Below are positions 1 through 33,626 of a stretch of 33,626 nt of DNA, one piece after another. The position numbers and the translations under genes are program-made. This DNA is from a virus. Taxonomy: Duplodnaviria > Caudoviricetes. The DNA is taken from positions 1 to 33,626 of the IMG/VR virus record IMGVR_UViG_3300025381_000060; one strand, given 5' to 3'. The stretch's first letter is position 1. Each line of letters opens with the position of its first letter. The notes beneath the pieces were generated by a model. That model saw only the letters and a list, made by a program, of their open reading frames with translations. It had not been told where the DNA came from and did not search any database.

Positions 1-141
1 CCCCTCTACGACTTCACCGTCCTCTAAGAAATTCATCAATTCATCGTATGCGTTCATAGGTTCTTTTTCTGGCGGTACAAAGTCATGCCCAAAGACTGGC
101 TCACCCTCACCCTTTACTTCTGCCATTCCAAATTTATTCAT
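1..141 (-). CDS. hypothetical protein, partial (runs off window edge)
   Basis: Read manually: MNKFGMAEVKGEGEPVFGHDF...; the ATG at 141 overlaps the stop of the upstream gene (ATGAATAA); open to position 1. Confidence 0.6.
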   Translation of the reverse strand, partial: MNKFGMAEVKGEGEPVFGHDFVPPEKEPMNAYDELMNFLEDGEVVEG

Positions 142-319
142 GCTTCTTCCCCTTTTTCTTATTCTTCTTATTCGGACCATTGAACACATACGCTCCCAAA
201 CCACCAAGCAATACTGCCTTCAATCGCTCTCGATCTTCTTCGGGATAATCAAGCGCAATGTTCTCAATGATCTCCCAAATTTCTTTTGATAATTCACTCG
301 CAGTTATTATTGTGCTCAT
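134..319 (-). CDS. hypothetical phage protein
   Basis: 61-aa ORF translationally coupled to both neighbours; basic C-terminus. Confidence 0.65.
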   Translation of the reverse strand: MSTIITASELSKEIWEIIENIALDYPEEDRERLKAVLLGGLGAYVFNGPNKKNKKKGKKHE

Positions 320-531
320 TCTTGTCCCCTTTTCCTTATTGTTTCAGCAATAGTTTTTGATGGGTGAGGATAAGCAAACACCCATTCGTCTGCAATATTT
401 GCACATTCCTCACGTTCTTTTTTTACAGCCAAATTTGCAAAATAAGCCAGACAATATATAAATTCTTCATTTGTTTTATAAAGATAAAGTCCTGACAATT
501 CAGCCATTTCTTCTATTTCATCTTTAGTCAT
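316..531 (-). CDS. hypothetical phage protein (EREECA-type motif)
   Basis: MTKDEIEEMA...FANL..KKEREECANIAD...IAETIRKRG, a pattern common in small proteobacterial phage proteins; overlaps neighbours. Confidence 0.7.
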   Translation of the reverse strand: MTKDEIEEMAELSGLYLYKTNEEFIYCLAYFANLAVKKEREECANIADEWVFAYPHPSKTIAETIRKRGQE

Positions 532-637
532 TGTTCATCGCCTTATAAACAAATAAAAGAAGAGTTACGACCATCAAAGCGCAAATAATGGATGGTATAA
601 GTGCCATCACCAATATGGTTGCAGTTAATAAAGTCAT
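524..637 (-). CDS. small membrane peptide (37 aa)
   Basis: Not in the ORF track; MTLLTATILVMALIPSIICALMVVTLLLFVYKAMNND; ATGA overlap with the upstream stop and fills the gap exactly. Confidence 0.6.
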   Translation of the reverse strand: MTLLTATILVMALIPSIICALMVVTLLLFVYKAMNND

Positions 638-1077
638 TCGTCGTAACCATCTTCTTCTGGAACACTGATGTCTAGCTCTCTTGGCTTTACACCGTGTTCG
701 TTTTCAATATCCCTTGCAAACTGTCTCCAATCCATGGAACGGCGGTATAAAGCCACAATACGCTCTTCTGGCAAAGGTTCTCTTTGTAACTTGACGATCT
801 GCTCGTTGGCGGCTCTCAATTCTTCGTCATATGTTCCCAGTATGTCCCTGAGAGCATCTAACTCAGCCTGCAAGTTCACAACCTGATTATCCGCAACCTG
901 TTCAGGTTCCTTAGACTCCCTTGGGGTGTACTCATCCTCTGCCAGCTTAATTGCGTCTTTTAATGCGGCAACAATGCCATACCTCAAAAGAAACTCTTGT
1001 CCCTCTTCATCTGTAGAGACGATAACGTCAGCGGTTCCGTCTCCGTTTTCTGTGTGCTGTTTGACTTCAATCTTCAT
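634..1077 (-). CDS. hypothetical phage protein with central coiled coil
   Basis: 147 aa, AGGAG RBS, heptad region LQAELDALRDIL..LRAANEQIVKL, C-terminal PLPEERI...FARDIENEHGV motif. Confidence 0.8.
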   Translation of the reverse strand: MKIEVKQHTENGDGTADVIVSTDEEGQEFLLRYGIVAALKDAIKLAEDEYTPRESKEPEQVADNQVVNLQAELDALRDILGTYDEELRAANEQIVKLQREPLPEERIVALYRRSMDWRQFARDIENEHGVKPRELDISVPEEDGYDE

Positions 1078-1115
1078 GGCGTTAACTCCTTGTTAAAACT
1101 ACATTAAACCACACA

Positions 1116-1130
1116 TTAACTTATAAATAA
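1116..1130. promoter_or_regulatory. putative operator (degenerate TTAACTT-N-AAGTTAA)
   Basis: TTAACTTATAAATAA in the AT-rich intergenic region upstream of 634..1077; 3 mismatches to the perfect site at 1701. Confidence 0.45.
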
Positions 1131-1137
1131 TGACAGT

Positions 1138-1314
1138 TTATTGTTCAAGAAGTTTTTGCAATTCTTCAAGCAACAACTGAGCTTGGTCTCTTTTTAAAAT
1201 GCAACGAGCACTACCCATACGCACTTGAATGGATAACCAAATGTCTTCGTCAAACTCACTGACAAAAATTCTTGAATCTTCTAAACCTTTGATAACAACT
1301 TCTTCTTTTTCCAT
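1138..1314 (-). CDS. hypothetical protein (58 aa)
   Basis: Not in the ORF track; MEKEEVVIKGLEDSRIFVSEFDEDIWLSIQVRMGSARCILKRDQAQLLLEELQKLLEQ, with AAGGA RBS. Confidence 0.7.
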   Translation of the reverse strand: MEKEEVVIKGLEDSRIFVSEFDEDIWLSIQVRMGSARCILKRDQAQLLLEELQKLLEQ

Positions 1315-1327
1315 GATGGTTCCTTTA

Positions 1328-1341
1328 GCCCCCGAAGGGGC
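1328..1341 (-). other. intergenic UUCG-tetraloop hairpin (mRNA stabiliser, processing site or weak terminator)
   Basis: GCCCC-TTCG-GGGGC on the minus strand between two genes; followed by an RBS rather than a U-tract. Confidence 0.55.
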
Positions 1342-1347
1342 AGTTAG

Positions 1348-1653
1348 TTAAGCTTTGGCAGATACTGTGATGATAGATGTAGTAGATGTGTGCTTGGCAA
1401 TGATGTCAGCAGGAATCTCGACTTCTTCTGCGACCTTCTTCCATGCCACTGTGTTGCGTTGTGAAAGGCTCACAACTGCTGTGTACTGATTGCCTTGGTG
1501 CTTACCCTCACCATACTTGTTAGCAATGGCGTCCTTGCGAGCTTTGAGTTGAGCCTCAAGTTCTTTGATTTGCTTATCTAACAAAACCATCTGGTCGATG
1601 TCATTGTTGATGTCTGCGAAGAGGAGAGATTCGAGTGATGTAAAAGCGTTCAT
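1348..1653 (-). CDS. hypothetical phage protein
   Basis: 101 aa, AAGGA RBS, N-terminal coiled coil then a beta segment; has its own strong promoter. Confidence 0.8.
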   Translation of the reverse strand: MNAFTSLESLLFADINNDIDQMVLLDKQIKELEAQLKARKDAIANKYGEGKHQGNQYTAVVSLSQRNTVAWKKVAEEVEIPADIIAKHTSTTSIITVSAKA

Positions 1654-1695
1654 TTTTAAATCCTTTAAAGTTAACCCACATCTAGTGTGGTGACG

Positions 1696-2001
1696 CTATC
1701 TTAACTTAAAGTTAATGTCCCTGTCAATCATGGGGTTATTCAATAATTCAATAACTCTTTTAATTGTTGTATTTAACGCATCATCCATGTCCATCTTTTT
1801 AATCTTCCACATCCTCTTCTCCCCATGCCAGCCAAGCATAGGCCCTTGATGGCAGTCCCAACAGAGGGCCACAACTGTGTATTGGTTGCCTTGCTTGACA
1901 TGGTGGGCAGAGCTTGGGCCTTGAGCATCACATACTGAGCAAGGTAAAAGCTTTACCAGCCCCACGTAAGCCCTCTCTTTGGCCGTCAGAGTGTTGTTCA
2001 T
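1696..2001 (-). CDS. Ref-like / DUF968-type HNH-fold nuclease
   Basis: LPCSVC...AHH...VALCWDCHQG...WHG zinc-ligand pattern typical of Ref (recombination enhancement) and DUF968 proteins. Confidence 0.7.
   Translation of the reverse strand: MNNTLTAKERAYVGLVKLLPCSVCDAQGPSSAHHVKQGNQYTVVALCWDCHQGPMLGWHGEKRMWKIKKMDMDDALNTTIKRVIELLNNPMIDRDINFKLR
1698..1727 (-). promoter_or_regulatory. sigma70-type promoter with a perfect palindromic operator (1701-1715)
   Basis: TTGACA(1727-1722)-N18-TAAGAT(1703-1698); TTAACTT-A-AAGTTAA covers the spacer and part of the -10. Confidence 0.75.
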
Positions 2002-2333
2002 ACCGTTGCTCTATCCATGGCTCTGTCATTGGCTGATTGAGTTCTCCATACCTCTACTCTAGCTTCTGCCGCGATTAACTGCCATCTGAGTGTCTCTTCA
2101 ATCTCCATAGCGTGTTTAATTGACATCAGGTGGTCAATATACTTAGGATTGCTTAGAGCTTCCCTTTCCTGAGCATTAACTGCTTCAAAGCCATTAGAGA
2201 GAGCTTCTTTACATAGTATTGACTTCAAGCTTTCCCTGTACTTCTCCAAGTAAAACCGATCTGCCTTGGCCTGCGCGTACTTGACCGCGTTTTCATACAT
2301 AAAGTCAATTGCGGCATTTGGATCTATTTTCAT
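1998..2333 (-). CDS. conserved-looking helical phage protein
   Basis: 111 aa, predicted all-helical; ATGA overlaps at both ends. A UvsY-like helical bundle is possible but unverified. Confidence 0.75.
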   Translation of the reverse strand: MKIDPNAAIDFMYENAVKYAQAKADRFYLEKYRESLKSILCKEALSNGFEAVNAQEREALSNPKYIDHLMSIKHAMEIEETLRWQLIAAEARVEVWRTQSANDRAMDRATV

Positions 2334-2728
2334 ACCGCCTCCACTCTACCGTCACGATAGAACAAATGATTTCCCCTACGGCTTGGGAAGTTAAAATTGT
2401 CGTCAGCATTTGGCCTGACCGATGGGGTTTTAACTGGCTTGTAAGGTTCAAACTTCTCCCTCTCCCTCCTTACCCTTGGGACGTGCACAACATACCGCCC
2501 CATGGTCTCTAATCTTGATTGACCGTTAGGCGTTAAAAAGTAAATCTCATCTGCTGGTTTGATCATGTTGTCCCCCACCAAAGGTTCTATGATCCTTTTA
2601 AAAAACAACTTTGTCGAATCTTTAAAGTTGATTGCTTTCCTCAATGTAAAAGCATCTAAACCACCCATCTCAAGCTTTGTTAAGGCTTGGTGAATCTTGG
2701 AACCTGCTGTGTACTTACTCTTGACCAT
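2330..2728 (-). CDS. hypothetical protein, possible winged-helix DNA-binding
   Basis: Start placed at MVKSKY (AAGGGG RBS); helix-helix-helix followed by a wing-like YFLTPNG segment. Confidence 0.6.
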   Translation of the reverse strand: MVKSKYTAGSKIHQALTKLEMGGLDAFTLRKAINFKDSTKLFFKRIIEPLVGDNMIKPADEIYFLTPNGQSRLETMGRYVVHVPRVRREREKFEPYKPVKTPSVRPNADDNFNFPSRRGNHLFYRDGRVEAV

Positions 2729-3179
2729 AATTTCCCCTTCTGTGCCATTCTGCAATTAACAATGCCTCTGCCCTACCGTTGTCTTTCTTACGAGCCAAAG
2801 GCGCTCCATAAAACAATTCTCGTGCCATCTCTAAACTTAAATCTTTGTCAGAACCCAATTTAAGCGATTTTTTCCAAAGTTGAGGGCTGACCATTACCAC
2901 CTCACTTTTAAAGCGTCTAGCGAGCGATAAAGCCCCTCCAAAGGCCATTCCAAACTTGAAGGTAGAACTGACTCCTTGTTTTGGCATGGAATGTACTTTT
3001 TCCACAACAATTACAATGTCGTAACCATTTCGAGCTTGTTTCATCTCAGACCAGATCTTTTCTGTGTCAAGGACGCCATCGTCTTCGTGGTGCATATCTC
3101 CACAGGCATGGTAATTGGCATGGTGATCAATCATTCCCCATGCGCCAGAGAGACCGGGATCAATTCCGCAAATCAGCAT
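2715..3179 (-). CDS. ruvC: RuvC-like Holliday junction resolvase
   Basis: GIDPGLSGA, VVEKV, QGVSSTFKFG, PQLWKK and DNGRAEALLIA match the RNase H-fold resolvase catalytic motifs. Confidence 0.85.
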   Translation of the reverse strand: MLICGIDPGLSGAWGMIDHHANYHACGDMHHEDDGVLDTEKIWSEMKQARNGYDIVIVVEKVHSMPKQGVSSTFKFGMAFGGALSLARRFKSEVVMVSPQLWKKSLKLGSDKDLSLEMARELFYGAPLARKKDNGRAEALLIAEWHRRGNYGQE

Positions 3180-3381
3180 CCTTGATCTCCTTTATTCTCT
3201 GCGCTACGAGTTTGCCAAGCCCGATCCATAAGCCAGTCTCGTCTGCCTCCAGCTCCCTGACTCTCGCTCTCGCATAGTCGATCCATCCTTTCGTCAAAGC
3301 CATCGTCGCATAATGGTGAACACAGGTCTCCAGTGAGAAAGAGCGCCAAGTTAATTTCTCGAATGGTTGTTGGTCTTCCAT
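3160..3381 (-). CDS. hypothetical protein (start uncertain; overlaps 3173..3424)
   Basis: The C-terminal two-thirds (HYATMALTKGWIDYARARVRELEAD...) reads as an amphipathic helical protein. Confidence 0.45.
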   Translation of the reverse strand: MEDQQPFEKLTWRSFSLETCVHHYATMALTKGWIDYARARVRELEADETGLWIGLGKLVAQRIKEIKDADLRN

Positions 3382-3424
3382 ACTTCACCGCTTCTAAAAG
3401 TTCTTGTGCTTCGTAGTAGTTCAA
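3173..3424 (-). CDS. hypothetical protein
   Basis: TTG start overlapping the upstream stop; N-terminus NYYEAQELLEAVKYG...INLALFLTGDL is protein-like. Confidence 0.55.
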   Translation of the reverse strand: MNYYEAQELLEAVKYGRPTTIREINLALFLTGDLCSPLCDDGFDERMDRLCESESQGAGGRRDWLMDRAWQTRSAENKGDQGC

Positions 3425-3642
3425 AATTCATCCTTTGGCTCGTAAAAGTTCGCAATACCATGCTCGCTTTTACCAATGTTTCTGGCAGAAATTCGAGCAG
3501 TAATTGCCCCCCAATGTTCAGGTTCAGCCCAAGCATGGGCAGAGCATAGAGGCTTACCCATGTTCACACTCCATCTGTTTGGGCAACCGTGAGCGGAACA
3601 CATCAACTTTGATTCATCAAATTGTTGTGGTTTATCTAACAT
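3421..3642 (-). CDS. small putative zinc-binding protein
   Basis: CSAHGC...LCSAH Cys/His pattern; directly follows the loader gene. Confidence 0.7.
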   Translation of the reverse strand: MLDKPQQFDESKLMCSAHGCPNRWSVNMGKPLCSAHAWAEPEHWGAITARISARNIGKSEHGIANFYEPKDEF

Positions 3643-4038
3643 TTAAAATTTTCCTTTGAAAGTGTTTCTTAATTCTTTGAGCTTTTTCAATCCCTCTTCC
3701 TTGACACGAGCTAGCTCATTGGGGTCAACAGGTGTTGGATTGTGTTCGATCTGAACAACTCCCCTCAGTGGGATAGATGGGCCAGAGTTGCACAGTTCTC
3801 TGAATTTGATGGCTGACGGAATAAACTCAGAATTTAAATGTTCAATAGCAAAATCCATGGATGGCTTGTAAGTGAGGAAGCCACCAATCTGCTCTTTCCA
3901 AACTTCACGAACGATTGATGAGTCAACACCGTCGAAATGTCTCATAAATGAAGCACCGTAGATTGCACCCATCTTGGTGAAAATGTAGTCAAGACCATCG
4001 TCTAGTGAGCAAAAGTTATCATCCAAGTAATTTGACAT
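3643..4038 (-). CDS. replication protein P-like helicase loader
   Basis: Lies immediately after the initiator; IFTKMGAIYGASF...W...PSAIKFRELC resembles lambdoid P-type loaders. Confidence 0.6.
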   Translation of the reverse strand: MSNYLDDNFCSLDDGLDYIFTKMGAIYGASFMRHFDGVDSSIVREVWKEQIGGFLTYKPSMDFAIEHLNSEFIPSAIKFRELCNSGPSIPLRGVVQIEHNPTPVDPNELARVKEEGLKKLKELRNTFKGKF

Positions 4039-4774
4039 TTCCATCTCCCTTAATCAATCCACGAGTCAATCCAGCCATTACACGCTGATTCATCTGACCT
4101 TGTTTAGTCAAACCAGCGTTCTGTTCCTGCATCTGCTTCTCGTACCAAGCAGTCTTGAATGCCGCCCAATTGCTTAGGCAACAGTACTCAATACCTTGTT
4201 GGTCAGAAAGATTGGACTTGCGGAACTCAGCTTGTATTTGTCCCCAAGCAGTTTCGGTCAAAGGTAGACCTTTGGTTTTTCTGATGACCAACCAATCATT
4301 CCAAACTTGTTCAGTGACTGTGGGCGGACAGGCAACGACAGTTGCCTTCTCTCTCTTTGGTTTATGGTTATTGGTTATTGGTTCTTGGTTTATGGTTAAT
4401 GGTTTATGGTTAGGTGGAGGTTCGTCCACGGTTCGTGCACCATTCGTTATCTTTTCTTTACGCTTCGCCTCTCTTTCTATAGCGATTCGTTTGTTTGTCT
4501 CAGCATTGGCATGGTAATTATTCAGCTCTTCAACAATACGTGATTGGACATATCGACCATCTTCAAGCGTAAAAAATTTCTTCAAAACAAACTCAACTGC
4601 CTCAATTTCCTGTTGAGTTGAAGCCCAAGTCCATTCAATGGCTTGATCCATAGTTGGAAAGATTTCACGGTCATAACACGCATCAATAAGAAGCGTGTAC
4701 GCTCCATGTTGAAGCATGGTCAATCGACCTGCTTTTTTGGCGTAATCGCCTAAATTTCGTTTGTAGTAATGCAT
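4019..4774 (-). CDS. phage replication initiator, YdaU/DUF1376 family
   Basis: MHYYKRNLGDYAKKAGRLTMLQHGAYTLLIDACY N-terminus; internal iteron-like repeats; C-terminal W.DWL..RK domain. Confidence 0.85.
   Translation of the reverse strand: MHYYKRNLGDYAKKAGRLTMLQHGAYTLLIDACYDREIFPTMDQAIEWTWASTQQEIEAVEFVLKKFFTLEDGRYVQSRIVEELNNYHANAETNKRIAIEREAKRKEKITNGARTVDEPPPNHKPLTINQEPITNNHKPKREKATVVACPPTVTEQVWNDWLVIRKTKGLPLTETAWGQIQAEFRKSNLSDQQGIEYCCLSNWAAFKTAWYEKQMQEQNAGLTKQGQMNQRVMAGLTRGLIKGDGNVKLLG
4358..4451. repeat. putative replication origin inside the initiator gene
   Basis: Eight tandem heptamers TGGTTNN (4358-4413) next to three 11-bp repeats GGTTCGTCCAC / GGTTCGTGCAC / CATTCGTTATC (4419-4451). 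Confidence 0.7.
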
Positions 4775-4809
4775 AGATTTTTAGACCCAAAACAAGACCC
4801 TGAAAAAAG

Positions 4810-4876
4810 GAAACCTCGGCAGGAGGGGTCTAAACTCTTTTCGGTGGGATAGCTACCCCCCACCTAGCCGTGTTTC
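4810..4876 (-). ncRNA. C4-antisense-like structured RNA
   Basis: Three-way junction: closing stem GAAAC.CGGC.AG / CT.GCCG..GTTTC, hairpin GTGGG..GTAGCT..CCCAC, CGAAAA junction, hairpin GAG-TTTAGACCC-CTC; loop complements lie just downstream. Confidence 0.7.
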
Positions 4877-4881
4877 AACAA

Positions 4882-4911
4882 ATTGTACTACTGAAAGAAG
4901 GCTGGTAACAA
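4882..4911 (-). promoter_or_regulatory. promoter for the C4-like RNA and replication genes
   Basis: TTGTTA(4911-4906)-N18-TACAAT(4887-4882); the predicted start coincides with the RNA's 5' stem. Confidence 0.55.
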
Positions 4912-5088
4912 ATCTTTTCTAGTGACTAACCCTATAGTCGCTTCCTCAATCCTTATTGCCAGTTTGGGAGATGGGTTGCGTTTTCCATGGATTATCAATG
5001 ACAACCATGTGGTACTGATACCCAAATAGTCAGCCATCTCTTTGACCGCTCCTAGCGGCTCTTCTTTAAAGTATTCTTCCAAAGTCAT
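4888..5088 (-). CDS. Cro-like (YdaS/Cro family) HTH regulator
   Basis: 66 aa from MTLEEYF (AAGGA RBS); EMADYLGISTTWLSLIIHGKRNPSPKLAIRIEEATIGLVTRKDLLP is the YdaS/Cro signature. Confidence 0.85.
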   Translation of the reverse strand: MTLEEYFKEEPLGAVKEMADYLGISTTWLSLIIHGKRNPSPKLAIRIEEATIGLVTRKDLLPAFFQ

Positions 5089-5107
5089 TTTTTTTATCCT
5101 TGTGTGC

Positions 5108-5325
5108 TGTTGGTGTCCTGCCTTGAACATTAACGCAGGTTGCCAGTCTCAGGCTTTCGCCACACCAACACGGCTGGAGACTGCACTTAAAGTCGGAACG
5201 CGTCCCACAGCTATGCATCGCTTCAATCCCCATGCGTCTTGGTGTTGGCGTTCACATAAAGCAGTGACGAGGTTGCACAACACTTCTAAGAATTGCCCTC
5301 ACGGCGCTAACCCGCTTCGCCAACA
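5108..5325 (-). ncRNA. structured RNA leader of three interlocking stem-loop units
   Basis: Stems TGTTGGCG/CGCCAACA (5243-5325), CCAAGACG/CGTGTTGG plus TGGGGATTG/CAGTCTCCA (5165-5242), and TGTTGGTGT/ACACCAACA enclosing GGC-GAAA-GCC and CCTGC/GCAGG (5108-5170). GC-richer than its flanks and begins at the predicted transcription start. Confidence 0.65.
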
Positions 5326-5331
5326 GTTGTA

Positions 5332-5360
5332 AATTTACCATAACTTTTAGTTAATAACAA
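5332..5360 (-). promoter_or_regulatory. leftward promoter with operator (5340-5354) in the spacer
   Basis: TTGTTA-N17-TAAATT with extended -10 TG; the spacer carries ATAACTTTTAGTTAA (+ strand). Confidence 0.7.
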
Positions 5361-5379
5361 CCCTTCAGACAAAAAGGGT

Positions 5380-5408
5380 TTAACTTTTTATTAAAACCAT
5401 GATACTAT
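5380..5408 (+). promoter_or_regulatory. rightward promoter with operator (5380-5394) over the -35
   Basis: TTAACT-N17-TACTAT with extended -10 TG; TTAACTTTTTATTAA overlaps the -35. Confidence 0.65.
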
Positions 5409-5442
5409 TTGTTTGCACCACAGGTGTTTTAAGGAGAAAAAA

Positions 5443-5658
5443 TTGGACAATGTTTTTTACACAACTAAGACGGGCATCAAGATTGGTTCCTGTTACACGC
5501 CACCTCTGAGACAGCTAAACGCTGAAGAAGAGCACATACAAGCAGTCCTACTCGGCATTGAGAGCGACTGGTCTCTACGAAGAATGTTCTGGTTTGCAGT
5601 TTACTGCTCATCAGTCATGACGTTTGTTTCAATACTGATGTCATGGGTGAGATCATGA
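5443..5658 (+). CDS. hypothetical early protein with C-terminal TM segment
   Basis: TTG start after AAGGAG; YTTKTGIKIGSCY motif; hydrophobic tail. Confidence 0.7.
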   Translation: MDNVFYTTKTGIKIGSCYTPPLRQLNAEEEHIQAVLLGIESDWSLRRMFWFAVYCSSVMTFVSILMSWVRS

Positions 5659-5750
5659 ACGAACATAAATTTTTTGAACTTTTTTCGCGTGTGATCTTTT
5701 TGATTGCACTTGTAGTAATTTTCTTTGATTTAACTTTTTGGAGACCATGA
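5655..5750 (+). CDS. small membrane peptide (31 aa)
   Basis: Not in the ORF track; MNEHKFFELFSRVIFLIALVVIFFDLTFWRP with ATGA overlaps at both ends. Confidence 0.65.
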   Translation: MNEHKFFELFSRVIFLIALVVIFFDLTFWRP

Positions 5751-5965
5751 TGGACAAAAAAACACAAGATGACAACATTAAAAATTTAGATTTAAACGCA
5801 AAAATAAATCGTTTTTTATTGTTGGACAACATAACAAAAATCAGTCATTTAACAGATAAATCAGAAGGTGATTTGTTAAATACAAAGAATCTTGGGAAAG
5901 TATTTGTTCAGCAAATCAAAACTGCATTAAATCAACGTGGATTGAAATTAAGGGGACAGCAATGA
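5747..5965 (+). CDS. stand-alone RNA polymerase alpha-subunit C-terminal domain-like protein
   Basis: Aligns without gaps to RpoA CTD: NLDL......L....I..I..L....E.DLL.T.NLGK.....IK..L..RGL.L. Confidence 0.8.
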   Translation: MMDKKTQDDNIKNLDLNAKINRFLLLDNITKISHLTDKSEGDLLNTKNLGKVFVQQIKTALNQRGLKLRGQQ

Positions 5966-6126
5966 GTAACAGAACCTTTTACGAAGCATTTGAAGACATT
6001 TTTAACGAGCAAGACGAAATCGAAGAAGACCTATGGGAAATTGAACAAAGAGCAAAAAACTTACCACCAAAAGACCTTGAACTAGTAATTAAATTTTTAA
6101 CAGAACTTCAGAAAGAAATATCATGA
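5962..6126 (+). CDS. small acidic protein (54 aa)
   Basis: Not in the ORF track; MSNRTFYEAFEDIFNEQDEIEEDLWEIEQRAKNLPPKDLELVIKFLTELQKEIS; ATGA overlaps at both ends. Confidence 0.7.
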   Translation: MSNRTFYEAFEDIFNEQDEIEEDLWEIEQRAKNLPPKDLELVIKFLTELQKEIS

Positions 6127-6746
6127 GCTTTTACGTCGAAAACAAACAAGAATCCAACTTCAAAATGGTACCCGCTGGATCACATCTGGCACGTTGCTAC
6201 AGAATCGTTGACCTTGGCTCACAAAAAGTTGAGTACATGGGGGAAACCAAAATCCAACGCAAAGTTATGTTGGGTTGGGAGTTGTTCGGAGAGGATACCG
6301 ATGGCACACCTTTGAAGATGGACGATGGTAAGCCCATGAGCATTTTCAAGAACTACACCTTGTCTTGGGCCGAAATGTCCACTCTAAGGAAAGATTTGCA
6401 GTCTTGGAGGGGTAAGCCTTGGACAGACGCAGAAGCACGTAGATTTGACCTTAAATCAATTTTAGGCGCGTATTGCATGATCAATGTAATACACAGAGAG
6501 TCGAACGGAAAAACGTACGCTAATGTGGCCGCAATTGCTCCAGTTCCCTCAATGATTAAATCAGCAGGTCTACCCAGCCCAGTGAATGTAAATCAGTTGT
6601 TTACACTTGCAGAGCCAGACATGGAGTTGTTTGAGACATTCAGCAAGAACTTACAAGAGAAGATTGCCAATGCTCCTGAGTGGAAGTCTAAGCCAGCAAC
6701 TGCTATCCATAGCATCGCTGACATGGAAGACGATATTCCTTTCTGA
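6123..6746 (+). CDS. phage single-stranded DNA-binding-type replication protein
   Basis: Beta-rich core (PAGSHLARCYRIVDLG) and the SSB C-terminal acidic tip DMEDDIPF. Confidence 0.7.
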   Translation: MSFYVENKQESNFKMVPAGSHLARCYRIVDLGSQKVEYMGETKIQRKVMLGWELFGEDTDGTPLKMDDGKPMSIFKNYTLSWAEMSTLRKDLQSWRGKPWTDAEARRFDLKSILGAYCMINVIHRESNGKTYANVAAIAPVPSMIKSAGLPSPVNVNQLFTLAEPDMELFETFSKNLQEKIANAPEWKSKPATAIHSIADMEDDIPF

Positions 6747-6748
6747 CC

Positions 6749-7072
6749 ATGGATTTATTCAATTTTCAATTATTTGGGACAAGTCCTAAAAAGCTTGTCC
6801 GCAAAAATGATCCAGATACTAGCCATGATGCGGCTAATGCTGTGAATACAACAAACCTTGAACAAATGGTGTTTGAGGCTATAAAAAATTATGGAAAAGA
6901 AGGTTGTATCAGCGATCAACTTTTAGCCAAATTCAACCATCTACCTTACTCCAGTGTCACGGCTCGTTATAGAGCTTTGATGACAAAAAAGTTAATCGAA
7001 GACACTGGCGAACGTAGAAATGGACGTTCAGGTAAACCACAAAGAGTAATGAGGGTAATCCATGATAGTTAG
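6749..7072 (+). CDS. winged-helix DNA-binding protein
   Basis: VRKNDPDTSHDAA N-terminal motif, HTH (YSSVTARYRALM), wing DTGERRNGRSGKPQRV. Confidence 0.7.
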   Translation: MDLFNFQLFGTSPKKLVRKNDPDTSHDAANAVNTTNLEQMVFEAIKNYGKEGCISDQLLAKFNHLPYSSVTARYRALMTKKLIEDTGERRNGRSGKPQRVMRVIHDS

Positions 7073-7817
7073 AGCTTCTGAATCACAACACTGGTACGAC
7101 AGAGATGGCAATCCTGCCTACACTGTTTTAGCCAAAGACGGCAACCCACGAGCCACAACCCTCAGAGACGCTCGAAAGCTGAACTTAGTACCTTCGGTCA
7201 CCACCATTCTGAACGCCGCCGCAAAGCCCGCTCTAGAGGCTTGGAAGCTCAATCAGATGATGTTGGCCTGCCTTACCCTACCAAGAATTGATGGCGAAAG
7301 GGAAGAAGAGTTCATTACTCGTATTGTCAAAGACTCAAAAGAGCAGGCAAAGAAAGCCGCCGAACGAGGAACAGACATTCATGGAGCGCTTGAATCGAGT
7401 TTTGAAGGGGTTTGGCTTGATGGGTACATGGAGTATCAAATCGGTGTAGATAAAGCCGTAGAGGAGGCTTTTGGGCGTCCTGAGTGGTCTTCTGAAAAGT
7501 CGTTCTGCCATGAGCTAGGATTTGGTGGCAAAGTTGACTTACATACAACACAAAATAACGGAGTTGTAATCGACTTTAAAACCAAAGAATTCACAGACCC
7601 AAATACGGTGGATGGCTATGACGAGCACTTGATGCAACTCTGTGCCTATCGTGTGGGGTTGGGCATACCAAATGCGAGGTGTGCGAATGTTTTTGTATCT
7701 GTGACGCAACCCGGCCTCGTAAAGATCGTCGAGTGGTCAGATTCAGATATGAAAAAGGGCTGGGAGATGTTTAATGCACTCCTGCAATATTGGCAAGCTA
7801 AAAACCAACACAGGTGA
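7062..7817 (+). CDS. PD-(D/E)XK exonuclease (Cas4/RecB-like superfamily)
   Basis: PSVTTIL, RGTDIH, E, GKVDL, IDFKT and QLCAY motifs. Confidence 0.85.
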   Translation: MIVRASESQHWYDRDGNPAYTVLAKDGNPRATTLRDARKLNLVPSVTTILNAAAKPALEAWKLNQMMLACLTLPRIDGEREEEFITRIVKDSKEQAKKAAERGTDIHGALESSFEGVWLDGYMEYQIGVDKAVEEAFGRPEWSSEKSFCHELGFGGKVDLHTTQNNGVVIDFKTKEFTDPNTVDGYDEHLMQLCAYRVGLGIPNARCANVFVSVTQPGLVKIVEWSDSDMKKGWEMFNALLQYWQAKNQHR

Positions 7818-7820
7818 TCT

Positions 7821-7970
7821 ATGGGATACATTGCCGCATTCTTTTGCTTCTGGGCTTGGCTAACGCACATCTTCTTTTGCTTTGGCCATGCCGCTTGGGG
7901 CTTTTTGTTAGCAGGTGCCATCTTCTTTCCCATAGGAATTTTGCATGGTTTTTATTTATGGTTTAACTAA
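7821..7970 (+). CDS. small membrane protein (49 aa)
   Basis: Not in the ORF track; MGYIAAFFCFWAWLTHIFFCFGHAAWGFLLAGAIFFPIGILHGFYLWFN; AGGTG RBS; no D/E/K/R residues. Confidence 0.7.
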   Translation: MGYIAAFFCFWAWLTHIFFCFGHAAWGFLLAGAIFFPIGILHGFYLWFN

Positions 7971-7979
7971 GGAGTAGAA

Positions 7980-8246
7980 ATGAAACAAACAATTGAACTT
8001 AAATTTGATGTAGCTGATATTACGTTTATTCGCAGTGCGATAATGTTAAAAGCTAAAGACATTTGCGATTACATTACGTTTGAAACAGAAGAGTACATTG
8101 AACGCATACAAGAAGAAGAAGAAATAAAAGATATAGAAATTGATGAATTCATTGAAGATTTAAAAAAGTTGATGGAAAAAGAAGAGCCAGAAACAGTTCC
8201 AGTTAAAAGGGTAGGCAGACCAAAAGGAAGTAAAAATGCAAAATAA
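7980..8246 (+). CDS. acidic protein with C-terminal AT-hook-like motif
   Basis: AAGGAG RBS; E/D-rich middle; KRVGRPKGSKN tail. Confidence 0.75.
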   Translation: MKQTIELKFDVADITFIRSAIMLKAKDICDYITFETEEYIERIQEEEEIKDIEIDEFIEDLKKLMEKEEPETVPVKRVGRPKGSKNAK

Positions 8247-8460
8247 ATGGATTAACGAAGACGATGTCAAACAAGTTCTATTTGGCAGTGGCATAGATGG
8301 AGAGTTTGATCTTGATGAATTGTTGGAATTTGCAGACAAGTTGGTTTTGTTTGCTTCTTACCATATAGCTCGTACAGAACGTGAGTTTTGTATTGAGTTT
8401 GTAGAATCACTCAATGTTGAAGTAGCAAAAGCGTTGCGTGAAAAAAGGGGTAACCTTTGA
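8236..8460 (+). CDS. hypothetical phage protein
   Basis: 74 aa overlapping its neighbours; TEREFC motif resembles that in 316..531. Confidence 0.7.
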   Translation: MQNKWINEDDVKQVLFGSGIDGEFDLDELLEFADKLVLFASYHIARTEREFCIEFVESLNVEVAKALREKRGNL

Positions 8461-8690
8461 CTTCTGACGATTTCGTCACGGCATTGGTAGGGGAATGGGA
8501 GGAATCTCATCTCCCCACTTTGTTGCATTTTGTACAGCAATGGCACAACGATGCTGAAAGATACTACTTCATTCGTGATTTTGCTAAAAAACCCGTGTTC
8601 ATGGATAATCCTAGAGAACGCTCTGATTTACGTTATTTTGACGACATAGTGGATGCAAAACGACATGGTACCAGCAATAACCACGAGTGA
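8457..8690 (+). CDS. hypothetical phage protein (DAERY motif)
   Basis: TTG start overlapping the upstream stop; DAERYYFIR resembles the common phage DAERYRWLR motif. Confidence 0.65.
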   Translation: MTSDDFVTALVGEWEESHLPTLLHFVQQWHNDAERYYFIRDFAKKPVFMDNPRERSDLRYFDDIVDAKRHGTSNNHE

Positions 8691-8886
8691 TAACCTTGAT
8701 GCTTACATCGAAAAGATCAAGACATTATCTAAATCCTACGATGACGGCGACAGAACCGATGAATGCTATCGAGCAAAAATAGCAAACATGATTTGGGAGC
8801 ATGGCTACTGCCAAGCCATGGAAGATGTGCAATCTGTGCAAATGCAAACAGCTTTGTTGTTTTCCTCACCTATGGGTAACGCATAA
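8665..8886 (+). CDS. hypothetical phage protein
   Basis: Last rightward ORF; ends at the terminator; start uncertain. Confidence 0.6.
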   Translation: MVPAITTSDNLDAYIEKIKTLSKSYDDGDRTDECYRAKIANMIWEHGYCQAMEDVQSVQMQTALLFSSPMGNA

Positions 8887-8908
8887 AAAAAAGGGGGCAC
8901 ACGCCCCC
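8885..8908 (-). terminator. rho-independent terminator at the convergence of late and early transcription
   Basis: GGGGGC-acac-GCCCCC preceded by A8 on + (U8 tail on the minus strand). Confidence 0.8.
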
Positions 8909-8940
8909 CAAAGCTTCTTTGCATGGCAACTGCTAGAAGA

Positions 8941-10020
8941 TTATTTACTTTCTTGTGATGCTTTATAACGATCTAATAACTCAAGTGCGGCCTTACCTCC
9001 AGTGTACGCGGCACCGGGTATAGAGGTCAAAATTCCTGCGGGCTGGAGACCGGGCACCATCATCATCGCTCCACCAGCTCCCAAGCTTAAATCTGCCAAA
9101 CCTGTGTAGTCCCCTTCTTTGAGCTTGTTATAAGCATCAACCAAAGAAAGGCCAGACATCGCAGTTCCACCAGCTTTGGCTAAGTTTTTAAGCAACTTGA
9201 TGGCAGGTGTTGTTTCATAACCTGAGAATTTAGATTCTTTCTCAATCTGATCTAGAGTTGCTTTCTTCAAGTCTTTGTGTGCATTATCCAACTCTACTTG
9301 ATGGCCTGCATGGGCTTCTAAAGCGTTTTGATGAGCTTCATGGGCTTGTTTAAGGCTATCTCTTGCTCTGATTTGATCTTCTGTTAACAAAGGCGCTGTA
9401 GCCAAGCTAGAAGGCACTATGAGACGACTACTGCGTGTGAAGCCAGATAAGGGTCCACCCATGTCAGAAAACTCTTTAACGCCCTCTAATCCTCTTTGTA
9501 CTTTGTTTCCTTGTCTGATCTCAGACATGATGTCGGTATGGCGTTCAGCGCCGGGACTCAACATTCCGGGGTAAGTGAACTTCTTGCCAAACAATCCTTC
9601 TACCTCTTTGGGGTCTTCAGGAATAGCACCCAAACTCAGAGCTTTATCCAAAGCACTGTTGAACTCATCCTTGGTCAGAGCTACATTGGCCTCATGCAAC
9701 TTAGACTTGTCCATCAAATCAAGAACATTCTTGGTGTGCATGGATGTTACCGTTTTGGGAGCAGTAACCATTGAAGCTCTTGCTTGCCTCACCTTAGATG
9801 ATTCAGGTGAAGTTCCTAACGCCATCAAACCAGCCCCAGCAGTCTTACCAACGTCTCCTAGTATCTCAGTTGTCGAAGGAGGTGGAGGTTCTTTGCTTTT
9901 GTCAGTATCATCAGAAGAGGTATCCGTAAAAACAGAGCTGATCGCAGACAGACCAGAATCTTTGGGAGCTTCAGATTGATCAGAAAAAACAGGGCTAACG
10001 GTAGCTAGATCAGTTGTCAT
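8941..10020 (-). CDS. putative internal virion/ejection protein
   Basis: Last late gene; helical with Gly/Ala hydrophobic segments near the C-terminus; assigned by position after other ejection-type genes. Confidence 0.5.
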   Translation of the reverse strand: MTTDLATVSPVFSDQSEAPKDSGLSAISSVFTDTSSDDTDKSKEPPPPSTTEILGDVGKTAGAGLMALGTSPESSKVRQARASMVTAPKTVTSMHTKNVLDLMDKSKLHEANVALTKDEFNSALDKALSLGAIPEDPKEVEGLFGKKFTYPGMLSPGAERHTDIMSEIRQGNKVQRGLEGVKEFSDMGGPLSGFTRSSRLIVPSSLATAPLLTEDQIRARDSLKQAHEAHQNALEAHAGHQVELDNAHKDLKKATLDQIEKESKFSGYETTPAIKLLKNLAKAGGTAMSGLSLVDAYNKLKEGDYTGLADLSLGAGGAMMMVPGLQPAGILTSIPGAAYTGGKAALELLDRYKASQESK

Positions 10021-11663
10021 TGTTTTGCTCCCAAATTTGGTCTATGGTTAGCAATCAAATCTTTCCACATTGAATTAGTCTCTTCAAATACTTTGTTATA
10101 TTCAGGTGAATTGAAGAAATTATTTGCAGGCTCTTTGTTGCCATGTTTGTCATACCAAGCATTAAGAGCATTGTTTAGAAGTTCTTTTTGATGGTTGATC
10201 ACAAGATTATGCTTAATCCAGTAAGCAGTAGCTTGTGCAGAATCAGAAGAAGTAGCAATAGGTTGCTTCTCTAAGGTTACGTCAGCATTTGAAATTGATG
10301 GGCCAAGAACTGATTTGTAATTCTTAGCTCTTTCAAAAAACAACTCACCAAGAATTTGCTGAATTCTGGTGTAATCTGTTTGCTCGTTTTTGGTTAAGTG
10401 AAACTTTCTAGTTGCCTCTTCAACTGGTAAACCAATGTTACCAATCTTGGGTATTTGGAAACCCTGTTGAGCGGCGGTTAACAACGCGCCAAGAGCACCC
10501 GTTTGTTGCAAAGGTCCCCAAAGCTTAGGTTGTTTTGTATAACCATACAACTCTTCGAGCAATTGTTTTTCTCCAGTTGTAGCCCCTTTATCCCACACAG
10601 AGATAGATTTAATCTTCTCTTTGGTTGGCTCTTCACGAGTTTCTTGGCGAGACTTCTGGAGTTGCATCTCAATGATTGCTTGTTGTTTAGCAATTTCAGA
10701 AGCAACTTCACTCTCACCTTTAGGAGACAATCCTGTATTGCTAACAGCAGGAGGAGTAACTGTAGCTTTCAAATCAGGTCTTTGACCAGACAAAGCACTA
10801 GGAGCAGGAGCTACATCAGTTGGCTTTAACCCCAAAGCGCTACTGACAGCGGCTGGCAAAGGACCAGTAGGCAATGACGCTGAAGAAGGAGCTACTGTAG
10901 AACTAGGCGCTGTTGCAGTAGGAGCCTCGACAGCTCCCTTTTGCGCTTGAAGCTCTGCAAACATCTTCTGTCCAGCAGGAGACAAGCTATGGATCAAAGC
11001 TTGAGCAAAAGGAGAATTGAGGTTAGCAACATTCTCTAAACCTTTGATGGCATCAATATCTGCCTTTCTGAGTTCAGTACCAGCTTTTCTGTTCTCAGTC
11101 TCAAAATCAATCATGCTCTTGGCAATTGGACCAAACTTAGGAGACAAAGCAATAGAAGGATAGGATTTTTGTAACAATTCAAGCTTGGAAGGAGCTTCTG
11201 CTGGAGCCAAAGGCGTTCCTTGGACAGCAGTTGGAGTTGCCACTGGAGCAGTTGTAGCTTCAGCCGTTGGGTTAACAGGAGGAGCCATTGTAGGCATTGC
11301 AGACGCCAATGTAGGAGCCTGACCATTCAATTGAGCCAATTGTTGGCTAGCACTTCTGTCATATGCACTATCAAGAATAGACTTGGTGATCTGTGCTCTC
11401 ATCTGAGCATTGGTCAACTCTTCCTTCTTTTGGTTTTCCTGCCACTGACCCATGACGTCACCAGCATTACCCAAACTCTCTCCCAAAGCACCAGTTCTTG
11501 TGGGTTTTAGCAAAGCACCAGCGATAGCAAACCAAGGGATGTCTGTTTTGCTTTCTCTAGATGCGATCTTAGCCAACAACTCATTTTGAGCCTTTTCATA
11601 AGCACTTTGAGCTTGAGCTAAAGCACCTTGTGGTTCTGGGGTAGAGGTTAATGAAGTATCCAT
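10017..11663 (-). CDS. putative DNA ejection (internal virion) protein
   Basis: 548 aa; N-terminal WFAIAGALLKPTRTGALGESLGNA, Ala/Pro/Thr linkers, helical C-terminal domain; podovirus gene order. Confidence 0.6.
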   Translation of the reverse strand: MDTSLTSTPEPQGALAQAQSAYEKAQNELLAKIASRESKTDIPWFAIAGALLKPTRTGALGESLGNAGDVMGQWQENQKKEELTNAQMRAQITKSILDSAYDRSASQQLAQLNGQAPTLASAMPTMAPPVNPTAEATTAPVATPTAVQGTPLAPAEAPSKLELLQKSYPSIALSPKFGPIAKSMIDFETENRKAGTELRKADIDAIKGLENVANLNSPFAQALIHSLSPAGQKMFAELQAQKGAVEAPTATAPSSTVAPSSASLPTGPLPAAVSSALGLKPTDVAPAPSALSGQRPDLKATVTPPAVSNTGLSPKGESEVASEIAKQQAIIEMQLQKSRQETREEPTKEKIKSISVWDKGATTGEKQLLEELYGYTKQPKLWGPLQQTGALGALLTAAQQGFQIPKIGNIGLPVEEATRKFHLTKNEQTDYTRIQQILGELFFERAKNYKSVLGPSISNADVTLEKQPIATSSDSAQATAYWIKHNLVINHQKELLNNALNAWYDKHGNKEPANNFFNSPEYNKVFEETNSMWKDLIANHRPNLGAKQ

Positions 11664-11669
11664 GTTTGA

Positions 11670-13013
11670 TTACCCGTTTGCTAAATTGTTAGCTTGATTG
11701 ACTAAATTCAAAACACCACCAGCGGTAGATGTAAGAGCACCAATTTGAGCCAAGCCAGATGGTCCATAAACGCTTGCAGGAGCGTTTGTAAGAGCTGTGG
11801 TAGACGTAGGCTTGGTAAGAGAACCAAGGAGGTTTGCGTAGCTTTGAGCTGTCTGCAAGGGGAACAACTGTTGATTTTGGTTGATGGTCTGCTGTTGAGC
11901 ACCCAAAGTGGCCAAAGTATTGAGGTTGTTGTACCCCAACGCTTGGTTGGTTGTACCCAAGTTCTGTTGAGCTTGTGCTTGTGCAATCTGACTTGCCAAG
12001 TCCGTACCTGTCAATTGTCCAGTTGTTTGGCCAGCAGTCAAGAGGTTTTGATTCTGTGCATTCTGCAAAGTTCCAATGTTCTGTCCAGCAGTCAAGGCAT
12101 TCTGAGCTTGTGCGTTGGTCAATGTACCAGCAGTTTGACCCAAATTAGCCAAGTTAGAAGCTTGCTGTTGCTGTAAAGTTCCAGCAGTCTGACCAGCAGT
12201 AAGTTGGTTAGCCAATTGTTGTTGAGCCGCAGTCAAAGCTTGTCCATAGCCTGTTTGGAGGGCTTGAGCTTGTTGACCCAATATACCCTGCTCAGCATTG
12301 CTGATCGTCTGTCCTAGAGCCTGTGCGCCCCTTGTAGAGCCAAACTGACCAGCTCCAACAATACCTGCTGTGGTAGAAGGTGCCAAGTTCTGAGCAATCT
12401 GATTCTGCCCTAACTGACCAATTTGGTTTACTACATTCTGTGTGTAGGGGTCCATGTACTTACCAACCAAATCAGCGGCACTTTGTGTACCAGCTTGAAG
12501 GTAAGGAGAAGCGGCGGCTAGACCCGTATTCTGAACAGCCTGTTGAGCATAAGGGTTAAAAGCATTTACGTTGTTGGCAGTAGCCCCTTGGGTAAGATAA
12601 GGCTGTGCCATAGAAAGGGGGCTGGTACCTGTGGCTTGAGAAAGGTATCCAGAAGCCGCTCCTGCCGCACTCTTGTTTGCCGCATTAGCTAAGTTAGTTG
12701 ACGCTTGATTGAGATAAGGTTGATAGGTTTGTGAACCAGTCAAGTTCTCTGCGTTGTTGAAAGCAAGGTTTTGGTTAGCAGTTGGACCAGCAAATTGAGC
12801 ACCCTGAGCACCTGTAGTACCCATTTGAGCCGCGTTTTGCTCCAGTTGGGCATAGTAAGGATCAAGTGATGAGCCTGTGGTCTGGGCAGTAGTGATGTTA
12901 GGAGGTGCAGAACCTTGAGTCAAAGTCGTACCGCTAGAGCTACCTAAGTTGTTTAGAGAACTCAAAGCTCCTTGCGCTAAAGATGCGCTATTTGGAGTTG
13001 CTGTCGTTGTCAT
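11670..13013 (-). CDS. putative DNA pilot/ejection protein, Q/A/G/T-rich
   Basis: Almost uncharged; YMDPYTQNVV and AGQFGSTRG motifs; 18-aa helical repeats. Confidence 0.65.
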   Translation of the reverse strand: MTTTATPNSASLAQGALSSLNNLGSSSGTTLTQGSAPPNITTAQTTGSSLDPYYAQLEQNAAQMGTTGAQGAQFAGPTANQNLAFNNAENLTGSQTYQPYLNQASTNLANAANKSAAGAASGYLSQATGTSPLSMAQPYLTQGATANNVNAFNPYAQQAVQNTGLAAASPYLQAGTQSAADLVGKYMDPYTQNVVNQIGQLGQNQIAQNLAPSTTAGIVGAGQFGSTRGAQALGQTISNAEQGILGQQAQALQTGYGQALTAAQQQLANQLTAGQTAGTLQQQQASNLANLGQTAGTLTNAQAQNALTAGQNIGTLQNAQNQNLLTAGQTTGQLTGTDLASQIAQAQAQQNLGTTNQALGYNNLNTLATLGAQQQTINQNQQLFPLQTAQSYANLLGSLTKPTSTTALTNAPASVYGPSGLAQIGALTSTAGGVLNLVNQANNLANG

Positions 13014-14134
13014 TATTTGTTTCCTTCTTTAAGGTACGCAAAGGGTTGTTTTGCCTTGGGTGGTATTTTGTTGTCAGGAGCTGATCTTTTGTGTGCTCTA
13101 ATGGCTTCTCTCATCTTGTCCAATGCTTGAGCACCTGCTTTATTTGACCCATCCCCGAGGGCGGCCACAGTGTCAGCGTCAAATACATATTCTCCATCTG
13201 CAAGTTTTGCATCAATATCATCGCTTTGGCCTGTTCCTTTGCCTTGTACATAGTGTGTGCCACCCCTAGTACTGAAAACCGTTTGTAGGGGTGATTTAGG
13301 GTATTCAGGATGCCCTTCGTGGTCGTGAATCTCTCCACCTTCTTTGGCATAAGTTGGACTAGATAAAGATTTATAACTAGGAACAATACCAGAAGTGCTG
13401 ACAGGCGTAACATTGGGAGAATGAAAGGCCGCAAGTGCAGGCAAATTCTCGTTGTAAGGTGTTACTTGGACAGCTTTTCCACCAGAAACAGTACCACTGA
13501 GTTGCTGTGGTTGGGCAAAACCATAATTTGTACCTCCACCACCTGAGCCAGTACCTTGGTTGAGCAGGGAGGCACCTGCGGCAATACCAGATGCGGCCTT
13601 GGCGACGTCAGCAAGGGTAGTACCAGTGCCTGCAGTCATAGCCGCCGCATCAATTGTTGCTGGGTTGATACCAGCCAATGTAGAGCCTGCATTAGTTGCG
13701 ATGGAAGATACGCCTGTTGGCAAAGATGCAGTACTTAAACCAGCACCACCAGCAGGAGCCGCTTGTAAACCATAAGTATTAGACAAACCAGATGCATTGA
13801 CGGAGCCGGGCAGTGTCATGCCTGTGCTTCCAGCAGTAGGTGCATACATACTAGGAGTTACTGCTCCTGTTTGACCATAACCTAGATCAGTTAATCCACT
13901 TAATTGATCTGCTTCAGCGGCAGAAGTAGCAACGCTTGGGGTAGAAGCAGGTATGACGTCTGCACCCAACTCACTTCCACCGCCCAAAGAATCAATCAAT
14001 TCAGGGGCGTAGATAGCCGTTGCTACGAGAGCCGCAGTCTGAAAAGGGTTCTTCAAAGCAGTGTCAACAACTTTGTTAACCGCTTCTGTAGGTTTATTAA
14101 GAACCTCACCAACAAATCCACCACAGCAACCCAT
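13013..14134 (-). CDS. putative ejection protein with tape-measure-type C-terminal motif
   Basis: MGCCGG start, hydrophobic Gly/Ala body, VQGKGTGQSDDIDAKLADGEYVFDADTV motif. Confidence 0.65.
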   Translation of the reverse strand: MGCCGGFVGEVLNKPTEAVNKVVDTALKNPFQTAALVATAIYAPELIDSLGGGSELGADVIPASTPSVATSAAEADQLSGLTDLGYGQTGAVTPSMYAPTAGSTGMTLPGSVNASGLSNTYGLQAAPAGGAGLSTASLPTGVSSIATNAGSTLAGINPATIDAAAMTAGTGTTLADVAKAASGIAAGASLLNQGTGSGGGGTNYGFAQPQQLSGTVSGGKAVQVTPYNENLPALAAFHSPNVTPVSTSGIVPSYKSLSSPTYAKEGGEIHDHEGHPEYPKSPLQTVFSTRGGTHYVQGKGTGQSDDIDAKLADGEYVFDADTVAALGDGSNKAGAQALDKMREAIRAHKRSAPDNKIPPKAKQPFAYLKEGNK

Positions 14135-14535
14135 TATGATACCTCCGCAAGCATTAAGTAAGGATCAACTTTTGATGGGTCAGCATCTCTAAATGTGATA
14201 TCCCCAAGTCCAGAAGATGCCGCAATCTTGGCTGACAAGTCTTTATCCTGCACATACATCATCAAGTACTTTGCGCCAATCTTTCTCATAAAGTTTACAA
14301 ACTTACGCAAAGCCATCAAATAACCACGAGGATGGTCACCGTTGACTATGGTCAACAAAAGATGATTCCCTTGCAACTGATAAGCAAAAAGGACATTGTT
14401 GAACTTAACAATCTTGAATCCCTCTTTAACTTTTTCAGCCAAAGCATTCATCAAGTCGTCATGAGTCGCATCCATCCCATTGTGACGAATGTGATTTTTA
14501 ATAATATGACTAACATGGTTAACAGGAATACTCAT
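14134..14535 (-). CDS. virion assembly protein with possible degenerate GNAT fold
   Basis: Start MSIPVNH via ATGA overlap; GNAT-like secondary-structure pattern; position equivalent to T7 gp13 / P22 gp14. Confidence 0.5.
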   Translation of the reverse strand: MSIPVNHVSHIIKNHIRHNGMDATHDDLMNALAEKVKEGFKIVKFNNVLFAYQLQGNHLLLTIVNGDHPRGYLMALRKFVNFMRKIGAKYLMMYVQDKDLSAKIAASSGLGDITFRDADPSKVDPYLMLAEVS

Positions 14536-14774
14536 GATTGACTCGGTTGTATTGACATAATTCCACACAAAGTTTCTGCCCAATCGTACCAATGAGCAAA
14601 TCCTCTTTGGTCTGGAACTCCAGATTGAACAAAATACCCGATTCCTTGCATACCGTCCGCCCAATCTCTCCAGTGGGTCTCAGGTAGCGTACCTAATTGG
14701 TTAGAGGCAAACAACTCAGCCATACGAGCACACCATTGATCCCAAGTAAGCCCGCGAGGATCGTATGTAAACAT
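14532..14774 (-). CDS. small Trp-rich putative structural protein
   Basis: 80 aa, coupled to the nozzle gene; repeated WxxW(A/C) motifs. Confidence 0.65.
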   Translation of the reverse strand: MFTYDPRGLTWDQWCARMAELFASNQLGTLPETHWRDWADGMQGIGYFVQSGVPDQRGFAHWYDWAETLCGIMSIQPSQS

Positions 14775-16735
14775 TATGGGTTACCTGTTCCACGCTCGTC
14801 ACCAAGGTCAACACTCAATAGGATGTTACCCATTTCGTAATTACCTCCAGTGACGTTGCTCTCAAACTTGAGTCTCATCTCACGACGTTGCTCTCTGAGG
14901 TCAATTTTAGATGTTGTTGGGTCAAACGCATACGCTTGAGACACAACATCTGTGCCATCCGCATAACTCTTACCAGTGACATACATATTCATGGGTCCAG
15001 TCTGGTTAAAGTTAGGCTCAACACGCTCTAACCTTACCCACCTATTCGTTCCCAAAGTGGCTTTCTGACCAGCTCCACCATTGACCCAGCCAATACTGTT
15101 GGTCTCGATATAAGAATCTATGGCATCCACGTTGTTCAGCAGGATGGCATCTGTGCCAATCTCATGTTGCCAAATGGTATAGCTCTGAGCCGTTATTTGG
15201 GTGCTAGAGACGGTTTGGGAGATAGACACAGTGTAGGTACCAGTGCCTCCAGTTCCGCTCACAAAGGCAGTTACAACGGTTCCTGTGGCTATTCCTGTAC
15301 CCAAGAGTACTTCACCAGCAAAAATCTGCCCAGAAGCCATGGAACTAACTGTCAAAGTCGTACCAGATATAGAACCAGTGAACAAAGCACTGTTCAAAGA
15401 GGTATTTCCTGCCCAAACAGGGTATCTAAACACTTCAGAGAAGGTACCAGCAGAGCGATTGGCTCCCATGGCTTGGCCTGCATCGTACCAAGTCTTCTCT
15501 CTGACGTTATAAATGATTGCATCTGTGCACTCAGTAGCATTACCCCTTGGGTAGAACCACCAAATCTCACCCCAACGAGGAACTTTGCTTACCCAGACCT
15601 TTTGTCTCTGAGAATAGTTCAAGTTGTCAAAGAACCAGTTGAGGTTAGTTCTGTTCTCCATCTCTTGAACAACACCGTTGTACATCAAGAAACGGTCAGT
15701 TCCACACCAATAATAGATGCCATCGTACTCAATCACGCAGTTAGAGGACATGATAGAGGTTTGGCTAGAAATGATGTCATAACGCCAGTAAAGGTTGCTC
15801 GTTCCTACTGTTTGAGGAGCGTAGGAGACACGAGTGAGCTGGTCTAGAGACCAAAACAGGCCTGCTGGAGAGGTTGTACCACCCCTTAAAGGCATACCCT
15901 TGACTACTTTTGTAGCAGAGACGTTGTTGGCGTTAGAGTCAGCAGAGACCCAGTTGGTGAAGTCACCTGCCGCGCAGTTCTGTATCAACCCATTGTTGCC
16001 ATAAACAAAAAGATAAGGGTAGAGCATACAAGCTCCACCACTCACAGATATCTGGTTGTCAAAAGTGACTGTTATGGGAGACGTTCCAGTGATGGAGTTG
16101 CTGACCATCACAACTGTGTTTGTTGAAAATGTCACAGAAGATACGGTTGTATTGGCTGGAATACCTGTTCCTGTCACCAATTGGCCTGTGTTGATTTTGT
16201 AATTGAGGCCAGTGATGGTAATTTGAGTGCCAGAGGGAGTGCCTGTAGCTGTGAAAACGCCTACGCTGGAGAGAGAACCACCGGGAAACTGCCCCGTAAA
16301 CACAGGCGTATTTGTTGTTGAGCTTATGTCACCTAAATTTTGACCTGCATGAGCTATGAAGTTCAACAGCTTTGTACCATTTGCATCGTATCCAATGTCA
16401 AACTGCCACAAATTGTTGTTGCTAGACGTGAAATTGGAGGGCATCGTGATGGCTTGAGGGCCAAAACCTACGCCATTTACATCGTTAGTCTGCCAATAAT
16501 AAAGGCCAGTGTTGTAGCCTGAATAGATGTAGTTGAGTCCGTTGTAGGAGTTTTGTAGCATCCCACGCGAAATACCGGGGCTATTCAAAAACAAACCGTT
16601 ATATCCACCAATCTTACGAGGTCTACCACGTTGAAAACGCACCCACTGCCCATCCACATAGCATGGAGCATCGAATTGCGTTCCATCCCTCTGTATACCA
16701 GCAGGGATTTGTAGATTGACGACGTTAGCGGTCAA
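14774..16735 (-). CDS. tail nozzle / head-closure protein (P22 gp10 / tail tubular B-like)
   Basis: 653 aa beta-rich; [14 protein letters not shown] start, [18 protein letters not shown]; two Thr/Gly/Ser-rich inserted beta domains. Confidence 0.7.
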
Positions 16736-18006
16736 AATGTGCCTCCAGAGATGCCTAGCGGTACGGTGAGACCGGGGCTTGCACTTGAACTAGACCCAAC
16801 CAAAATACCTTGTGCACCACCTGCCGCAACACCCATGATGCCCGTTCCTGCCAAATACAATCCAGTCGTATTATCAGACGTAAACGCCACAGAAGGAGCT
16901 GACGCTGTACCTGAGTTAAATAGTGCAGTTCCTGCCAACGCCACTGAAGCAGACTGAGCGTTATAAACGTTTGTTCCATCAGAAACCAACATCACATAGT
17001 TACCTTGGGTCAAAGTGTAGCTGGTTCCACCTGAAGCACTTGTCTTAAAGCTTAAAGAGTAGCTTCCTGTGGTCTGGTTAGACATGGAGTAAAGCTGAAC
17101 AGTCTGAGGCAAGATAACTGTGATACTTTGGCTCAAAACACCACTGTAGCTCTGAATCACGCTAGACGCTTGGGTAGCTGTCAAAGTGTATGTAGAGCTA
17201 GAAATACCAGTCACACTGATGGCTAGCTGAGTGTAGGGAAAAAGGTTTGACCTGCCATAAGCGTAGGTGCTAAAGCCTGTATAGGTCGTAGAACCCACAA
17301 CGATTGTATTTGTTCCAGCAGAGACAATTACCAAGGATTCTGTCAACTGTAACTGTTGGGTAGAGTTACCGTTAATGGTATCTGAACCACTTGGAGTCAA
17401 GGTAAGGATGCCTGAGCCACTGTTTCTGATGATGGTGAACCAGCCATTACCTAAAGACGAGGCTGAAGGTAAAGTTAATGTACCTACACCACCTGTCCAC
17501 ACTACTACCTGAGCTAAATAGCCAGCATTCAGGGTGGTACCAGAGTTGAGAGTCTGGATAGGGTAGTTTTGGTTAATTGCTGTACCAGCAGAGACTAGAC
17601 CAGACCCAGCCAAAGTTGAGGCGTTGGCGTTACTTGCACTAGCTCCAAACTGTACAGAGTTCCAAGTGCCTGCTGTGGTTGAGTTGCTGGTTACGTAGAT
17701 GTACCAAGAGATACCTGACAAAACTGTCGCAAGTATGTTTCCTGCATTGTCTGTGACGTTAAAAACAATGCTTCCAGTGTTCCTAATTAAGACCGATTGA
17801 CCAGTAGAAACCTGAGAGGCTGGGGGCATCGCCAAAGCCAAATTAGAAGCTGTAGCAGTAACTTCAATGATGGTTGCTACAACATTTGTGTTATTTCCGT
17901 TGATAGGCCACTGAAGGGTGGTATTGGATGACAGCGTTAATGCCTCATACCCTGTTTGCGAGGGGGAGATCGTCTGTCCTGTAAACGGGTCGAGGTAAGT
18001 TGTCAT
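16732..18006 (-). CDS. tail structural/fibre-like protein
   Basis: S/T/G-rich with three repeats of the type LTLP.A......G....IRN.G; C-terminal [19 protein letters not shown] tail-fibre motif. Confidence 0.7.
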
Positions 18007-18650
18007 TATGAATCCAATGCAATTGCTTGTCTGTCTGCCATACGAGTTGTATCTTCAGCTTTCAGGGCTTGGAGAGCTAAATCGTATTTTTGTTGAAAAA
18101 TCGTTCTTTGATCGTTCTTTAAGAAAGGCATGGCCTGCAAAAGAGTACCAAATAACATGGCGTTAGGTGCATTTTGAGTCAACCAGTTAGTCTGATTTGT
18201 ACTCGACAAAGGCTGTAATCTTTCGTAAAACAGCACTTCAAAAGAATAGTTCTGATCAGGAGTTGGGGCAACTAACCAGTTGTCATAATTATAGTCGGCA
18301 TAATACACAGGTGTACCTGTGGCAGTATTGTCAGGAGCATAAGCCTTTAAATATTCGTATTTCCTCAAATACACGGGTTGCCTAGACGTACCATTGGTGA
18401 GGTTAAAAGAAACGGTCTTACGCCATCTGGCGGGCTTTGCAATGACATTGTTGCCTGCATTCATTGTGGCTGTGACAACTTGTAACTGGCCAAGGGTTTT
18501 TATCTCTTGTGCAATCTCAAATTCGCACATTGTAATAAATGTTGGAATTTGGTTGACTGTAGCTGTATCATTACGCTCTAGGTACTGGGTTACAGTAGTA
18601 ACTAGGCTGTCGTACGTCAAAACGAATGATGGTGTTGTAGTCGTGGTCAT
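18006..18650 (-). CDS. head-tail adaptor (tail tubular A / P22 gp4-like)
   Basis: TYDSLVTTVTQYLER...IPTFITMCE, GTPVYYA, APTPD..Y..EVLFY, TNWL...APNAMLFGTLLQAMPFLKND. Confidence 0.75.
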   Translation of the reverse strand: MTTTTTPSFVLTYDSLVTTVTQYLERNDTATVNQIPTFITMCEFEIAQEIKTLGQLQVVTATMNAGNNVIAKPARWRKTVSFNLTNGTSRQPVYLRKYEYLKAYAPDNTATGTPVYYADYNYDNWLVAPTPDQNYSFEVLFYERLQPLSSTNQTNWLTQNAPNAMLFGTLLQAMPFLKNDQRTIFQQKYDLALQALKAEDTTRMADRQAIALDS

Positions 18651-18671
18651 GATTTACCCAGTCTTTTACAC

Positions 18672-18700
18672 ATTTTATCTTTGTATCACATTTCAGGCAA
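18672..18700 (-). promoter_or_regulatory. sigma70-type promoter restarting transcription of adaptor/ejection genes
   Basis: TTGCCT(18700-18695)-N17-TAAAAT(18677-18672). Confidence 0.6.
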
Positions 18701-18792
18701 CAAAACAAAATAATTATTCAAAGCTCAAAATATGCTTGTTTTGTCATAAACGGGGGTCAAAATGAAGTTTTCAACCCCCAAAGGAGCTTTCC

Positions 18793-19062
18793 ATGCAGTA
18801 CGAAGTAAAAATCGAAGATTTCAGCGTTGACCTCGAAGTTGAGATCAAATCGTCTAATTTTGACCTAATTTCTGACATCCAAATGGCTATTGCTCAGGCA
18901 ATTGAAGACCATAAGGACGAGGAAGACTACGGTTTATTTGAAGATGAGGAAGAAGACGAGGAGGACCAAGAAGTAGACGAAGATGAAAATGATTCCGAGC
19001 ATACGCTTGTCCTAGATGATAATGATGATACTCACACAACAATCACCATAACTCGCAATTAA
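18793..19062 (+). CDS. highly acidic protein on the opposite strand (moron-like)
   Basis: AAGGAG RBS; about 34 D/E versus 4 K/R in 89 aa; followed by a terminator. Confidence 0.8.
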   Translation: MQYEVKIEDFSVDLEVEIKSSNFDLISDIQMAIAQAIEDHKDEEDYGLFEDEEEDEEDQEVDEDENDSEHTLVLDDNDDTHTTITITRN

Positions 19063-19065
19063 AAT

Positions 19066-19087
19066 AAGGGGCTTCGGCCCCTTTTTT
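19066..19087 (+). terminator. rho-independent terminator, possibly bidirectional
   Basis: AAGGGGC-TTCG-GCCCCTTTTTT with an A-rich left flank, between convergent genes. Confidence 0.85.
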
Positions 19088-20036
19088 ATACCCTGATCAC
19101 TTGTCCTCTAAACTCAATGTGGTCCTTGTCATAAACCTTAACCACCTCAGGCCACAATAGATTGCCCTTGTGGAAAGTTAAAATTACAAACCCAGAACGC
19201 CAATTAGTAGGTGCGTGTTCTAAGTAATTCTCAAATTGGGGTCCAGAAGGTTCTGCAAGAGTTCCCGTATCTACACCGTATCGTGTTCCGTTATAGTCAT
19301 CATAAGGTGTGACTTTTAGGCTATGTAAGTGCCCCGTCACCATAGAAACACCAGCATTCAGCGTATTGGCGTGGGTAGCGTGGATTCCACCCTTCCAACG
19401 ATGCTTAACCACAACATTTTGATTTAACCATACTGACCAACAGGGATGCCATGCAGGAAAATGGTCTTTTAGGCTAAAGCCTTTGATGTGCTCATATTGA
19501 GGGGCATTTGCGGCCAAACGGTTCTCAAAGCGAGCATCGTGGTTACCAAGAGGCCACATTAACTTAACATTTTTGTTAACTTTTTTGGCTTCGTCTTCTA
19601 TCTCACCCAGAGCAATCTCACACGCCCTAACTTCATCAATAAGACTAGGGGTTTTGTCCCAGCCGATTCTGGGAAACCTGCTAATTGAAGCGCCATCAAA
19701 AGCGTCACCATTATTGATTACCGCCTTGACATTTTCTAAATTCTTGATAGCCCAAATCAAACCATCATAAGCAGTGGTACGAATACCGGGCCAAAAGTGT
19801 GCGTCAGAAAAAACAATGACTGTGCCATTGAGTATTCCTAAATCGAGTTGTGGGGGCTTTGGCTCAACCCTGTTCTTAACCTCTACGGTTTCTAATTGGA
19901 TCTCATATCGGCCCTCTAAAGCGTTTCTACGAGCATATATCGACCTTTCAGACATACCAAGTTCGGCGGCCATAACGCTCGGACTTTTGTACATCTGAAA
20001 CAACATGATAAATTCTTCGTCAGAGTAATACTTCAT
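19086..20036 (-). CDS. calcineurin-like metallophosphoesterase with N-terminal HTH
   Basis: Motifs SDAH, GDAFD, GNHD, KHRW, GHLH; N-terminal MAAELGMSERSIYARR. Confidence 0.85.
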   Translation of the reverse strand: MKYYSDEEFIMLFQMYKSPSVMAAELGMSERSIYARRNALEGRYEIQLETVEVKNRVEPKPPQLDLGILNGTVIVFSDAHFWPGIRTTAYDGLIWAIKNLENVKAVINNGDAFDGASISRFPRIGWDKTPSLIDEVRACEIALGEIEDEAKKVNKNVKLMWPLGNHDARFENRLAANAPQYEHIKGFSLKDHFPAWHPCWSVWLNQNVVVKHRWKGGIHATHANTLNAGVSMVTGHLHSLKVTPYDDYNGTRYGVDTGTLAEPSGPQFENYLEHAPTNWRSGFVILTFHKGNLLWPEVVKVYDKDHIEFRGQVIRV

Positions 20037-20452
20037 AATTTCTTCCTCCAATAGAGTGTGCCCTTAGCACCCCAAGGGATGGAAGGATCGTACAGTTTAA
20101 AACCACAAGAAATGAGAGAATTTGAAGAGGCTGGGTTGTCAAAGGTGTTAGTGATTAACCACGCCCAACCCATCTTTTTAGCGTATAGCTGACGGACTCG
20201 AATAAGTCTTTTCTGCGTTCCTCGTCCACGAGCGCTAGGGGTAACACCAGCACGACATAGATAGCCAGTATCAGTCCACCGAGCAGAGCGAACAATCCCT
20301 GCAAAACCAATAGGCTTCCCTTCCTGATAAGCCACCCACCAAGCTCCATCAGAAATGTCGTACGGTTTATCATAGGGAAGACAGTCCTTTTGAAGCTTGT
20401 TTAGTAGCTCAAAGTTTGCTTGAACAGTGGTGTCTATCTGCTTGATTTTCAT
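20033..20452 (-). CDS. GNAT-family N-acetyltransferase
   Basis: PIGFAG, acetyl-CoA-binding motif A (GVTPSARGRGTQKRL), NPASSNSLISCGF. Confidence 0.85.
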   Translation of the reverse strand: MKIKQIDTTVQANFELLNKLQKDCLPYDKPYDISDGAWWVAYQEGKPIGFAGIVRSARWTDTGYLCRAGVTPSARGRGTQKRLIRVRQLYAKKMGWAWLITNTFDNPASSNSLISCGFKLYDPSIPWGAKGTLYWRKKL

Positions 20453-20502
20453 GCACTACCCTGCTGAATTTGCTCGGATGTTAATGCATGGTTAAGGCAC
20501 AA

Positions 20503-21096
20503 TTATGACAATACTTGGAGTGCCTGTTGTATTAAGTGGATTCTTTCTTGCAAACCAAAGGTCCCACCATTGATGCGTTTTGTTAACCCTTCCCAGTTCT
20601 CTGCCTCTGCAAGTTCATTGCAACCGTGGGTCTTCCAAAACCAACCTGCTGAGAGAGCGGCATACATAGGGGTGGCTACCAGCTCTGGTTTAGCTACCAT
20701 ATTTTGGTTAATATTTTGACCAAAATGCCAGTAGTTATCGTGTCCAGTCAACTGAATACATCCACGGCCGTGAAATCGCCATCCATCTCCTGACGATTCG
20801 TCTCTGTTTCCCATTCGGTTAGCATAAATGCGATTGGCAATTTTCTCTGCTTTATGGGCGTAAACAGGTATCTCTTCTGGTTTGAACTTGTGACCAAACA
20901 AGGCTTGAAGGGTTTCTGGTCGATAGTTGAGATTTTCTTCCAGTGTTTTGAAGTGGTTGCACTCGTGTGAACACTGCCCAATAAATGAAGCCTGCTTACG
21001 TACATCATCAATTCCAAACGTAGAAAAGGTGGTAGTTAAAGGCTCAGACCATTCAGATCCAATCCCCAAAGCATGGAGTTTTTCAGGGCTTAACAT
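20503..21096 (-). CDS. endolysin, glycoside hydrolase family 19
   Basis: FIGQCSHEC, LEENLNY, IANRIYANRMGN, DGWRFHGRGCIQLTGHDNY, SAGWFW, TKRINGG. Confidence 0.9.
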   Translation of the reverse strand: MLSPEKLHALGIGSEWSEPLTTTFSTFGIDDVRKQASFIGQCSHECNHFKTLEENLNYRPETLQALFGHKFKPEEIPVYAHKAEKIANRIYANRMGNRDESSGDGWRFHGRGCIQLTGHDNYWHFGQNINQNMVAKPELVATPMYAALSAGWFWKTHGCNELAEAENWEGLTKRINGGTFGLQERIHLIQQALQVLS

Positions 21097-21550
21097 TGAC
21101 CATTTCCCTTACTTGGTTGTACTGGGCGATGCAGGCGTTGAGGTTGACGATGGCTGTGTCTCCGTCTGCGGCGATGGCGACAATATCTTTAATAGCCTGT
21201 CGGTCAGATTTGCCTGCATCGGTTGTATTTCCTCCGCTAGAGGAGGCATCTGAACTGGCTTGAACGGAACAACTGGAGGGGAGGCGCAACTCGCCAGCGT
21301 CAATCCTAGCATTAAGGCTAGTTTTGTTTGAAATAATTTCATTAGTTGCTTTCCGAAGTGAACTACTCAAATTTTTTACTTTGACACTTAGCTCTGCTTC
21401 TTTTGCACGAGCTTCTGTATTGAGTCGTTCAATTTCTGCTTGATCTTCTGCAACGCGCTCTTGATAGCCTGAATGATGTCCATATGAGTAAACTCCTAAA
21501 ATAGCGCAAATCGCGCCGATGATTAACCAAGGGTTGAACAAACTAAACAT
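21083..21550 (-). CDS. Rz: i-spanin
   Basis: N-terminal TM, periplasmic coiled coil, GELRL linker, C-terminal helix with LNACIAQY. Confidence 0.8.
   Translation of the reverse strand: MFSLFNPWLIIGAICAILGVYSYGHHSGYQERVAEDQAEIERLNTEARAKEAELSVKVKNLSSSLRKATNEIISNKTSLNARIDAGELRLPSSCSVQASSDASSSGGNTTDAGKSDRQAIKDIVAIAADGDTAIVNLNACIAQYNQVREMVNVKP
21109..21342 (-). CDS. Rz1: o-spanin lipoprotein embedded in the i-spanin gene
   Basis: Signal peptide MKLFQTKLALMLGLTLAS-C with lipobox; Pro-rich mature region; fully nested in another frame. Confidence 0.7.
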   Translation of the reverse strand: MKLFQTKLALMLGLTLASCASPPVVPFKPVQMPPLAEEIQPMQANLTDRLLKILSPSPQTETQPSSTSTPASPSTTK

Positions 21551-22009
21551 TTACAAACCCGCCCTAGCTCTTGCCATTCTTTCTCTCTCAGCATCTGATT
21601 CTAACGTCGGCGGACTAACTGGCGCAGGAGGTGGAGTCCAATTAGGATTAGCCATAATAATAGGAGCAGGTGGTGGGGGTGGCGGTGCGACATAAGCATC
21701 CTTATTCGACTTTGCGGCGTTCATCATATTGGTGGCTTCGTTGGTCAGCCCTTTGGTCAGAATACCACCGATACCGCCCACAATCAACAAAACAATGTCG
21801 TTGAGCATCTTAGTATAGGCTTGATCTATTGGAGCCATCTGTTTGATAGGCTGGCTCACAAACGTCACTGAATACAATAGCGCAAATGTAATAAACGCAA
21901 AGATCAACGTCACCATAATGATCACAAAAGCCCTTACACGGACTTCTATCTCATCGGCAGACAGGCGTTCCTTGGGGCTGTTGAGCAGGAGCAGTAGTAG
22001 TTCCTTCAA
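21551..22009 (-). CDS. holin-like two-TM membrane protein with Pro-rich tail
   Basis: Two hydrophobic helices (AFVIIMVTLIFAFITFALLY; IVLLIVGGIGGIL); in the lysis cassette. Confidence 0.55.
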   Translation of the reverse strand: MKELLLLLLNSPKERLSADEIEVRVRAFVIIMVTLIFAFITFALLYSVTFVSQPIKQMAPIDQAYTKMLNDIVLLIVGGIGGILTKGLTNEATNMMNAAKSNKDAYVAPPPPPPAPIIMANPNWTPPPAPVSPPTLESDAERERMARARAGL

Positions 22010-22184
22010 TTTTCTTCTCCAATATGGGGGCGACTAAGTAATCAGGACAATCCTGATTGAATTCACATCTTGGTTTCTGACAACGCTCTTTGCCAAAGTT
22101 ATCTGGATCCTGACAATAATACCTATAGGTATCGTTACAAGACGACAAAAGAAACACAGAGGTTAACAATAGAGCGTATTTCAT
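21951..22184 (-). CDS. Cys-rich lipoprotein
   Basis: MKYALLLTSVFLLSS-C lipobox plus four more Cys (YCQDP...CQKPRC...DCP). Confidence 0.75.
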   Translation of the reverse strand: MKYALLLTSVFLLSSCNDTYRYYCQDPDNFGKERCQKPRCEFNQDCPDYLVAPILEKKIEGTTTAPAQQPQGTPVCR

Positions 22185-22423
22185 TGGTTATCCACTTTTT
22201 TCACGGCTTTCTCAACCCTGATCTCCATCATCCTTATGTCAACATACATCCAAGCAATTAAAGGAAGCAATAACAACAAAACGCACATTAAAAGAACTGT
22301 TAATACGAGGAAAAGTGAGTCAGACTTATCATCATCGCCCACGTCCACGCTATCATCAGAAGGGTAACCGTTATGACCACGGCTCTGGTTTTGATTTGAT
22401 CCAGCTTTTGCCTTCGTTGCCAT
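22181..22423 (-). CDS. single-TM membrane protein (start uncertain)
   Basis: Long hydrophobic stretch then a short charged helix; ATGA-coupled to the lipoprotein; 5' part overlaps the upstream gene. Confidence 0.55.
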   Translation of the reverse strand: MATKAKAGSNQNQSRGHNGYPSDDSVDVGDDDKSDSLFLVLTVLLMCVLLLLLPLIAWMYVDIRMMEIRVEKAVKKVDNQ

Positions 22424-23016
22424 GCCGCCCTCCGTTGTTTCAGCAGTTCTTCCCTCCTTGCCAATCTTTGCTTGGTCGCAATATCGCCAATCGTGTTGTT
22501 AACCCTGCTGTACAAATCCTTCAGCTCGGCTGGCACATGGTAGACCATGTAATCAGATAGCTCCGTATTCAGCTTTTCCATTTGCAAATTGGCAATGACC
22601 AATTTTATCGCAATGTCCTGTCCCTCGTCATCTCCAGCGTGTAAGGCCAACTCTTCTTGCTCTTTGACATAATTCTTTAACCCATTGTAGGCTTGAAAAA
22701 ACTTAGTCAAAGATTCTGCAACTTGAGAGAAGATTAAGTTTTCGTCAAACTCTAGGGCTGATTTTCTCTTTGGCTTAACGGTTTTATTCTGTTGAGGCTG
22801 TACCTCATGCTTTTCCTCTTCACGTCCAAAGATCTGAGCAAAAAAGCCAAATAAGCCTTTCGTTGACTTTTTAACATTCTGTACATCTTTGGCCACGCCT
22901 TGAACTTCATGGACTGCTTCAGTAACAAGCTGTCGTCCTTCTTTGTACATCTCGCAGGAGTCTTTAATGAACTTGAGTGCCCCCGAAGCCAAAGCGACCA
23001 GCGTGAACGGATCAAT
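22300..23016 (-). CDS. coiled-coil protein with C-terminal TM anchor (possible ATT start)
   Basis: Frame extends upstream of the TTG at 22992 to (I)DPFTLVALASGAL; helical body; C-terminal hydrophobic segment. Confidence 0.7.
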   Translation of the reverse strand: MDPFTLVALASGALKFIKDSCEMYKEGRQLVTEAVHEVQGVAKDVQNVKKSTKGLFGFFAQIFGREEEKHEVQPQQNKTVKPKRKSALEFDENLIFSQVAESLTKFFQAYNGLKNYVKEQEELALHAGDDEGQDIAIKLVIANLQMEKLNTELSDYMVYHVPAELKDLYSRVNNTIGDIATKQRLARREELLKQRRAAWQRRQKLDQIKTRAVVITVTLLMIAWTWAMMISLTHFSSY

Positions 23017-23018
23017 TT

Positions 23019-23213
23019 CTACACCCCGAAGAACTTCTTGAAGAACTCAGCGGCGATTCCCGGCCCTAAGAGCACCATTAACATAACCCCATAGAGCAAG
23101 TACTCTATCTTGGTCATGCGCCGCTCTCCTTCTTTCAAAGATTGGGCTATTTGCCTATATCGCTCATCACACACAGCAACATGAACAGCTAAGTCTTTTT
23201 CTGTATCAGACAT
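23019..23213 (-). CDS. small coiled-coil plus TM protein (XhlA-like lysis-associated architecture)
   Basis: LAVHVAVCDERY...RMTKIE followed by a TM helix. Confidence 0.7.
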   Translation of the reverse strand: MSDTEKDLAVHVAVCDERYRQIAQSLKEGERRMTKIEYLLYGVMLMVLLGPGIAAEFFKKFFGV

Positions 23214-23214
23214 T

Positions 23215-23388
23215 TCAGTCAAAGCCTCTTAAAGTCTTAGCTAAAGTCTTACGCTTTGCCATCTTGGGTGAATCAGTAGATTTGACAGCTAACTTCTTAG
23301 TTGGGATCTTCTGTCCTTCAGGGACGTGGAGGGCTTTATGCAGGGAGCCGGGCTTTTTAATCGCTTTTTGAATCCACTTCTCACTCAT
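23215..23388 (-). CDS. small basic protein (57 aa)
   Basis: Not in the ORF track; MSEKWIQKAIKKPGSLHKALHVPEGQKIPTKKL...LAKTLRGFD; AAGGAG RBS and ATGA overlap. Confidence 0.75.
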   Translation of the reverse strand: MSEKWIQKAIKKPGSLHKALHVPEGQKIPTKKLAVKSTDSPKMAKRKTLAKTLRGFD

Positions 23389-23561
23389 GATTGCTCCTTA
23401 GGTTCTTCTGTAGCTTCAGCAGGCTGTTGAGCCTGAACTTGGGGGGTTGCTTGCAATTGAATGTTGCTAATGAGTCCTGCAGAAGTGCTAAAAGGAAGTT
23501 GTCCTAAAGCAGTCAACAAAGCATTGACTTCATCTAATGTGTATTTGAGTGTGATTTCCAT
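23385..23561 (-). CDS. small protein following the tail fibre (58 aa)
   Basis: Not in the ORF track; MEITLKYTLDEVNALLTALGQLPFSTSAGLISNIQLQATPQV...; fills the gap exactly. Confidence 0.75.
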   Translation of the reverse strand: MEITLKYTLDEVNALLTALGQLPFSTSAGLISNIQLQATPQVQAQQPAEATEEPKEQS

Positions 23562-23564
23562 TTG

Positions 23565-25025
23565 TTACGCCTTTGTGTTAGATTCAAGCGCAGAAATACG
23601 CTTGCGAAGTGATTGTAATTCAGCAATCATGTTTGCAATCATTTCAGCAGATGAAGCGTCAACTTGTTGGTAAACAGGATTTCCGTTTTCATCTACTGCA
23701 TTTGGTTCCCCATGAACTGCATTTGGGATGACTTGTTGAATTTCATCAGCAATAAAACCAGAATCTTGTAACCCAGTTTTAATCCAAGTAAAAATTCTAG
23801 GTTGTAAAGCATCAATAAATGTACCACTTGATGACAAACTTGTAATATTGGTTTTTAGTCTTCTATCAGATGTTCCATTGAAAAAACTTGAAGTTCCATT
23901 GGTGGTTATGCTTCCAACATTGGTGTAACTAGAAATGTTTCCACTAAAAAGCGAAATAAGTGAAGACGATGTATAAAAAGTATTAAACGTAGCCGCAGAA
24001 CTAGCGTTTGACTGGCAATCAAAAAGTGCAGGGAAATAAGCGTTTGAGGTAGTTTTAAAATATGCATAAGTAGAACTACCCCCACTGATTGAGGAACCGG
24101 GGTTAGTGGCTCCAAAACCAGCCAACCCATTTACTGTGATAACACTATTTACAGTAACTGTTCCAGTATTAAAAGTGTTTGAGCCACTAAATGTATTGTT
24201 TGCAGAGGTAATTGCTACGTTAGTAATGTTTCCTGTTGATCCATTCACTGTCAAAACACCAGTGTTGTTCAATGTAACATTACCAGTAGGCGAAGATGCT
24301 GAAATTCCACTTCCAACATAAATACCTGTAACTCCAGAACTGCCACCAGTTGACGAAATTGTTATGTTGCCAGAACCATTACTAATCGTAATACCTGATC
24401 CAGCAGACAAAGTATTGGCTGTATAGCCTGAACCGTTGCCAATCAATATTTGACCGTTGGCAGGCGTAGAAGCCACTCCAGTGCCTCCATTAGCCACGTT
24501 TAATGTGCCACCAAGGGTAAGGGTGCCTGAGGTAGTGATTGGGCTTCCTGAGAAAGTTAAACCAGTCGAGCCACCTGAACCTGAGACGCTTGTAACCGTA
24601 CCACCACCTGTACCAGTAGCAGAGATTTGGATGCCACCAGAGGTGTTGACAATAGAAACACCAGTTCCAGCAGTCAAGGTAGCTCTTGTGAATCCTGTAC
24701 CATTTCCAATGTCAATTTGACCGTTAGAAGGTGTAGAGGTAAGGCCAGTTCCACCGTAGGCAACACCTATGGTAGAACCGTTCCATGTTCCAGAAGAAAC
24801 TGTACCTAGTTGGGATGTACCAGACACCACAATGTTGGTAAAGTTTCCACCAACAGAAGAAGCTTTTGCTAGAGCTGTGACTGTTCCACCAGTGGTTTTG
24901 TAGTAAAGAATGCCATCAGTGGTATTGATAGCAAGCTCACCCAAAGCTAAATTGGCGTTTGAAGGCACATTTGTAGCAGTAGGTGAGTTATAAAGAATGA
25001 TTGGTGTGTAACCTGATGCTGACAT
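23565..25025 (-). CDS. tail fibre with C-terminal intramolecular chaperone (peptidase S74)
   Basis: Autocleavage motif GTSDRRLKTNI, GFIADEIQQVIPNAV, terminal coiled coil; N-terminal LALGELAINTTDGILYY (Mtd N-terminal-like). Confidence 0.85.
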   Translation of the reverse strand: MSASGYTPIILYNSPTATNVPSNANLALGELAINTTDGILYYKTTGGTVTALAKASSVGGNFTNIVVSGTSQLGTVSSGTWNGSTIGVAYGGTGLTSTPSNGQIDIGNGTGFTRATLTAGTGVSIVNTSGGIQISATGTGGGTVTSVSGSGGSTGLTFSGSPITTSGTLTLGGTLNVANGGTGVASTPANGQILIGNGSGYTANTLSAGSGITISNGSGNITISSTGGSSGVTGIYVGSGISASSPTGNVTLNNTGVLTVNGSTGNITNVAITSANNTFSGSNTFNTGTVTVNSVITVNGLAGFGATNPGSSISGGSSTYAYFKTTSNAYFPALFDCQSNASSAATFNTFYTSSSLISLFSGNISSYTNVGSITTNGTSSFFNGTSDRRLKTNITSLSSSGTFIDALQPRIFTWIKTGLQDSGFIADEIQQVIPNAVHGEPNAVDENGNPVYQQVDASSAEMIANMIAELQSLRKRISALESNTKA

Positions 25026-25034
25026 TTTTTGTCC

Positions 25035-25934
25035 TTAGAATGTGATTGAACCTGATGCTGTGAATGTGTAGATGTAATACCCATTAGCCGTGGTTTGTGT
25101 TGTTCCTGAACCTGTTGTGGATGCGGCTAGTTTATAGGTGTTGGGGTAACGGATTATGACAATACCTGAACCACCTGCGGCTCCTGTTGCAGGCCCATTA
25201 AACCCACCTGAACCACCACCACCACCTCCAGTATTAGCAGTTCCAGCAGTAGCATTAGATGAATCACCACCTCCATTACCTCCACCCCCAACACCACCCC
25301 TTCCGTAAGTGGTTGTTTGATTTCCAATACCTCCACCACCACCGCCAGCATAAGCCGTTACTGTGCCTGAAATAGAACTTGCAATTCCTGCACCCCCATT
25401 ACCAGCTATTGATGTTGCTGGCAATCCAACTGTTCCAGCACCACCACCACCACCATTTACATAATTATTTGAACTTCCACCAGTACCGCCAGCGTTTCCT
25501 TGGCCTGAAATACCTGCACCACCAGATGTTTGTCCAGCATCCCATCTGCCACCGCCTCCGCCAGAACCACCAGAGCTACCAGCAGTTGCATAACCTTGCC
25601 CACCACCCCCACCTGATGCTACAAAATTTCCTGTGGTCGCGCTTGATGATGTAGCTAATAAAACTGAATTTCCACCAGTACCTGCATTACTTGCTGTAGT
25701 TCCTCCTGTGCCACCAGCACCAACAGTAACCCAACATTGAATTCCTTGCGTTATGGAAGAAAACCCAGAAAGCAAACCACCTGCACCGCCACCCCCGCCA
25801 TTAGCATAACCACCACCACCGCCACCAGCAACCACAAGGTACTCAACAACAGGAGGGCTAATTCCACTCCAATTCTGTGCTTTGACAGCTTGACTTACTT
25901 GAGATAGCGTCCAGACTCCAGAATACTGCGCCAT
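25035..25934 (-). CDS. Gly-rich adhesin-like virion protein, paralog 4
   Basis: Start MAQYSGVWTL after GGAG; VEYLVVAGGGGGG ... GGSGIVIIRYP ... YTFTASGSITF. Confidence 0.8.
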   Translation of the reverse strand: MAQYSGVWTLSQVSQAVKAQNWSGISPPVVEYLVVAGGGGGGYANGGGGGAGGLLSGFSSITQGIQCWVTVGAGGTGGTTASNAGTGGNSVLLATSSSATTGNFVASGGGGGQGYATAGSSGGSGGGGGRWDAGQTSGGAGISGQGNAGGTGGSSNNYVNGGGGGAGTVGLPATSIAGNGGAGIASSISGTVTAYAGGGGGGIGNQTTTYGRGGVGGGGNGGGDSSNATAGTANTGGGGGGSGGFNGPATGAAGGSGIVIIRYPNTYKLAASTTGSGTTQTTANGYYIYTFTASGSITF

Positions 25935-25935
25935 A

Positions 25936-26403
25936 TTAGGCTCCAGTTGAAGGTGTAGGTGTAACTTCAGGTGTAGGTGTTGGGGTGGGTGTAACTTCAG
26001 GAGTTGGTGTAGGAGTGGCTTCAACCACAGGAGTTACATCAACCCAAGCCTTTGTAGGCTCATCCCATGCATAGATTTTGCCTTCATGGACAGGCATAGC
26101 AACAGGATTAACCCATTGCCATGTTGGTGCGCCAATTGTGAATGAATCACAGGTAACACCATTTCTGTCTACTGGACGTGGAGCATGGAAAACATCGTTG
26201 TTTTTGTCGTAAACGTAACCAATACCAGCGTAGTTTGCTCTCAAAGGAGTACCGCCACCATTGTGTACGCCACCATGAGTGTTATAGCTTGTTTGCACCC
26301 ACTCAGAAGGGTCACCCCAGTGTCCAAGTGCAAGTGTTTCTGCTTCGATAACAATGACGTTATCTACGATACCTTGTGAATTAACGTGAGCAAAGTGAGA
26401 CAT
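25936..26403 (-). CDS. companion (assembly/chaperone-like) protein of the Gly-rich cluster with Pro-Thr tail
   Basis: MSHFAHV...WVQTSYN...RANYAGIGYVYD...WDE..KAW; (PT)n C-terminus. Confidence 0.7.
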   Translation of the reverse strand: MSHFAHVNSQGIVDNVIVIEAETLALGHWGDPSEWVQTSYNTHGGVHNGGGTPLRANYAGIGYVYDKNNDVFHAPRPVDRNGVTCDSFTIGAPTWQWVNPVAMPVHEGKIYAWDEPTKAWVDVTPVVEATPTPTPEVTPTPTPTPEVTPTPSTGA

Positions 26404-26413
26404 TTAAAACTCC

Positions 26414-27280
26414 TTAAAAAGTAATTGTGCCTGAACTTGTCCAGACGTAAATTTGATAACCATTATTGTAATAAACCTGTGGTGTAGACGCTCCACCAAA
26501 TGAGGAAGGAGGAGCACAGTTAGCAGGGTAGCGAATAATGACTATGCCTGATCCTCCATTGCCAGCAGGTCCTAAATTTCCACTTGCTGCACCTCCTCCA
26601 GAACCAGTATTGGCAATAGCACTTGTAGCAAGCAAGGTAGTATTCCAGCCACCATTACCACCACCAGAATTCCCCAACCCAAAGGTAGTTCCACCATCAG
26701 TACCACCGCCACCGCCACCTGCATAAAAAACTCTTGAGCCTGTAATTGTTGAGCAGGTTCCTGCTCCTCCATTACCAGGTTGTCCAGTTGTTGCTGCGCT
26801 ACCAACACTTCCAGAACCACCACCGCCACCACCATAAGTTGGCCCGCTATAAGTTCCACCTACCCCACCTGCATAGCCTTGACCTGATGTTCCAGAACCA
26901 GCAGTAAATGCTCCACCGCTATAACCTCCACCTCCACCAGAACCACCTGATGAACCAGCAGAAGAAAATCCACCACCGCCACCACCACCAGTTGCAGTTA
27001 CAGATGAAAATACTGAATTTGAACCATTAGTTCCATTTAATGCTGAACCTCCAGTAGTAGAACTTCCTGCACCTCCACTGCCTACAGTAACAGTTAAAGA
27101 TGAACCAGCGATTACAGCAAAGTTATTTGCAGTTAATAAACCACCAGCTCCACCACCTCCATCATAGCCACCACCCCCACCTCCACCTGCCACAACCAAA
27201 TACTCTACAGTTGCAGTAGGCAAAGATGTCAAAGGGTTTAATGTTCCTGTGATGATTCCGCCGATATATGATTGACTCAT
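26414..27280 (-). CDS. Gly-rich adhesin-like virion protein, paralog 3
   Basis: Same VEYLVVAGGG ... GSGIVIIRYP ... SGTITF framework. Confidence 0.8.
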   Translation of the reverse strand: MSQSYIGGIITGTLNPLTSLPTATVEYLVVAGGGGGGGYDGGGGAGGLLTANNFAVIAGSSLTVTVGSGGAGSSTTGGSALNGTNGSNSVFSSVTATGGGGGGGFSSAGSSGGSGGGGGYSGGAFTAGSGTSGQGYAGGVGGTYSGPTYGGGGGGSGSVGSAATTGQPGNGGAGTCSTITGSRVFYAGGGGGGTDGGTTFGLGNSGGGNGGWNTTLLATSAIANTGSGGGAASGNLGPAGNGGSGIVIIRYPANCAPPSSFGGASTPQVYYNNGYQIYVWTSSGTITF

Positions 27281-27289
27281 TTTTATTCC

Positions 27290-29491
27290 TTAGAACGTCA
27301 CAGTTCCGCTACCAGTCCAAGTGTACACACGATTCTTGTATCCTAGTCCTGTTGCAAATGGGGATAGTTGGCTCCAAGGAGCTGAAACAGAAATTGAAGA
27401 AGTAGGGGAAAAAGAATTAGGTGATGAATCTTGCAAATATGCTCCTGATACACTATTCAATAACAACGATGTTCCTGAAATAGAAGTCAATGGAATTGTG
27501 CTAGGTGTGAAAGAACTTGTATATAAACAAGTTCCTTTGATAATTCTTAAATTAGTTATATAACCAGAATACCAGCCATTTGCTCCATCCCAAGGTGAAT
27601 CTCCTACACAAGTCCCACCTTGACCAAAATCATATAAACTTGTATCAGTTGTTCCTGTTTTTTCTAAAAAACCATTGATAAATAAACGAATAATATTACT
27701 ACTATCTCTTGTTGCCGCTATGTGATTCCATGTATTTGCAATAAGATTATTTGTTGAATAAACTGCTGATGTACTATCATGAGAAACATTGCCAATTCCA
27801 ACTTTACTTGCTAATGCACTTAAAGCTGATGTTCCCCAAACTCTAATAAAAGAAGCATTATTAGAAAAAGTATCATTTGAACCAATAATATTTTGATAAG
27901 GTGGAGATGAGCCATTCCAATAAACCCAGCATTCAATTGTAAATTGACCACTTAAACTCATGGCAGATGATGACGCATATGTAACTTTGTTACTAGAACC
28001 ATTAAAGTTCATACTACCACTGCCACTTGTAGAAGCAGTATATGTTCCTGTCAATGCTGATGGTGCGTTATAGGTATCTGGGTAAGAAATGATGACGATG
28101 CCTGATCCGCCTGTGCCACCACCCCAAACCGTTCCATTAAATCCACCGCCACCTCCTCCACCACCTGTATTAGTAGTTCCTGAACCACCAGCGGCAGTAT
28201 TATTTCCTGTCCCACCACCACCTACACCACCAATACCAAAAGTTGAAGAACTTGCTGATGGAGAACCACCACCTCCTCCAGCATATGTAGTAACTGTTCC
28301 AGATATTGCCGATGCTACACCAGCGCCTCCGTTACCTGGCACAAGCGATCTAGCATTTAATCCGACAGTTCCTGCTCCTCCACCACCTCCACCCATACCC
28401 GCATTACCACCGCCAGCATAGCCAGTCCCACCAGCATTACCTTGATTTGCAGTACCTTGACCAACCGCAGATATTGATCCACTATCATTTAATCCGCCAC
28501 CACCACCTGAACCACCAGCTAATCCATTTGTAGGTGTAGATGAGTTCCATGAAGAACCTCCTCCACCACCTATAGATGTAATATTTGCAAAAACAGAATT
28601 GTTACCAGAGGTTCCTGTACCGCTAGGAGTTGCACCTGCACCTCCACTGCCAACAGTTACAGTTACAGATACGCCTGCTGTTACATTTGATATTCCTTGT
28701 AACAATCCTCCAGCTCCTCCACCAGAGCCATCATTTGATCCACCCCCACCACCACCTGCTACAACAAGGTATTCAACTGCGGGGGTTGCGTATGATGAAT
28801 TGCCAGTAAATGGAAATGCTTGTTGAGTAGTAACAGAACCGTTATTTGTAATTGACAAAGCATTACTTGAGTTATCAACAATTGTTGAATTTTGTAATGT
28901 CAGTATTGCTGTGTTTGTAATATTGCTTAATGGAGATGATGAAGGAGTAAAGTTAGATGTGTATAAGCAAGTACCATTTAAAATTCTAAAGTTTGATAAT
29001 AAACCATTACATCCACCATCAATTGCTCCATTGTAATACTCAACGCCAAGTCTTAATGTACTTGAAAAAGCATTGCTATTTGTTGCAGTAGTTCCATTTG
29101 ATGTGCCATTGATGAACATTCTTATTACGTTACTTGCATCCCTTGTAATAGCAACGTAAGTCCAAACATAAGGATTGGTTGATGTATTTTGCAATAAAGT
29201 TGCATTATTGGTATAAAGTTGATTAAGCGTACCGCCTGTACCAATATAAAATTCTAATCCTGTGGAAGTATTAACATCACCCAAAGTAAAATAACTTGAG
29301 TTGCCTGTTGTGTTTCTATAGTACCAAAATTCAATTGTAAATTGACCAGACAAAGTTGCTGGCAATGTTGCTTGCAAATATTGAGATAAGCTACCTGTTG
29401 GGAATGAACCAGCATAAGTAGATGGATTACTCCAAGCCTTCTGTATCAAGCCTTGTAACTGCTGTTTGAGAGTGAATAGACCTTGTGCCAT
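27290..29491 (-). CDS. Gly-rich adhesin-like protein with two LamG/ConA-like lectin domains, paralog 2
   Basis: FTIEFWYY / FTIECWVYW, W.(Y/H).A.TRD....R.FING and SNFRILNGTCLYTSNFTP / TNLRIIKGTCLYTSSFTP motifs flank the Gly-rich core. Confidence 0.85.
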   Translation of the reverse strand: MAQGLFTLKQQLQGLIQKAWSNPSTYAGSFPTGSLSQYLQATLPATLSGQFTIEFWYYRNTTGNSSYFTLGDVNTSTGLEFYIGTGGTLNQLYTNNATLLQNTSTNPYVWTYVAITRDASNVIRMFINGTSNGTTATNSNAFSSTLRLGVEYYNGAIDGGCNGLLSNFRILNGTCLYTSNFTPSSSPLSNITNTAILTLQNSTIVDNSSNALSITNNGSVTTQQAFPFTGNSSYATPAVEYLVVAGGGGGGSNDGSGGGAGGLLQGISNVTAGVSVTVTVGSGGAGATPSGTGTSGNNSVFANITSIGGGGGSSWNSSTPTNGLAGGSGGGGGLNDSGSISAVGQGTANQGNAGGTGYAGGGNAGMGGGGGGAGTVGLNARSLVPGNGGAGVASAISGTVTTYAGGGGGSPSASSSTFGIGGVGGGGTGNNTAAGGSGTTNTGGGGGGGGFNGTVWGGGTGGSGIVIISYPDTYNAPSALTGTYTASTSGSGSMNFNGSSNKVTYASSSAMSLSGQFTIECWVYWNGSSPPYQNIIGSNDTFSNNASFIRVWGTSALSALASKVGIGNVSHDSTSAVYSTNNLIANTWNHIAATRDSSNIIRLFINGFLEKTGTTDTSLYDFGQGGTCVGDSPWDGANGWYSGYITNLRIIKGTCLYTSSFTPSTIPLTSISGTSLLLNSVSGAYLQDSSPNSFSPTSSISVSAPWSQLSPFATGLGYKNRVYTWTGSGTVTF

Positions 29492-29500
29492 TTTTTGTTC

Positions 29501-30373
29501 TCAGAATGTGATTGTGCCACTGGCTTTAAAAACATAGACGTTATAACCAAGAGCTTGATAATATGTGGGTGAGCCTGTTGTTGATGTGGCTTGGGATAGA
29601 TAGGAAGGGTATCTGATGACTACGATTCCTGAACCGCCTGCTCCACCTGTTTCAGATGATCCACTACCTGAACCACCACCTCCACCACCACCATTGCCAG
29701 TATTTGCAAGACCATTGATTCCAGGATTGCTTCCAGAATCTCCGTTGCCACCATTACCATTATTACCAGAGCCTGATGCTCCACCAAGACCAGGTGTTCC
29801 TGTGCGAACACCACCGCCACCTCCAGCCGCATAAATAGCAGGAGAACCAGTTATAGAACTACCCAAACCTGCGCCACCATTACCAGCCAAATTTACACCA
29901 GCATTACCACCAGCAGAGCCTGCACCGCCTCCTCCACCACAAGAATACCCATTGCCAGATGTTGAGGCATTACCCCCTGCATTTCCTTGCCCAGATGTTC
30001 CTGCGCCTCCAGTTTGTGCAGTTCCAGAACTTCCTGCTCCTCCAGCAGAACCACCACCAGAGCTATTGGAAGCATATGCACCAGCACCACCGCCAATTGC
30101 AGTTATTGATCCAAAAACAGAGTTTGCTCCTTGTGATCCACCAGACCCAGCAGAAGCAGTAGATGCTCCAGCACCAACAGTCACAGTAATTGATGATCCT
30201 ATGGTTACAGAATAGCCTGTTGCAGTTAGTAATCCACCAGCGCCACCGCCCCCACCCCAATAAGACGAACCAGAACCACCTCCAGCGACAACAAGATACT
30301 CTACTGTTTGAACAGGGTAGTTCAGCCCATTGTATTGAGCAGAGATGAAACCGCCTTGATGAGTCAAACTCAT
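29501..30373 (-). CDS. Gly-rich adhesin-like virion protein, paralog 1
   Basis: Same framework: VEYLVVAGGG ... GGSGIVVIRYP ... VFKASGTITF. Confidence 0.8.
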   Translation of the reverse strand: MSLTHQGGFISAQYNGLNYPVQTVEYLVVAGGGSGSSYWGGGGGAGGLLTATGYSVTIGSSITVTVGAGASTASAGSGGSQGANSVFGSITAIGGGAGAYASNSSGGGSAGGAGSSGTAQTGGAGTSGQGNAGGNASTSGNGYSCGGGGGAGSAGGNAGVNLAGNGGAGLGSSITGSPAIYAAGGGGGVRTGTPGLGGASGSGNNGNGGNGDSGSNPGINGLANTGNGGGGGGGSGSGSSETGGAGGSGIVVIRYPSYLSQATSTTGSPTYYQALGYNVYVFKASGTITF

Positions 30374-30382
30374 GGTCAGTCC

Positions 30383-30787
30383 TTAACTAATTGCTTCAAA
30401 CGATGCTGTGTATGTCAAAGCAGATGCAGTACCAGATGTAACGCCAACTGATTGGTTTTCTGTCAAATAAAACGCTGTTGTCTTATCGGTCACAATCACT
30501 GAAGCATTTGGTGGAACACTGATCTGATATGCCAAATATGAAACTACAGTTGCGCTACCAAAGGTGGCATTGTTACCAATACCCACAGTACAGGTGGCCG
30601 CACTTGAGGTTGTATTTGACACAACAATGTTGTCGATCTTATTGACGGTATTCGTGGCAGGCGTCAATCCTGTCAGCGTTGTTGTACCGTTATAAGTCCA
30701 AGATGTTGTTGCACCTGTGGTACTTGGAATAACATATGCCGTATTTCCATAAATACTCGTTACGTTAACAATATTTGGATTTGCCAT
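30383..30787 (-). CDS. small beta-rich tail-associated protein
   Basis: MANPNIVNVTSIYG...ISVPPNASVIVTDK..FYLTE...SFEAIS. Confidence 0.7.
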   Translation of the reverse strand: MANPNIVNVTSIYGNTAYVIPSTTGATTSWTYNGTTTLTGLTPATNTVNKIDNIVVSNTTSSAATCTVGIGNNATFGSATVVSYLAYQISVPPNASVIVTDKTTAFYLTENQSVGVTSGTASALTYTASFEAIS

Positions 30788-30797
30788 TTAATGCTCC

Positions 30798-31403
30798 TTA
30801 GAATCCGAAAATTAGAGCCATCGCAATGGCTTTACCTGTTGAAATACCTGCTGTGCCCCATGTGGGAGTACCAGAACCGTTTGAAAGAAGTGCTTGGCCG
30901 GATGTGCCAGCAGAAGTGAATGCATATGCACTACCTGTTCCATATGCCACAGCACCAGCAGTAGGAGTAGCTGTACCACTTGTACCACCATTACCATATG
31001 CCAATGTTCCTGTTACATTTGCTAAATTAACAGAACCAATAACTGTTTTTAAATTACCATTTGTATCTGTTGTACCATCAGTTGACCAAGTATCTCCAAC
31101 TTGAAGTGTTACTTTAACAATTGTTCTTAAAGTTGAATTGTCGTTATAACTAATGGTTAATGTGTTGGCAACAGTGTCAATATTTGCAATATAGATGGTT
31201 TTGATTAACCGTCTAGTTGACGATGCTGGAGCTGAAACAAGCGTAACTTGGGATGTTCCATTCAATGCTCCATCACTAGAACCTTCTACAAAACTACTTC
31301 CAGTGTCATCTGAGTAAGCAGTTACAAAAGATGGGTTCGTAGTGGTAGCCGAAGCTCCCATCTGCACCGTTATTGATTTGGTTGTTGCGTCTAAAACTAA
31401 CAT
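30798..31403 (-). CDS. tail-associated structural protein
   Basis: Beta N-terminal domain, NGGT fibre module, C-terminal ISTGKAIAMALIFG. Confidence 0.7.
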   Translation of the reverse strand: MLVLDATTKSITVQMGASATTTNPSFVTAYSDDTGSSFVEGSSDGALNGTSQVTLVSAPASSTRRLIKTIYIANIDTVANTLTISYNDNSTLRTIVKVTLQVGDTWSTDGTTDTNGNLKTVIGSVNLANVTGTLAYGNGGTSGTATPTAGAVAYGTGSAYAFTSAGTSGQALLSNGSGTPTWGTAGISTGKAIAMALIFGF

Positions 31404-31412
31404 GGTTTACCT

Positions 31413-33548
31413 TTATCTTGAAATGAACCAAGCATACGCATAGGCAGAAGTAGAACCACCTCCACTGGATGCTATTGTAATACCACCACTTGAATTTGTA
31501 ATGGTTATGTTTGATCCTGCCGTTAATGTTGAACTGGTGTAACCAGTTCCATTGCCTATGAGCAAAGCCCCATTTGATGGAGTTGTTGTTATGCCAGTTC
31601 CACCATTTGTGGTTGCCAAAGTACCAGCTAGAGTAATTGCTCCAGTAGTTCCTGTATTTGGGGTAAATCCTGTGGTTCCAGCACTAAAGCTAGTCACTCC
31701 ACCTGTGGATGCCGCCCACGTTGCAGTAGTACCGTTTGACGTTAATACATAACCACTGGTACCAATACCTAATCTTGTGGCACTGTTTGTACCATTCCCA
31801 ATGATCAAGTCACCAGTTGTGGTGATTGGAGATAGGTTATTGAAGCCTGCAGAAGCTGTAATGGCGTTTGTTCCACCATTGGCAATAGGTAAAGTACCAG
31901 TCACACCAGTGGTTAAAGGCAATCCTGTAGCATTGGTCAAAGTACCAGATGAAGGAGTTCCTAGTGCACCGTTATACAAAACAACTGCACCTGCTGACCC
32001 TGTGTTGACTGCCAAAGCTGTTGCAACACCTGTTCCAAGGCCACTTACACCAGTGGAAATGGGCAAGCCTGTGGCGTTAGTTAAAACTGCCGCAGAAGGC
32101 GTTCCAAGGTTGGGAGTCACCAAGGTAGGGCTAGTAGCCAAAACAACGACTGTGCCTGATCCTGTGGTCGAATAAGATGTTCCCCAAGCTGATCCTGTGG
32201 AGTTAGCTATACCAGCACTAGGATAAACCATTGAGCCACCACCAGTAGCGTTCAATGTGCCACCAGAGAAGGTCAAATTTGTACCAATTGTGACGTTGCT
32301 GAACCCACCTGAACCGTTTCCATAAAGGATTGAGGTTCCAGAAGTGGGAGGAGCGTAGTCTGTGCCTGAGGTGGCGGCACTTATCGCTGTGCCATTACCC
32401 TTCAAAAGCCCCGTAATCGTCGTAGAAAGCGTTATTGCAGGCGTCGTGGTGCTATTGGCTACCGTTCCTGCAAAACCGTTTGCAGACACCACAGAAACGG
32501 CTGTAACTGTACCTGTACCAGCGGCATTTGACCATGTTGGAGGACTTGCTCCATTACTTGTCAAAACTTGACCAGATGTACCAGCAGATGTAAAGGCAAA
32601 AGAAGTACCATTACCATACGCTACACCACCAGAAGTTGGAGATGCAGTGGAATTTGTACCACCTTGTGCGATTGGTAAGGTTCCGCTGGTTATCTGAGAT
32701 GCAGATATAGCTATGTTTGTGTTTGTAACGCTTGAAATCTGCCCATAAGCGTTTGTTGTGATGACAGGTACAGTAGATGCACTACCATATGTTCCAGCAG
32801 TTCCTACGGTCGCTAAAGCAATCGTACCAATAGTGGTGATTGTTCCACCTGTTAGGCCAGCACCAGCAGTGATTGAAGAAACCGTACCACCAGAAGGAGC
32901 AGTTCCACTAGAAGCTGAGGTCAATCTTCCATAAGCATCTACGGTGATGGTTGCGTAGTTATAGGTGCCTGCAGTTACAGCAGTTGTGGTCAAACCAATT
33001 GTGGGATTACCAGTCGAAGCATCGCCATTGGTAACAGCAATTTGACCAGAGGTTCCTGTGATGGTTTTGTAGCCTAAGGTGGTGCCATTGACTGAGAGAA
33101 GGCCAGTGCCTGAGACTGCGGCAAAGTTTGCCAGCACCCCACTCGTTGAAATTGTTGGATTACCACCTACTCCATTACCATTTGTAATTGATAAACCAGA
33201 ACCTGTGACCGTGATTGTTCTTGGTGTAATGGTTCCTGCACTTGTCTTGGCAATCACGCCAACACCAGATGCCTCTAAGGAACCAGAAGTACCATTCAAA
33301 TAAATTTGATAGCTTGACCCTGCTCCACCATCAGTCAATCCCAAACCTGTACCTGTGGTCAAATAACGTGATGAAGGCAAGGCAGGCGTAGCATTGACCG
33401 TCAAAAAGCTATATGTGCTCAGGTTTGAGGTAGCCTGAATAGCACCTGTCGTAGTCTGTACCGTCACCCCATTTTGGACAACAGGAACAGCCTCAGAGCC
33501 TGTTAGGGCACCTGCTACTGGTAATTGTGTAATCGTCACATTCGCCAC
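31413..33548 (-). CDS. long tail fibre/shaft protein
   Basis: GTG start after AAGGAG; ITQLP.A N-terminus; ITVDAYGRLTSAS, GTVSSI, GTLPIA.GGT and LGTPS...LTNATGLP repeats. Confidence 0.8.
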   Translation of the reverse strand: MANVTITQLPVAGALTGSEAVPVVQNGVTVQTTTGAIQATSNLSTYSFLTVNATPALPSSRYLTTGTGLGLTDGGAGSSYQIYLNGTSGSLEASGVGVIAKTSAGTITPRTITVTGSGLSITNGNGVGGNPTISTSGVLANFAAVSGTGLLSVNGTTLGYKTITGTSGQIAVTNGDASTGNPTIGLTTTAVTAGTYNYATITVDAYGRLTSASSGTAPSGGTVSSITAGAGLTGGTITTIGTIALATVGTAGTYGSASTVPVITTNAYGQISSVTNTNIAISASQITSGTLPIAQGGTNSTASPTSGGVAYGNGTSFAFTSAGTSGQVLTSNGASPPTWSNAAGTGTVTAVSVVSANGFAGTVANSTTTPAITLSTTITGLLKGNGTAISAATSGTDYAPPTSGTSILYGNGSGGFSNVTIGTNLTFSGGTLNATGGGSMVYPSAGIANSTGSAWGTSYSTTGSGTVVVLATSPTLVTPNLGTPSAAVLTNATGLPISTGVSGLGTGVATALAVNTGSAGAVVLYNGALGTPSSGTLTNATGLPLTTGVTGTLPIANGGTNAITASAGFNNLSPITTTGDLIIGNGTNSATRLGIGTSGYVLTSNGTTATWAASTGGVTSFSAGTTGFTPNTGTTGAITLAGTLATTNGGTGITTTPSNGALLIGNGTGYTSSTLTAGSNITITNSSGGITIASSGGGSTSAYAYAWFISR

Positions 33549-33549
33549 G

Positions 33550-33626
33550 TCAGGCTCCTTGTTTTTTGCGTTTAGCCCAAACTTCTTTCACAGCTAAAGA
33601 CACAGATTTTTTGTGTTCTTCAGAAG
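33550..33626 (-). CDS. 3' end of a probable homing-endonuclease-like (NUMOD3-type) gene, partial
   Basis: ...SEEHKKSVSLAVKEVWAKRKKQGA-stop; only 24 codons are visible. Confidence 0.45.
   Translation of the reverse strand, partial: SEEHKKSVSLAVKEVWAKRKKQGA

Follow-up and report, generated by a model that had tools for sequence, protein, structure and literature searches.

On the minus strand of the window (by which we mean the whole stretch of 33,626 nucleotides that was analysed), a Cro/YdaS-like gene is followed by the gene of a likely replication initiator. The interval between them, read from 4888 to 4774, holds in this order a promoter-like site (4911-4882, reaching into the Cro-like gene), a 67-nt fold, a U-run and two boxes. 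The features of this region are as follows.

4888..5130, minus strand: Cro/YdaS-like helix-turn-helix gene, the upstream neighbour (PF15943, PF01381; phrog_35 transcriptional repressor); an alternative start at 5088 is possible
4882..4911, minus strand: sigma70-like promoter, -35 TTGTTA (4911-4906) and -10 TACAAT (4887-4882), with 9/12 consensus matches; it overlaps the stop codon of the Cro-like gene
4810..4876, minus strand: three-way-junction RNA of 67 nt, int-alpA type (RF02996 match; stems kept paired in relatives)
4876-4867 with 4820-4810, minus strand: P1 stem of the 67-nt fold
4864-4843, minus strand: P2 arm of the same fold
4850..4855, minus strand: self-complementary hexamer UAGCUA in loop L2, a predicted kissing-dimer site (from its sequence and from enrichment in the family)
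4842-4838, minus strand: GAAAA junction of the fold
4837-4835 with 4825-4823, minus strand: P3 stem of the fold
4826..4834, minus strand: loop L3, UUUAGACCC, the address loop, which co-varies with both boxes
4802..4809, minus strand: U-rich linker downstream of P1, perhaps a pause site or the tail of a weak terminator, variable in the family
4795..4800, minus strand: box 1, GGGUCU, 6 bp with L3, ending 20 nt before the start codon; a predicted cis decoy (pseudoknot partner)
4780..4788, minus strand: box 2, GGGUCUAAA, 9 bp with L3, ending 5 nt before the ATG at 4774
4019..4774, minus strand: likely replication initiator of 251 aa, with an N-terminal DUF1376 and a C-terminal part like lambda O-type initiators

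The initiator gene matches PF07120 in Pfam (E 9e-23) and, among the PHROG families, a primosomal protein (E 1.5e-32) and 'replication initiation O-like' (E 2.2e-16). It is from the names of these families that we infer the role and activity of the protein, for which no solved structure was found. Elsewhere in the window, a small ORF at 5738-5965 (+), lying among the early genes, matches the C-terminal domain of the RNA polymerase alpha subunit (PF03118, E 9.8e-9), and its product is a possible decoy for host transcription. In the tail region, a Gly_rich_2 domain is common to four adjoining genes (25035-30373, minus strand), and a gene near this cluster carries a Peptidase_S74 chaperone domain.

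The intergenic RNA had been described in an earlier note on this DNA as C4-like, with a covariance-model search against C4 and c4-2 as the way to check it. Such a search gave no match at E<=10, and the label had to be abandoned: C4 (RF01695), c4-2 and c4-a1b1 are all absent at E<=10 from an all-Rfam scan over 4600-5100, C4 has 0 matches at E<=10 in the record, and the whole window gives 0 matches at Rfam gathering thresholds. Neither isrK nor PK-repZ was matched in the window scans. The best match is int-alpA (RF02996), found over its full length in the scan of 4600-5100 with 31.9 bits and an E-value of 8.7e-5 (1.4e-6 for the record), which is 3.9 bits short of the gathering cut-off of 35.8 bits. 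The alignment, which covers model positions 1-71, places the CUAG, GAAAAG and CCUG junction bases and all three stems in the window copy. Relatives in the same gene slot lie above the cut-off (L029 with 39.9 and L031 with 36.5 bits). Four elements exceed it among 20 homologous loci scanned, two of them directly before the same initiator gene, and it is reached in 23 of 50 records scanned. As the best relaxed match is RF02996, relatives pass its cut-off and C4 gives nothing, the window RNA is, on these matches, a divergent, sub-threshold int-alpA-type RNA and not C4.

Folding of the single sequence does not by itself lead to this structure. The folding z-score of the window RNA is -1.64, and the junction fold (-21.7 kcal/mol) lies 3.4 kcal/mol above an alternative (-25.1 kcal/mol) in which the G-run of P2 pairs with the C-run of L3; the junction is the predicted minimum-energy fold in 61/188 cores, the window copy not being among them. 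Because single-sequence folding favours another fold, the three-way junction rests here on comparative evidence, and the earlier proposal of such a junction stands as regards the stems, which are conserved in relatives, but not as regards the folding of the window copy. Across relatives, the stems show pairing with compensatory changes, and in P2 and P3 we counted 32 G-U against 7 A-C combinations (unfiltered matches), an excess which points to an RNA on the minus strand. All coordinates given for the RNA by the earlier note check on this strand.

Relatives came from several sources. From 193 viral loci that encode the initiator we took the best 80, and pattern scans based on the junction bases only (the loop and tail sequences were not used) gave 121 viral and 120 genome loci, which are samples of an estimated 4100 and 1500 stretches, respectively. 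A stem filter was passed by 47/80 initiator loci, 111/121 viral loci and 41/120 genome loci, and there were 187 distinct elements; the junction pattern, a regular expression, misses some variants, and most of the dropped genome loci are probably chance matches. Invariance of the junction in this sample arises by construction, but it is independently visible in the Rfam consensus. Two further scans comprised 105 and 37 loci. Judging from record titles, the genome loci which passed the filter belong to Planctomycetota, Chloroflexota, Acidobacteriota, Bacillota, Nitrospirae, Desulfobacterales, Chitinophaga, a cyanobacterium, Saccharibacteria and alpha-, beta- and gammaproteobacteria, many of these records being metagenome bins whose host labels are uncertain. 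The same architecture occurs in the cultured phages Tyrion (Enterobacter), AL (Pseudoalteromonas), BIS08P22 and Vibrio 1.198.A, and a similar stretch is present in 55 of 5426 E. coli genomes; a blastn search of the window leader against cultured phages gave no match. Two copies of the element occur in 7/50 records, and both loops differ between the copies in 7/7, which we did not count as evidence because address diversity is high anyway.

In the window, the perfect 9-bp complement between the loop and 4788-4780, 5 nt before the initiator ATG, was found just as the earlier note had reported it. Two details needed correction: the loop is UUUAGACCC at 4834-4826, and the additional C (4825) ascribed to it belongs to the P3 stem; of the second target copy placed at 4801-4795, GGGUCU (4800-4795) does pair with the loop over 6 bp, but A4801 has no partner there. 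The same note had made its reading depend on co-variation of the loop with the downstream boxes, and this is what we observed. We took one element per distinct loop (n=130) and looked for two non-overlapping Watson-Crick boxes of at least 5 and at least 4 pairs. Two boxes matching the element's own L3 were found in its own tail for 108 of the 130 distinct loops, compared with 10.9% of non-cognate pairs. The mean pairing score was 10.38 as against 6.87 after permutation (z 29.3), and in 100,000 permutations the observed mean was not attained once; the sequences counted are related and do not represent independent events, the loops nonetheless differing across many phyla. Matches of L3 to the upstream region (3/130) and to the coding region (8/130) stayed at the null level, as did matches of the P2 loop to the tail. 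The own tail was the top or tied-top partner of the loop in 52/130 cases and strictly the top one in just 26, so that related addresses cross-match. In the two further scans, near-fixed scaffolds carry different loops, with both boxes altered to match each of them. That the RNA is real and structured, and that its loop co-varies with its targets, is thereby confirmed at the level of sequence comparison.

The arrangement of the two boxes is also rather constant. L3 pairing peaks at +18 and +30/31 after the junction, and box 1 begins 12-19 nt after it in 103/108 passing elements, pairing with the 3'-most base of L3 in 93/108, as expected for a helix stacked on P3. In 97/108 elements boxes 1 and 2 share at least 4 L3 bases, and thus one loop can hold only one box at a time. 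The loop-box duplexes are nearly pure Watson-Crick, and their flanks show no G-U enrichment (35 G-U vs 45 A-C). Pairing of the GAAAAG junction with the U-run, also proposed earlier, exists in the window copy but is not a family feature, a complement of at least 5 nt being present in 17/108 elements.

The earlier note had given the RNA a promoter of its own, and comparison of relatives bears this out. Taken alone, sigma70-like consensus matches are at chance level (3 found vs 2.3 expected), but a -10 hexamer lies at the same offset, 10-18 nt before the junction, in 120/188 elements, compared with 7-16 in five control windows. In the window the predicted +1 (about 4876-4875) is the first base of P1. 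Given the conserved offset of the -10 hexamer, the transcript is predicted to start at P1, and the fold would thus make up the whole 5' leader. No intrinsic terminator was called in the window at the 3' end of the RNA, and at least 5 U within the 9 nt after P1 are found in 28/108 elements, which rules out a conserved intrinsic terminator as a family feature. The opposite strand of box 1 and the U-run (4798-4812, plus strand) resembles the consensus of the lambda boxB hairpin; since the linker varies among relatives, this likeness is probably a coincidence.

At the other end of the leader, box 2 meets the ribosome-binding site. Near the initiator start, the anti-SD sequence pairs best with the GGGU of box 2, at a weak -3.8 kcal/mol, in agreement with the earlier statement that there is no obvious SD apart from the GGGU boxes. 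Among relatives, 102 of the 104 elements which have an open frame have it start within 13 nt of box 2, and the predicted SD duplex overlaps box 2 in 82/102 and box 1 in 14/102, so the assignment of the target to the translation-initiation region of the O-like initiator holds as well. The stronger of the two sites is box 1 in 78/148 elements and box 2 in 32/148. The window copy belongs to the minority type, box 2 being the stronger one (-12.6 vs -9.4 kcal/mol for box 1), and the predicted minimum-energy fold of its leader pairs L3 with box 2.

A further property of the family, which the earlier note does not mention, concerns L2. Palindromes of at least 4 nt are present in 47/67 distinct L2 loops (shuffle mean 24.5, maximum 39) and palindromes of at least 6 nt in 23/67 (shuffle mean 4.8, maximum 12); 20/67 have no perfect 4-nt palindrome. 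L3, taken as a control, is depleted in palindromes (11/139 vs 19.8 expected). The L2 palindromes are of many different kinds across the family, the mean energy of the L2 self-duplex is -4.5 kcal/mol as against -2.3 kcal/mol for shuffles, and 14 L3 loops are each combined with two or more types of L2. The centre of the palindrome lies off the arm midpoint, i.e. off the hairpin axis, in 47 of 52 long arms, and the palindrome is thus not an extension of the stem. We read such varied palindromes as the predicted signature of kissing-loop dimers. The position of box 2 does not change with P2 length (p 0.91; either class has a median of 28), and the geometry thus bears no trace of a partner RNA reaching in.

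The earlier note supposed that the device directly gates the replication initiator; in the family, it is not confined to initiators. We scanned 102 of the 104 downstream frames, the omitted ones being one near-duplicate and one with a mis-called start. By their top PHROG matches, 31 are of the DUF1376 type (8 of them present by selection), 8 are other replication proteins, 5 form one family with a primase-like match in one member, 11 are HNH or other endonucleases, 3 are integrases, one (L121) is an antirepressor, 6 are other proteins and 37 are without a match; Pfam named 3 more among 42 rescanned. Judged by these matches, the device serves DNA-acting genes of mobile elements in general. The supposition that specificity is set by the loop sequence fared better, as the loop behaves like an exchangeable address: among 99 DUF1376-type leaders, 96/138 gene pairs at least 95% identical over their first 80 residues differ by at least 2 loop edits. 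On a tree built quickly from 82 columns, in which many forks are unresolved, six common loops require 22 changes (minimum 5, shuffled 36.0). The simplest reading of this reassortment of loops with respect to genes would be cassette exchange.

Several variants were seen among the relatives. In L018, L036, L040, L042, L048, L049, L052 and L079 (about 1181-1500) a 77-aa ORF lies between the int-alpA leader and the initiator; as it directly precedes the initiator, it suggests translational coupling. L170 (302-400) and L181 (reverse strand, same offset) hold junction variants without obvious boxes, with similar-looking genes downstream, and their L3 is itself palindromic or nearly so. Acinetobacter phage Ab105-2phi (L474:1500-1600) has a variant with an extended P3 before a Rha-family regulator. 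In Enterobacter phage Tyrion (L471:1500-1610) an ATG that has a good SD comes after the leader, about 135 nt ahead of the next gene in the annotation; at this ATG itself the record shows no gene. A different structured leader occupies the same slot before the same initiator in L013 (1380-1500), L039, L059, L069 and L071, and it occurs also in L015, L016, L065 and L066. It has a conserved closing stem, a promoter-like site, a partial consensus fold and a long variable segment whose complement lies directly ahead of a U-run. In four of its loci, those that were scanned, Rfam yielded nothing at E<=0.5.

The int-alpA motif is reportedly due to Weinberg et al. 2017 (PMC5737381). Its name does not appear in the main text of that paper (excerpts); PMC12370729 lists it as a genome annotation, and in PMC13612085 the term denotes a gene order, while C4 and c4-a1b1 RNAs are treated in PMC2864571 (excerpt). 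Literature searches, mainly of freely accessible papers, found no functional study of int-alpA/RF02996, although the supplement of the motif's source may mention loop-tail pairing or gene context, and no description of the present architecture (loop, two boxes and L2) was found in such searches. The Rfam model shares with the window RNA the three-stem fold and the CUAG/GAAAAG/CCUG junction bases over its full length, and in its consensus the loop and the 3' tail are complementary, though not drawn as paired. It ends, however, at box 1, and holds neither the loop-box pairs, nor box 2, nor an L2 dimer site, and the window copy differs from it by a long P2 of 7 bp. Rfam types the family as 'Gene; sRNA', whereas the position in the window fits a cis-acting 5' leader rather than a free sRNA.

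P1/P7 C4 (RF01695) and P4 CI are, like the RNA described here, folded phage RNAs in which a short unpaired stretch faces repeated nearby sites of the RNA's own transcript, and in both cases loop and target co-vary, giving specificity types; even the antirepressor context of C4-type systems recurs in one relative (L121). In C4 and CI, two separate unpaired segments bind two different types of target, whereas here both boxes use the same L3 bases (97/108) and the P2 loop is not matched to the tail. P4 CI has its partners on either side, seqA upstream and seqC downstream, and its pairing leads to termination (PMC4825925, excerpt), while here both sites lie downstream (108/130, compared with 3/130 upstream), and box 2 covers the ribosome site. 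Gifsy-1 IsrK, with its short and read-through isoforms, offers another likeness, since there, as predicted here, one and the same downstream sequence would be contested by the 5' part of an mRNA and by another copy of that part (PMC4825925, excerpt). It differs in that IsrK pairs over ~30 nt within an ORF and activates (PMC4825925, excerpt), as opposed to pairings of 5-9 nt at two leader boxes, and in that its short isoform is released by an intrinsic terminator, of which none was called here, a U-run being present in 28/108 elements. The pseudoknot of ColIb-P9 repZ switches translation on. In I-complex plasmids, as is probable here, pairing of a loop with a downstream sequence controls translation of an initiator, but the regulator, Inc RNA, is a separate counter-transcript (PMC10724649, excerpt); in the window, a consensus scan, which is insensitive, called no plus-strand promoter reading into the leader. 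L2, finally, resembles the HIV-1 DIS in that both are hairpin loops in which a 6-nt palindrome is preceded by purines (PMC7357161, excerpt), a likeness of form only, since the DIS serves genome packaging and the predicted L2 dimer would serve bacterial translation control.

That L3 and the boxes control translation is, in our judgement, very probable. The complete model that we prefer, namely that a second copy of an int-alpA-type leader, probably docked through L2, shuts the ribosome-binding site, is more tentative, and we give it nearly an even chance. According to this model, the promoter-like site conserved just before P1 would start the leader transcript, whose L3 is complementary to either box through the same bases, as covariation indicates. 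Since the polymerase reaches box 1 before box 2, and since the spacing between the junction and box 1 is fixed, box 1 would capture the transcript's own L3 as a pseudoknot, leaving box 2 and the ribosome site free. With rising numbers of transcripts, or of 5' fragments trimmed from them, kissing between L2 loops would supply a second L3, which would cover box 2 and block binding of the 30S subunit. The dose of a DNA-acting gene would in this way be subject to negative feedback, restricted to elements that share the L2/L3 address. The main local argument against this sign of control is the stronger box 2 of the window copy: as the minimum-energy fold pairs L3 with it, the leader would be OFF without any partner.

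A strong box 2 favours closure in cis, and the switch might operate within one molecule, L3 shifting between box 1 (ON) and box 2 (OFF) either as a timer set by folding or in response to a protein or a small ligand bound at the conserved junction, with no need for a second RNA. The promoter, the fixed distance from junction to box 1 and the mutually exclusive boxes all fit such a mechanism, and so does the finding of no trans target elsewhere in the window, where GGGTCT occurs 12 times vs 13.2 expected (a count for one hexamer in a record about 61% complete). It leaves the varied L2 palindromes unexplained, however, and provides no reason for many exchangeable addresses before near-identical genes, even if neutral cassette recombination could produce them; on the whole, we find it rather unlikely, though worth serious consideration. 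The stronger box 2 can equally be read with the opposite sign, in the manner of IsrK, the short form of which activates its own read-through transcript in trans (PMC4825925, excerpt). The L3:box 2 pairing would then shut the monomer and a second copy would open it, either by taking L3 or by moving L3 to box 1, which would amount to positive feedback or multiplicity sensing. This is hard to reconcile with box 1 being usually the stronger and the earlier site (78 vs 32 of 148) and with the lack of an isrK match, and positive feedback on nucleases or integrases would presumably be risky, so that we hold it to be improbable.

Hardly better are the prospects of the mechanism suggested in the earlier note, in which a processed or terminated, free 67-nt RNA would bind the boxes on new transcripts in trans, acting as P1 C4 and P4 CI do, with copy control or superinfection exclusion as the outcome. 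Loop-target covariation, the diversity of addresses, the antirepressor downstream of L121 and the precedent of trans-acting c4 and CI RNAs (PMC8546580 and PMC4825925, excerpts) speak in its favour, but C4, c4-2 and c4-a1b1 gave no match, no target lies upstream, one loop serves two exclusive boxes, the U-run is found in a minority, and many of the downstream genes encode nucleases, for which exclusion makes little sense. It would overlap with the dimer model if trimmed fragments were the docking partner. A very improbable explanation places everything at the level of DNA: a protein would bind the loop and both boxes as three repeats of its site (operator or iteron), and the L2 palindrome would be recognised by a protein or a methylase. 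The nearly pure Watson-Crick loop-box duplexes, whose flanks lack a G-U excess, would agree with it, yet the stems show a strand-specific G-U excess and compensatory changes, the same geometry precedes unrelated genes with more than 100 different loop sequences, and box 2 tracks the SD.

The reading of leader dimers as repressors, extended to the family, would make int-alpA leaders self-counting RNA switches across phages and mobile elements of many phyla: a decoy box would disarm the leader's own loop, L2 kissing would recognise a twin, the loop of the twin would cover the ribosome site, and the two-loop address would be swapped as a cassette. We regard this as possible, with the chances somewhat against it. 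If true, it would mean protein-free dosage control of initiators, homing nucleases and integrases. Literature searches, mainly of freely accessible papers, found no case in which a 5' leader controls translation by forming homodimers, and the anatomy of two boxes and a palindrome points to a new form of dosage control by RNA. The proposed mechanism is testable, concerns an RNA family that had been catalogued without an explanation, and is supported by comparison to an unusual degree, loop and boxes varying in step over more than 100 loop sequences; since the leader is present in cultured enterobacterial phages, it should be tractable in E. coli reporters. Should the mechanism be real, these leaders would constitute a natural set of orthogonal regulators of ~100 nt, and would offer a mobile element a compact, protein-free way to sense its own dose.

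Follow-up and report, generated by a model that had tools for sequence, protein, structure and literature searches.

RNase III sites of the T7 early RNA (R1.1-type) are intercistronic hairpins which end in short loops and part protein genes, and in the E. coli 16S stalk the cuts lie 33 and 115 nt beyond the mature ends (PMC1540722, PMC3867540 and PMC3985665, cited from excerpts). In the excerpt of PMC1540722, the distal box is given as U-A/U.G and the proximal box as G-C, A-U or U-A, A-U, A-U or U-A; one set of boxes suffices, G-C at the last proximal position blocks cleavage and G-C as the first middle-box pair lowers reactivity to 0.36. Conservation of the distal box does not extend across substrates or species, and RNase III can also bind without cleaving (PMC3867540, excerpt). 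The small phage RNAs P1/P7 C4, P4 CI and phi80 M3 have an acceptor-like stem and are excised from a longer transcript; in C4, RNase P cleaves at the foot of the first stem, and the loops act on the target mRNA (PMC5320573, PMC5499578, excerpts). Phage transcripts with tRNA clusters contain orphan structured RNAs, namely T4 RNAC and RNAD (PMC9697503, excerpt) and, near phage tRNAs, ROOL and GOLLD (PMC5737381, excerpt). The PeSL cassettes of T4-type phages are small repeated promoter-terminator units flanking ORFs, whose common sequence can drive modular shuffling (PMC2839356, excerpt).

The window, i.e. the whole stretch of 33,626 nt analysed here, is a linear virus fragment estimated to be 61% complete. 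On its minus strand, between a promoter and a cro-like gene, lies a leader (5325-5108) that is, with near certainty, built from three structured, interchangeable RNA modules set in a row. In our preferred reading, which the comparison of homologues makes probable, the leader is a three-module array whose constant hairpin serves as a host RNase III site cutting the transcript into separate small RNAs. Processing at T7-type sites is an established principle; what is new is the array with its exchangeable RNA cargos. No description of such an array was found by searching the literature by topic and sequence string, together with seven supplement files of PMC10690425. The sequence strings returned irrelevant papers only; single modules could occur in files 1 and 2 of PMC10690425.

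The predicted σ70-type promoter (5332-5360, minus strand) consists of the −35 element TTGTTA (5360-5355), a spacer of 17 nt and the −10 element TAAATT (5337-5332), with a predicted start at 5325 or 5324. The earlier note had proposed such a leftward promoter starting at about 5325, on the first base of a stem. The sequence agrees with the consensus at 8 of 12 bases and is absent from the sites listed by a consensus promoter scan of the window; support for it comes from homologues: 21 of 22 nt are common to the window and the cro promoter of four sister loci (L042, L049, L052 and L060), and a TA...T hexamer ends 6 nt ahead of the stem in 35 of the 79 unit 1 homologues that stand first in an array. 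A short palindrome (5341-5353) between the −35 and −10 boxes may have an operator role and, together with an inverted repeat between the divergent promoters (5359-5380), is a candidate operator for the cro-like protein. Downstream of the leader, the Shine-Dalgarno sequence (5101-5096), which is outside the conserved stems, precedes a cro/YdaS-like helix-turn-helix (HTH) gene of 66 aa (4888-5088, minus strand; phrog_35 with E 9e-11), after which comes a DUF1376 replication gene (4774-4019, minus strand); for this pair of genes, PF15943 and PF07120 scored above the cut-off. A cI gene, the lack of which had been noted for this switch, was indeed not found among the 22 ORFs scanned, although these come from a record that is only an incomplete fragment. 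A DNA search against 50,697 annotated phage records gave no match to the leader, and cro-like and ssb-like queries found little beyond an identical record.

Compensatory changes show conservation of both the modules and the hairpin. The covariation of stems in homologues, which had been put forward as a check, was found in all three modules, and the leader stems are judged real because homologues covary, not from energy alone: the folding energy is modest, with a z-score of −2.05 for the whole leader and −1.31, −2.15 and −2.39 for the units. The proposal that no named RNA family can be assigned holds, since Rfam gave 0 matches for the window at the gathering threshold and only two irrelevant ones for the leader at E up to 10. 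With 20 + 20 array loci, Rfam returned tRNA, tmRNA and sub-threshold matches only. ARAGORN found 0 tRNA or tmRNA genes in the window, nor was the combination of D, anticodon and T arms seen. Coding by the overlapping ORFs 5066-5233 and 5042-5332 is not supported, the lengths of array inserts being evenly distributed over the three frames.

Unit 1 (5243-5325, minus strand), which represents cargo family A, occurs as a pattern in about 600 viral stretches. The 8-bp stem from U5325 to A5243 is present as previously read, with GUUGGCG (5324-5318) paired to CGCCAAC (5250-5244) and followed by ACCA (5243-5240). The unit is not the long bulged hairpin suggested before. It folds as a cloverleaf of four arms in which two loops make contact, made up of the closing stem, a hairpin with a 7-nt loop (5315-5301), a variable arm (5300-5267) and a hairpin with an 8-nt loop (5266-5253). 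The closing stem reaches at least 7 bp in 108 of 111 units, compared with a mean of 34.6 (maximum 44) after swapping flanks. At the loop-loop position, A-U was found 60 times, G-C 12 times and any other combination 0 times in 72 units from loci outside the scan for the family A pattern, and an intramolecular kissing pair between the two hairpin loops is predicted. A pseudoknot reading was dropped in favour of the two hairpins in loop-loop contact.

Unit 2 (5242-5165) consists, as had been noticed, of two stacked stems. Its constant part, module B, is formed by a 5′ arm (5224-5242) and a 3′ arm (5165-5183) on the minus strand, which enclose a folded insert of 20-104 nt in the family. At three hairpin positions left free by the scan, 30 of the 34 non-consensus units are fully paired (shuffle mean 5.9, maximum 13). 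The folding energy of unit 2 is −28.5 kcal/mol on the sense strand and −17.3 kcal/mol on the opposite one. Because this covariation holds and G.U pairs sit on the transcribed strand only, we regard the constant hairpin as a real RNA structure.

The RNase III box register was set on a T7 hairpin whose record is without a label and which we take to be R1.1. Its GCAA loop and pair identities fit the numbering of PMC1540722 (excerpt). In the window the distal box comprises U5225-A5182 and U5226.G5181, and the proximal box lies at 5176-5173. Among 145 units, U-A and U.G of the distal box were found in 141 and 127, respectively, and G-C and U-A at proximal positions 1 and 2 in all 145. All four box pairs occur together in one register in 123/145 units, in 0 units in 25 other registers and in 2 of 327 background helices (about 0.6%), a comparison equivalent to roughly a single post hoc trial since most of these units were chosen by a 14-mer and share ancestry. 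A search by hairpin shape only, on the cargo strand of 234 loci selected by their cargo, yielded 61 hairpins, 25 of them diverged. The strict core was present in 43/61 and in 15/25 of the diverged ones, 10/25 being without it; the distal U-A and U.G were kept in 56 and 50 of the 61, and proximal positions 1 and 2 in 55 and 59. The position at which G-C blocks cleavage (proximal 4) is free of G-C or C-G in 144/145 units and in 61/61 shape-selected hairpins. Proximal position 3 is an A.G mismatch in the window and in 139/145 units and A-U in 4/145, and the optimal A-U appears in 15/25 diverged copies. The first middle-box pair of the window is G-C, which is mildly unfavourable, and the helix above the predicted cut has 11 positions, 9 paired and 2 mismatched, against a minimum of 11 bp; the T7 hairpin also has a C.U there.

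The same register is present in the T7 hairpin and in the E. coli 16S stalk ends (+33/−115), and the likeness extends from the distal U-A/U.G with A-U below it to the proximal G-C plus A/U pair and the weak pairs next to the cleavage site. From this register, cleavage is expected at 5171/5170, one base ahead of unit 3, which would leave U-GUUGG, the same start as that of promoter-initiated units. Processing of the constant hairpin by host RNase III is likely, with cleavage predicted from sequence. The proposal of a precursor cut into several small RNAs is thereby supported, the boxes in the constant hairpin being the evidence. Unlike the T7 sites, the array hairpin parts non-coding modules, holds a folded insert and overlaps the stem of the next module.

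In Y RNAs, a constant stem carries effector modules. The constant hairpin might similarly be a protein-binding handle, held by RNase III without cutting or by another host or phage protein, which carries or stabilises the cargo RNAs. The near-invariant sequence round the internal loop exceeds the usual needs of RNase III, there are mismatches at proximal positions 3-4, and uncoupled RNase III binding motifs are described (PMC1540722, excerpt), all of which would suit such a handle. However, diverged copies vary in the lower stem and internal loop and keep the RNase III boxes, the cleavage-blocking position is never G-C in the shape-selected set, and no Y RNA model of Rfam matched the window, leader or array loci. 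We consider the handle unlikely and processing by RNase III the better account of the hairpin.

The insert of the window's hairpin (5184-5223, minus strand) is a separate cargo family. It folds into a hairpin with a palindromic loop (5218-5213), a second hairpin (5208-5192) with a palindromic loop (5203-5198) and an 8-nt tail, and was found in 49 viral stretches representing 41 distinct contexts with several different closing stems, its sites being the hairpin loop, GUUGG slots, other stems and the intervening segment of a tmRNA. The last case is a phage two-piece tmRNA of betaproteobacterial type (L477:358-712), in which the excised intervening segment contains the unit 2 interior, closed there by another stem. 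The central 4-mer of the first loop is palindromic in 9/9 distinct sequences with 6 different cores; these loop positions were left free by the search, and 61/767 background loops are palindromic. A palindromic loop kept through sequence change is a signature of self-pairing between copies, which suggests that this cargo is a candidate for self-dimerisation. Kissing hairpins of the HIV-1 DIS type likewise keep a self-complementary loop core through sequence change. The unit 2 interior differs from them in being a 3-bp stem within a three-way junction of a phage small RNA, with dimerisation as a candidate property.

The pseudo-ToxI of phage phiTE sets a precedent for a decoy RNA by which a phage counters host defence (PMC3475682, PMC8860590, excerpts), and the unit 2 interior has short stretches in common with ToxI and with this mimic. 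A ToxI pseudoknot was nevertheless rejected, as covariation supports two hairpins instead. In contrast to ToxI, the interior is a single copy with no tandem 36-nt repeats, its closing stem takes up the bases that stem 2 of ToxI would need, and the Rfam ToxI model did not match the leader at E up to 10. In a comparison made post hoc, the best similarity score of the family (25) was reached by 16/500 shuffles and its median by 3/500; the window copy scored 18 and four unrelated cargos scored higher, 27-29. Mimicry of ToxI by this cargo is accordingly doubtful. On a Lelliottia plasmid (NZ_CP077334.1, L509:331-510), the repeats that precede a toxN-family gene match the phiTE pseudo-ToxI without a difference over 59 nt, which suggests that the phiTE mimic derives from a natural ToxI variant.

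Unit 3 (5108-5170, minus strand) was correctly recognised in the earlier note as a junction with a GAAA tetraloop (5169-5109). Its closing stem encloses the GAAA-tetraloop hairpin (5161-5152), a conserved linker and a hairpin at 5139-5117. The GAAA hairpin and linker are conserved among homologues, and the second hairpin covaries in L528, L557 and L550. One compensatory event indicates that the linker may pair with the loop of the second hairpin. The unit follows a predicted promoter directly, without module B, in L549 and L557; it stands ahead of a cro-like gene in L094 and ahead of a small terminase gene in L327 and L331. Features of the HDV/theta ribozymes were also used for comparison, and this topology was rejected for unit 3 since it needs pairing of the GAGACUG segment, which is not conserved.

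The family to which these modules belong is large. The 5′ 14-mer of unit 2 occurs in an estimated 1,100 or so viral stretches, and the 3′ arm accompanied it in 103/133 sampled matches; a metagenome scan gave an estimate of about 440 stretches. The pooled loci contain 262 distinct hairpins in 221 loci, in which the constant hairpin (5242-5165 in the window) alternates with slots closed by GUUGG/CCAAC. The 457 distinct inserts, 236 from the hairpin loop and 221 from the following slot, fell by BLAST into 204 clusters with 129 singletons. Five clusters span both slot types, and comparison of the loci establishes that modules move between slots.

The inserts are diverse. Nine of the 221 slot inserts are tRNA-shaped with odd anticodon or D arms, one of them scoring 34.3 bits; they occupy the slot after the hairpin (L045, L124, L128, L139, L170, L177, L189, L197 and L403), use GUUGGUG as acceptor strand and are extended by long insertions in either the D loop or the anticodon arm. 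A recurrent slot cargo (L097, L136, L137, L143, L149 and L158) has facing GAA and AGUA strands, presumably similar to a loop E/sarcin-ricin motif. The loops of the two hairpins of a large cargo cluster (23 members; slots of L129, L136, L153, L203 and L436) look complementary, so that this cluster appears to be a second intramolecular kissing family. An ARAGORN tRNA lies on the same strand within 300 nt in 13/220 loci, and in L348 and L451 the constant hairpin begins 2 nt past the end of such a tRNA, the tRNA's CCA apparently serving as its 5′ arm. The arrays thus resemble the small RNAs of phage tRNA clusters in being orphan structured RNAs of phage transcripts, sometimes beside tRNAs. They differ in having a constant linker and about 200 clusters of swappable inserts, and most arrays are without a tRNA nearby.

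The leader had been proposed to be a cis-acting conformational switch controlling cro and replication. Among 80 loci gathered via the replication protein, 15 non-identical ones have a cro homologue, and an array precedes cro in three of these (L006, L007 and L036), which would suit a cro-linked device. Nine of the 15 leaders were inspected and have no array, and three further ones gave no motif match. In the four sister loci that share the promoter, the cro start follows about 21 nt past the −10 box with no array between, and because they reach it in this way we regard the array as an insert at the promoter-cro junction. A survey of downstream genes covered 118 locus-strands, 55 with an ORF by the criteria used, 47 of these ORFs being distinct. 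Their PHROG matches were small terminase (10), HTH regulators (5), the phrog_858 starvation-inducible regulator (5) and one each for large terminase, helicase, polymerase, replication protein and ParB; 2 belong to unknown families and 20 had no PHROG match, among them L176, cro-like by eye. The phrog_858 genes, starvation-inducible (Dps-like) and first after the array, are those of L100, L104, L144, L145 and L258. The survey makes clear that arrays are not tied to cro and sit ahead of many unrelated genes, with half as many HTH regulators as small terminases.

The overlap of units 2 and 3 at 5170-5165 is real and family-wide, and it fits ordered maturation better than regulation. The complementarity of GAGACUG (5150-5144) and CAGUCUC (5183-5177) exists in the sequence, yet the pairing is complete in only 4 of the 11 closed homologues scored, these four including the window's own sequence and two near-duplicates; it is also missing in five further hairpin-preceded units, and forcing it costs about 8-9 kcal/mol relative to the unit-wise folds. 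The long-range pairing of the 5′ GUUGG with the 3′ CCAAC near the cro Shine-Dalgarno sequence, pointed out before, is in fact the computed minimum-energy fold of the uncut leader, 6-10 kcal/mol below the unit-wise folds in a model which ignores folding order and tertiary contacts. This pairing arises because all slots share the same ends. In both the free folds of minimum energy and the downstream product expected from the cut, the Shine-Dalgarno sequence stays unpaired, and no terminator-like site was found between the array and cro. Neither a fold hiding the Shine-Dalgarno sequence, nor a terminator fold, nor a fixed class of downstream gene, by which a riboswitch or attenuator would be recognised, was seen. 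A cro-control device is unsupported by these results, and we consider it highly improbable.

In a further reading, the units are antisense immunity RNAs matured by RNase P like P1 C4 and P4 CI, and would serve to repress phage genes where the switch has no cI. Unit 1 does have a 7-bp stem plus ACCA, a U precedes the slot stem in 262/262 cases (partly by selection), some cargos are tRNA-shaped, and hairpin-like phage RNAs are RNase P substrates (PMC5499578, excerpt). The NCCA, however, follows the stem in only 9/81 upstream units and 5/228 downstream units, and in 3/60 units of a further sample; the ACCA of the window arises because the hairpin's own 5′ arm begins with CCA. RNase P would have no leader to remove because the stem of unit 1 begins at the predicted start site. 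No C4 model matched at E up to 10, and the longest antisense match between a unit and the rest of the 61% complete record was 12 nt, a length reached by 54/100 shuffles. Moreover, the conserved loops pair intramolecularly, and a search of 185,579 prokaryotic genomes gave 2 matches, each on a short MAG contig, a result that offers no hint of a function in lysogeny. The array units differ from C4, CI and M3 in all these respects, and those RNAs form one family, whereas the array carries many unrelated cargos. Maturation of this kind is not borne out, and we regard an antisense role as very unlikely compared with separate RNAs released by RNase III.

Hundreds of inserts between constant arms, together with the same promoter-cro junction with or without an array, could also mean that the arms are mainly sites of DNA-level exchange or mobility (PeSL-, Correia- or attC-like), the RNA folds being secondary; PeSL cassettes mediate shuffling in T4-type phages (PMC2839356, excerpt). 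G.U pairs confined to one strand, RNA tertiary covariation of the cargos and the absence of an integrase among the ORFs scanned in the window speak against this, and we assign it a very low probability. PeSLs flank ORFs, while in the array RNAs are what is shuffled and the constant part probably acts as a processing hairpin. Cargos may nevertheless be swapped by recombination in the constant arms.

In the processing model, transcription would begin at the first base of unit 1, the constant hairpin would fold during synthesis and RNase III would cut at 5171/5170 as in the T7 early RNA. The upstream product would consist of unit 1 and the hairpin-capped unit 2 interior, which a possible second cut at 5235/5234 would also free. 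The downstream product would start with U-GUUGG and refold into unit 3, which would either stay at the 5′ end of the cro message as a hairpin or be trimmed off. Since the strand 5169-5165 serves both as part of the hairpin 3′ arm and as the 5′ strand of unit 3, unit 3 would mature only after the cut. The hairpin base overlaps the stem of the next slot family-wide; the cargo stem is the more stable in 42/95 cases (median +0.5 kcal/mol), so that the alternatives are nearly equal and a cargo stem always outcompeting the hairpin base is ruled out. Cargos would be exchanged by recombination in the constant arms and act in trans, probably in conflict with host defences, which is the least certain step. 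A role as compact protein-binding decoys or scaffolds acting in trans is a tentative lead; it fits cargos which have a compact tertiary fold, can be exchanged and do not depend on the gene that follows.

The window contains three structured RNA families and a linker, all without an Rfam match. If processing holds, each slot would be a small RNA gene, which would give some 200 candidate phage RNA families at once and raise the question why phages keep a supply of orphan RNAs, tRNA-like ones among them. The processing step is testable, as it makes a single-base prediction (5171/5170) with known loss-of-function changes, and the linker could serve as a compact part for obtaining several folded RNAs from one bacterial promoter. 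More speculatively, and in our estimate rather doubtful as a whole, RNase III linkers and acceptor-like stems might make up a plug-and-play array, an accessory gene system of RNA only, in which one promoter yields a panel of folded RNAs, taken from a common pool of hundreds, that counter host defences as decoys or scaffolds. The panel would include tRNA mimics, kissing-loop folds and self-dimerising modules, and would be an RNA counterpart of an anti-defence island.

Elsewhere in the window, metallophosphoesterase, GNAT acetyltransferase and GH19 lysin genes follow one another at 19086-21096 (minus strand). In the rightward early operon, an ORF of 75 aa (5738-5965, plus strand) matches PF03118, the C-terminal domain of the RNA polymerase alpha subunit, with 35.3 bits (cut-off 23.8) and is possibly a stand-alone mimic of this domain.
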